Assembly: GCA_964234715.1 (NCBI GenBank)
Contig: OZ174288.1
Origin: Podarcis melisellensis
Taxonomy: Eukaryota
Length of the DNA stretch: 64,000 nt
Direction: 5' to 3' (one strand)
Shown here in pieces: positions 1-64,000 of the stretch. The notes under the pieces were generated by a model, which saw nothing but the letters and a program-made list of their open reading frames with translations, did not search any database and had not been told where the DNA came from. Both the position numbers and the translations under genes were made by a program. Positions within the stretch are counted from its first letter, which is position 1, and each line of letters starts with the position of its first letter.

Positions 1-5
1 CTTAC

Positions 6-133
6 CTGAGAAGAAACTTCCTCCATATCCACCGGTGTAAACCCAGGCGGTGTGGTCGTACCCCACGCCCCAGACTATGCCGCGGCTATTGCATTCAATC
101 ATTCGGAGATGTCCGCCTATCTGGCGCCAGAAC
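6..133 (-). CDS. TECPR1: TECPR1 coding exon 14 in window (second beta-propeller region); gene continues beyond position 1
   Basis: ctgcag|G TTC TGG... encodes FWRQIGGHLRMIECNSRGIVWGVGYDHTAWVYTGGYGGSFFS, donor gtaag at 5-1; matches the recalled human TECPR1 sequence. Confidence 0.95.
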
Positions 134-566
134 CTGCAGGACAAAAAAAAATCTGGTCAGCATTCCCCTAGGATACAGAACCATCTAAACCAGCCTTTCT
201 CAACCTGTGGGTTCCCAGATACTGTTGGACTACAACTCCCATCACCACTAGCTAGCAAGGCCAGAGCTCAGGGATGATGGGAGTTGTAGTCCAACAACAT
301 CTGGGGACCCACAGGTTGAGAACCACTCAAATCAATCCACCTATTCTATAAAAAAACATTTATTTTAGCAATTTTAGCCCATCCCTCCAACGAGTTCGGG
401 GAAGCACACCTGGCTCCCTCAATAGCCGTAAAACAACCTGTAAGGTAGGCTAAGGAGAGTGAGAGAGCCCTTTAATTGGCTAGGAAACCACCCCAGTAGA
501 GACCTCTGAGTTTGTTGGAACAAGTCTGGTCTTGTCCTCTGCTGGTAAATCAAAATTTGCCATGTA

Positions 567-826
567 CCGTATTTTTCGCTCTATAAGACGCACCAGAACA
601 CAAGAAGGCACCTAGTTTTTGGAGGAGGAAAACAAGAAAAAAAATATTCTGAATCTCAGAAGCCAGAACATCAAGAGGAATCGCTGCGCAGTGAAAGCAG
701 CAATCCCTCTTGCTGTTCTGGCTTCTGGGATAGCTGCGCAGCCTGCATTCGCTCCATAAGACGCACACACATTTCCCCTTACTTTTTAGGAGGGAAAAAG
801 TGAGTCTTATAGAGCAAAAAATACGG
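567..826. mobile_element. Tc1/mariner-superfamily (Tc2-like) MITE; further copies at 12300-12557 (inverted) and 17646-17902
   Basis: TA flanks, TIR CCGTATTTTT(C)GCTCTATAAGAC, three near-identical ~260-bp copies. Confidence 0.8.
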
Positions 827-924
827 TATTTGATTTCTGCCCCACCCAACCCGGCACAAAAAGGGCAAATTTGCAGCCACACATATAATCCATTAGCAAG
901 GGAGACTTATTAAAGCTTTCTTAC

Positions 925-1082
925 ATTTGGTCACATGGCGTTGGGTGTGTTGCTGCCTCCATGTCGGGACTTGGCTCACTAGCGAAGATGTCCCCTTTGC
1001 AGGTCACGGACCAGATGGCCTGATGGGAGGGGGGGCCCTGGATCTGCCGGCTTTCGCAGCAGGACATGCTCAGGAGAGCCAG
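925..1082 (-). CDS. TECPR1: TECPR1 coding exon 13
   Basis: LALLSMSCCESRQIQGPPSHQAIWSVTCKGDIFASEPSPDMEAATHPTPCDQ; AG/GT boundaries, 158 nt. Confidence 0.95.
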
Positions 1083-1328
1083 CTGGGAGGCACGACAGGA
1101 GGAAACATTTAGTCACGGGAACACCAGCAGTTTGAGCATTGCAGCTCCTTTAAAATACGAATCCAGATATGACACTATACATTTAAAGCAGGCCTGTCCA
1201 ACCGGAAGAAGCTCAACAACTCTGGTCAATAAAATGGGGAGATCACTGCCAGTTTATTTATAGTGGGAGTTGATCGCAATCTCTTGGAAATTGGGCACCC
1301 CTGATTTAAAGCATCCTACTATGTTATT

Positions 1329-1680
1329 GGGACGCAGGTGGCGCTGTGGGTTAAACCACAGAGCCTAGGACTTGCCGATCAGAAGGTCGGCGGTTCGAAT
1401 CCCCGCGATGGGGTGAGCTCCTGTTGCTCAGTCCCTGCTCCTGCCAACCTAGCAGTTTGAAAGCACGTCAAAGTGCAAGTAGATAAATAGGTACCGCTCC
1501 GGCGGGAAGGTAAACGGCGTTTCCATGCACTGCTCTGGTTCGCCAGAAGCGGCTTAGTCATGCTGGCCACATGACCCGGAAGCTGTACGCCGGCTCCTTC
1601 GGCCAATAAAGCGAGATGAGCGCTGCAACCCCAGAGTCATACACGACTGGACCTAATGGTCAGGGGTCCCTTTACCTTTT
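1329..1680 (+). mobile_element. Sauria SINE
   Basis: tRNA-like head with B box GGTTCGAATCC, BovB-like tail ending TTTACCTTT; near-identical to the copies at 10590 and 57426. Confidence 0.9.
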
Positions 1681-1854
1681 TACTACGTAATGGCTTTGCT
1701 TAAAGAATCACGGGAAGTGTAGTTTGCTAAGGGTGCTGTGAGTTGTTAGGAGGCCCCCAATTCCCCCTCACAGAGCCACAATTCCCAGAGTTTCCTGGAG
1801 AAGAGGGATGGATGGCTAACTGTAAAATTCTCAGAATGATTTAACCGTCTATCC

Positions 1855-1992
1855 CAGCCTCTCTAAACCTGTGGCCCCCCAGATGTTGTTGAACTACAAC
1901 TCCCATCATTCCTAGCTAGCAAGACCAGAGCTTAGGGATGATGGGAGTTGTAGTCCAACAACATCTGGGGACCCACAGGTTGAGAACCGCTG
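1855..1992. mobile_element. Hairpin hAT MITE; related copies at 191-327, 8501-8636, 11652-11776, 14185-14321 and others
   Basis: 8-bp TSD GTCTATCC, CAG...CTG termini, long internal palindrome; TSD TTCTAGAT at the 11652 copy. Confidence 0.85.
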
Positions 1993-2249
1993 GTCTATCC
2001 CTTTCCCCAGAGAACTCTGGGAATTGTGGGAACGAAAGGTCTAAACACCTCTCAACAGCCTCACTGAACTACGTTTCTTGGGATTCTCTGAGGGAAGCCA
2101 TGAGTGATAAAGTGGTATCATACTGCTTTAAATGTATAGTGCAGATGGGAGCTTTTTTTAAAAAGGCAATATTCAAATCTGATACACAAGGGATGAATTT
2201 AAAAACATGCCCTGTTGGATTTCAGCATGCATTTGGTCTTTGAACTCAC

Positions 2250-2399
2250 CCAGTCGTGCATCTCCTGTTCGGTGGCAGCTGCTAGTCGGATGGGCCAGCG
2301 CTGCTTGGTTTTTTCCGGCGTATACAGAGCGAAGGAATGTTTGGCCTCGTTCAGGATCTCAACCAGTATGGTGACTTCATTGAGGAACACATGGATGTA
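2250..2399 (-). CDS. TECPR1: TECPR1 coding exon 12 (PH domain, C-terminal half)
   Basis: YIHVFLNEVTILVEILNEAKHSFALYTPEKTKQRWPIRLAAATEQEMHDW; 150 nt, phase 0-0. Confidence 0.96.
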
Positions 2400-2404
2400 C
2401 TGGG

Positions 2405-2407
<3 letters not shown>

Positions 2408-2447
<40 letters not shown>
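2408..2447. repeat. (CA)20 microsatellite at a TECPR1 splice acceptor
   Basis: Read directly. Confidence 0.98.
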
Positions 2448-2449
<2 letters not shown>

Positions 2450-2534
2450 ATACAAGCTTTTTTAAACTGAGGAGAGCATTTAGTAACAACTGAATCTGGG
2501 AATTTTTAAAGAATCTGGTGGAAAGCACTGGATG

Positions 2535-2712
2535 AAGGGTCCTAGCTCAGTGGTGGAGCACCTGCTCTGCATGCAGAAGGTCCCAGGTTCAGTCCCCGGC
2601 ATCTCCAGGTAGGGTTGGAAAAGTCAGCAGTCTGGAATCTTATGGAGCCACTGCCTGCCAGTGTAGACAATACTGAACTAGACGGGCCTATGCTCAGGAA
2701 TCTGCCAATATA
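2535..2712 (+). mobile_element. tRNA-derived squamate SINE; similar copies at ~5395-5545, 23870-24000 (-) and 46243-46385
   Basis: A box TAGCTCAGTGG, B box GGTTCAGTCCC, non-tRNA body. Confidence 0.7.
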
Positions 2713-3374
2713 AGGCACATTCCCACGTTCCTCACATAGGAGGCCATCATCTAAGATGGTGCCTTGTACTCCAACATGTATTTGGATAACTAGAAATAAA
2801 AGTATCCTCCCCTTTCCAAATAGTTTTGTCATGTACAGTTGTAGCTTGGATTTTGAACAGCTCAGTTGCTGAACGTTTCGGCTCCCAAAAACTGGAAGTG
2901 AGTGTTCCAGTTTCCAAACTTTTTTTGGAAGCTGAATGTCCGACAGGGCTTCCAATTGGCTGCAGGAGCTTCCTGCAGCCAATCAGAAGCCACACTTTGG
3001 TTTCCGAACGTTTTGGAAGTCGAACGGACTTAAAAATGCTAAATGCTAATTTTAGCACAATGGAAGAGATATTAATATATAAGTTATATAGGCGTGAATG
3101 CTTCATGGAGGAGAAATTAAGAATTTGGCAATCGACCCATTTGAATGGTATTGAATCTGCTTATTATGCTGCTCATTAATTATATGAAGCAAACAACACA
3201 TGTTTCGGACATTTTCACAGAAACGTAGAGTACTGGAAACTTTTCTGGGGTGGGTAGGAAATCCATCTCAAATCACGTTATAAATTTGCAAAGCAAATCA
3301 GTGCATAAAATACGGACACAGTGCAGAGGGCTCGGTGTGGCTTCTCTAGAGAGAATATAGCCGCACGCCAGTAC

Positions 3375-3530
3375 CTTCTTCTCCTCGTAGTGCATGTAAT
3401 AGATGAATAGGATGCTGTCCCGTGTGCCGTCGTTCCCGGTGAACTGCTCGAGGGCCACTCGCACATCAACCCATCTGTAAGGCTTCCAGCTTCTCCACCA
3501 CTGCAAGGTTCCAGTTTTGACCCAGACAGA
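3375..3530 (-). CDS. TECPR1: TECPR1 coding exon 11 (PH domain, N-terminal half)
   Basis: SVWVKTGTLQWWRSWKPYRWVDVRVALEQFTGNDGTRDSILFIYYMHYEEKK; 156 nt. Confidence 0.96.
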
Positions 3531-3592
3531 CTGGAGAGGCAAAAATGAAATGAAATGAAAGCAATGCAATGGAATAAAACCACAACTACCCC

Positions 3593-3900
3593 AAACCTCT
3601 CCATTCTGAAGGAAATCAGCCCTGAGTGCTCCCTGGAAGGACAGATCCTGAAGCTGAGGCTCCAATACTTTGGACACCTCATGAGAAGAGAAGACTCCCT
3701 GGAAAAGACCCTGATGTTGGGAAAGATGGAGGGCACAAGGAGAAGGGGACGACGGAGGACGAGATGGTTGGACAGTGTTCTCGAAGCTACCAGCATGAGT
3801 TTGACCAAACTGCGGGAGGCAGTGGAAGACAGGAGTGCCTGGCGTGCTCTGGTCCATGGGGTCACAAAGAGTTGGACACGACTAAACAACACCACCACCC
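3593..3900 (+). mobile_element. RTE-BovB LINE 3' fragment
   Basis: SILKEISPECSLEGQILKLRLQYFGHLMRREDSLEKTLMLGKMEGTRRRGRRRTRWLD and 3' end GGGGTCACAAAGAGTTGGACACGACT with a short-repeat tail. Confidence 0.92.
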
Positions 3901-4436
3901 AACAGCAGCATTTAGGTGCAGAAGCCACAAGGGGGCCAAATACCTCTGCTCCCTTTCCCTCCATTGCTCCTTCTCTTTACTACAAACAGTAGCGGGCAGA
4001 AGGTTATACTACGGTGCTTGCGCAGAAAAAGCAGACAGAGATTTCCCCCCCTCCTTCTGGGGCCATCCAGCGAAGCTGGTGGGTGGAAGGTTCCAGACAA
4101 AAGTACTTATTTATGTTCTTGAACGATGGAATTTCTTGCCACAGGATGTGCTGATAGTGATCGACTTACACAACTTTAAAAGTAGGTTAGACAGGTCAAA
4201 TTCCTTTCGGCGCACCCATTGTCAGAATTGTAGGTTGTAAGCATCTTGAGGCATGGAACCTGATCCCCCCCACCGGGCCTCACTCTGTATGCTAGGGGTG
4301 GCAAACACATAGGTCCTAGAACCTCATGTGCCTCCAATCAATTTTTTTCTGGCCCTAAAGGGAATTCTACCTGCTTCTCCCCTCCTCCAAGACATGCCCC
4401 CATAACAGAGGTATAGTGGTATAGTCATGTTTACTA

Positions 4437-4910
4437 AAGTGGTACCTTGGGTTAAGAACGTAATTCGTTCTGGAGGTCCGTTCTTAACCTGAAACTGTTC
4501 TTAACCTGAGGTAGCACTTTAGTTAATGGGGCCTCCCGCTGCCACCGCATGACTTCTGTTCTCATTTTGAAGCAAATTCTTAACCTGAGGTACTATTTCT
4601 GGGTTAGCAGAGTCTGTAACCTGAAGTGTCTGTAACCTGAGGTACCACTGTACTATTACAGTCATACCTCAGGATGAATACGCTTCAGGTTAAGCATTTT
4701 CGGGTTGCGCTCTGCGGCAACCAGGAAGTAACAGAATGCGTTACTTCTGGGTTTCGCCGCTCGCGCATGCGCAGACACTCAAAATGACATCACCGGCATG
4801 CACAGAAGCGGCGAAATGCGACCCGCACATGGGCAGTCACGTGTTACGTTTACTTCAGGATGCGAACGGGGCTCTGGAACGGATCCCATTCGTATCCAGA
4901 TGTACCACTG
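4437..4910. mobile_element. Two adjacent Tigger-like MITEs (4437-4650 and 4659-4910)
   Basis: CAGTGGTAC...GTACCACTG-type termini, TA flanks. Confidence 0.75.
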
Positions 4911-5043
4911 TAATGTCAAAACTGCATGAAAAATGTAGTTTGGAGAGTTTTCAGCTCATCTCCAAGGTCCTTCAGAGTCCCTCAGCTTGCTCATTTTGAA
5001 AGTCAAAATGCAGGAAAAGATGGCAGCCCCTCTCCACGCTTAC

Positions 5044-5189
5044 CTGCTCGACAGCCTGTTCGTAGTGTCGGAAGTTCTCCACCTCCCGCCGAGTCCTTTC
5101 CGTGAGCTGCTGAAAGATCTGCTTCCGCCACACGGCAGTCTGTGCGGGGGTGATGGAGAGAGAGAGGGACTGCCCAGAAGAGGATAAGG
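5044..5189 (-). CDS. TECPR1: TECPR1 coding exon 10 (ATG5-interacting region, AIR)
   Basis: LSSSGQSLSLSITPAQTAVWRKQIFQQLTERTRREVENFRHYEQAVEQ; 146 nt. Confidence 0.96.
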
Positions 5190-6697
5190 CTACGGCAGAA
5201 AAGGAGGAGCACATAATTAAGGACTAGGCAACAGAACACCCAGAAGGCCTCAAGTTCAATCCCTGTCACTTTTGGTTCAAAAAGGACCAGGAAGTTGGTG
5301 ATGTGAAAACTTCTGCCTGAGGCCCTGGAGAGCCACCAGAAGTCAGGAGAGACAACACTGGCTTAGACAGGTAAGCAACTGCTTCCACCTGGGGAAGGAG
5401 AGCACCTCAATGTTAGAGCAACTGCCCTGCATGCAGGAGGTCCCAGGTTCAATGCCCAGGTACAGCTGGCAATGTTCCCTATCAGAAACTCAGGAGAGCT
5501 GCTGCCTGTCAGTGTAGACAATATGGAGCTAGATGGACCACCGAGAAAGCACATGGGTTTCTGGGAACTGTGAAAGGTGCCAGGAACTGTGGCTACCTGA
5601 GAGGTAAACTACAGTTCCCAGGATTCTCTAGGGGAAGCCAAGTACTTTATATGTTTGGCATGGATGTGAGGCAACATCGTACATCCCACCGCCACACACA
5701 AACTTCATTGCCCAAAATAGGTACCAAAGTTTGAGGTAGGGTTCCAAGACCAATTACTAGGATGAAGAGAAAAAACGTAGCACTATGTTTTATCAGAAGA
5801 CACTGTGTTGTTTCTCCAGATCATGGGCAGGCAAACTAAGGCCCGGGGGCCGGATCCGGCTCAATTGCCTTCTAAATCCTGTGGATGGTCTGGGAATCAG
5901 CGTGTTTTTACATGAGTAGAATGTGTGCTTTTATTTAAAATGCATCTCTGGGTTATTTGTGGGGCATAGGAATTTGTTCATTCTCCCCCCCTAAATATAG
6001 TCCGGCCCCCCACAAGATCTGAGGGACAGTGGACCAGCCCCCTGCTGAGAAAGATTGCTGATCCCAGCTCCAGATGTTACTGGACTACAACTCCCATCAG
6101 CCTCTACCACCATGCCTAACTATCAGGGATGATGGGAGCTGTAGTCCAACATCATCAAGGGACTCAACTCTGGAGAAGGCTAACTTAAAGCAAAGAGATA
6201 GCCGCACAAATGCCAGGAGTCTTGCAAATCTGAGGGAAAGGGGTCAGCCTTACTCATAGAGACTTGTCCAGGCTTCAGGCCTAGTTCTTATAAATGAATG
6301 AGACAGCAGACCCATGTCTGGAATATACACTTTCAGGCCACTTGTGAGGGTTCAATATTCCTTCACAAAAAGAAAAGAAGACCACACTAGCAGGTTGCCT
6401 AGAATCCATCTCCAGCAACATCTGGATAGTTTTCCTTGTATACTGAACTATTTTGTACTGAACAGTCATGTGAATTCCCATCTGCCGTCTTAAGTAGTAC
6501 AGGCCAGACACAGGTTTACCAGACACCGCTGCACATGAAACTTAGGTGTGTCTCAACGTTAAGTCTGTGACCAAAGGATAGAGATTTAAAAGTGGGATCT
6601 TACAGGGCTGGATCAATGGGAAGGAAGGACCATAGGGGAAGTGTATACATTCAGAAGGGGACATGGAGATGGTTCAAACACTGGAAATCTCCCCCAC

Positions 6698-7203
6698 CTG
6701 ACTGCACCGTGAACCACTTGAGGGAGCTGTGTGAATCCACAAAGCAGCCTCCACCACAGACCCAGGCCCACAACGGATGTTCGTCGGCCTCCAAATGATC
6801 CTCTATGCCAACGGACAACGTGCCAAAAGAGGACAGGCTGGATGCCTCAGCCGAGGCGCTTGCAGAGGCCGCAGCTGGTTTCTTGGCTTCCTTCAGGTCA
6901 ATGTTTGTCCACTGCAATTCGGCGGGTTGAGACTCTGGAACCAAGGCAGGTGCTTCTGGGACATCCGCCAGTCCTTTATCCACCACAGGGTTGGCTTCGT
7001 CAAGAGGGGATGGGACAAGATTCACAGCCGGTTCTGCGTCCGATTCCGGGGCCTGCGGGGGCTTGTTGTCACCTGCCGCACACCCAGGCAGGCAAACGTT
7101 TTCCAGAACCAGAGGTGCCTCAATATCAGACGGGAGGTCTCCATCACTTCGGAAGATGGAGTTGGTTTGTTCCTTGATGTCATCCGTGAAGAAACAGCCA
7201 GCA
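6698..7203 (-). CDS. TECPR1: TECPR1 coding exon 9 (acidic, probably disordered linker)
   Basis: AGCFFTDD...PAELQWTNIDLKEAKK...HPLWAWVCGGGCFVDSHSSLKWFTVQS; acceptor ccccaag, donor gtgggg; 506 nt, keeps the phase. Confidence 0.92.
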
Positions 7204-7290
7204 CTTGGGGAAAGGGTGAAGAGAAAGAGATTGCACCGGATCCAAGCCCGTTATCATTCAGTAGCAAGCTTGCCAAGCCAATTATATATA

Positions 7291-7505
7291 CAGTGGTACC
7301 TTGGGTTGTGAGCTTAATTCGTTCTGGAGGTCCGTTCTTAACCTGAAACTGTTCTTAACCTGAGGGACCACTTTAGCTAATGGGGCCTCCCGCTGCAGCA
7401 GCGTGATTTCTGTTCTCATCCTGAGGTAAAGTTCTTAACCCGAGGTACTATTTCTGGCTTAGCAGGGTCTGTAACCTGAAGTGTCTGTAACCCGAGGTAC
7501 CACTG
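7291..7505. mobile_element. Tigger-like MITE; same family at 28216-28457, 63584-63822 and the split copy 25511-26457
   Basis: TA|CAGTGGTACC...GGTACCACTG|TA. Confidence 0.85.
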
Positions 7506-7565
7506 TAGTAGAAGATTATGGTTTTCGTTGTTGTTAAAAGCACATTCTCAGGGTTTCTAAGTTAC

Positions 7566-7711
7566 CTGAGGAGACTTGTTGAGCTGCCAGTCTGCGATCG
7601 GTCACTATCTCGGCTGCAAACAATCGCTTTCCACGTTTTCCCACTCAGCTCACTTGGGGTGACGCCTTGGCGGAAATAAACGGCTCTGTCCTCACAGCTG
7701 ATCCCCCAGAC
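7566..7711 (-). CDS. TECPR1: TECPR1 coding exon 8
   Basis: VWGISCEDRAVYFRQGVTPSELSGKTWKAIVCSRDSDRSQTGSSTSLL; 146 nt. Confidence 0.96.
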
Positions 7712-8654
7712 CTAGACAGCGAGAGAGAGAGAGAAGATAAAGCAGAAATGTGTGTGAGAGTAAGAAAAATAGATGTTCAACTCCCTTGTGGCTGACATCA
7801 GAAAAGAAGTGGCTCCCAGTCATTGCGCTGTAGCAAGTAAGAGCAACTTTATTATTTGACACAATAATATTTATTTATCTGATATATTTATGTACTGCCT
7901 AATGCCAAAATAAGCTTCAAAGCAGTTTGCAGGTATGAAAATGCGAGCATGAAAACAAAGCAGCCATAATCAGAATACAAAACCAAAACATGGAATAAAA
8001 CAGCCCCATTTGAACACTGAAATATAAATAACCACAATTAAAATACACAGTGAAACGATCCCATTAAAACCACGCAGCAATTAAAACAGGAGACTCAGGC
8101 CGAGAAAAATGTTTGAGTTGACAGGTACCCCAAAAGATGATATGTAAAATAGAAAATGCAAAGATAATTAAAAATAAAATAGAAATAAACCAGATTAATG
8201 AAACCTCTGCACCTCTCCTTAGCAAATGCTTTGAATAAAATCTCTACAGATTTTAACCCTAAACTAAGTTGAGGGGATTGTTTTTCCTACACACCCAACT
8301 ACCTACGACCTCACCCTTTTAACCTGAGATGCAAGGCTGCAGAACCATGCAAGCTATGGTTCTGCTCATCCCGGTTCAGTTGTAGAAGAGTCAATCCTAT
8401 GAACGGGTTCAAAGTTTTTTTCTTTTTGCAGGCCTGGTTCAACTTCCAATGGGGCTAATGTTCCAGACCTGCTTGGATACCTACTCTGCTGCTTCTAAAG
8501 CAGGCACAGGCAAACTCCGGACCTCCAGATGGTTGGGACTACAATTCCCATCATCCCTAGCTAACAGGACCAGTGGTGAGGGATGATGGGAATTGTAGTC
8601 CCAAACACCTGGAGGGTCAGAGTTTGCCTATGCCTGTCCTAAAGGGAGCCTCAC

Positions 8655-8756
8655 CTGGTCATTCAAGCCGACGTTTACCATCACCATCTCGCCAACCATC
8701 TCGATCCAGCTGGTGCCGCAAGGATTGTGAGAGTTCACACCTCTTCTGAACCAGAC
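8655..8756 (-). CDS. TECPR1: TECPR1 coding exon 7
   Basis: VWFRRGVNSHNPCGTSWIEMVGEMVMVNVGLNDQ; 102 nt. Confidence 0.96.
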
Positions 8757-9343
8757 CTGAGGGGAGAATATCCAAATTACTGCTTGGTGGCTCCGGATTT
8801 GTCTACCAACTCTGTTCCCCTCCCCAATCGAACTCTGAAACTGGATTAAATTATGCAGAGTAGCAATACTCACATTCCTGAATTACTTTATAGGTTACAC
8901 AGAAAATGGCAACGGGCTCTGTTTGCAATACGCATTTAAGGGAGTAATCATACCACTTTATAAAGTCATGGCTTTCCCGCGAAATCCTGGGAACTGTAGT
9001 TTGTTAAGGGTGCTGAGAGATGTTAGGAGACCCCCGTTCCCCACAAAGAGTTAGAATTGCCGGAGTGTTTTAACAATTATTTCCTTTTCCCAGGAAACCA
9101 AGGGAACTGGATTAATAAATCACAGCAACATATAATGAAGATTCCCCAGTCTTTTTAAACGTGGAATAGGGGACAGGACAATTTTTTAAGGTACAAAGAT
9201 ACTGCCCTGGGTGATGGGGAATGGCTGACTGTTATCCTAAATTGTTGTTTTCAATTCCTCTCTTCTGTCACGAGGACTAGAAACATAGCCAGCACTAAAT
9301 GAAAGGAAACCTTAAACCACAATTGTGTCTCAAAGCTTCTTAC

Positions 9344-9444
9344 TTTTCGGTCTTTGGTAACTGCCCAAACAACATTCACACCCACTGACACATGTAAGAT
9401 TCCATTCTCTGGGACTGGAGGCTCCACAATCGTCCAAGAAATTC
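9344..9444 (-). CDS. TECPR1: TECPR1 coding exon 6
   Basis: ISWTIVEPPVPENGILHVSVGVNVVWAVTKDRK; 101 nt. Confidence 0.96.
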
Positions 9445-10589
9445 CTGTCAGAGGAAAAAGCAAGAGAACAATTTGAAACCCTAGTTCAGTCCCAAACAAA
9501 AAGAAAAATATGATGCTTTTATTTGCTTTTTACTTTGTAAATTTATGCCCTCAAGAAAAACGCGCTTTGGAAAGCAAGGGATACGAAATACACATCAAAC
9601 CATCAACAAAATGTGAACCTTGTGCTCCCTTGGGAAGAAGGGCAGGATATAAACTTAACAAAATAAAATAAACACCTGCAAATCCAAACCACTTAAAGAC
9701 ATCTCCTTCATAATCATAGTAATAAGCTGGCACAAAGGCAACAATAACCCATCATAAGTTAAGCACACAAAACCCAGAGCAAACTATTGTTTCTACACCT
9801 CAGTCCGTGGGTTTTAAAGGCCTCTTTGGAGCTACCGATGGATGGTGCCTGCCTCACTTGACGTGGGATTAAATACCACAACATTGGAGCCACCAGCAAA
9901 AAGGCCCTGTTCCCCAGGCAGACTGTCTTTCCAGGAGAGCACCTAATCAGGGTCTCTGAAGCAGATCTTAAGCTATGGACTTAAAAGCAGATGGCACCGG
10001 GAGGGTGAGGCGGCAGGGAGCTTGGCAAGGTTCATGCGCAGCAACGGAGCACCTGATTGGCTCCTCACCCTCCCGGTAACTGACAGATGTGTGGCGCTGG
10101 GAAGCCAGGTGAGCAACGAACGCTGCTACAGCCTTTAAGTCACCTGATCCTAAACAGTTCAGCGCTTGAAGGTCATGGTCAAAAGCCTCCCGTGACTGCA
10201 AATGTGTGGGATGTAATCCACTGGGAGCAGTCAAATACAACATTCCTTGTTTTGCTAGAGTGGACATGCAAGGGGATGTTTGGTCCAGCCAGTCAAAACT
10301 TCCTGTTCCTCGCATCCTTCCTCGCATGTGACTAGTGGGTGGGCGTGACCTTTCCAGACTTGGTAAAAGGACAAGGCATGCTGCCACTCTCTCTTATTTT
10401 CCATCTTCCTTTCGTCCTGCGAACTTCCCGGACTGCTAACTGCAGCCACTAAGTCAACCCACATATGGGGTAACCCTGTTTGTATATGCTTGTAACTTTA
10501 AGCCTTCAGCCTGCCTTCAGGGATCACACTGTGCTCTGCCTGATCGTGAGTAAACTATCTTTTTATTGCTTATGAATAAGACTGTGCTG

Positions 10590-10937
10590 AGACGCGGGTG
10601 GTGCTGTGGGTTAAACCACAGAGCCTAGGACTTGCTGATCATAAGGCTGGCAGTTCGAATCCCCGAGACGGGGTGAGCTCCCATTGCTCGGTCCCTGCTC
10701 CTGCCAACCTAGCAGTTCGAAAGCACGTCAAAATGCAAGTAGATAAATAGGTACCGCTCCGGCGGGAAGGAAAACGGTGTTTCTGTGCGCTGCTCTGGTT
10801 CGCCAGAAGCGGCTTAGTCATGCTGGCCAAATGACCCGGAAACTGTACGCTGGCTCCCTCGGCCAATAAAGCAAGATGAGTGCCGCAACCCCAGAGTCAG
10901 TCACGACTGGACCTAATGGTCAGGGGTCCCTTTACCT
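10590..10937 (+). mobile_element. Sauria SINE, full length
   Basis: 13-bp TSD TAAGACTGTGCTG (10577-10589 and 10938-10950). Confidence 0.93.
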
Positions 10938-11207
10938 TAAGACTGTGCTGTCTTTATTATTTTAGGAGGGATTCAAGGGGTCTTACCAGGAAAATATGAG
11001 AAGACATTTCAATCTGGACAAGCCAGCTTGAATTGCGTATTGTCTTAAGAAACTTACACGAGTTTGCAATGAGTTTTCTGCTGTGCGTGAGAAGGGGAAT
11101 GTAAACTCTGCTAAATAAAGGAATTTGCTCAAGCAAGTTAGGAAGGAGATTAATAAACAATATATCCTCTCCTAACACCCTGAACATTCCCACAAAATGG
11201 AGCTTAC

Positions 11208-11382
11208 CTTGAGGGTTGTTCCTGTCAATACCTTCCCTCACAATCGCCTGCCCTTCCCAAAGAGTTCCCCAGAGAAGGTCGTACGGCCCGCAGCTGATCT
11301 GGACAGCTTCACCAGGGGTAGCAATTAAAGACCACGAAGAACCTTCCGGATTGTGATGGCAGACGTCTTCCCTGTACCAGAC
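11208..11382 (-). CDS. TECPR1: TECPR1 coding exon 5
   Basis: VWYREDVCHHNPEGSSWSLIATPGEAVQISCGPYDLLWGTLWEGQAIVREGIDRNNPQ; 175 nt. Confidence 0.96.
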
Positions 11383-11992
11383 CTGAAGTGAGGGGGGAAA
11401 CGTGTAGCCTTCAGGAATGGCAACTGTTGATTTTATATGTTTGTCTATTTAATTTTGTATTTTATATAAATTTCCACCGTGCCCTTCCTCCCAAACGGGA
11501 GCCCAGAGCGGCAAATAACACCTGTAATTTAAAAAATAAAACAAAAACGTATTTAAAGTATTCTGCCTGCCCCTGCCTGCCAGAGGCTACTGCTGCAAAG
11601 TTGCCCTCATGGGTATGTATCTCTTGGGGAGGGATGAAAAAAGTTCTAGATCAGTGCTTCTTCAGCTGTTTTTGAACTACAACTCCCATCATCCCTAGCT
11701 AGCAAGACCAGTGGTCAGAGATGATGGGAATTGTAGTCCAAAAACAAATGGAGACCCAAAGGTTGGGAAACAACTGTTCTAGATTGTATCCAATACTACT
11801 CCAACTCAAAAGAAGACACACTGAAATTAATGAACCTAAAATGAGTTGTGTTCATTAGTTTCAATGGGTCTACACTGAGTAGGACCAGCACTGGCTAGAG
11901 CCCTCTGAATTCCTGATGCAGATCAGCTGATGGATGGATGGACTAACACTCTCTTGCCATACGCAAGAATCCCGAAGGCAAATAGGTGTTAC

Positions 11993-12118
11993 CTTTCCTT
12001 GCAAAGACACGGCCCAGACTGACAACCTTCCCACTGGCTCGTCTGTAATCTCCCATCCTCCGACGGAAAGATCATTGAAAGGATCCGGCAACTGTGTGGG
12101 ATCCTGTTGGGATGGAAT
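11993..12118 (-). CDS. TECPR1: TECPR1 coding exon 4
   Basis: IPSQQDPTQLPDPFNDLSVGGWEITDEPVGRLSVWAVSLQGK; 126 nt. Confidence 0.96.
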
Positions 12119-13056
12119 CTACAGCAGCAAGAGCAGAAAACATGCTTTGAATTACTTTCCTGTTGATACAGAGTCGACATTCTTCCCAGGTGAACTTATT
12201 GTTTCTTATTAAGAGCTGCTCATTTAGAAATTGCTTGCAGTTGGTGTTACAATATGCCCTCTAACAACATATGGGGTCCCAAGGTTGAAAAATAATATAC
12301 CATATTTTTTGACCTATAAGACTCACTTTTTCCCTCCTAAAAATGAAGGGGAAATGTGTGTGCGTCTTATGGAGCGAATGCAGGCTGCGCAGCTATCCCA
12401 GAAGCCAGAACAGCAAGAGGGATCGCTGCTTTCACTGTGCAGCGATCCCTCTTGTTGTTCTGGCTTCCGAAATTCAGAATGTTTTTTTCTTGTTTTCCTC
12501 CTCCAAAAACTAGGTGCGTCTTATGGTCTGGTGCATCTTATAGAGCGAAAAATACGGTAAATAATATTACAACTATCCTTCCCGGGGGGGGGGGCATGTC
12601 ACTACAAAATCGGCCAATGGGATGCAGGGGTAAATGTAATGGATGTGAATGGAATGAAAGGATGGATTAGAGGCGAAGTTGCTGGAACCCTCCGCACCAA
12701 AATATCTTGTTGCAAGTCCCACTGGTTGCGACGTTAAATTTAAAAAATATATGCTTTCTGCCAAAACTCGCAGGGCAGTTCAGAAACACTAAATGCCTCA
12801 ACCCAGATGGAAGGCAAAGGAAAAACCCGGAAACAGCATCCCCCAAGAGCCTGGAAGAATAAAATCACCTTTGCCCGGCATCAACACAATCAGGTGGACA
12901 CCACTGAAAAGGCCCTGCTGCAAGGAATCCGGGGTTTGATCTTAGGTTGTGCAGCATAGCCACTGCAAAAGGCCTTGAGCCAACCCTGACCACCGCCAGA
13001 CACACTGCAAATTTGAAAAATGGATGTTGGGGGGGAGGGGGAAGGGGGAGAGACAC

Positions 13057-13179
13057 CTTTGCCCATGTATCTCGCGACTTGTATCTCCGGTACCGAATCC
13101 ACCGCCTCCGTCGCACACAGGAATTCCACCTCTTGTCTTTGGTATAGGTAGCTGGGAAATCTATAGCGTATGTCCAGCC
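13057..13179 (-). CDS. TECPR1: TECPR1 coding exon 3 (DysF domain end; WAK|I LIR-like motif spans the splice junction)
   Basis: GWTYAIDFPATYTKDKKWNSCVRRRRWIRYRRYKSRDTWAK; 123 nt. Confidence 0.96.
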
Positions 13180-15406
13180 CTGAAAAAGGAAAAAGAAGGA
13201 AGGGGGAGAGAGCAGTCAGAAAAATATTTTTGTCAAGTATTGAGTTTACCAGGAAAAAAAACACCTCAATATACTCTAGGCACGAACTAAGCACCAACCT
13301 CTGGCAAAATTAGCAACGCTGCTCTTACAAAGCAGCTTTTAATCCACCAATACATAATCACAGAATTGTAGAGTCGGAAGGGACCCCATGGGTCATCTAG
13401 TCCAACCCCCTGCAATGTAGGAATCTCAGCTAAAGCGTGTTGCGATCCGATTGCTTGCTCAGCCTAATAAGAACCACTAATCAACCTAGCCTGGTTCTCG
13501 TGACACATTCAATCAGGGACCAGGAACTTCAGGCTTGGGCTGCACATGTGGCCCTCCAAGTCTCGCTATCTGGCCCTCTCTCCAGCCTACACTTTCTCCC
13601 CAGGCCAACACCCTTCACTAGCTTGACTTTGCACTGTCCTTGAGTATTTTTGCCTGGCTGGAATTTGCCCTTCAACTCTCATCATTCCTCTTCCTTGCCT
13701 GGATGGAGGACAGAGAGGGGTGTGCGAGTCAGTGCATACTGTACAAAGGAAAAAATTATACCCATTGCCCAACTTTTGCACCTCACCCTGCACGGCAGTG
13801 GCATGTGGCCCTGGGAAGATTGCCAAGAAGGAAACACACATCTTTTGTTCTGAAAAAGGTTCCCTGCCCCAGTTTTAAACAATAGGTTAAAGTAAACTAG
13901 GGCTTAATGTGAGCTTACACTTTGCTCCTCCACTGCTCTTAACTTCAGTGCCCCCAGAGAGGAAATAAACTAGAGGTTGACTTGCCGTTACATGTGAACC
14001 ACTGCTTATGGTTTGTCTGTCTCCTGGCAAATCATGATGGTAAGAACAAACCATGGTTTACTAGGAAACCACGAGTGCCGGTTTGCACATAAACTGGGCT
14101 AGGGAGAGGCTGCCTGATGTTGAAGCTGGGCTTCTAACACTTATAAAGAATAACCTCTGCAATAGCAATACTATCCCTCTAAGGTAGCTTTCTTAACCTG
14201 TGGGTCCCTAGATGTTGTTGAACTATAACTCCCATCACCCCTAGCTAGCAAGGCCAGAGCTCAGGGATGATGGGAGTTGCAGTCCAACAACATCTGGGGA
14301 CCCACAGGTTGAGAACCGCTGCCTAAGGCAAGGGGCGACAATAGCTTTGGCCTGGTGGGTCAAAGCCCGGTGCTGTGGGTGCCAGTCACAAAAAAGCTGA
14401 TGTAGCATGACAGCTTCAACGTAGGATAGGTCCATCCAGGGCAAAGGTGAACTGGGCAGCAGCTGAGACCAAATAGTCTCTTGTGCACTGCAGATTTTGA
14501 AGAGGATATTTACTGATACCTTTTGTTGGTCTCCTAGGTGATGTTGGTGGCCACAATGATGTCCACGGACACAATTTTTGCGGCCTGTCCTCTAAGGCTA
14601 CAATCCTAGACATGCTCACTTGGGTGTAAACCCCACTTAAATCAGTGGAAACAGACTACTCGCTATACTTCATAGGGGACAAGTCCCTCTGAAATCAGTG
14701 CAACTTCCAAACAACCGCAGTTAACAAACTCTGCACATTTTATCTATTAATAACCACAATGCACAGAACTATCACAAGAAGAATAACACAATAATGAAGG
14801 TTGCTTGACGTCAATACAGATTTGCAGGTACAAGAATCTTTTTGTTATTATTTATTAAATTTGTCTACTAAAGCTAACGAGCCATCTGTTGCTACCCAAA
14901 TCTAAGGACTTCCCGGCGCTGTTGGATTCCAACACCCACCATTCCAGCGACTGGAGGGTTAATCAGTTGTTAATTTGATGTGCGCTCCAGCATCAGCATA
15001 AAAAGAGTGCAGAAGGGTTATAAGAAAAGATAACTGGAATGGTAGCTGTAATATTCCCAAAATGGAATAAGTAGTACTAGGAGAAACAACCTTGCCGTGA
15101 CGTCACAGACACTATCCAATAGGCGCCTATACAGCAGAGCAACTGCTGAGTCAACATAAGGCTGCTTGCTTGTACACTCACAGTTCCTGGGTAAACCTAG
15201 CCTTTGGAGATGCCCTGAAGGCCTTTGACCTAGTGGTCCCTGCTTTCTACTACAAATAGCAGCCCCAGCTCAACGCCCCCTGGGTAGCAAGTATGAATGC
15301 AGCAATGTATTATGGAAGCAAGACAGTAACCCCTCCCCTTCAACATTGCTCCCTCCCTCCCTCCTCGCAAGAGGACGTGGATCCCTTTTCGATATTTTGC
15401 ACCTAC

Positions 15407-15589
15407 CCCTTTCTCTGTGGGGTCCCCTCCAAAATTTTCATCCACATACCAGTCAGCTTCCCATTCCCAGTGAGGCGACGGCAACTCAAAGCTTTCGAGC
15501 ATCTGATGCTTCAGCCCACTCACATCGCTCCACTGCCAGCGGTCACTGGGCAATAACTTCTCGCAGAAGCCAATCACGGGATTCCAGCG
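15407..15589 (-). CDS. TECPR1: TECPR1 coding exon 2 (DysF domain)
   Basis: RWNPVIGFCEKLLPSDRWQWSDVSGLKHQMLESFELPSPHWEWEADWYVDENFGGDPTEKG; 183 nt. Confidence 0.96.
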
Positions 15590-17188
15590 CTGCCAGGGAG
15601 TGAACAAGAAAACAATCACGTATTGTACACTCTCTTAACCTCAGGTCCCCAGGCGTTGCTGGACTACAAATCCTATTGTCCTCTGCTGGTGTGGCTAATG
15701 GATGATGGGAGTTGTAGTCCAGCGACATCTGAAGGGCCACAGATGTTTGATTTAGACCCACATTGGTAACCTTAGATTGCCTCTGCCTGGAGAGTACATT
15801 TTGGGGCTCCAATATTCAACAGATTAAATCAATTAAGAAATCATTCGTTCAGCTGAACAAGTTGAACGGCTCAGGACTGCAATACTTCAAGGACCTCCTC
15901 TCCCCATATAAACCAACCCGGATTCTGCAATTATCATATGAGGTCCTCCTTTGTGTGCCTCCTCCATGTGAGGTGCATCACGAGACTGGGCCTTTTTTGC
16001 AGTGGCTCCCCGTTTGTGGAATGCAAAGATATACTCCAGGAAGGTTCGCCTGGCACCTTCATTAAATATTTTTAGGCACTAGGGGAAAACATTCCTCTTC
16101 AACCAGACCATTGGCTGATTAATATTCCACAGCTTTTTAAAATTGTTTTTTTTGGGGGGGGTATTGTTCTGCTTTGTTTCTGTTTTAACTATTTATTTGT
16201 GCTTTTATCCTGAATTTTTATCTTGTGAACCACCCTGAGATGAATATATAAATTTAAGAAATAACAATAAAAAAATAAAAAGTACCCCATTAGTCAGCCA
16301 ACAGATTTCCAGGATATATGCGCACAAACTTTAAAAGTAAAAGCTTGAGTGAAGACTCCAAAATTATATAAGGGTGGATCTACACCCAGGGAGGAAACCC
16401 ACTATAGATACCATATTTACACGAGGCTGCCTGTGGTTTCTGATAAACTTTCAAATAGCACTTAAAGACAAACTGCAACAAAAAACAACAACAGGAAAAC
16501 ATTGAAGGAATGCCAAATTAAAACACAACACATTCTGCACTCAAATGTTACTGTACGGGACAAAGCATGAATGAGAAGCTCTGTTAGATATAGGGCAGGC
16601 ATCTCTAGACCCACTGATGCTACTTGAATGTTTCTGCCTGGCTGGAATGTGTCCTTGAACTCTGATAATGCATTGTTTGGACAGAGGACAGAGAATAACG
16701 GCGTGAGTAACAGTGGGCGTGTGGAAACTAGCCTACTTTACTGAAGATAGTAATATTTACACGGTGGCTCCACCTAATTCTGCTGGGAAGCAACAGGCTT
16801 ATGGCCCTCATGCTTTTGGGCTTCCCAGAGGAGAAGAAGAGTTTGGATTTGATATCCCGCTTTATCACTACCCGAAGGGGTCTCAAAGCAGCTATCGTTC
16901 TCCTTTCCCTTCCTCCCCCACAACAAACACTCTGTGAGGTGAGTGGGGCTGAGAGACTTCAGAGAAGTGTGACTGGCTCAAGGCCACCCAGCAGCTGCAT
17001 GTGGAGGAGCAGGGAAGCAAACCCGGTTACCAGATTACAAATCCACCGCTCTTAACCACTACACCACGCTGGCTCTCTGACTGGTCACAGGATGCTGGAA
17101 TAGACAGGGTTTGGGTCAGATCCAGCCGGGCCCTTCTTAGCTTTAACAGCCGGCTTCTATTGTGGGCTCAGCCCTTTCCTTTGCATAC

Positions 17189-17419
17189 CTGATTCTCGTA
17201 GGTTTCTTCCTGGTACCGGATGGGGACGTCGTTGGAGTGGATGTAAACGTAGACCTGGTGGTCGCACGCAATTCCCCAACAGCACTGCTTGACGGCAGAA
17301 ACCCTCTTGAACTCCAGCTCCCCATCTCTGCAGAGTTCCCAGTACTGGCCGGCGGTGGAGAGCGTGTAGACGCGGCCGAAGATATCGACCGCCCACAGGA
17401 GAGAACCGGACATGCTCAT
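17189..17419 (-). CDS. TECPR1: TECPR1 first coding exon (exon starts 17421; ATG at 17419, second in-frame ATG at 17413)
   Basis: MSMSGSLLWAVDIFGRVYTLSTAGQYWELCRDGELEFKRVSAVKQCCWGIACDHQVYVYIHSNDVPIRYQEETYENQ resembles the human N-terminus MPNSVLWAVDLFGRVYTLSTAGQYWE. Confidence 0.96.
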
Positions 17420-17904
17420 GGCTGGGAAAGCAAAGGGAGAGGGAAGGAAGCACAAGTATGGAGGCCGGATCCAGTTTCTTTGAAGTCTGCCCCTCGCTTC
17501 AGGCTGACTGTTGAAGGCTGCGGCTTGTAATGCAAAAGGCTTAAGGGTAAAATCCCATACCTACTTAACCTGGGAGTAAGTCTCACTGAACCCAGTGGGA
17601 CTTACTTTTTGAGTAGGCAGGTATTGAAATTGAAATATTGAAATACCGTATTTTTCGCTCTGTAAGATGCACCAGTACCAGACGCACCTAGTTTTTGGAG
17701 GAGGAAACAAGAAAAAAATATATTCTGAATCCCAGAAGCCAGAACAGCAAGAGAGATCACTGCACAGCGAAAGCAGCGACCCCTCTTGCTGTTCTGGCTT
17801 CTGGGAAAGCTGTGCAGCCTGCATTCGCCCCATAAGACGCACACACATTTCCCCTTACTTTTTAGGAGGGAAAAAGTGAGTCTTATAGAGCAAAAAATAT
17901 GGTA

Positions 17905-18510
17905 CTTTATTGTCACTTGTACAACTTGTATACAGTGAGATTACACGAGCACCCCCCCTACTCAGCTCTCTTAGTCTTAATTCCCCTCGTTTACTGACGC
18001 ACGCCCACCCAACCCAAAAGTCAGTTGCCCTGTTGTTATCTTTTCATTCAGCAGCCTAACAGCCCACAGATAGAAGCTGTTCTTTACCCTGTTGGTGCAA
18101 CTAATCATGCCTCTATATCTTCTGTCCAAGGGCAGGAGATCCAGAAAGTGCCGGCCAGGGTGTGAATCATCCCTGAGAATTTTCTTCACTCTCCTGAGGC
18201 AACGTTCTTCCACTATTTCACCCATAATATCTTGTGCTGTATTCACCACCCTCTGTAGGCACTTCCTATCAAATGATGTCAAACCAGCGTACCACACCGT
18301 GATGCAGTAGGAAAGGACACTTTCTATTGTGGACCGGTAAAAGGAGATCATCAAATGTTGATTGACAGCGTTCTTCCGCAAGACTCTGAGGAGATGGAGT
18401 CTCTGTTGGGCTTCCTTAACCACTTGGGTTGTATTGATTTTCCAAGTAAGGTCTTCAAGGAGATAAACTCCTAGGAATTTAAAGGAAGAGACTCTCTCCT
18501 TGCAGGGTAA
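17905..18510 (-). mobile_element. Rex-Babar (Rex1-like) LINE 3' fragment
   Basis: ERVSSFKFLGV..EDLTW...AQQRLH.LR.LRK...FYRSTIESVLSYCITVWY...DSHP...RRYR...TNRVKNSF, typical of the Rex1 ORF2 C-terminus; AATAAA at the 3' end. Confidence 0.85.
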
Positions 18511-19679
18511 GGCTGTACAGTGCTGCATGCTAACACTGGTTGGGCCCCACCTTTTCTCTCAGCCCCCCCCCCCCCGGATCCTTGACAGATTGGTTATCAA
18601 GCCTTTGTTTAAATACCTCCAGTGACGGAGAGCCCCACCTTTCTAACCAGGAAACTTTGACACTGCATTTAATACCCATTTGATTCAGGCCTTCGACTGA
18701 CCTGAAAACCAGCAAAATAATATCGGACTTGGATTGGAGAAGGTTCAAGTGCCCACTTAGTCACAAATTCACTGGGCCACCTTGAGCAAGCCACTACCTT
18801 CCATGGCCTGTAGACTACCTCACAGGGTTGTTGAGAGGATAAAATGGGAAGAGGGGAACCAATGGATTCAAGTAACAAGAAATCGGATTCTGACTTAACA
18901 TCAGGAAGAACTTTCTGAACGTAAAAGCTGTTAAGACAGTGGAAGGTGGACTCTCCTTCTTTGTATGTTTTTAAGCAGAAATTGGGTGGCCACCTGTCAT
19001 TTATGATCTAGTTGAGATTCCTGCATTGCACCAGATGACCCTCAGGGTCCTTCCAACTCTACAATTTGATGACTCTATGAAATGGAATCAAATCTATCTG
19101 TGGGCTCCTGCATTGGGCTCCCCATGGGCATCTGCTTGGCCACTGTGAGAACAGAATGCTGACTCGATGGGCCTTTGGCCTGATCCAGAAGGGTCCTTCT
19201 TATGGCTGGACTGACCCTCTTCGATATACGCACCTCAGTCACCTTTGGAGAAAGAATGCCCAGAGGGTGTAGGGAGGAGAGGGGTGCTGTGTTGGCACAG
19301 GGAAGCAGAGATCAGCACAGCTCGGTTTTGAAGCTGGATGCAGAAGGAGCGAGCCTACTCTGTAATTCTGTACACACACCTACTTGGAGATAAGCCACAC
19401 TCCACTGAACAGGTAGCCAGGTCAGGAGCATCCCAGACCCTGAGATTGCAGGGACCAAACCTGAGACCTAGGGGTAGCCCCGGGTGATGTCATGGGGAGG
19501 TGAGACCTAGAGATGGGGGTTAATTGGGAAAGAAAGGGGACGAGGGTAGCAAAAACAAAACAAAAACCCTCCCCAATGTCTATGCTACAATTTGCAACCG
19601 GCTCCTGCCAGTCTGAAGCTTGCAAGCTTCATGCACGGCCTTCTTGATTTTTATTAATTTATCATCATCATCATCATCA

Positions 19680-20340
19680 ATCGCGTCCCCGCCCACCTGG
19701 AGATTCAAGCCCCTCCACCTGCCGCCTGGAGGTGGCGAGGCAAACCTGGAGCCTTCAGGCCAGACCCTGCTGCCGAGGAGGCACGCACCGGGCGGCGCTG
19801 TCAGCTGCCACAGCAAACGAGGCGTCGGAGAGGTCATGTGCCATTGCATCTCTGAAAACGCAAAGCTCAGCGACCACCATAAGAAAACCGAAAGTTATGG
19901 CCGCGAAGGGGCCCGATGCGAACTGCGACCTACGATGGAGCATCCCAGCCAAACCCGAGAAGCTCGCCTATTAGCCCCGCTCCTTTTCTAATCTCCTTAC
20001 CTGAACGTCCAGCAGGACGGCCGCTTTGGGCTTTTCCTCCACGTCTTGCGCACCGGGAGCGGCGGCGGCAGCAGGAGACGCGCGCAGCTCCGGCCGCTGC
20101 CTCCACCAGCAACCGCAAGCTGGATGGAGGACGAGGAAATCCGGGCCAACAGGAGCCGCCCGCTCATTGGCCGAGAGCTCGAAGCCCTCCGCTGCTATTG
20201 GCTGCGGGCGGAATCAGATGGATACATGGCGTTCTATTTTCCTGCACAGTGTTCTATCTCCCCCCTGCGTCGTAAGGCGAGCCGTCCGCCCTCCCACGAC
20301 CGGCTGCTCCCGTACCACGTCAAGGGGTGTGCGCAAGAAC
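19680..20340 (-). promoter_or_regulatory. TECPR1 CpG-island promoter
   Basis: CpG-rich; two minus-strand CCAAT boxes (attgg at 20166-20170 and 20197-20201); GC box GGGCGG at 20206-20211. Confidence 0.75.
20001..20130 (-). other. TECPR1: Probable TECPR1 non-coding first exon (5' end approximate)
   Basis: Lies in a CpG island, contains no ATG and ends at a strong donor CAG|GTAAGG (20001/20000). Confidence 0.7.
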
Positions 20341-20796
20341 TGTTTGTGGTGGGCCATCTGGCTCTCGGTTTTTTTTTCTTCTCACTTTCTCTTTCCAGTT
20401 TCTGCATCTGGAATAAAAAGAGAAGTAGGAAGGAGTTGGCTGGAAGAGCTTATTGCTTTTGCCTGCGAATATGTTAACGTGCTTTGTTTTGTGCTCTTGT
20501 TGTTGTAAACCGCCCCGCGATCCTGGGATGAAAGGCGGTATAGAAATTGAATAAATGAACGAGCCCTCTGATTGCTTATTGCAGTTATCCTCGCACCCAT
20601 CCACCCTGCATGGTAGGTTAGGCTGTGGGAGGCAGTGTACTGGACCCCATGGTCACCCAATGAGCTTTGTGGCTGAGTGGGGATTCGAACCCTGATCTCC
20701 CTTAGATGGTAGAGCATGGGACCCAGGGCCGTAGGTTCGAGTCCCATATTGGGAAAAACAATTCCTGCATTGCAAGGGGTTTGATTGGATTACCAC

Positions 20797-21505
20797 TGTG
20801 ATAGGAAATTTTAGGTCTTAGGTATATGGTAATGTTCATAACCGCACATACATAGATCAGCACAGGAAGACCGACCTGAAGCCATTTTGATTCCTAAACT
20901 GAGCAAATGTTTTCTCTGCAAGGTCAAAGGGAAATGGAAAAGCCTCCCCATTGTCTTTTCCTTCACAAATCCTGTCTTAAGGGTATGTCTGTGTTTGAAT
21001 AGGGTGTGAGCCTGTGACATGGCCCAAGAACTAAGCATTTATCACTACAAAAGACTGGCCAGGCTCCCCAGGCAATCCAATCAAGTAACCTGCCAGACAG
21101 GAGATAAACAACAACAGGAGAAAAACAACATTCAAATTTCTGTTTTACACGGCCTTTTCTGTGATGTAGGTGTGATGTATCTGAGGGGTGGTCTTAGGTT
21201 ACACCCCTTTTGTGTGATGTATGTATGATGTTTCTGGGGGTGGTCTTGATCTACAGGATGGGAATTTCAAAAGTCTTTATAAGGCCTTTCACACCATTTT
21301 TCTGGGTCCTTCCTCCTCTCCTGCGGGTGAGGGGAGCACCCTGTTGCAACAGTTCAATAAAGATCAGGCTTACTAGCTGCTTTGCTTCTCAATATTCTCT
21401 GGTTGGCCTCTGTTATTCTCTCCTACCAACAGGGAACCTATGTAAGGACTCTACATGGGCTCTTGGATACCCCATAAGGGAAAAGGGCAATTTTTGTTTA
21501 CAACA
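20797..21505 (+). mobile_element. Solo LTR (709 bp) inserted in a tRNA-SINE
   Basis: TG...CA termini, 4-bp TSD CCAC, TATAA at 21278, AATAAA at 21356. Confidence 0.85.
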
Positions 21506-24500
21506 CCACCCAACTCTACAATTCTATGATCTTATGAAATAGCTCCCCCAGGTCATAGCCCAACACTCTGTTACACCACGCTGGCTCTCCAGAAGATTGG
21601 ACTACATCTCCCATCAGCCTCATCTAGCATGGCCCGTGGTGGTAAATGATATTGAGCAGGAACCTCAGGCCCAAATGTCGCCCTCTTGGCTCTCTCCAGG
21701 CCACACCTCTCCTCAGCCACACCCTTTATCCTGGCCATACCCCTCACTGGCTTCCTTTGGCACTCTCTCTGAGGTTTTGCTTTGATTCTGCCTGGTGAGA
21801 ATGCGTCCTTGCTTTCTAATAACGCCTCTTTTGTTGGCTTGCAGGGAGAAGGCGCATAGAAACAAGTCCAGTGTACATAGGCAAAGTTGTTGGCCCTGGC
21901 GTGTACCTGGCAAGGTTGCCTAGAAGAGAAGGAGGTCCCTGGGCTGAACCAAGTTTCCCTACCTTAGTCAAGGACGATGGGAGTTGTAGTCTGGCAACAA
22001 CTGGAGGGTTACCGTTTCCCCACCTCTCCCTTAGGGCCTTTGAACTAGGGAGGTGTGCCAAAGTCTTCGTGGAAAGTTGGGTTCTCAGGCAGGATTTGGA
22101 AGAAGTGAGAGCGGCAGCATCTCACAAGCTTTGTTGAGAGAAGCACCTCAAAGTCTGGGGGAAATTAAATGCACTTTGGTTCCTGCTCACAGCACCCCGT
22201 TCGCCCTGTTCATAACATCCCAGTCACCGTTTTCCCCTGCCCTACATCATTCTGTGTGACTGCCAAGTAATTTAACTTCACGCGAGGTTTAATAAGGAGG
22301 GGGCAAAGGATTCCATTTGATAATCCATCGGCATGTGACCAGATGGCAGCCGCCTCTGAAAGCAGAATTGATACTGTCTCCCCGCCCTTTCCTTTCTAAG
22401 CAGACAAGGCTGCTTTCCTTGAAATGAGAACATTTCCTGCTGATGAAAGATGACAAAGGACGAGCCTGTCTGAAAAGGGTATGTGTGTGTGATGGGCTTA
22501 AGGAGAGACCCATAACTCAACAGGAGAGCATATGCTTTGTATGCTGAAGGTTGAATCCAGCGATACATCCGGTTAAAACAGATCAAGCAGTAGGTGGGAA
22601 CAAAAATTCATTTTCCTGTTGCTCTGGAGGGCTGCCAGTCAGAACAGACAATATGGGGCTCCCTGCATTGCAGGGAGTTGGTACTAGATAGCCCTCGCGA
22701 TCCAAAATATTGATTGTACTTCTGCAGAACTTAGGGTTCTGCCAAGCATGCCGATTCTGGTTTCTCAGTGCTCTGTTTCAGGCTCAGTTTCTGCCAGCCA
22801 CCTTCGCTTGTTACTTGGAAGAGGAAGGATGGCCTTTAAGAACAAACTTACAGAGAACAGGTCCAGCAAGGACTATTAGTCACGAGAGCTAAATGGAGCC
22901 TACACGCTCAGAGGCTGTATATCTGAACAACGGATTCTAGGCACGTATAACGGGGAGTCTTGCATTTGGGCCTGCTTGTGAGCGGCTCCCCAAAATATGT
23001 GTGAACAGTTGGACTGCAAGGGGATAAGGGGAGGGGGTTCAGCTCTTTCTCCTTGTGTGACTATTACAGCAATAAAAATGGACTCCAGGTGCTCGTTTAT
23101 ATGTGAATGTGGCAGACACTTGAGGGCTTAGGGCCCTCATACCTACGGGACCGCCTCTCCTAGCATGTCCCGCAGAGGACCTTAAGGTCCATGAATAACC
23201 ATAGTTTAGAGGTCCTGGGTCCTAAGGAAGTCAGACTATCCTCCACCAGGGCGGGGCCTTTTCAGTGATGGCTCCGACCTGGTGGAATCCTCTGTCCCCT
23301 GAGACTAGGGCCCTTCAGGATTTAATCTCCTTCAGTTGGGCCTGTAAAACAGAGCTATTCTGCCTGGCCTTTAATTTGTATTCAGCCTGATCTTTTATTT
23401 CCCTTCCCTTCTCTTCCCTCCCCCTCCCCTTTTATGAAGATCACCTGCTCTGAGACCCCACAGCTAACTCTCCCCTGGCCTCTTCGCTGGCCCAAGTAGG
23501 ACCAATTCAGCCAGCTAGCCCTGGGGATTATCTAATTGATTTTTGATTTTTATTGTCATTCATGTTTTTATACTCTATGCTGTTTTTATAATTGAGTGTT
23601 TTAAAGTGTTTTAAATTTGTTGTTGGCCACCCTGAGGCCAGTTTTTGAACTGGAAAGGGCAGGGTATAAATATTCTTATTATTATTATTAAAGCAAGTGT
23701 TGCTTTCTTAATCACATCTGCTTTTGTCCTGTGAAAGGCCACTTTCTCAACTCAAACCACATCAACACAATTTTGCAGACTGCAGCTCACATTGGTTCTA
23801 GCCAACAGGGAGGATGGGAGGTGTTACCAGATGTTAGCTACCCCTTCTGATTCAAAAAAAATCAAAGGGTCATAGTTGGAAGGGACCCTGAGGATCATCT
23901 AGACCAACCCCTTGCAATGCAGGAAAATGCAGCTGTCCCTTACGGGGGATCGAACCTGCAACCTTTGTGTGATCAGCACCGCACTCTAACCAACTGAGCT
24001 ATATAATGTGGCACTAGTAATATAAGCCATTACTTGTTTGCTAATTGCATTTATAGCCCACCTTTTTCTTCAAGGAGCTACAAGGCTTTCCCCTTCGAGT
24101 CCCACAACAACCCAGTGAGGTAGGTTAAGCTGAGAGCCAGCAAGCTCCATAGTTGAGTGGAGATTTGAACCCTGGTCTCCCAGGTCCTAATCTGTTGCAC
24201 CACACTGGCTCTGTTGCACCACTGAGCTGTTACGTTCTGTCTCTCTATTGGACTGCAACATCAGTAGATCAAATGGCGAAGGTTAATCCATTATTTTCTG
24301 TTCAGTTAAAAAGGGCGGCGTTAATTAACCGAACATTATTTTTTAATTAATTTGTGGTTTTAGTTAATCACAAAGGACAGAATGCCTCTTTTGAGATGGG
24401 GATTCCCTCCTAGAACACCCCTCCAAATGCCCCTGCTACTGAGTTGTTAAATAAATAGAAATCTTTTTTTTAAAAAAGTGAATTTACTTGTGCACAAATT

Positions 24501-25319
24501 TATAGAAGTTTCATTGATTACAACTCACTTGCAATGAAAACCATTCTGCGATATTTTATTTACGAGCTGGAAGTTGACAACTACCCCTAGGAATAAATAA
24601 ATAAAGTATAAAACTCCCATGGGTGAATTGTCTGAAAGCGAGAGACGGACCCTGATACGGCTCTTTTAAAAAGCTATTTGAGAAGGAAAGGAAATGTAAG
24701 TGGGGGGGGGGGGCAGAGGCACTGAGTTAATAGGGAGCTAATTGTTCTTTAACCTTGGGGAATAGGACACTGTGTGCTCTTCTGGAATATATGGAGAGGG
24801 CAGAAAGAAACTGCCAATGGTGGGGGCTCCCAGGCATAAGCGGGGTCAGCACCCCACCCCCGAAGAGGCCTTCCCCCACCCCCCAGCTTCTTGGGATAAT
24901 CACAATACAGAAACAAAGCAGGTGTAGCCTTGTGCCAGCCTGGAGTTCCATTGACAGAGGACTTCACCTGTTGAATGTCAACCTGTCAGACAAAGGTCCA
25001 GACTGTCAGGAATGATGGGGGGAGCGGCTAATATGAATGTGGTCCCCCACCCAGGCAGCAGAGCAAAGGGGGGGGTGTTTCCTGTTCTTGCTACAGAGAG
25101 TTACAAATCAGCAAGGTGCAGCAATTCTCTTCATCTGAAGATGCAGTTTTGAAGCTGCACCTGTTGAATTTCACCCTGTTTTGCAAAGGCACAGAAGACT
25201 TACCGGGAAAATGGAGAGAAACGAAAGGAAGATGGTGACAGACCTGAAAAGGTACCCACTTCCCCAGCAGGGGACAACAGAGAGACCTGAACCTCTCCTT
25301 GAAGAAGTGTACTGTAGTT

Positions 25320-25320
<1 letters not shown>

Positions 25321-25371
<51 letters not shown>

Positions 25372-26554
25372 CCTGCCCATCTGGCTGAGTTTCCCCAGCC
25401 ACTCTAGGCAGCTCCCAAGAGAATATTAAAAACATGATAAAACATCAAACATGAAAAACTTCCCTAAACAGGGCTGCCTTCAGATGTCTTTAAAAAGTCA
25501 GAGTTGTTTACAGTGGTACTTCAGGTTACATACGCTTCAGGTTACAGACTCCGCTAACTCAGAAATAGTGCTTCAGGTTAAGAACTTTGCTTCAGGATGA
25601 GAACAGAAATCATGCTCTGGCGGCGCAGCGGCAGCAGGAGGCCCCATTAGCTAAAATGGTTAAGAACAGTTTCAGGTTAAGAATGGACCTTCAGAACGAA
25701 TTAAGTACTTAACCCTGTAGCAGGAACCCCCCCCCCCAATCATTCAGTTTGTACAAACTTCACACACACTCACACTCACACACTACATATGTACGTTTCT
25801 GTTATAAATTCATAGAAAATCAACCATACATCGGATTTGCACTGTTCCACTTTTATTTTACTCCATGAAGGAAGGACTACAAAATGGGGAAGGTTTGATA
25901 CAGGCCAGCCATAATCCCTTGAACATCCCAGCACATCCACAGGAGCCCTGCCCAGTTGCTATGCCAACCCTGATGGTCTTAGACAGAAGACAATCAAAAT
26001 CACAAAGAACTTGCATATGGGAGTGGATTCAGCATGGACTGGAACAAAGGACAATGATCAGATCTTCCCTCTGGGGGCAGGAAACTGCCACTACATTTTG
26101 TCTTCTGAAAATGGCTCATGGGGAGGGGGGAGAAGGGAATCAGCCAGGTGACAGGACACTCAGGTTACCACCACAATTCCTCCCTCAACCCCTCCTTTCT
26201 GTAATGTATGTATGATGTTTCTGGGGGTGGGCTTGACCTACAGGATGGGAATTTCAAAAGTTTTTATAAGGTCTTGCACACCATTTTTTCTGTGTCTTTC
26301 CTCTCTCCTGCAAGTGAGGGGAATACCCTGTTGCAACAGTTCAATAAAGGCCAAGCCTACAGGCTGCTGTTTTGCTCCAATTTACTCTGGTTGGTGTCTT
26401 TAATTTTTGTCCAAGGGAGCCCTCGGATTTTTCCAGTAACAACCCAAGGTACAACTGTATTTCCTTGACATCTGGTGGGAGGGCGTTCCACAGGGCGGGC
26501 GCCACTACAGAGAAGGCCCTCTGCCTGGTTCCCTGTAACATGCTTCTCACAGTG
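25321..26554 (-). mobile_element. L2 3' fragment split by a Tigger-like MITE and an LTR (L2 parts 25321-25508 and 26458-26554)
   Basis: Both parts are colinear with the L2 copy at 48921-49860; (AAT)n tail. Confidence 0.85.
25716..26441 (+). mobile_element. Solo LTR (726 bp)
   Basis: TG...CA termini, 4-bp TSD ACCC, TATAA at 26265, AATAAA at 26343; core shared with the LTR at 20797. Confidence 0.85.
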
Positions 26555-26610
26555 TCCTGTGTCCCACCCCCAACATAAATCCTGGCTATGCTAGGAATAA
26601 GCAGTCCCAC

Positions 26611-26748
26611 CATGGGCGTAGCCAGGAATTTTGTTGGTGGGGGGGGCAGCCTTTCCTTTTTTTTTTTAGGGAATCATAGTTGTTGATTTTTTTTTTTAAT
26701 GAAACCACCCCATAAAGAGGACATGGGGGGGGGCAGGCTACGCCCATG
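26611..26748. mobile_element. hAT MITE just upstream of the BRI3 CpG island
   Basis: TIR CATGGGCGTAGCC, 8-bp TSD AGTCCCAC. Confidence 0.88.
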
Positions 26749-26799
26749 AGTCCCACTGCACCCAATAGGCCTTAACCTCTGATCTAGTTAGACTGGCGA

Positions 26800-27960
26800 G
26801 GGAGAATGCGCCTCCTTTCGCTTATTTCAAAACGTGGCGGCCTGCCAGCCCTTGCCCCACCTCCGCCCTCCTCCTGCCCCTGAGCTGGGCGGCCCCCGCC
26901 AGGCTCTCACCCGGCCCTGGAACCCCCCGCGGCCAGCTGCGTAAAGAGAGAGAGTGCGCGCGCGCACACACACGTGCATGCGCGCCGGGGCGTCTCCTTT
27001 AAGAGGGGGTTTCCCTGCGCCTGCCGGAGTCTCCGCCGTGTCTCCGCCGGGGGAGCCTCCTCTTCCCTCCTCCTCCTCTTCTTCCTCGGCGTCACGTGAG
27101 CCCGAGTCTTGTGACTGGCCTGCGAGGAGCGAAGCACATTGCCGCGGCGGGCGCGCCGTGCAGCTCCGGAGTTGCGCGGCTGCGTTCCTGGCGCGGGTGG
27201 GCAGGATCCGTCCATGCCCAGGGGGCGAAGGCGGCTTGCTGCTGCTGGAGCTGCCGGCTTAGCGGGGCGAGGCTGCCTTCCCTTCCCGCCCTCCCTCTCC
27301 ACCCTCCTGCCGTGCGCTCTCCGCCTCTACTCGGAGAGTTGCGCGCCCCTCTGCGCTCTCCCGCCTGCCTTGCGGGCTTCTCCTCGCGGCTGATCCCCCG
27401 GCGGGGGCGGCCAGGAGCAGCCGCCGCCGCCGCCCTCCCCTTCGAGGATCATGGACAGCAAGCCCCTCCTCCAGGATAGACCCCCGGCTTACAGCCCCGC
27501 TAGCCAAGCGGGCGCCGGCTACGAGTACGGGCCGAACAGCTACGGGGCCATCCCGGCGCCCCAGCCCGGCTTCCAGCCGCCGCCGCCCTACACCTACCCC
27601 ACCGGTCCTGGAGCTGGTAAGCAGGGAGAAGGGGGGGCGGGCAAGAAGGATCTGGGTGTGGATTCTGCGGGAGGGGCGTTTAATGGAGAGGATCACCCCC
27701 CTCTCCTGAACCTGTAGGAGTGAGGCAGGTTTCAGAGCACTGGGAGATGGGGGGCTGTAGCCCCACAAAGCGCAAGGGGCTCGCCTGTCTCTATCCACAC
27801 TGCGCGCTGGCGGCCGCAGCAGACAGAGGTTTGGGCTGGGAGGGGTGTGGGTGAAGGCGGGTCACGTGGTCAGGGCAGGAGACAGGCTTGACCCTCCCGC
27901 GCCCCTGGGTGTTGGGAAAGCAGTGAGTCCCAGGTACTGGGCGCCCAAGTCAGGCTAAGT
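26800..27960 (+). promoter_or_regulatory. BRI3 CpG-island promoter and first exon region
   Basis: Very GC/CpG rich; GC boxes, NRF1-like GCGCGCGCA/GCATGCGC at ~26955-26982, E-boxes CACGTG at 26971, GTCACGTGAG at 27091, GTCACGTGG at 27861. Confidence 0.8.
27451..27616 (+). CDS. BRI3: BRI3 (brain protein I3) coding exon 1
   Basis: MDSKPLLQDRPPAYSPASQAGAGYEYGPNSYGAIPAPQPGFQPPPPYTYPTGPGA resembles human MDHKPLLQERPPAY; donor G|gtaagc. Confidence 0.95.
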
Positions 27961-28115
27961 GGGTAGTTCTTGCGATAGGAAACGCTGCTCTTGTTGCATG
28001 TCGTCAGCTGTCAAGCAGGAGAACTTTTGCAATGTCAAGAAGGGGAAACGGGATTTCAGGGTTATGCAAATAATCAAATCCTCTTTGCCCTACACTTGAG
28101 GAAGTTTCCTGCCTT

Positions 28116-28150
<35 letters not shown>

Positions 28151-31100
28151 AGTTTGTGTTAAGAAACATTTTTCTTATTCTGGGATCAGTTACACCTTAT
28201 TTTAAAATAAAAGTACAGTGGTACCTCGGGTTAAGTACTTAATTCGTTCCGGAGGTCCATTCTTAACCTGAAACTGTTCTTAACCTGAAGCACCACTTTA
28301 GCTAATGGGGCCTCCCACTGCCGCCGCGCCACCAGAGCCCGATTTCTGTTCTCATCCTGAAGCAAAGTTCTTAACCCGAGGTCCTATTTCTGGGTTAGCG
28401 GAGTCTGTAACCTGAAGCGTCTGTAACCTGAAGCGTATGTAACCTGGGGTACCACTGTATGCAAGAGTGGGGACTCATCATATATTGGTTCCCAGGAATG
28501 GTAGTTTTCTATAGAAAGATTTATGTATTAAAGTAATATTCCGCCCTTCCTCCCAAAGGAGCCCACTGTGGCAAACACATCAACCTTAAAACAATACAGT
28601 AAAAAGTGCCAGTTATTTCACAACAACATACTTTTCTACATAATAATTTTAAGGCTTCAAATTTAAGATTTTAAACAGTCCAGAAGCTGTTACACGAGAA
28701 GTAGGATTTCTTCCAGTTACTGTTAGAGCTCCCAAGCTAAACATTCCAAGGGTTGTTTTTATATTAAAAAAAACAAAACAACGAGCTGTATTTCCTGCCT
28801 TAAAAAGGCAGCTCAGAAAGGCTTGTCTGCTTTCCCTTTCTGTTTTCCCTGTTAAAAATTGGACAGTGCAAAAATTCAGCCAGCCCGGCTACGCTGATTG
28901 AAAAGGCTTCCAAAACAGTTTAAACATTTAATATGATTTTTTTGAATAAAAAGTTTAATACTGTCTGGGGGAATAGTAGGTACAAAATATACGTAATTTA
29001 GATACACCCCCCCCCCGTACAATAGAAATGTTTTGTTTGTAGTTATTTACATTGCACATATGCCAGAGCCTTGTGAGTTGGTGAGACGTGTTAAACAAAA
29101 GGAACCAGAGTTGGAAGGTTGTGAATTGAACTTTGAGTCTCCCAGAATTGAGTCTTGAGTCTTCCTAAGAACCTGCGTTGTTTTAGGTCAGGCTCCGAAT
29201 TACGATTGCCTTTTCTATGGTGGTAGAATTCCACTCGCCCTCTCTCAGCAAGGCCTTGTTATGGTTTATTCGTCCAACAATTCTAGAGAATTAGAATTCT
29301 AGAATCCTCTGGGGGTCCAGATTCCTCTGGACTAGAGCTCCCACCAGCCCTGTCCATTGGCCATACTGGTTGAGGTTGATGGGAGTGGGAGTCTTAACAG
29401 GCTCACGGGTTCCCACTACCTCTGATCCCCCTTACCATTGGTTCCTGGTCATGATGGCTGCACTGAAACTCTGGGTTCAGAGGCAGCATATTTATTATTT
29501 TTAGCAGGGATGGGGAACCTCAGGTCCAGGGGCCAAATGCGGCCTTCCCAGCCTGTCGCGGACTGGGTTGGACACAGAGGAATGGTGGGAGGAATCACCA
29601 AGGGAAGGAGGCTCAGAGCCCGGGGCATGGTGGTGGGACAACAATGATTGGTCAGAGGGAGAAGAGGGAGTTGATAGGGTTGATGGGAGTTGTAGTCTAC
29701 AATGTCTGGAAGGGCCACTGTTTTTAAAAGTCCCTAAAATGGCAGAGATAATATAGTTTGGTGTGGAGTGGGCTATTTAGCTGGCTTGCATTTTTTCCCC
29801 TTTTTATAATTTTATTTATAGTTTCCGTTTATATAGATTTCAATAGTTTAACAATATTTGTAACATTTCAAACCTTGACGTCCTCCTCTTTCTGCGGTTC
29901 CTTAAATTTATTTTTATCATTTCCTGCACATTCTAAATTAACTTACTGTTTTATTCATCTATTTTAATTATATATTACAGTAATCCTGCCAATGTCTTTA
30001 TCTGTTTACAACTTGTTTGTAAAATGTTCAATAAACCATTTCCATTCTTTTACAAAAAGTTTATTATTTTGATTTTTTATTCTTCCGGTAAGTTTCGCCA
30101 TTTCTGCATAGTTCTGCATTCCGGAGCTCCGGTCGGATCCCGAGGTTTCCGCAACTGGAGGTGCCACTTCTGCGCATGCGCATGGTGTGTAGAGCGCTCC
30201 TGTGCATGCGGCAAAACCCAGAAGAATACTTCTGGGTTTGCTGCTTTCGCAACCCGAAGTTTACGTTACCTGAGCATAAGCCGAGGTTCTACTGTACTTG
30301 CTGGGGGAGTGAGGAATGTATTCAGCCCCAACCCCTCACCCCAAAGCACAACATATCTGAGGCTTGTGTGCCTGTAAGAAGCATTTTTTCCTTGATGGAA
30401 ACATCAGCTTCAAGGAAAGGTTATCTTGTTCCCTTGCAACAACTCATAGCCACAGTAAAAAATAGCTCAGGAAAGGGTGCTTTGGGACAAAAATTCCAGT
30501 TCGAGTTCAAAGGGTGATGAGCTCATGCTTCTTTAGTAATCCTGTGGGAAGTTCAGCTTGCGGTTAAGGAGGATGGATGGATGGGAAAAATGTTCTGAAA
30601 TCTGAGTGACCTGAGGGCCACCCACTCCCTTCTGGGGGGCCGCATGCTACTGTGGGTGGGGTGAGGGGCAAGAGTGGGTTGAGCAACGAATGTCCACCTT
30701 TGTACAGGCAAGAAAGAGGAATTACGAGAGTACAGGGGGCACAGTCCAGTCAGGCAAAGTGACCTGAAGGCCAGAATGGCTTGGAGTGATCTCTGTGGAG
30801 AGAGAGAGCGACTGTTAAACCATTTTGAGTACAGTGGTACCTTGCTTCCCAAACTTAATTTGTTCTGGAAGTCCGTTCTAAAACCAAAGTGTTCTAAAAC
30901 CAAGGTGCGCTTTCCCATAGAAAGTAATGCAAAAGGGATGAATCCGTTCCAGACTTTTAAAAACAACCCTTAAAACAGAAATTTAACATGAATTTTACTA
31001 CCTCTGTGGTTGTTCTGTTAATGGTTCTCTTGGCTTTGCAGCTTTTATCCATTTCTGCAGTCACACAATCAGTTAATCAGTAGCTGAACTGGGTTCTATG

Positions 31101-32398
31101 CTATGAAACTGGGTTTGTCACTAAAACAAAATTGAACAAAAAAGCCACAAAAATGCAAAAACAAAAGCATCAAATATAAGCTCCAAATATCTAATCGGAA
31201 GCAGGGTACTCAAATCAGAAACGGAAAACTCAAACAGGAAGAGGAATACTCCAATCAGAAATGGAGGACCAAAAATGGAACACGTTCGGCTTCCGAAAAA
31301 AAGTTCTCAAACTGGAACAGTCACTTGTGGGTTTGCAGCATTCAGGTTCCAAGTTGTTGGAGAACTAAGCTGTTTGAAAACCAACATACCACTTTATTGC
31401 CACTCTGCCATATTTGACAGGCAGACGGGGACAAAACAGCCTCGCTGGCCAAATGGACCTCACTGGTGGGCCTAGTTAGGCCTGTGGATTGAAGGTTCCT
31501 TACCCCTCCTTTAAATATAATAAATCTTTCTAATAGTGAACTTGGGTGGTGTGGTAGTCAAAACTGAGGGGAGCTGGCAAAGAGGCTTGAGGGAATCCCG
31601 AGGCTTTCAAAAACCTACTTTTAAAAAGAAATTCCAAAGAGGGCATGAAGGGTGGTATACGAATTTAATAAACACTCCATTAACACCACAGTAAGGACTG
31701 AGCGTGTGCCATGGAGGGCAGAGCAGGCTTCCCCAATCTGGTGCCCTCTGGATGTTGTTGGGCTCCATACTCCAAGCCACCCCAGCCGGCATGCCTGGTG
31801 GTCAAGCAAGATGGGAGTTGTAGTCCAGCAAACATCTGGAGGGCCACAGATCTTGGCTCCCAATGTAGAGCGATGCTGATAATTAACCTCCATGGGGGGG
31901 TGTTATTTGGGGGTCACAGCGGGTAAACGAGTTTAATTCCAGGTAGCCCCACATGTTGATAGCAATGTCTGATGGCCATGTGACAAGCCCCAGGGCTGGG
32001 TGTGAAAACACACGCAGAGAAGGCTTTGAGTAGTGACACCTGTGGCACAGCCATCTTGCCTGTGAGATCCTGGGTGCGTGATGTTTTTTAAGCAGGAGGA
32101 GGTAGGCTGTTTTTTAAATTATTATAAAGCACTTATCCATTTTCTTGGCTGGGAACTGGGACCCTTGGCTGAGTTCTCAAACTGTAGGTTTTCTTTTGCC
32201 ATTTCCGTGGTACTAAAGTATGCTCTTTGAAGTTAATAATTAGCCGAGTGTACGTCCGTAGGCCTGAAAACTGAGGAGAACTGAAACCGAGGAACAGTTT
32301 GCTATTGCATATGGTGAATATTAAGTCTTATCTGGAATACTTTGTCCCAGTTCCATCTTGATGAGTGCATGAGAGCTTGAGTGAATGCCAGGAAGCAC

Positions 32399-32400
<2 letters not shown>

Positions 32401-32456
<56 letters not shown>
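32401..32456. repeat. (GA)n microsatellite
   Basis: Read directly. Confidence 0.98.
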
Positions 32457-32460
<4 letters not shown>

Positions 32461-34325
32461 ATGAATCCACAAAAATACCAACCCATAAAGATTTATCAGC
32501 TATGTGGTCACTTGGAAGCAAGGCAGGGGGAGGGCCCCACTGTCCTATTTATTGCCTGTGTTAACACAGATCTGTCCTTCACTTCCCCCACCCTTGTCTC
32601 ATTTAATCATTTTGGAAAGCTGACTTTATTCAATAGATAGAAATGCCTGAAATAAATAGTATTTTTCAATAATAAAAACACTCTGCGTTCAGACATCACA
32701 CCGAACCATAGTTTATTTTTTGACAGTAATATTAAATATTACTAGTAATAATTAAACACAATGTGCAGTACTTCTCACATGTTATAAGTTACCTTATTTA
32801 TGTAATATACAGCGTCAGCTTATCTAAATATTTTTATTTCATTTTTATTTCATTGGGTAGTGGGAACGCAGGGGGAGATTAATTATGGTTATGAAATAAA
32901 AGAGTGAAGATTGGGTGCAGCAACGGGATGAATTTAAAAACAAAACAAAAAACAAACTACCACTGAAAATGGGGCGGGAAGTCAGTAGAACAAAAGAAAG
33001 AATTATGTATTGGAAATTTATGTGATTTTTTTTTGGAAATTTAATAAAATATATATTTTTTGAAAAGAAAGCGTTGGTGTTCGGAAGGCATGGGGTGAAC
33101 TGTAGAGCAGCATTCAGAAAATGCTTATCAATTTCTGTAACTAATAGATAAGAGAATTCAGGAGAGGTATGTCTCTACATGCAAACAGTTTCTGTTTGCT
33201 TAAAGTCTCTGTACAGTCTTTTTTTGCATGCTCCCCCCCCATAAAAAAACATCAGCTGACTGACTTCTCCACTGAGCAAACAAAAATGTGACTTGACCTG
33301 AATCCAGACTCTGGAAGAGTAATGTTCCCAAGAAAAAAAAAGAGGATTCTCCTTTAACTTTTGCAACCACAGCACTAGTGTTCCCTGTGTCTGGCAACAC
33401 TATAGTGAGGGTAGCCATCTGATGGGTCTCAAACCCTCTGTGAGTTAGGGGCGTCGCCTGCATGCGAAGACATGGGCTGGTGGATTGAGCAGATGAGAGC
33501 AATAGTGGGTCCAGTGGTCATGAAGGCAGTTTCCGCACATGCTGTGTAGGGGGGAAGATGGAACTCGTCTACCTGGGAAGGCAGCCTATCTAGGAGAAGG
33601 AAAACTCTGATTCTAAATCTCCACTGCCTTGGCGGAGTATCTTCAGGAGAAGAAAAGTCTAGGGAGTGTCATCTTCTTTGGCGATCACTCATAGCCAAGT
33701 AAGATTGTCTTCCATGGTTTTAACAATGAGTCCACAAGTGACTGTGGAGGCCAGTTCTGGATCCACATGTCCTTCCACTGTGGGGACATTGGTTTCCGGG
33801 CGGGAGTTGATCACGGTGTGGATTTGCCAAGCATGCCTTCCTCTTAGTATGTTTCTCCCTTGCATCCTGAGTTTGAGTGTCTTCCAAGCCCATGACACCT
33901 TTAGTAAAGGCTGGTCTCCAATCGGAGCACTTGCAGGCAAGTGTTTCCCAATTGTTGGTGTTTTACTACATTTTTAAAGACTTGCCTTGAGACAGTCTTT
34001 AAACCTCTTTTGTTGACCACCAGCATTATGCTTTCCATTACACTAGGGAATGTAAGCCCTACACAAAGCCAGAGTGAGGTCTCTAAGATGGTTTGATGGT
34101 ACCTTGTGTGCCGCCTCCTGGCAACTCCTGCAGCCAAGCTGGTGCCAAACGTCTTGGTCTGCTTCCCTTTGGACCACATCAGCGAGGCCAAGAGGGGAGT
34201 CTTGTCATCCGGCCAGCCCAGGACCTCCATACATACAGCCCAGGTTTGCACCCCAGAGAGGTCACTTTGGTGCGGCTAACACAGTGGTTTGACTTAACCC
34301 CCGGAGACACACTCCATTGTCTCTC

Positions 34326-34829
34326 TCTCTCTCTCTTTTTTAATAAATATTTTTTATTAAGGTTTCAACAAAATTAACAAAACACAACATAAAAGCACAA
34401 CACAAAACATAATAAAACATAAAACATATATAAGTTCAATTCTTAATTTCTTGTACCTTACTTTCCCGACTTCCTCATACCTCCCCTTTCTGTATTCCAA
34501 TTTCAAATTTATTTTCAGCAAATCCTTCCCTTATTTTTAGCTTACTTTTAATATTGCTTACTCTCCTTAATTTAACCGTTGTCGCTATTAACTCCTTCAT
34601 TTCTAATCCAACATCATTTTAACACTCATTAATTTTGCTATATTTCTTTAAATAGTCCTTAAATTTTCTCCAATCTTCTTCCGCCGTTTCTCTTCCCTGG
34701 TCTCGGATTCTCGTCATCTCGGCCAAACCCATATAGTCAATCACCTTCATCTGCCATTCTTCCACGGTGGGTAAATCTTGTGTCTTCCAGTACTTTGCGA
34801 TGAGTATTCTTGCTGCTGTTGTGACACAC
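34326..34829 (-). mobile_element. L1/Tx1-like LINE 3' fragment
   Basis: ORF2 end TTAARILIAKYWKTQDLPTVEEWQMKVIDYMGLAEMT...WRKFKDYL*, AT-rich 3'UTR, AATAAA, A/(GA)n tail. Confidence 0.8.
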
Positions 34830-34862
34830 ATACTTACCTGGCAAGGGAGATACCATGATCAC
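34830..34862 (+). pseudogene. U1 snRNA 5' fragment (nt 1-33)
   Basis: ATACTTACCTGGCAAGGGAGATACCATGATCAC; 32/33 identical to the canonical vertebrate U1 5' end ATACTTACCTGGCAGGGGAGATACCATGATCAC. Confidence 0.93.
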
Positions 34863-34976
34863 ACTCCATTGTCTCTCAAGGCAGACAGATGTTGACAGCT
34901 TTGGCCTTGCCTCTAAATTTCCAAAATGTTTTTAAAGCAACTTAACGTGCACCTTTTCTGCTTCTTCCCCCACCAG

Positions 34977-35091
34977 GATATGTTGTGCCTTCGGGTCCAC
35001 CGGCGCATAACTACCCCAACACCACGTACACGATAATCCAGCAACCTCCCACCACGTCCGTCGTTGTCGTTGGCGGCTGCCCAGCTTGCAG
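34977..35091 (+). CDS. BRI3: BRI3 coding exon 2
   Basis: caccag|GA TAT...YVVPSGPPAHNYPNTTYTIIQQPPTTSVVVVGGCPACR|gtatta; 115 nt. Confidence 0.93.
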
Positions 35092-38000
35092 GTATTATGA
35101 CCGTTCTCATTTCTGTTACACCTCTTCTCTCTTTTTAAGTCTGGCCTGTTAACAATCCATGTGAAGTTGGAGTGGGGAGGTTTGCAGCAAGAGAGATTAG
35201 AGTCTCTTCCCCCTATATATATTTTTTTAAATAAAAAACTAGCATTTTTCTTGTCAGGAAATGGCTGCCGTGCGGGTGTGGCAGAACACAAAATGGCTGC
35301 TCCCAGGGTTCCTCAGACAGATCCTTCTATTGGACAACAGACCTGTGTTGCTTGTCCTGTTTTCCAGTAACTAGCCTCCTGCCCTTAGGTGGCAGTGGAA
35401 GATTTTTGCTTTTCACCAGTGATTCAACAGCCCACCCAGTCTGCTTCTATATGTGTCGTAGACCCCAGGTTTCTGAAAGACCTCCTCCTGCAGAGACCCT
35501 TTTGGGAGTTAAGATCAGCAAAGTGGACCCTCTTGATAGTTCTTACCTCCCTCAGACGTTTGGTAGGTGGTGATCTGAGAGAAGGCATTCTCTGCAGCAG
35601 CCCCTTGTTCTTGAATTTCTCTTCCTCACCCCGAGGTGTGCCTGCTACTCTCACTATACAGCTGAAGTTTGTGCCTCTTTATGCTGGCCTTTGGCACCTG
35701 AGCTGTATATTTTTTGGACCCACTCCAGTTGTGATCATAATGAACTGTTTTAATAAATACAAGTGCTAAGTGCAATAGTGATGTTGTATTATTATAACAG
35801 TGGTTCGTTTTGCTCCAGACACCAAATAATCCTTTCTCTCGGGGGAGCGAAATGTCTCAGTACGTAACTAGACTTTGATGGTTCCCCAACCATTGGCCAA
35901 ATTGACTGGGGCTGGTGGGAGTTTTATCCCAGCACTCACAAGTCCCCCCACTCTTGCCTGGACCAACATGTCGAAGCTGCTGAGCAAGGAGCAGCTTGCA
36001 CCAGTCAAGTCCTTAGCCAGCGGATTCCACGTTGCAAAGATCATGACTTTAATTGGCTTATTTGTTAGCAGCGTTGAAAAGCAAGGTCAGGGTGTTTTTC
36101 GAGACCAGAGACAAAAGGCCAAGCACGCCTGGAGTATCCACCCTAGTGATAAACTGACCACTTTGTTTTTTATTGTATTATTACTTTTTTTCAAACCTAT
36201 CTTCTGACTTCACTGAAGGATGTGTTATTAGTTTCCAGGGGGGGGGGAAATCTTTTGCATCCCCCTTAACCCAGAAAACGGCAGGAGTAACATGACAAAA
36301 TTCAAGGCAGCATCCCAGACTGAAGTTCTTCCGTGCCATTTTTGTGGGGGAGCAGAAGCAGGCATGTGTGGAAATGGATGCCCAACGTTGCCCAATGAAG
36401 TTTGTTCTTTCACATCATGCCCACGGGCGTGAATGAAATGCCAGTGTCTTGGCCAGAAAGCCACAGTCCCATATCACAACAGGTAGTGCAGTGTGAAAAG
36501 AACATTAGAAACAGGACAGAGGTGCTAGCATTATAATCAGGAAAACGAACACAATATTTCCCTATGTCTTAATGTGCCATAGGTGCAAAATGCCTGACTG
36601 GCCGTGAAATATTCTGGGGGGACAGACTCGCCGCTGACATTGTTTTATAATTCTTCAGTTCAAAGTAAAAGGGAATTTGGAGAGGAACACAAAATGTCGA
36701 ATGATCTTTGTCGGGAAGTATCAAGAGGGTGTTGTTGTTTTTGCAAAGGATAGGAGGGAATCACAAGTGTCATGAGATGAACTTTGTGGAGCCAGAGGGT
36801 GGGGAACTTGTTTACCCCTCAGATATTGCTGGACTCAGACTCCCATCATCTGGGGCTTTTGGACATGCTGGCTGGGCCTGATGATGGGAGTTTGCTTCCA
36901 ACAGCACAAGCTGGGAAACAGATTTCTCACCCCTGTTGTAGAGAGAAGGCACCTCTTTTCCCCTTGCAGCTGTAAGGAGTAAAGGGGTGAAGAGGAGAGG
37001 GCTGTTGGTGACCACTAGCCATGATGGCTGAGAACAGGATGCTAGACTAACCAGAAAGGCCATTGGAAGTTGATTTATACAGTGTCAGACCATTGGTCCA
37101 TCTAGCTCAGTACTGTCAACACGGACAGGTGGTGCAGCTCTGCAGGAGTGATTGAAGAAAGAGGGGAAAGGGAGTAGCTCCCCCCGCCAGCCAGAGGAAG
37201 CTGGCCCACTGGGGCAAGTGGGGCGCTGCCAACACCCACCCTCACCTGTCTGCTGCCTTACCTACTTCTTGTCCAAGAAGTGGCGCTCTTCCTTAGTGTT
37301 GCTTTTGTGAAATTCAGCAAGGGAGGGGGACAGAACTAGAATTAGTTGCCTCTGCCTGCTATTGGCTTTGCTTGGGTTCCTGGCCTTCTGTTCTGCCAGT
37401 CTCTACGGGCATCATCCTCCCTGGCTGCCAGCATGTGGCCCCTGATGGATCTCCCCCCCCTCTCCTCCCTGGAATGCAGTCCTTGATAGTAAAGATTCCC
37501 GTCTTTCGGTGTGGGAGATGCTAACTCTGAGAACTTTGTCACTGGCTTGGCAAAGGAGCAATAACATTTGACCAAAGGTGCTGCGGACAACTATTTAATA
37601 AATTCTAATAGTTCACCAAGCAGCAGCAGCAGCAGCAGCCAGGCAGCTCAAGTGAGGGCCCCTGCTTGTGGTATAAATAAACGCTGCCTATTTTTAGAGC
37701 CTCTGGGAGTGGCGTGGCTTTAAGCCACAGGAAAGCTGCTTAAGTTCTCCAGGCAAACTCTTACTTTATAGCTAAGATTAGCCTGTCTTTAAATGAAGCC
37801 TGTTACTGTACCCTTCCTGGCTTCCCCTTCCTTCATTATCTGATCTTAAGAGGCAACTCCCATGAAGGAAGCAGTGTGTTATTTGTGTTTCCAGAACTCT
37901 ATATGGGTAGCATTTAGCTAAGGCAGTATCCTGACTCCTGCCCTGTCCATGGAAACAGGCACTAACTTGGAGGTTAAGGCTATCAAGGGCTACTAGCCAT

Positions 38001-41000
38001 GTTGGCTATAGGCTCTGCCTCCACAGTCAGAGGAGGGAGGGGTCTTGTGCTCAGATCCTGCTTGAGGGACGTCTTGTTGGCCAATGAGAACAGGATGCTG
38101 GACTAGATCCAGCAGGGCTCTTCTTGTGCAAGACAGAAATCTCCAATGAGGCAGACAAAAGATGCACGCTCAGCAATAGGTAATGAGTCACGGCAGCTGC
38201 TGTGTTCCAGCTAGATGGCAGGAAAAGAGAAGCTAGCTGGACTGGAAGCAGTGGTCTTGAGTTGAAAGAGTCCACGATCAGGGCAAGGAGGTCAGAACTG
38301 CATGGAAGGAGCAGAGCTGTCCCAATGGGTTGGCACACCCACACACCCAGCATTTGAAGATGAGAAAGTGTGTTTACTCCTGCAGTGTGCAGATGCTCAT
38401 TGCATTGGGGAGAATGCAACTGTTCCCAGCGGCAGAAGCGTCTCTGGGTCCTGGTTGAGTTGTCAGAGTCCTCCTCTTCGGACTGTGGTCCTTCCACCTC
38501 AAATGATGGGCTGATGCCCTTCCTGGATCCTGTTGCTGTGCAACAGGGAGATGGGAGTTCTGTTTCCCCAGCTGGCAGAGCCACATCCTGGAAGGGGGAG
38601 GCACCCACCTCCTCCAGCCTCTGTTCTTGGGACTCAGCCTCCTCCTTTATGCTTCTTCCTGTATCCTCTCCTTGCCCGTCTCCGTCTGCTTCTCTACTGG
38701 TGGCACCTTGAGACTCAAGACAGGCAGGACAAGGAGTGGGGAGGAAATGTTCAGCCTACAATTAAGCAGTGGGAATGCTGCAAACAACTGCCAAACACAG
38801 TGTTCATTGGGCAGCACCCTCAGGCTTCATGTCTAGCCCTTAGCAACCTGATGAGCTCCAGATATTTGGTCTGCAAATCCAGTGAGCCCTGGCTAGCCTG
38901 GTTGTGGGATGCTTGAGCTACTGGGTTGGGGCTGGTGGGAATTGCAAGAATAATTCAATTGGTTTCACAAGGTCTAAAATACCCATACTTGAAACTCTGA
39001 AAAACCACAAAATGACTGGGTTACACCACAAGAAAAGCTTTCCTAAACAAAAATGTATCCAGTAGGCACCGAAACATAATCACATTAGGCTTCTGTCTGA
39101 TTTTGGCTTGCAGTTGATTCCAGAGAGCTGGCGCTGCAACTCTAAAAGCCTGGTTTCCAGTACATACTTTAAGTCAGTGAGGGGAAGGGGACCTCATGGG
39201 CACCAGGGAAGGCCTCTCTGGGCACATCTGCACCCATGGGCAGATTTTATATGAATCTGTGTCCCCCTTTTTTGTGTGTGATGCATAAATGGCTGCCCTA
39301 CTTTAGCAGCAAAGGAGCAATGCAGCCTGTTAGGGTCTAGGACAAGGGCAGGGATCCTTTTTCAGCCCGAGGGCCGCATTCCCTTCTAGGTAGTCTTCTG
39401 GGGGGCCACGTCCCTATGGTAGGCAGAGCTTGAGACAAAAGTGGGTAGAGCAGATAAACTTTCCATTTTCCGAACCCTAACCTGGGGTAAAATCCTAAAA
39501 AAGGAGAACAACTTTGGTCGGCCCTCACGGCCCTTCACTTCATCAAATCTGGCCCTCTTTGAAAAAGGTTTGGACACCATGGACCTTCCACCTGCCGCTC
39601 GTTCTCCCACAGCTCCCCCCCCCCCCGCCGGTGTCTCTTTTGTCAACTGTGTGCCATTGTTCTGTGTAGCTTGCTCTTTTCATCACTGGAGAAATGGCAA
39701 GAGTCCATTGCTGGCAACTGGCCCCTGCTGAAACACATTTGCATCTGCATTTCAAGGTCACTCCAGTTCCCTTTCTTTTTCCTTTTGGCTTTTCTTGCAC
39801 ATGTGATTGCCAAAGGACGGCCTCTGTTTTCGTGAAATCAACACTGCTCCACTTCTGCTCTTGAGAATACTTGGCAGAAAACTTGTGACTTTTACCCAGA
39901 GTAAAAAATGCTGAGGCTATCTCTTTCCCCATCGGAGCGGATTCTGAGTGCCTAGAACTCTCCCCTGCCCCCCACTATGAAAATCCAACAACAAAAAAAC
40001 CCCAAGAGGGATCTGTTTCTCCTGAGACATCAGTGAAGGGTGAGCTTTCTGTGTGACTGAAGGAATCTCACACGGCTCTTAAGAACGGCTTTGGAAGAAC
40101 TCTCTCTAGGAGAGGTGACCTCTGTTGGACTGGGAAGCAAACGAAGAAGTTGCCAAAGGAAATAAGCTCATTTGTTGGTGCAGATGAGAAGCCTCTCTCC
40201 CTGTTTGTCGCACATATTACATAATGGGCTATTTGGGGACAATTGCCACATCTCTTTTCTTCTCCATCTCCCATCCTAACGTTAAACATGCAGAGTAAGC
40301 CTTGGTAATGTCTGACTGTCCATGAATTGCTTCTAGTCATGTCTGGAAGGGCGTTTCTTCAAAACATCTGGTCTGGCAGCAGAAGTGCCCGCCTCTTGAC
40401 CAAAACAAGGGAGACCTTTTATCTCAGTTTCGAAAGCTATTGAAGGCTAAGTCATCACAGGGCCTCTTGGCTAAAATACAGTGTTGTTTCGTAAGGGGAG
40501 GGAGCATGGGAATTCAAAAGCAGTTTTTAAAAAGTGCTGCATTACTGTAGTCCATTAACGTTTCTGACTCCAAGAAATAAAATTTTAAACCAAAGGGTTT
40601 AAACACATATTTTTAAAAACTTGATTCTTTAGGTTTTATTTTGATTTGTATTGAAGGTTTTACCTGTTTTAAAATGTCCTGTAAGTCAGTGCTTTTCAAA
40701 GCTAGCCAATGTGGTGGACTGGCAAATTCCCCACCCCCCAATGTCCCATGGACTGGTACCATATTTGGTCTCTGAAGCATCCCGGCCAACCTGGGCTGCG
40801 GTGGAGTTGTCAGGGACCAGCAGCTAGTGGTTGTTTGGGGACCACCACTTTGAGTAGCGCTGTTTTAAGTTAGAATTGGTTCTCGAACACCTTGGTACTT
40901 GTACGTTTTGGCTCGTGAACAGCGCAAAACCGGAAGTGTTCCGGTTTGCGAACATTTTTTTGGAAGCCGAATATCCGAAGCTGCTTCCGATTGAGTGCAG

Positions 41001-41378
41001 GAAGCTCCTGCAGCCAATTGGAAGCCACGCTTTGGTTTTTGGAAGCCGAATGGACCTCCGGAACAGATTACATTCGAGAACCAAGGTACAATGGTATTTG
41101 TTAAGCAAAGGTCTTCATGTAGCTAAAAATTCAAAAATAAGTTGTGAGCTAGCTTTGAAGATGAGTGTGTGGAAAGCAACTTGTTAGGGGTAGTTTATTC
41201 AAAAACATATTTCTATCATCTAAGAGACATTTTAAAAGTGCATGGAAGCTTTATAGGCTGTATTGCTGCAAGAGACCAATCTTCAGAAAGTTTGTCATTC
41301 TGTCAAGCTTGGTGCTCATTTTATACATTTTCTTTTTAAAGAGCAATTATAGCCACTTATTTTTTCTCTCTCTTGCAG

Positions 41379-41511
41379 AGTTGGTGTATTGGAAGACACA
41401 TTCACCTGTCTCGGTGTCTTTTGTGCCATCGTATTCTTTCCTATTGGAATTCTCTTCTGTCTTGCATTGAGGCAACGAAGATGTCCTAACTGCGGTGCAA
41501 CGTTTGGTTAA
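41379..41511 (+). CDS. BRI3: BRI3 coding exon 3 with stop codon
   Basis: [43 protein letters not shown]; total CDS 414 nt = 137 aa; hydrophobic segment flanked by CxxC motifs. Confidence 0.96.
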
Positions 41512-41755
41512 GGGATCAACACAAATAGGTTTTTTGGAAGCTGTAACTATTGTAGTACCTTTTTTCTAATGTAAATGTCATGTACAATCAAGTTTATGCT
41601 TCAGAGATGATTTTGTAAAAGTGTGATGAAATTAGTCTGTCTCTTTCTCTTCTCTTGCATGCGAAACTGATCTATGAGCATGTGTGTGTGTGTGTAAGAC
41701 ACAAATCCACCCCCACCCCCCGCTTTCTGTTTAAAATGCACCTTTTGGAAATTTA

Positions 41756-41888
41756 AATAAAAGTGGGTTTTTGCAACTTCACTGGGGCCCAGCTCTTTCT
41801 TCTAAAGAGAAATAAAATTTAGTAGCGCCAATGCAAACCACCACAAGCTAAGGTAGGCTTGTTCCATTAGGCATCTTTGCCTAATAAA
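41756..41888 (+). terminator. Candidate BRI3 polyadenylation signals
   Basis: AATAAA at 41756, 41811 and 41883, 245-370 nt after the stop. Confidence 0.55.
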
Positions 41889-44800
41889 TGCAGTCCGAAC
41901 TCGCCACCAATTTCATCTCCACCTTTATTTAATTTGAAATTTATAGTTGGCTTTTCAGTTGTTCCCAAAGCAGGTTACAATTAAAACACAAATTTGTTTC
42001 CTGCAACTTGTCTTTTTTATGAAAAATATAGCATGAATACAACACACAGTTTATGCATTACACACATACATTTGTGTCTCAGCATCATCATACCTAAAAA
42101 GCTACTTCTGGGACTACAGGGGTGCAAGTACTCTGTCTGCACCTTGATTAGGCTCTGCCCCTCTTTGAACCTACAGCCTCCAAATCCCGCAAACTGGTTT
42201 AACATGTGAAGTGTGTCTGGAATGCTGTGAGCTAGGAGTCAGCTGGTTTGCCCTTAATTCACATGTGAAATGCACACATCTCATGGGTAGTACTACAAGT
42301 TCTAACACAATGCTTGACATGTGCCACATCTTTGGATATACTTGACAGAACTTATCACAAGGTACCACTAGTTATATTTATTTGACCAGCACATTATCTT
42401 AAGCAACTGCCTTGCTCCAAACACAGCTTCTTAATGTCCAGCCTTGGACATATGGGATATATGTATCCCATGTTTGTGATGTTATCAGTGCTACACATAT
42501 TCCAGAAGACACACATCCCCTTTCTAAATCTAGGTTAAGATCTTCCAGTTCAGAGCTTGGCTTCTGGAAAGGGGACTGGGTGTGCTTTGCACTCTTAATA
42601 TTTAATAAAAACCCTAATGTCTATGTCAATGAAGGTTGTAGAGTTAAGCATGGAAGCTCAGGGCAGTGAAAAATACATGCACGCACATTAATGCTTGTGG
42701 ACTGCTGGTTCTTATCTAAAACAGAGAGATTTAGTTAGTCCTTGCAGATATAAAAGCTGCTTGCCCTCAGTCAAGCAGCCAATGTGATGCTTTCCAGAGC
42801 CTATCGGCCTCAGCCAGCATAAACTACAACTCTTACAAAACCCTGATGGTTGGCTAACAACTTCTGGAAAGCGCCTTGTTGGCTAGCCCTGCTCTGAATG
42901 GCTACCTCCGTACCAGGAGCAAAACTGGACATGAACTACAGCTGGAAGTTATGCCACAACTATGAACAGAAGGCCTCCAGTACCTGCTGGGATGCTTCTT
43001 CTAGTAGTTAAGATCAAATACATGATTGCTCCCAAGCAACCTTAATCATCTGCATTTGGTTTAGCAAAAAAGACCATTCGCTTAGGTAACTACCTGTGCA
43101 CCAGAGTAATTTTTAAATGTTTTCACAAGACACTGGAGCCCAAACAACTACTTGCTTATACACAAAGGGGCTGCACATACCTAGTCTTATTGAAAATTGA
43201 AATCAGAGTTCACCTGCCCCATCTAAAATTCCTTCTGAAAGATATACTGTAAAAGCTATTTGTGTGTTGCTGCTGTTTTAAGAAATAGTTATTAACCCCA
43301 CCTTCAGGTACCCAAAAACCAAACTCACTATATTTTGTGGATAAAAATCTGGAGGCCACAAGTTCCCCAATCTTTGATGTGACAGAGTATATTTTCATAG
43401 TACCTTTTCTATGTAGTTGTCATTGGTAGTTACATTTACATCCTGTCTTCCAAAGTTCACAGCAGCATATGATTCTACCTCACTCCCTTTTCTCTTTACA
43501 ACAGTTCTGTGAGGTAGGTTACACCAAGAGATAGTTATTGTTTCAGAGTCACACAGTGAGCTTTAGGGCTATGGGGAGAGTTGATTCTGCATCAGGGTCC
43601 TATTTTAACTGTTTTCCAAACCTAGTGCCACTCAGATGTTTTACATCATTCACCCATCCCCACTTAGCCTCTAGCTGGTCTGATTTAAATTGTCAGCCAC
43701 GCATTTTAGAGCCCTGCCCTGTCCAAAATAGTTAAAGCTGAAACCCTGAGAACAGCTGACTACCAAAGTTGCCTATAAAACTCTTGTGTATGTGATACAA
43801 ATGGCAACGCCAAAAATTAATTGATCACATAACGTCTGACTTTAGGAAGCAAAATAGCTGGCATGTAACATTTATGCTGAGATAAGAGAGATTGTTTTCC
43901 ACCCTCCCTTTACCAGTCACCCCAAAACAGAGCTTTGCAGAATCTTGCAGAGCTGAAGAGTGGAATAGACCAGTTTGAAATCTCAAGTCATGTTTTGTTA
44001 TAGTCATTAACTCTCTTTCCCTTTATTGTTCAGGTCAGTTGTTTTGGCACATTCCCTGTCTGTTGTGGTTGCTAAAAGCTTGTAGAAGAGGCCAGTAAGT
44101 AACCAAATACCTCCACAAATAGAGAAGCAAAGAAATGGTATCTTAGAGTAACAGACTTTGCAGATTGATGGAAAGTTAAGCATGTTGTCCCCCCTCACGT
44201 TATGTGCGTTTTACTTAGAGGTGCTCAGCACAGCATTCCACTTCTAATAGGTGTGCTATTTTCAAAGATGAAACTTAATAAAAAACAATGACTTCTAGTG
44301 TGTGTCCCCTCCCAGCTTGTAAACAATTTGTCAGAGATTTTGATTTAAGTTTTGATTAAAAATTAAACATAGGTATGAGCTAAAAAAAAGAGCCCCCTTC
44401 TTAAAAACTGCATTTGTTCCATAGTTTGTATATGTAACAGGCAAGGTACCGGTATTTAACTGAGCAACTTTTATAGGCAAAACAACATGAAGTCTTCAGA
44501 ACTGTTCATCAGAATCATGGCATGAAAAGTTCTGTGTAAAGCTCAGAAGCACCTATAATGCTGTATGTGCAAGAACGGATCCAATTATATACAAATGCAT
44601 TTTCTACCTTGCACTTTTGAAAGTAGTGGTTTGCCCTGCATTATCAACAATCTGGGATGAAATGTAAATACAAGATGATCTAGAAGAAGAGAGAGGGTAG
44701 ATGTATCTGCTAAGTACTTAAGATCACCTTGTGGCTCGATAACCCTCAATGTTTTACCATGCCAAACTCTTGCCAAAATTGTTGAAGAATCTCTTGGGCC

Positions 44801-45842
44801 CTGTGTGTTCAACTCCCTGACGCACAATAGCCTCTCAGGCCGTGCTCCCAATATCACTTAAATACTTGTATGTACACACAAGAATGTCTCTATGTTCATC
44901 TGAAAATGGTGGAGGAATGTCAATCTACGTTTGTTTTCTGTAAAATTCCCTTAGCCACTTTTTAAGACATTGGCTTGAAGCTACCTGGTTATTCTGTAAT
45001 AATCAAAAAGGTAAAATGTAAATATATCCATGTGCTTTTTATATGTAGTGTTGGAAGTATTATTCTTTATACAGTAATGAGCCGTATTTCATTACGTAAG
45101 TACCAACCTGTCTTTAGAGACAACGTCTGAGGGTCGTGCTCCTGAAAAAGGGACAACACAGCAAAGGAATAGCCAGGATTTCTAATTGTAGTTATTTATC
45201 ACTGAAAGAATTTGTCTCAGTCAGTCCTATTCAATAGAATCTTGCTAAAAGGAAGACAGTATAATATTGTGCTTTGGCATATTGCAAACCATGTTACACT
45301 TCTCTGAACATTCAGAAGATCAATATTTATTCTTACTTTATTCTAAGACATTTATCTTACCCAGCAGAAACAAAGACTATTGCTTTACATAGTATTCTAT
45401 CGTATGTTAAGGCAATCCTTAAAATGGCTTGTCTATTAAAAAATCGGCTAAGCGTATTCATGTATCTAAGTAAACGGTACAAGCAAACTTAAATAATAAT
45501 TGGAACTTACCCATAGGACTATCAATACAACTTGCACAGAGCAATAAATGATCAATTATGCTGGTAATTACAATTTACTCAAACCTCTTCCCTATTTTGA
45601 CAATTCTGTCTTCCTAAACAAGGCACACTGTAATATGGAGAGATTTTTCAAGCATCTTAACCCATCAATAATTAGCTGATATAGGAAGCAAAAATATTTT
45701 TTAAAAGTCAGCATTCCAGTGCTACTGTACACATTAATTACATTTAAATAATGTTTAAAAACAACAACTTCAGATAGCATTTGAAAATCATATTGCTGAA
45801 GACAGTGTTTAACAAGGAAGGGTAAAAAGGGGTTACTGTTGT

Positions 45843-45918
45843 TCATCGAAGTATTGGCGCGGATCGGTCATTTGTTACTGTTGGTCGGAGTTTCACGGTA
45901 GCAAAGGGATTTTCTCCA
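45843..45918 (-). CDS. BAIAP2L1: BAIAP2L1 (IRTKS) last coding exon
   Basis: [24 protein letters not shown]; matches the IRTKS C-terminus (NPF plus WH2-like motif). Confidence 0.96.
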
Positions 45919-47658
45919 CTGTAATAAAAAAAACCCCACAAGAATTTTAACTACAATATTTGGAACCATACAAAATATGTAGTTAGGAAGCTTATAATTT
46001 TCACAAAATTGGGGGGTGAGGGGGCAGGCATTTAGAAAAGACCTGTTGCAGCTTTTAAAAACAGCAGAAGTCAAAACTCCTGGGTTTGACTGCAGATTAT
46101 TTCCGTCTAATGCCCAATCCCCCTGCCCTTTCCACTTGGACCTGCTGCTAGGAAGAAGAGATGGCAGCTGGGGACCACACATTCAGTTGTGACCCAGCAA
46201 AGGAGAAGCCCTGTCTCTCTCCACTTTTCATCAGCTAGAAAGGATAGCTCAGCCAGTATAGCATGAGACACTTAATCCCGGGATTGTGAGTTCCAGCTCC
46301 ATGCTGGGCAAAAGGTTCCTGCTTTGCAGGCATTTGGACTGAATGACCCTTGTGGCCCCTTCCAGCTCTGGAATTATATAATCCTAAGGTTCTCCAGGTG
46401 AGCGTTTTCTTGCAAGGTGGTGGTAGTTATTGGGGGTAGTGGAGTAGAATGCCAAAGGCGAAGTGATCATTTTATTTAGAGAAGCCTGGGAAGGAAGCGA
46501 ACAACACAGTTCACTGATGCCTTAATAATTTTATGTAAACTACTTTATGAGGCTTGCCTGAAAGGCAGTATAAACACGTTGAAAGTATATTGTAACACTT
46601 TATTGTGGAACTCAACAAGGTACTTATCAAGAAGGAATGATCTAAGGGCCAACTTTCATTCTCTTCCCATAAATGTATACTCCAGTCTAGCCTCACAGGA
46701 GGTGATAAAACCACTTGAGTATTTGTCTTTATTATATCAAATACCACCTCCTCCAAGATGCTAGGGGAGCATAAGGCAGTGGGCTTGGTTCTTCTCTCCC
46801 GCTTACAACAAGTAAGCTCTGTGGGGTAGGTTAGGTTGAGAGGGAATGACTCCCAAGATAATGCAGGAAGCTTCATGAGCCAATAGGGATTAGAACATGG
46901 GGCTCCTTGACCACAGCTTAACATGCTAACTACACTACCACACTGGCTCCATGGTGCCAGCATCATTGCATGTATGTTTCAGGAATCTGGTTAGCCACAC
47001 TGTCACTGCTGACCTTGAGCCACAGCCTGGTGCTTTGTTCTAGCTGGCTTTACAGAGTTTCTTAAATACATAAAGTAAAAATAAAATAGGATGACCCAGT
47101 TAAACTTTTAAAAATCATTACTGGCCACGCACTTCTCTTTCATAACTGCTTGTCTGAAGTATAAATTGAGATTGTAGAATCTCAATTATAATTTGTTTTA
47201 GCTTAAAATGGAACTGATAACAGGTCAACGGGGAGGGCTCATTTACATAGAACAAGAAAGGAAGTTCCCCATACTGTTCTGCATAACAGCTCTCACTGCT
47301 GCTTATTTAATCTTACCCTGTTTTCAGCCCCCACTCTACTTTCAGCATAAAATACTACCCAGGAAAAATCTGAGCAGACTCCATGAGAGTCAGATCTAGC
47401 ACTGCATTTGCCTGCACTATAGGACTGAGATTTGCTGCTGAATCAATTCATCTGTCATTTTTTGCTCTCCCAGAAGCAATATGGCAACTTAGATAATTTC
47501 AACTCATTTCCTGAAAAGCCAGTAGGGTAATCTGAATCAATCGCTAGAGTCTATGGAGGGGAAAAAAGCCATCCCCAAGAAATCCAATTCCCCCCTTTCA
47601 AGACTTATACATTGGTTCATGCTCTTAATTATGTTAAAAAGATAAATAAAACCCCTAC

Positions 47659-47699
47659 CTTAGGAAAGGTGGCTTTATAATGCCATTCATGTCAGGTTT
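47659..47699 (-). CDS. BAIAP2L1: BAIAP2L1 penultimate coding exon
   Basis: ttttcag|KPDMNGIIKPPFL(S)|gtaggg; 41 nt; resembles human NDANGTAKPPFLS; phase 0 to 2 fits the neighbouring exons. Confidence 0.9.
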
Positions 47700-48129
47700 C
47701 TGAAAATGGAAAGAAAGTCATAATATGAAGCACTTAATACCAGGAATTATATGATATTCAGGTAAGAAGATAGGTTTGTGAGTATTATTTACTACTTCCT
47801 CCTGTTGCTGCCATTTCAATGTGACTGTTAGCAGTAGATCAAGGCTTTCAAGAAAGCTGCACTGACTGGTGCCAAAGCGGATGGCAGAAACACATTCGCA
47901 GTAACAATTTCACCAGGCTTTCATCTGGATCTTTCAACCATAGCCATTGTGGTTAAAACCACAGTTTCACTGGGGAAGATTTGCTTACTAGCTGCTGAAG
48001 CCAAACAACATAAAATAGGACCAGCACCTATTAACAAGCAACACAGTTGTCAGAAGCCAAGTGTTCTGTGGATTCCCTGGGGCAGAGCTGTATGACCTAC
48101 AACTTCCCCAGTTGAAAGCAGCCCACAAG

Positions 48130-48528
48130 CAGGGCCGTCTTTATCCGGGGGTGCAAGGGGTGCAGGGCACCCAGACACCAAATTCTGGGGACGTGCCAAA
48201 TGTATACCTACTGTATACCTGTCCCTCTCGATTGGCGGCAGTGAAAAGCAATGGAGCGAAAGTCCCCACCCTTGTTGCTCTGTTACTCCCTAGCGTCAAA
48301 TATTCCCAACAAGTCAGGAAACAAAAGCATTTTTTTCCGCTGGGTCATTGTTATAGGTGAGCGATTCCCCTATAAATAAAAGCTCAACAACTTTGAGTTC
48401 GCCCCCCCTAAAAAAGTCAACAACTTTGGCCTCCCCCCTCCCAAATAATTTGGGGGTGGCTAAACTAAATTTGGGGGTGCTGGGCGGATCTTTGCACCCT
48501 GGCGGCGCATATGCTAAAGACGGCCCTG
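48130..48528. mobile_element. hAT non-autonomous element
   Basis: Perfect 14-bp TIR CAGGGCCGTCTTTA, 8-bp TSD CCCACAAG. Confidence 0.9.
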
Positions 48529-48920
48529 CCCACAAGACATGCATTGTGTCCTGCCAACTGCTTGACAACCGCCATCCTAGTTTCTAAAAACTCAGGCAAG
48601 CAACGAAAACATTTATCAAGTTTATCAAGTCCTCTGGGAGGATGTGTGGCCACACATTGTTGTGCAGGCCTGCCTTAAGGTGCCTGGAATAACATATTGG
48701 GTGAGGTGTGTCTGTTTTCCTCTTTGTTACCTTTCAGGAAGAGTTTTAAAACACTCCTGTTTACCGAGGTGTTAGGCGGCTGAAAGCTGTTGTTCCTGGC
48801 AACCTTGGAATTATTGCTGTGAAAGCAGGTGATAGTTTTCAGATGTTTTAAATATGTTGTTAATTTGTTTTTAATGGTATTGTTTTTAACACTGATAAGG
48901 CCCCGGGCTCCCTTGGGAGG

Positions 48921-49860
48921 AATAATAATAATATAATAATAATTTATTATTTATACCCCGCCCATCTGGCTGGGCTTCCCCAGCCACTCTGGGCGGCTTC
49001 CAAAAATATATATTAAAATACTCTAATACATCAAACATTAAAAGCTTCCCTAAACAGGGCTGCCTTCAGATGTCTTCTAAAAGTCTGGTAGTTGTTGTTC
49101 TCTTTGACATCTGGTGGGAGGGCGTTCCACAGGGAGGGCACCACTACCGAGAAGGCCCTCTGCCTGGTTCCCTGTAACCTTACTTCTCGCAGTGAGGGAA
49201 CCGCCAGAAGGCCCTTGGCACTGGACCTCAGTGTCCGGGTAGAATAATGGGGGTGGAGATGCTCCTTCAGATATACCGGACCAAGGCCGTTTAGGGCTTT
49301 AAAGGTCAGCACCAACACTTTGAATTGTGCTCGGAAACGTTCTGGGAGCCAATGTAGGTCTTTTAAGACCTGTGTTATGTGGTCTCGGCGGCTGCTCCCA
49401 GTCACCAGTCTAGCTGCTGCGTTCTGGATTAGTTGTAGTTTCCAGGTCACCTTCAAACGTAGCCCCACGTAGAGCGCATTGCAGTAGTCCAAGCGGGAGA
49501 TAACCAGAGCATGCACCACTCTGGCAAGACAGTCCGCAGGCAGACAGGGTCTCAGCCTGCGTACCAGATGGAGCTGGTAAACAGCTGCCCTGGACACAGA
49601 TTTGACCTGTGCCTCCATGGACAGCTGCGAGTCCAAAATGACTCCCAGGCTGCGCACCTGGTCCTTCAGGGGCACAGTTACCCCATTCAGGACCAGGGAA
49701 TCCTCCACTCCTGCCCGCCTCCTGTCCCCCCAAAACAGTACTTCTGTCTTGTCAGGATTCAACCTCAATCTGTTAGCCTCCATCCAACCTCCAACCGCCT
49801 CCAGGCACTCCCACAGGACCTTCACCGCCTTCACTGGTTCTGATTTGAAAGAGAGGTAGT
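48921..49860 (-). mobile_element. L2 LINE 3' fragment with an open ORF2 C-terminus
   Basis: RLRLNPDKTEVL...VRSLGVILDSQLSME...VISRLDYCNALYVGL...LHWLP..FRAQFKVL...; (TAA)n tail. Confidence 0.9.
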
Positions 49861-51904
49861 GCAACAACCCTCTGTACCCAGAAGGTGGCACTGCAGTTCT
49901 CTCACAAGGCTACAAATGTAGTCAGTTTCACAGCAAGGACAATGGAAGAGTAATCCTCCCATTTCAACAGAATGTATCATCTTCTCACACAAACATATGC
50001 TAATATAGGTTTCATTTTATTATTACCTATGGTACACAACGAGATAGAATAAATTAACTCTATAAATCAATGCAAAAAAAGGAGAAGATGTCGATATGTT
50101 TCCCTGCAAGCAATCAAATTATTTCTGAGTGTTAAAATACCTGAGAGAAATGAGCAGCCTAAAAACGACATATTTAATGAAACATGAATTACTGCCAGCA
50201 CTCACTCGACTATGTTGATATACATCACATAGCTTATCTGTAACTCACCTTGAGTCCCCAGAGGGGAGAAAGGCGGAGAAGCAGCTGAACAGAGTGGCAA
50301 GGCATGATCCCACCTGCAGCCTTTTCATAAAAGGCAGCTTACAAACTGAAGGTGTGGCATGCGGATCAGGCCCAAACTAGGCCCACTGATGTCACATGAC
50401 AGTAGTAGGGCCAGCTCATACAGGCTCATTTTAATTGAACTCTTGTGTTGCTTGACTGTAGTTTTAATGAATGCTGTTCTATTGTTTTACTTCAGTGTTC
50501 CTTTAATTTAATGGAAGTTGTTTTATTAATCAGCGGATATAATTTTAAAAACCAAAGGGACTGCCTGACCACCTCTCCCGCCACCAGTACTCTAATTTGC
50601 ACAACAGCATTTGGTTCCATATTCAAGTTACACAGCTTAGAATGGCCTGTTAATTTTTCTATGTCCTCATAAAATGCTTTTCCAAAGATGAGTCCCTCCA
50701 GAATGTACTGGGGTAAATTAATGGCAAGAAATACAGTCCAATGATGCTCAATTCATAGAGTAATTTAGCTGGGCTCTAGTCACCTCTTTGCTTGTCAAAC
50801 AAATCACAAAGAACTCCCTGTACTGCTTGCTTAGCAACTTTCTCCAGTCTAATAAATCTGTAAAACTCTTGCTCTCATAATTGCTGTTAAAGGACTATTT
50901 GTTGATCAAATTAGTCTCACTAGCTGACCGCAGACCTAAGTGAGTCAATATAGAATTCTGACACTGCACGATGGTTAAGACTTTTTCTTTTATCCAAAGA
51001 AGCTAAGACTGCAAAGCATGACAAAATATGTGCCAGCTGAGATTTATCAGTATCCCATAGTTTAGTGTTAGGAGAATGAGCTCCAGTAAGCCTCAGATAC
51101 TCCCCACCCCTTCCAACATGGCCACAAGGAGGAGTTTGGAAGTGCTTGCTTCTGTTTTCATTAACTGAAGCTTGCTGTATCATCCAAGTCTGGAAAAAAG
51201 TGTGATTAATCTTAATGGTGGCTAATTGAAATAAACAAGCTTCATGAACTTTGGTTCAAAAATGTATTGTTTCAACTTAGCAGAATTAAGAATGGTGATG
51301 GTTTAGGGTTCATTCCAAGCTGCGGTTTAACTAAGACAGAAGCTTTGATTTTGCTGCTGCACCAGAGAGGAAAGACTGTGTATGGAACATACATGCCTTA
51401 GACACTGTGAGGCTTATTCTTGTAATAGTAAAACATAGTATAAGTGGACATTTAACTGTTCTTCTGCCATGTGAAAACTCTTGCTGACTGGGTAAGAGTA
51501 GGACTCATGTCATTGTCTCACTGCTGCCAAAGGTTTTCTTGTGCGCCTTCAAACACCTTATAACTCAAATTTATCTTTTTAAAATTAAAAAATAAGCTTA
51601 TTGATACTCCTATAGGCACCCCAGTTAGATACTGTGTTGCCAAAAGGTCTTTTTGTGGCCATCCAAGCCCCTCACTCACCCATGTCATAAAAAATATATA
51701 TTCTTATTACTGACCATTCCTGTGGGTTCCCTGCTGTGATTCTGTAATGTGAAAGGGTTAATATGACCCTTCCAAGAACCCCCCAAATAAAATAAATCCA
51801 TTTTTTTTTAATTAGTAACACCCACATTTACAGTTTGCCCCCCTGGAGGATTGACCACGGGAGAATGTGATCCAAAAAAAGGTGAACAACCACTATTTTA
51901 TACT

Positions 51905-52043
51905 AGTTACAGATAGGTAGCTGTGTTGGTCTGCCATAGTCAAAACAAAAAAAAAATCCTTTCAGTAGCACCTTAAAGACCAACTAATTTAGTTCTTGGT
52001 ATGAGTTTTTGTGTGCATGCACGAAAGGAATTTTTTTTGTTTT
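51905..52043. mobile_element. Penelope-like fragment with an internal inversion
   Basis: GTAGCACCTTAAAGACCAAC motif, inverted AAAACAAAAAAAAAATCCTTTC / GAAAGGAATTTTTTTTGTTTT, flanked by the 14-bp direct repeat CACTATTTTATACT. Confidence 0.6.
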
Positions 52044-53802
52044 CACTATTTTATACTGTATCAGAGACTAAGTCAATGTTAAGTACTTTAGCCGCACTGA
52101 CTAGGATGAAAAAAGTCAGCCTCTTTTTCCTCCTGGGTTAAACAAAACAGTAGGCACAATCCACAAGGATGTTCTCTTGAACAAGCTTTCTGGAGTAAAT
52201 GGGGTATCAGTAAGAGCACTGCTCTGGATCTGCACGGCTCTCATTGCTTCCAATGGGATGTGCTCTGGAGAATGTGCTTTCACATAATGCCCAACAACTG
52301 GAATGAAACAACTCAAGCTGTATTTCTCCCTGCAAGTGTGACTCTCTGTATACAAAAAGTGATCACCCAGTTTTGAGAACTATGAAAGTCTGGAATTTGA
52401 TGATCCAGAATACCTTTCTTCAGCCTGCAAGGTCTCCCTCTTTTAAGAAAGCCTTTAGAGATTTGCTGATGTTTTCGGGGTACTTATTTGAACTGTTTCT
52501 AGTCACAAGTCATTATGCTTCTAACTGGAATGCAGATACATTTGATGTCTTCTGCATTTTCTGTGTATTTATGATTTGCATGGAAAGCAGCATATAAGAC
52601 TGAGAGAAAAGCATTATATAATTATCAGGTTTTTGGATGCTGTAAGCCAGAAGGAATGGTGAAGAAGGGCCTGCTCAGTGGCACTACCCCATTTGTGGAA
52701 CTCTTCTTGGTGGAGATTCAGTTTTCCTTCACATTGCCATCTTTCAGATGACAACTGAAAACATTGGTTCCCTCATCTCTTTGCTGCATAGCTGGAGCGC
52801 AGTTAAAAAAAATGCTGCCTGCTACATTTTGCTTTAGTTGCTGATTTTGGTTTTAATCATTGTTTGTATTGATTTACTCTGTATGGTTATTCTTAGCTAT
52901 CCTGGGCTCCTTCAGGAGGAAAGGAGGGATACAAAAATGAAATTAATAATAGGTTGCATCCAACTAAGCTTTACTCAGAGTAAACCCATTTAAATTAATG
53001 GATCTAAGCCAGCCATTTAAATTAATTTTAGTGGGTCTTCTCTGCATAGGACTAATATTGAATATAATCGAATAATGTTTTATAGATGATTAATCTATTT
53101 TGAAAAGTGACTTAAAAATGCCTGTCTATGCATTTGCCTTTAAATACCTTCCACATTTTGATTGCACACTTTTGTCACTAATTTTAAAAAGCTACATATT
53201 GACAAGAGTACTCAGACTATGTTGCAGATTCCAATTTTATACCAGGATTTTAGTGGCATGCGATTTGATCAATAAGAAGGTAGGATGCATTCCACTTGAT
53301 CTCTTATCCAGTTCAAACACCTGACACCTGAAATGCTAATTAAAGTTACTGTAGCTATTAAATATTTAATTCTGTCCTACTGGTTCTCCATTTAATTCAG
53401 GTACAGTAACTAGCTGAGAACCCTGTCTAGCAATTAATTTGATGGAAAGAGGTACATCTGGAATCAAGAGAAAATTTGCTATGGAATTACATACATTTAG
53501 GACTTGTAAGTAATCTGTCCCATTGTGTGTGCTTTAGCTCTAAACAAACCTGTTACAGGAAAGCACACGAAACCTTTCAAGGAAGATTAAAAATAAATAT
53601 GCAATATGCATTTTCTCCAAATATTTTTGAAGTCAATGTTCCAGAGAAATGCTACTTACTGGTTGCTATTATGGAGTCAAATATATGAAAGAGAGGTGGA
53701 TATAATCTCATATTTCATGAGGATATTTCCATGTTCATTGAGATTTGCACAAAACTAAACAATGCTTCAGAAGGCAGCATGCAAATTCACAGGTATACTC
53801 AC

Positions 53803-53980
53803 AAGAGAGGTACTTTCTGGTTTGGCTACTGGTGCTTTAAGGGTAGAACTTTTAGAAGATTCCAGCCTTGCTTCTGAAGTTGCTCTTGTTTGTCCAGGTA
53901 CCAAGTAATCTGGTGGGGGAAGGATAACCGTACCTCTCTCTGCTAAGTTTACTGAGCTGATGCTTCGGATATGTGCAGGA
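53803..53980 (-). CDS. BAIAP2L1: BAIAP2L1 exon (PPPDY motif)
   Basis: PAHIRSISSVNLAERGTVILPPPDYLVPGQ...KAPVAKPESTSL; 178 nt. Confidence 0.94.
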
Positions 53981-55177
53981 CTAAAGGAAAGAAAAGCAAC
54001 CATTAAAACTAATAGAAACAATGAACAGGGCAGTTCCAGCTCACTGTGAATTTCCTTTTTGCTCCTTGGGGTTAGAGTAGTTGATTTTTATAGATAGAGC
54101 CTTCAGATATTATATTTTTCTGAGGGGCAGAAACCATGTCTTCCCATTTGGAATTAGGAATGTGAAGCATAGCTAATCTAGCAAGACATATACCCAACTC
54201 AAGAAGAATGACAGGCAGAAGAATGTGTCCAAGGGTCAAAACTACTGTGCATCTGTGCTCCTTAAAACTTTGTTTATGCTCAGAAAACCACAATGGGCAG
54301 AAAGAGATGAGTGTACTATTACATACTGCCCTGTGCCTTCCAAGAAAGAAGCCTATGTTTGCCAAAATCCACTGTGTCCGTTAATGCTTGCACACACTTA
54401 CAGATAAATTAAACAGAGCCTACAAGTGGGAAATTACCCATTGGGTGTGACATACGGTTTTGCTCTGTTTGACAAGCTACTGTGCACCCAGTACAGCAGG
54501 TGTAAACTTGTACTGAATATAGATTGTGTTTGCTTAGCACTATGTGAGGCCTGGTATGGTAGTGTTGGAGTAAACTGGGGTGGGCTTAGTCCTAATACCT
54601 GCTCAACTTTACTGAGTAGCTTTGGGCTAATTGCTGTCTCTCAACCTAACTCCACCCACAGGGTTGCTATAAGTCTGAAGCATGGGAGAAGAACCATGTA
54701 TACCACCATGAATTCAGGGGAGAAAGGATGGGATAAAAATATAATAACTAATGTAGCATGGGGTAGTTCTATTAATTTCAACGGAGCTACTTATTTGGGG
54801 TTGGTTAGAGTGGTCCAAGTATGACAAGATGGGACATAAATAAAGGTATAAAAGTAAGTAATAACGTTTAAGCAAGATCATAGATGGAATCTACACACAT
54901 ATAAAAACCGCTGTGAAAATGCTTTTTTAAAAAGCGTTTTGAAAAATACATTGAATTTGGCATAGCTCACTGTCGCCACCTAGTGTCACATTTGTATACT
55001 GCACCTTACAACACATTTAAAACATTTTATTTGCAGCTGTACAGCTGAGTCTATAGTTATATTTAGGGAGACTGCTTTTATCTTTTGTTTTAAAAGCACA
55101 TCCCTTGAAAGTGTTAAAATGTGCTATATAAATCCTAGGGGAAATAATAATAAAGATATTATTATTATTATTATTAC

Positions 55178-55255
55178 CTTGGCACTGGCACACGAATCGC
55201 CTCCTCCACTGGTTCTTCCAAAGGCTTTGTGTATGATGATGGGAACCATCCTTTT
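55178..55255 (-). CDS. BAIAP2L1: BAIAP2L1 exon (end of SH3)
   Basis: KGWFPSSYTKPLEEPVEEAIRVPVP; 78 nt. Confidence 0.95.
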
Positions 55256-56064
55256 CTAGAATGGAACATAATAATAAATTACCACCTTATGGAAGCTCCA
55301 AATCCTATCCTTTAAAGCAACTGCACTGTATGGAATAGCAGTACACGTGCCAGGATTGCTCCATGCTCCCTCTAGGTTCAGAGGCAGGATACAGTTGAGT
55401 TCCAGTTGCTGAAGAACAGCAGGGGAAGGGAGCTCATGTCCTGATTGTGGGCTTTCTGGAAGCATCTGCTGTGCCACTGTGAGACACAGCATGCTTCCAT
55501 CAGATTCCCAGGATGGTTTATTTAAAAAAGCAATGACATTAAAACGTAAATGCAGAAACGTAAAGGAAAAGGGCATCAAAAGCAGCATAATGCAGCCAAT
55601 GGGATTGAAGCTGTAGCTAAAAAGCTCTGGACAATAAAAATGCACCTTGCCTGGTGCCAAAAGGGCAATACTGTAAGTGGCAGGCAAACCTGCATGGGGA
55701 CAGAAATACATAACTGGGCTCCCACCACCAATTAGGCCTCTCTCTGGTATCTCTTAGTATCTTCATCTCAGATACTCTGAAGACCTACAGTACACCTTCT
55801 ATTGAAGATAATAAAATCAGGGCAGGTATGTATAGAGTCAGGTGGTCCTTCAAATATGCTAGGGGTTCTTAATTCTGATTTTAAAATTACAAAACTGCTC
55901 CGGCATCAAAATTTCTCTGTAGGTCCATCTGGCATTCCTACAGCTGATAGCATCCAGAACATTTAAGCATCATTAACAATAAAACGAGGGTGGGGGATGG
56001 AGAGCTCCACTGCTTTAAAACTCTCTTCTCATCTTGGAATCAGGAGACATGCGGATTAACTTAC

Positions 56065-56272
56065 GCTTTAGTCACATCATGTTCTCCGTACAGCCAGCCA
56101 TCCCTTTCTTCAGATATAAGTAGTGTGATGATATCTCCCTGTGCAAAACTAAGTAGAGTCTTGTTACTCTCAGCGGTGTGAGGAAATATTGTTTTAACTT
56201 TTGGCCGTTTCATTATATTTAGTCCTGTGGCAACAGAGGTTGATCGTGATAAACTGGAATCATCCGCGTGAT
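56065..56272 (-). CDS. BAIAP2L1: BAIAP2L1 exon (SH3 domain)
   Basis: [68 protein letters not shown]; 208 nt. Confidence 0.95.
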
Positions 56273-56628
56273 CTGATTAACAAAAAACAGCAACATAGAA
56301 CTGGATCAAACAAAAACAAGTTAAAATGGAATTGAATAACAACAATGAACACTTTTCCTATCCTCACTCAAACTTCCAATTAACTATGGGGTTAAGTGCA
56401 AGAATTAAATTAAGTTTTTGTATTTTAACTTTTGTATGTTTTTAAGTATGGTTGTATTTATTTTAATTATTTTATTGTTTTACCTTTTGTAAACTGCTTT
56501 GCAGGTTTTTTTTTTACAATCAAGTGGTGTATACATTTTATGAAACAAATACATTAACTAAAATAGTCATTTTCACAAGAATATGCCTTTTCAACACACC
56601 TATACACACACACACACAAAATGCTTAC

Positions 56629-56779
56629 CTGTTGAATTATTTAATCTCTCTGAAGGTGCCTTTGGGGCCATTGACGGGTTGTTAAACATGTCAACTAAAG
56701 GACTAGTATAGGCTCTCCCTGTGGGTGCAGGGGGTACTCTGGGGGAACTTCTATGAAGCGAGTCATAATTGTTTCCAAG
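56629..56779 (-). CDS. BAIAP2L1: BAIAP2L1 exon
   Basis: LGNNYDSLHRSSPRVPPAPTGRAYTSPLVDMFNNPSMAPKAPSERLNNST; 151 nt. Confidence 0.94.
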
Positions 56780-57425
56780 CTAGTGACACAAAATTAACAT
56801 TAAGCATCAGTACAATGATATAATGTCATATATCAACAATTTTGTCCACACATGCAAACAGGAGTAGAAGGTTGAAAAACACTGGGTATCAACTCAGTGC
56901 AGATCCATTGAAATTAATTGGCACAACTAATATAGATCTATGGGTCTATTCTGAACAGAACTCTGTTGGAGACAACCTGTCATTTTTCTTTGAAGATTTC
57001 AGCAGCTGGGTTTAAAAACTTTATCCAGTATAAGGCATGATAAAAAGCATGTGGGTGGGGGAGATCTAGATTTCTACCCTTCCATATGGCCCACCAGTTG
57101 AAGACCAGAGCTCTAATACCATTTGCCCCCATCAGCAGGAACATAAAGCTCTGAGAATGTGACTTAGTTGCTGCTTTAGAAGTCATAGGTTGTATTCAAC
57201 ACAGCATTCAACTAACTGATTGTTTTGTTGTGCAAGGAGAAATCTCTCTTGTTTCTCCCTCTGCGTCCGCTAGGGTGGAATCTACACGCATATAAAAACT
57301 GTTCTGAAAATGCTTTGTTTTTAAGCGTTTTAAAAAATACATTGAATTTTCCATAAGATTCACCACCGCCATCTACTGTCACACTGTATATTGCACTTAA
57401 AACACACTTAAAACATTTGCTGTAT

Positions 57426-57783
57426 AAAGGTAAAGGTAAAGGTACCCCTGCCCGTACGGGCCAGTCTTGACAGACTCTGGGGTTGTGCGCCCATCTCACT
57501 CAAGAGGCCAGGGGCCAGCGCTGTCCGAAGACACTTCCGGGTCACATGGCCAGCGTGACATCACTGCTCTGGCGAGCCAGAGCTGCACACGGAAACGCCG
57601 TTTACCTTCCCGCTGGTAAGCGGTCCCTATTTATCTACTTGCACCCAGAGGTGCTTTCGAACTGCTAGGTTGGCAGGCGCTGGGACCGAGCAGCGGGAGC
57701 GCACCCCGCCGCAGGGATTCGAACCGCCGACCTTTCGATCGGCAAGTCCTAGGCACTGAGGCTTTAACCCACAGCGCCACCTG
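57426..57783 (-). mobile_element. Sauria SINE
   Basis: Reverse complement of the head seen at 1329, with an (ACCTTT)n tail. Confidence 0.9.
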
Positions 57784-57928
57784 CTAAGTCTATTCTGTGG
57801 TTCTTGCAACTATTTAATTGAATACTGCCCCATGTCTGGAACCTGGAATCATTTTAATACATTTCTCCTTTTCCCTATCCAGCTGTTGCTCTCAGGAAGG
57901 AGCTTGTAATCAACAGAGAATTCCTCAC

Positions 57929-58096
57929 CATACTGCTTCTTTCTATCATTGGCGAAGGCAAAGGAGTTCCTGATATTGGAGTGGAGCCAGGGGTCTTTAT
58001 CTCTTCTATCATGGTCATGATTTTCTCCGGCACTTTGGTAGCATCGCTGCAAGTTTCTAACCAATTAGGCAACTTGGCGTTAAGTAACTCTGAGCA
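57929..58096 (-). CDS. BAIAP2L1: BAIAP2L1 exon (end of IMD/I-BAR)
   Basis: [56 protein letters not shown]; 168 nt. Confidence 0.95.
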
Positions 58097-58572
58097 CTAC
58101 AAAAAATATGAGTGAGTTAAAAATAAGATTATATGCTTTTCAGATTAAAATCTTATCTGTGTGTACAGATATCTTTAATGCAAGGTTCTTGCCAAATTCT
58201 ATTGGCAATGTGAACTATAACATACTGTAGCACCTGCATATAGCTTGTTTGGGAAAAATATACTTCCCCATCACAGAAATGCAGCGCTTTATGTATGATC
58301 TCCTATAGAAAATAAAAATAAAATTCTTTATGAAACATGCTTACTTTATAGGGATGTAGTCACAAACAATAAACCACCACAGGCTCTGTGTTGTGGCTTG
58401 AATTTTCATTTACGGGTCTAGTTTTTCCAATAATTTAAATGTCTTGTGTCACAATCAAAGAAAATGGAGCCTAAAATGAATGCCTTTAGAGTGTACTTTG
58501 TGTTGTGGAAAACCTCAGCATCCCCACAAAACCAAGTTTTTCTGACAGCTTAGCGTCTCCTCTCATACTAAC

Positions 58573-58725
58573 CTCTACATGGTAATACTGCATATGTTGA
58601 GCAAAACTGCAGTGCTTGTCAACCAGAAAACAGAATCTTTTTTTCTCTTCAAGTAGAGCTTCTCTGCAACCTTCAGCAATAAATCTTTGAATATCACTCT
58701 GTCGAGAAGTCACTGTTTCCAAATA
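58573..58725 (-). CDS. BAIAP2L1: BAIAP2L1 exon (IMD)
   Basis: [51 protein letters not shown]; 153 nt. Confidence 0.96.
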
Positions 58726-58996
58726 CTAAATAAAATAATAAATATAAATAATAAATCACAACAGAGAAAACTTTCTTCTTACACATTCTTCTTGCACAAC
58801 TCGGATCCAAAAGCAACCTTAATGTCTTAATCCAATCTCAAACAGAAATAAACAACGTGGTTGCCGTTCTCTGATCTAGCAATAAATTTATCACCTATAA
58901 ATGCATTTATCTAAATGCTACACCTGCAAATCAATGCAACACTTCCAAGAGATACAAGGAACATCACACCCTTTGAACATAATCAAGTCTAAGATA

Positions 58997-59246
58997 CAGT
59001 TGTACCTTGGTTTTCGAACAGCTTAGTTCTTGAATGTTTTGGCTCCCGAACGCCGCAAACCCGGAAAGGGTGTTCCAAATTTGTGATCTATTTTTGGAAG
59101 CCGAACGTTTGACAGGGCTCCCGCAGCTTCCGATTGGCTGCAGGAGCTTCCTGCAGCCAATCCAAAGCTGAACTTTGGTTTCTGAATGTTTTGGAAGTGA
59201 AACGGACTTCTGGAACGGATTCCCTTCGACCTCTGAGGTATGACTG
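58997..59246. mobile_element. Tigger-like MITE, second family (related: ~2836-3030, 30831-31390, 40875-41094)
   Basis: TA|CAGTTGTACC terminus; shared GATTGGCTGCAGGAGCTTCCTGCAGCCAATC palindrome. Confidence 0.7.
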
Positions 59247-59395
59247 TTTTCAAATTGGAGATGGAATGGCTTGGATCTAGAATTTCATGAGCTGAAGCCA
59301 CTCACTGGGCGGGTTTTCCCATTCTCCTCCTTCCCATCATAGTTAGATGTGGTACAAGGGGTTGCAATGGGAAGACACCAGGGGAGTGCACTCAC

Positions 59396-59533
59396 CTCGG
59401 TTTCTTTATGCTCATATTTTGTTGCATTCCTTCCTCCTTGACTTTTCCTTCGGATTTTCTTCAGTTCAGCCTGAGATTTTTCCAAAGAATCCAATTTGCT
59501 TCTGTGTTCATTCTGGTATCTCTTCAAAGTAGC
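59396..59533 (-). CDS. BAIAP2L1: BAIAP2L1 exon (IMD)
   Basis: [46 protein letters not shown]; 138 nt. Confidence 0.96.
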
Positions 59534-62409
59534 CTGCAATCAAAGCATTCAGAAATCTTATATTAGAATATAATAATTAGCTGATGACGTTGGAAGCTCA
59601 GCTCCCTGTTACAGCAAGCAAATTCTTTAGGATATACATATGCAACCAATGCCAGCATAATAATATAAAACAAGTATCATTTTGCTATAGTAGCAAAAGA
59701 AAAATTAGCAGTACAATGACTGTATGCCTCTCTCACAAGAGGTCTGGAGGGTGGCAACATGAGAATGGGCCGTTTCTGCAGTGGCTCCCTGTTTGTGAAA
59801 TGTTCTTCCCAGGGAGATTCAGCTGGTGCCTTCATTATATACCTTTAGGTACCAGGTAAAAATGTTCCTCTTCAACCAGACCTTTGGCTGATTAGCATCT
59901 TCTACCCCTTTTAAATATGTTTGTGGGAGGGGGGAGGGAGGTTTATTGGTTTGTTTGTTTTTATCATGGATTTTGTGTTTTTATATTGTATTTTATGCTG
60001 TGAACTGCCCTGAGATCTACGGATGAAGGGTGGTATGCAAATTAAATAAATAAGAATAAGAATGTGCTGCAGTTGTTCCTCCATCTAGTATCAGCAACTT
60101 TCACGTGGAAAACATTAGAGCAGCCAAACATAAATAAATAGTTTTTCAAAAGAAACTTGAGAATGAAAATATTCTGAGCTGTATTTGTTCAAGATTTCGT
60201 ATGTATTGCTGTCATCTTGTAGACAATACATGGAACAGTTGCTAAACCTGCCAAGGACCTTCGAAATAAAAAGAGGAAGATTGATGTTTCTTGATTTGGA
60301 GCAAAATGTATATAATCCTGGTCTTTTAAAAATGCCTCTTGCTTATGTATGCAAATATCTCCCTGTGCTCTTAGGAACTCTGGTGACCTTGGGTTGATGC
60401 AATGGAACATCTGACTGTCTGGCATGGAACGTCTTCCTCAAAATGAAATTTAAAGAAGGTATCTATTCATTTCACAAGTTACACATGATACATGCTTGTT
60501 GACATGGTTCATTAAAAAATGTTTATATTCCAAATACAAATACATGAAACCCTCCCCAACAGGTTTTCCTAATAGAAACTTCTCTCTACCTAATTTCCTG
60601 TGTCATTCAGCTATGTCATAAAAGTTAACTATTATCCTAGAATATTCTTTTTAAATCAGAGACTCATATCCAGCCCTTAAGCCAATTCACAAGAGTTCTG
60701 TACCAGGCCACCATTTGCCACAAAAATACCTTATCTGCCGTACTCAGTATGGGTTTCTTGGGAAAATTCATCAAGATATCACACAGTTTATACATTCAGT
60801 CCTCAGTTTGTGGCAGATTTATATTTTTCTAGCAATATGCTAAGGTAATCCAGCTATGAGAATGTTTCATACTTGTAATTCTATCTTTGTTGATAAGCAC
60901 AAGCAAAACTATTAAGAAGATGCAAATTAAGTTATTAGTCAGTGATTTAGTTTTGTTCTACCCAGTATCTGTGCCCACACCTGCTGAACTTTCAGACAAG
61001 ACAAATGTAGTTAAGTTCCTGATTTATAGGCCAACACCACTGTTTTTATCCCAGCACATGTCCAAATGCTACTATTTTAATTAGTTATTTAAAAAAACCA
61101 CATAGGAAGTGGCTGGTGTATGTATTCAGATAATTGAGAGATTATATTCCCATACTAAGAAGCCTGGGCTTTGAGATCTGCAGGAGGAACCTTGCTTGTG
61201 GTCCTCATGCCTAATGAGATTTGCAGGGTGGAGACCCATGGGTCAGTTTTTTCCCCCTGCAGTGGCCCCATGCCTTTTGAATAACCTCCCCTTTGTGACA
61301 TGTCTCACTATGACATTGCTGCCTTTTCACTGTCAGGTGAAGAAGCACCTCTTTCACTGTCAGGTGAAGAAGCACCCAAGATTTGGGATAGGGATATATG
61401 CGCTAATTGAATTTTTGTTGCTGTTTCTGTTTTAACTTGTAACTGGATATTTGCATTTGGTTTTATGTGCTTTAATGCTTTTGTTTAATCTTTTGGTTTT
61501 AAGTGTATGTAATTCCATCCTGGGGCCTTTAAGTGAAGGACAGATCACAAATATGTTTAATAAAATATATAAAACTGGCCGATCAAGGATTTGCTCTCAT
61601 GTATTTTTGCATCTTAAATGTATCTAAGGAGACATTTGAAATGCCTTCCATCGGTCCGCAGGATATCCAAGACTATTTCTGTGAAGGTGGGATTCATTTT
61701 ACTTTGATCAAGTTGGTTTTGGTAAGACAATTACCAATGTGAAAGTATTCAAAAGATGAAAGCTTAACGTCAGGATTCTGAATATTGCATCACTTTCATA
61801 TACGTCCACAAAGCTGCTGCTTGAGATGCATGATCAGGCCTTTGACTGTTTGACTTTAACTCATAGTGTCTGACTGTCAGTTGTTCTCCACTACAAAAAT
61901 TTAATAACTGAGCCACTGCATAATATAACAATAAATATGCCATTATCAGCCTTCCTTTGACTAGTTAATATCTTAGCTTTAATCCTTCCTTTAATTTTTA
62001 AGACATTTTTGCCCATGATTAATATCTCCATCAGATATAAAAATAGGTAAAATCTGAATATATAACATCTAGGAACCCAAAACACCTTAGTTATAGCTAT
62101 ATGTACAAATCAGGATAAATGTAATTTAGTATTTTTGGAATTCTTAACGTTTCAGCCTTGAAGACAACACATGTAGATTGGCAAAGTTGATATACTACAA
62201 ACATCAACAGAGATATTAAGGACTGAACTTAGAGCCCTAAATCATAAAAATTGCTGTAAGCACAGGGGCTCTGCTCCACGTGTAAAACCTTCCCAACCTG
62301 CTTCAGGAAAGTCATTTCTTGTGCTATTTGCCAACACTAAGTAGCACATACGATAAGATAATCATATAAATGATTAATCTTCTCCGGCACTGAAAAACAA
62401 TATACTTAC

Positions 62410-62481
62410 ATTCATGTATTTTACATCTAGTTCAGTCTTCTTCTCCAGCTCAGATATAATCTCTTTATGGAATTTCTTGAA
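62410..62481 (-). CDS. BAIAP2L1: BAIAP2L1 exon (IMD)
   Basis: [24 protein letters not shown]; 72 nt. Confidence 0.95.
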
Positions 62482-62604
62482 CTGCAAGAGTAAATGGATA
62501 ACTGTGTAGTTAAAGGGTTAGTTTCCACACAAAGGTTCCCCCCCCCATAGGTTTTTATTTTATTTTTTTAAAAAAGTTAAAATATTGCATGGGTATTTAC
62601 TTAC

Positions 62605-62666
62605 ACTTTCTTCTAATCTGTCATTCAGTTTCTTCTGTGCAATAGAAATCTCTATGAGAACATGCC
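62605..62666 (-). CDS. BAIAP2L1: BAIAP2L1 exon (IMD); upstream exons lie beyond the window
   Basis: GHVLIEISIAQKKLNDRLEES; 62 nt. Confidence 0.94.
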
Positions 62667-63449
62667 CTGTTGACAAACACAATTAATTAATTTTTATACT
62701 GTTCTTCATCATTTGTGATCCCTATGTTACCAACGTGGCTACTTATAGATTAAAGCATGGTATGACAAATTAAACCAGATAAAACTGAATCAAATCACAT
62801 CAAAACATACAACAGATGGTGATTCCTCAATTACAGTTGGCCAAAACAAACCAGCCACCCCCAAAATACCAGGTGAAGAGGTAGGTGTTCAGCTGAAGTG
62901 GACTCAGTGGAGTATTGGCAACCAGTGCTTGTAAAGTCAGTATTACAATATTTCAATTAACTGCTCTACTCAACATTGGTGGCAGTGTTCTGTACTTGTT
63001 GCAGCTTCTGTTACATCTTCAAAATCAGCCCCATATAGAATGCATTATAATAATCTAATCTAGTGCATGGATAACTTTGGTGAGGCTATCTTGATCCAGA
63101 TATGGTGACAGCTGGAGCAGCAGCCATAGCTGGAAAAGGGTACCTTCTGAGCATCCACTTAGCTGGATCAAGAACTAGCCCAGACTACACACTGCTCCTT
63201 CAAGGGGAGTGCAGTTAACTTTTTTTTCTGTTCTGGTAACTTTTATGATGAAAGACAGTAAATAGAAGCCTTCAACAGTACATAGTATATCTGAATATTC
63301 TTTTTCGAGCCCTTGCCACAAAAAGCAAAACAAATTTTAGAGTCAAATTATACATGGCCAAGGTTACTCACAATTGCTAATTGACATCAATATATTTTAT
63401 AATACTACCTTATAAACATTACATTGCATTTATTTCTTTTATAGAGCTA

Positions 63450-64000
63450 TAAGCTTGGTGGATCAGGGTAATGTTATGGATGTAGTGTATCTTGATTTCA
63501 GTAAGGCTTTTGACAAAGTTCCCTATGATATTCTTACAGAATATCAAATGTGGTTTGAACAAGGTAACTTAGGTGGATTTGCACAGTAGTACCTTGGGTT
63601 ACATACGCTTCAGGTTACATACGCTTCAGGTTACAGACTCTGCTAACCCAGAAATAGTGCTTCAGGTTAAGAACTTTGCTTCAGGATGAGAACAGAAATC
63701 GTGCTCCGGCGGCGCAGCAGCAGGAGGCCCCATTAGCTAAAGTGGTGCTTTAGCTTAAGAACAGTTTCAGGTTAAGTACGGACCTCCGGAACGAATTAAG
63801 TATTTAACCCGAGATACCACTGTAGCTGGTTTTCTGACCAAACCCAAAGAGTGCTCACTAATGGTTGCTCATTATCCTGGAAAAAAGGACAAGTGGGGAG
63901 CTGAAGGATTCTGTCCTGGGCTCATTGTTGTTCATCTTTATAAACAACTTGGATGAAGGAATTGAGGGAATGCTCATCAAATTTGCAGATGACATGAAAC
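63450..64000 (+). mobile_element. CR1 LINE reverse-transcriptase fragment interrupted by a MITE
   Basis: MDVVYLDFSKAFDKVP... and FINNLDEGIEGMLIKFADD motifs. Confidence 0.85.

What the first reader, a model, noticed from the sequence alone, without database searches (positions are those of the whole stretch)
34308..34877. Inverted U1 snRNA/LINE chimera: apparent trans twin-priming on U1 RNA
Seen: an 18-bp direct repeat CACACTCCATTGTCTCTC (34308-34325 and 34860-34877) brackets a minus-strand L1/Tx1-like 3' fragment with an A/(GA)n tail, joined at its truncated 5' end to U1 nt 1-33 in the OPPOSITE orientation. The U1 piece starts exactly at U1 nt 1, and its last 3 nt (CAC) overlap the TSD. Known: U6/L1-type template-switch chimeras and snRNA-headed SINEs carry the snRNA in sense; L1 5' inversions come from twin priming on the same RNA. 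Inference: the second-strand 3' end (...GTG) annealed to U1 nt 31-33 and was extended to the U1 5' end, then joined to the LINE cDNA. That would be twin priming in trans on a spliceosomal RNA, an unusual chimera class.
Basis: partly seen in the sequence, partly recalled or inferred. Interest (0 to 1): 0.8.

Follow-up and report, generated by a model that had tools for sequence, protein, structure and literature searches.

The report
Inverted U1 piece on lizard L1
A cut-short jumping gene (L1) in a lizard intron carries the first 33 bases of the splicing RNA U1 backwards at its broken end, a by-product of L1 insertion that has already been described in the human genome, so it is a tidy but ordinary example.

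Summary
An exact 18-bp duplication (34308-34325 and 34860-34877) brackets two things. One is a minus-strand, 5'-truncated L1 3' end: the ORF2 C-terminus, the 3'UTR, AATAAA, and an A6(GA)5 tail. The other is U1 snRNA nt 1-30 on the plus strand, or nt 1-33 counting a CAC shared with the duplication.

Three related L1 copies from a lacertid assembly read straight through the truncation point as ORF2 coding sequence. The U1-like stretch is therefore not part of the LINE.

The anatomy fits twin priming on U1 RNA:
- U1 starts at nt 1 at the inner junction.
- There is 3-nt homology at the priming site, in the loop of U1 stem-loop I.
- There is up to 3-nt homology (TAT) at the U1/L1 joint.
- The nick site looks L1-like (TCTC/AA) only in the L1 orientation.

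The class is not new. Doucet et al. 2015 list a human U1(1-40)/L1 "twin" chimera with a 17-bp TSD and 3-nt junction homology. Law & Burns 2026 generalise antisense small-RNA/L1 chimeras.

First-stage readers also noted two inverted snRNA/LINE chimeras (U6, U2) elsewhere in this genome. I did not check them.

Verdict: a new member of a known kind, of low to moderate interest.

The parts
34308..34325 (.). Target-site duplication, the copy next to the L1 tail (the 3' TSD in L1 orientation)
   Evidence: Exact 18-mer found only twice in the window, 0 expected by chance
34326..34335 (-). (GA)5 between the A-tail and the TSD, continuous with the (GA)3 that opens the TSD
   Evidence: Related L1 copies end in pure poly(A), so this is not a family tail. 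Its origin is unexplained (primer slippage or later microsatellite growth).
34336..34341 (-). Short A6 tail of the L1 fragment
34342..34618 (-). L1 3'UTR (277 nt, 72% A+T) with AATAAA at 34358-34353
   Evidence: blastn to L1 copies in L001 and L002 reaches query positions 11-85 (window 34336-34410), close to the tail. Sequence read.
34619..34829 (-). L1 ORF2 C-terminal coding remnant (...TTAARILIAKYWKTQDLPTVEEWQMKV...) plus stop codon; the 5' truncation point of the LINE lies at its upstream end
   Evidence: 59 representative proteins match at E<=0.001. One relative, P0045, aligns to human L1 ORF2p residues 682-1231 at E 7e-53. DNA alignment A2 to three lacertid L1 copies.
34823..34829 (-). 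Ambiguous 7 nt at the U1/L1 joint (GTGTGTC in L1 sense). It is either diverged L1 (4 of 7 match the relatives, and all 3 differences are transitions) or filler.
   Evidence: Alignment A2 together with the sequence
34830..34859 (+). U1 snRNA nt 1-30, inverted relative to the L1. Nt 1-3 (ATA) could equally be the complement of the L1 TAT, giving up to 3-nt junction microhomology.
   Evidence: Rfam U1 model position 1 aligns at 34830. Unique in the window. The relatives read TTTATGTATGCT at this point.
34860..34862 (+). CAC shared by U1 nt 31-33 and the TSD: the inferred priming microhomology, lying in the apical loop of U1 stem-loop I
   Evidence: The structure line of the Rfam U1 alignment puts these positions in the hairpin loop.
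34860..34877 (.). Target-site duplication, the copy next to the U1 piece
34977..35091 (+). Context: the middle coding exon of the host gene BRI3. The insertion lies in the preceding intron, 99 nt upstream of the 3' splice site.
   Evidence: Pfam PF10164 BRI3, E 4e-7, above the cut-off. Reptile and bird BRI3 proteins were hit. The last exon lies near 41390-41523.

Best explanation
This looks like a single L1 target-primed insertion into a BRI3 intron that produced an inverted U1/L1 chimera by twin priming in trans. Only the final anatomy is shown; every step below is inferred from it.

1. L1 endonuclease nicked the window's plus strand at GTCTCTC/AAGGCA.
2. The freed 3' end primed reverse transcription of an L1 RNA from its tail. 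This gave the plus-strand sequence 34326 to about 34829.
3. The other strand was cut 18 nt away, at ...GGAGTGTG/TCTCC.
4. Its 3' end, ...GTG, paired with C31-A32-C33 in the loop of U1 snRNA stem-loop I.
5. It was extended by the reverse transcriptase to the very 5' end of U1 (nt 1).
6. The two cDNA ends were joined, possibly through a 3-nt TAT/ATA overlap. Gap filling then produced the 18-bp duplication.

The product is inert: an L1 3' fragment with no complete gene and a promoterless 33-nt U1 piece.
For: - An exact 18-bp TSD encloses both parts.
- The U1 piece begins at model position 1 at the inner junction and is cut at nt 30-33 at the TSD, where 3 nt are shared.
- The shared bases lie in the stem-loop I loop of the Rfam consensus structure.
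- The L1 part is a true L1-clade ORF2 C-terminus with 3'UTR, AATAAA and A-tail.
- Three related L1 copies run through the truncation point as ORF2 coding sequence (...DRTFFMYATTAAR...) with nothing U1-like there.
- The nick site reads TCTC/AA, pyrimidines followed by AA, in the L1 orientation, but GTGTG/TC in the U1 orientation.
- No U1 gene or other Rfam RNA lies elsewhere in the window.
- A published human case has nearly the same anatomy: U1 truncated at nt 40, 623-nt L1, 17-bp TSD, 3-nt junction homology, labelled 'L1-twin' (model). The antisense bias of 5'-terminal small-RNA pieces in L1 chimeras is ascribed to twin priming.
Against: - No empty site was seen, so a single event is inferred only from the TSD bracketing.
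- The nick site is only a loose match to TTTT/AA, and the preference of lizard L1 endonuclease was not examined.
- Seven bases at the U1/L1 joint differ from the related L1 copies at 3 positions, while the next 32 nt are identical to two of those copies. The joint may hold filler rather than a clean overlap.
- The (GA)5 between the A-tail and the TSD is not explained.
- Priming by the top-strand end cannot be told apart from end-joining capture of a ready-made U1 cDNA.
Confidence: 0.75

Rival explanations
1. A short U1 cDNA, made elsewhere and run to the RNA's 5' end, was captured by microhomology-mediated end joining. It was ligated between the top-strand end and the L1 cDNA during repair of the insertion intermediate, and was not primed by the top-strand 3' OH.
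For: The product would be the same: an inverted U1 starting at nt 1, and 3-nt homologies at both joints, which are typical of end joining. The possibly non-L1 7 nt at the joint would fit a messy repair.
Against: It needs an extra, unexplained source of a U1 cDNA ending at nt 30-33. The published series of such chimeras has truncations in single-stranded loops and homology to the target, as expected for priming on the RNA.
Confidence: 0.1
2. This locus is a copy of an older composite element. The antisense-U1/L1 joint arose once elsewhere, and a transcript containing it was retrotransposed. That would make it one member of a family with the same joint.
For: Copy number could not be tested. The L1 3' end with its tail is what an L1 machine needs in order to mobilise an RNA in trans.
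Against: - The U1 piece would then have to end by chance exactly where it shares CAC with the target.
- A 33-nt U1 5' end carries no promoter, because U1 promoters lie upstream of the gene (established knowledge).
- No second copy exists in the 64-kb window or in 29 kb of related lacertid DNA that holds three L1 copies of this lineage.
- Law & Burns report that U6/L1 chimeras usually do not propagate further after insertion.
Confidence: 0.07
3. There were two separate insertions, an L1 fragment and a truncated U1 retropseudogene, that happen to lie side by side. Or the structure is an assembly artefact.
For: 3'-truncated snRNA pseudogenes are a common class in their own right, including in Anolis for U6. 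Raw reads were not inspected.
Against: - Only one TSD pair is present, and it encloses both parts.
- A second insertion would have had to land exactly between the L1 5' end and its TSD without making its own duplication.
- Misassembly does not create an 18-bp TSD with L1 polarity.
- Runs from three samples of the same organism hold 0.47-0.69 of the sampled words of the region, although this does not prove the joint.
Confidence: 0.05
4. The L1 reverse transcriptase switched template on the first strand, from L1 RNA to a second template, as in U6/L1 chimeras.
For: Template switching and RNA ligation are the usual routes to snRNA/L1 chimeras.
Against: Both routes give the snRNA in the same orientation as the L1. 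To write U1-sense DNA onto the first-strand cDNA, the enzyme would need an antisense-U1 template, which is not a known cellular RNA. Here the orientation is opposite.
Confidence: 0.03

Closest known systems
Human inverted U/L1 chimeras formed by 'twin priming' (Doucet et al. 2015, Mol Biol Evol, PMC4476161; Suppl. Table 1 row 1: U1_3'trunc-L1)
   Same: - The snRNA is 3'-truncated, starts at nt 1, and lies in the opposite orientation to a 5'-truncated L1 inside one TSD pair.
- TSD 17 bp versus 18 bp here.
- U1 cut at nt 40 versus 30-33 here.
- 3-nt homology between the snRNA and the target in both.
- L1 part 623 nt versus about 500 nt here.
- The endonuclease-like site is seen only in the L1 orientation.
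   Different: - The host is a lacertid lizard and the LINE is a reptile L1 lineage.
- The nick site is TCTC/AA rather than T-rich.
- A (GA)5 run follows a very short A-tail.
- Doucet et al. screened Anolis only for U6 copies, and describe the Anolis U6 chimeras as template-switching products.
Antisense 5S rRNA (nt 1-45) and tRNA-half (nt 1-37)/LINE-1 chimeras (Law & Burns 2026, Cell Genomics, PMC13174262)
   Same: A 5'-terminal piece of 30-45 nt from a small structured RNA lies antisense at the 5' end of an L1, inserted in a single event. The authors attribute it to twin priming.
   Different: Different RNA species, mammals only, and validated there by multi-species alignments, which I could not do here.
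Classical L1 twin priming, with a 5' inversion of the L1 itself (Ostertag & Kazazian 2001, cited)
   Same: The second-strand 3' end primes reverse transcription internally on an RNA. There is microhomology at the priming site and at the inversion joint.
   Different: The second template here is a different RNA (U1) rather than the same L1 RNA, so priming is in trans.
U6/L1 sense chimeras (template switch or RtcB RNA ligation) and snRNA-headed SINEs
   Same: A spliceosomal RNA sequence is joined to a LINE 3' part inside one TSD pair.
   Different: In those, the snRNA is in sense orientation and, for U6, full length. SINEs are multi-copy and carry a promoter. Here the piece is inverted, is 33 nt long, and has no promoter.

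Membership tests
Inverted snRNA/L1 twin-priming chimera (Doucet et al. 2015, Group IV 'twin') | The snRNA and LINE segments lie in opposite transcriptional orientation inside a single pair of target-site duplications | tested here: met
   U1 on the plus strand at 34830-34862, L1 on the minus strand at 34326-34829, 18-bp TSD at 34308-34325 and 34860-34877
Inverted snRNA/L1 twin-priming chimera (Doucet et al. 2015, Group IV 'twin') | The snRNA piece starts at its nt 1 at the inner joint and is 3'-truncated at the TSD | tested here: met
   Rfam U1 model position 1 aligns at 34830. Homology stops at nt 33 of about 164.
Inverted snRNA/L1 twin-priming chimera (Doucet et al. 2015, Group IV 'twin') | There is sequence homology between the snRNA truncation point and the target site | tested here: met
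   CAC (34860-34862) is both U1 nt 31-33 and TSD nt 1-3. The human cases have 1-4 nt.
Inverted snRNA/L1 twin-priming chimera (Doucet et al. 2015, Group IV 'twin') | The L1 endonuclease consensus appears at the first-strand nick when read in the LINE orientation, but not in the snRNA orientation | tested here: inconclusive
   The L1 orientation gives TCTC/AA (pyrimidine run, then AA). The U1 orientation gives GTGTG/TC. The polarity is right, but this is not the T-rich consensus, and the lizard enzyme's preference is unknown.
Inverted snRNA/L1 twin-priming chimera (Doucet et al. 2015, Group IV 'twin') | The event is single: the empty site has one copy of the TSD and neither part | not testable with these tools
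A flank-ORF protein search found nothing, and a metagenome scan for the flank found nothing.
Inverted snRNA/L1 twin-priming chimera (Doucet et al. 2015, Group IV 'twin') | The joint is a one-off, not shared by a propagating family | not tested
   Only the window and 29 kb of related lacertid DNA could be examined, and no second copy was found there.
L1-clade LINE | ORF2 C-terminal segment homologous to L1 ORF2p, with a 3'UTR, AATAAA and an A-tail, and a TSD of 10-20 bp | tested here: met
(59 relatives). P0045 matches human ORF2p at E 7e-53. The CCHC-type motif lies upstream in the relatives. The relatives' tails are poly(A).
U6/L1-type sense chimera (template switch or RNA ligation) | The snRNA is in the same orientation as the LINE at its 5' end | tested here: not met
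   The orientation is opposite
snRNA-headed SINE (SINEU type) | A sense snRNA-derived head with a LINE-derived tail, present in many copies | tested here: not met
   The head is inverted and only 33 nt long. Copy number was not tested.

The most novel reading that the evidence does not exclude
Inverted snRNA/LINE chimeras may be recurrent in this lizard genome and may involve more than one LINE clade. First-stage notes s1-508181 (U6/L1) and s1-508182 (U2 with a different LINE family) report two more, which I did not check. If so, priming on abundant nuclear small RNAs by the second-strand end would be a general property of LINE integration across amniotes and LINE clades, not an L1 or mammalian peculiarity. 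A further speculation is that U1 was at hand because U1 snRNP sat on the 5'-splice-site-like GUAUG that the related L1 copies carry exactly at the truncation point.
Probability: 0.2. Interest if true: 0.45.

Novelty: new member of a known kind. Interest (0 to 1): 0.25.

Why it matters
This is a clean non-mammalian example of a side reaction of LINE integration so far documented in mammals. It shows that a reptile L1 can use a spliceosomal RNA as the template for second-strand-primed reverse transcription. It adds a data point on where in U1 priming occurs (the stem-loop I loop, as for the human case at nt 40). It does not open a new mechanism. Its value would rise only if a genome-wide count showed such chimeras to be unusually frequent in lizards, or spread over several LINE clades.

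Tried and rejected
**Read laying.** I tried read laying on 32600-36600 with four runs. All later queries stop at 34827 or start at 34865. So there is no read-level check of the junctions, no empty site and no copy number.

**Orthologous loci through a flank ORF.** A search with the flank ORF 33904-34251(-) gave no hit.

**L1 piece.** The word-index protein search gave no candidate. Pfam and PDB sequence scans gave nothing meaningful. This is why I used the exhaustive representative search.

**BRI3 exon search for lacertid orthologues.** It returned only gecko, snake, crocodilian, turtle and bird BRI3 of 119 aa or less. These are too distant for intron comparison.

**Metagenome scan.** A scan for the right-flank 27-mer gave 0 hits.

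**Readings considered and rejected:**
- The U1-like stretch is part of the LINE: refuted.
- It is a fragment of a local U1 gene: there are no Rfam hits in the rest of the window.
- It is a sense template-switch chimera: the orientation is wrong.
- (GA)n is the family's native tail: the relatives end in poly(A).

Full report
**What is in the sequence**

The 18-mer CACACTCCATTGTCTCTC occurs at 34308-34325 and 34860-34877 and nowhere else in the window, even with two mismatches allowed. None is expected in shuffled sequence.

Just left of the right copy, the plus strand reads as the 5' end of U1 snRNA. Rfam's U1 model aligns from its position 1 at 34830. That score is weak (13 bits, E 0.1 on 101 nt) only because a fifth of the RNA is present. 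From my own knowledge of vertebrate U1, the match is 32 of 33, with A for G at nt 15. The last three bases (CAC) are also the first three of the repeat. The 30-mer is unique in the window, and no U1 gene or any other Rfam family reaches threshold in the rest of the window.

Between the repeats, the minus strand carries the following:
- a 70-codon open remnant (...TTAARILIAKYWKTQDLPTVEEWQMKVIDYMGLAEMT...);
- a 277-nt A/T-rich untranslated stretch;
- AATAAA;
- A6 and (GA)5.

**The LINE part is a true L1**

Word-index, Pfam and PDB sequence scans of the 68-residue piece gave nothing. I therefore used the exhaustive representative search, which found 59 relatives.

The longer relatives show the L1 ORF2 C-terminal layout. 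They have a C-x-x-C...H-x-W-W-x-C motif, then ...LLG...Y-A-T-A-A-R-I-L-x-A-x-x-W-K, which is where our fragment starts. One relative, P0045, aligns to human L1 ORF2p residues 682-1231 at E 7e-53.

**The LINE does not contain the U1-like stretch**

Two close relatives are gene models in the lacertid assembly GCA_947686815.1. Fetching them gave 29 kb of DNA with three L1 copies of this lineage, 72-84% identical to ours.

Aligned across our truncation point, all three continue upstream as ORF2 coding sequence...AGAACTTTCTTTATGTATGCTACAACAGCAGC....

Two of these copies, where the 3' end could be read, finish with AATAAA and plain poly(A). The (GA)5 in our copy is therefore not a family tail.

**Anatomy of the joints**

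Read in L1 sense, the inner joint is ...CCAGGTAAGTAT / GTGTGTC / ACAACAGCAGC... From ACAACAGC onward, 32 nt are identical to two of the relatives.

The seven bases before that match the relatives at 4 of 7 positions, and all three differences are transitions. The TAT that ends the antisense U1 is also what the L1 copies have at that point. So the joint has either up to 3 nt of microhomology or 7 nt of filler. Only the source subfamily could decide this.

At the outer joint, CAC is shared between U1 nt 31-33 and the target. In the structure line of the Rfam alignment these positions lie in the apical loop of stem-loop I.

The inferred pre-insertion site on the plus strand is ...CCCGGAGA|CACACTCCATTGTCTCTC|AAGGCAGAC.... 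The first-strand nick is therefore TCTC/AA. That is a pyrimidine run followed by AA, so it is L1-like in polarity though not T-rich. Read in the U1 orientation the site would be GTGTG/TC.

**Mechanism**

These features are what twin priming predicts if the second template is U1 RNA rather than the L1 RNA itself:
1. The top-strand 3' end ...GTG pairs with the loop CAC.
2. It is extended to the 5' end of U1.
3. The two cDNAs are joined.

Only the end product is observed; all the steps are inferred.

A first-strand template switch or RNA ligation would give U1 in sense and is excluded by the orientation. Two separate insertions would need a second event exactly between the L1 end and its TSD, without a duplication of its own. 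Capture of a ready-made U1 cDNA by end joining gives the same product and cannot be separated from priming here.

**What is already known**

It is not.

Doucet et al. 2015 (PMC4476161) describe '3'-truncated inverted' U1, U2, U5 and U6 pieces joined to 5'-truncated L1 or SVA inside one TSD pair. They draw exactly this model (their Fig. 1) and note homology to the target and truncation in single-stranded loops. Their Supplementary Table 1, row 1, is a human U1/L1 case with a 623-nt L1, a 17-bp TSD, U1 cut at nt 40 and junction homology of 3, labelled 'L1-twin'. That is almost a twin of the present locus.

Law & Burns 2026 (PMC13174262) catalogue antisense 5S (nt 1-45) and tRNA (nt 1-37) pieces on L1 and again invoke twin priming.

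For lizards, Doucet et al. screened Anolis only for U6 copies, and they describe the Anolis U6 chimeras as template-switching products formed with L1, L2, RTE and a SINE. A full-text search for 'twin priming' with 'lizard' found no report of an inverted snRNA chimera in a reptile. That is not proof that none exists.

**What could not be done**

These places are the U1 piece, which by my reading is the same as human U1. 

As a result, the empty-site test, the read-level check of the junctions and the singleton-versus-family test remain open.

One search shows that parts of the region are held by runs of seven organisms, at shares of 0.21-0.69. This cannot tell presence of the insertion from absence.

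The attempts to reach orthologous loci by other routes failed:
- a flank-ORF search found nothing;
- a BRI3 exon search returned only distant reptiles and birds;
- a metagenome scan for the flank found nothing.

**Context**

The insertion lies in an intron of BRI3, 99 nt upstream of the exon at 34977-35091 (Pfam BRI3, E 4e-7; named hits). The last exon lies near 41390-41523. The L1 is antisense to the gene, as is usual for intronic L1 fragments. I see no evidence of any effect on the gene.

**Earlier notes of this scan**

Two first-stage notes on other pieces of the same genome report an inverted U6/L1 chimera (s1-508181) and an inverted U2/other-LINE chimera (s1-508182). I could not read those loci, so they remain untested leads. 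If real, they suggest that the reaction is recurrent in this lizard and not confined to one LINE family.

**Verdict**

The proposed mechanism is well supported by the anatomy, but it was published before for human. This locus is a new, reptilian member of a known kind. Interest 0.25.

Noticed in passing
window 34326-34335: A (GA)5 run sits between the very short A6 tail and the TSD, which itself begins with (GA)3 in L1 sense. Related L1 copies end in pure poly(A). It could be slippage of the TCTCTC primer on the tail, or later microsatellite growth. It remains unexplained.
   Followed up: partly
window 34977-35091 and about 41390-41523 (+): Two coding exons of BRI3 (brain protein I3). The middle exon is ...GYVVPSGPPAHNYPNTTYTIIQQPPTTSVVVVGGCPACR and the last exon ends ...[11 protein letters not shown]. 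The first exon was not located.
   Followed up: partly
window 224-296, 1888-1960, 6079-6151, 8533-8605, 11671-11743, 14217-14289, 31758-31830 and others: A roughly 73-nt hairpin-forming repeat (GGACTACAACTCCCATCA...TGATGGGAGTTGTAGTCC) is present in at least 10 copies. It gives weak sub-threshold Rfam hits to the mir-5408 and mir-8515 models. It looks like a MITE-type palindromic element and not like miRNA genes.
   Followed up: no
window 4426-4700, 7280-7510, 25509-25715, 28205-28460, 63583-63825: A SINE-like repeat family (ACAGTGGTACCTCGGGTTAAG... with CTGTAACCTGAAG repeats) occurs in both orientations, with copies 85-97% alike.
   Followed up: no
L001 3001-7237 and L002 3001-16244 (GCA_947686815.1): The annotated gene models P0001 (124 aa) and P0002 (245 aa) in this lacertid assembly take their last exon from L1 ORF2 C-terminal fragments. 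They look like transposon-derived mis-annotations or exonised L1 pieces.
   Followed up: no
window 32401-32460: A (GA)30 microsatellite, 96% pure.
   Followed up: no
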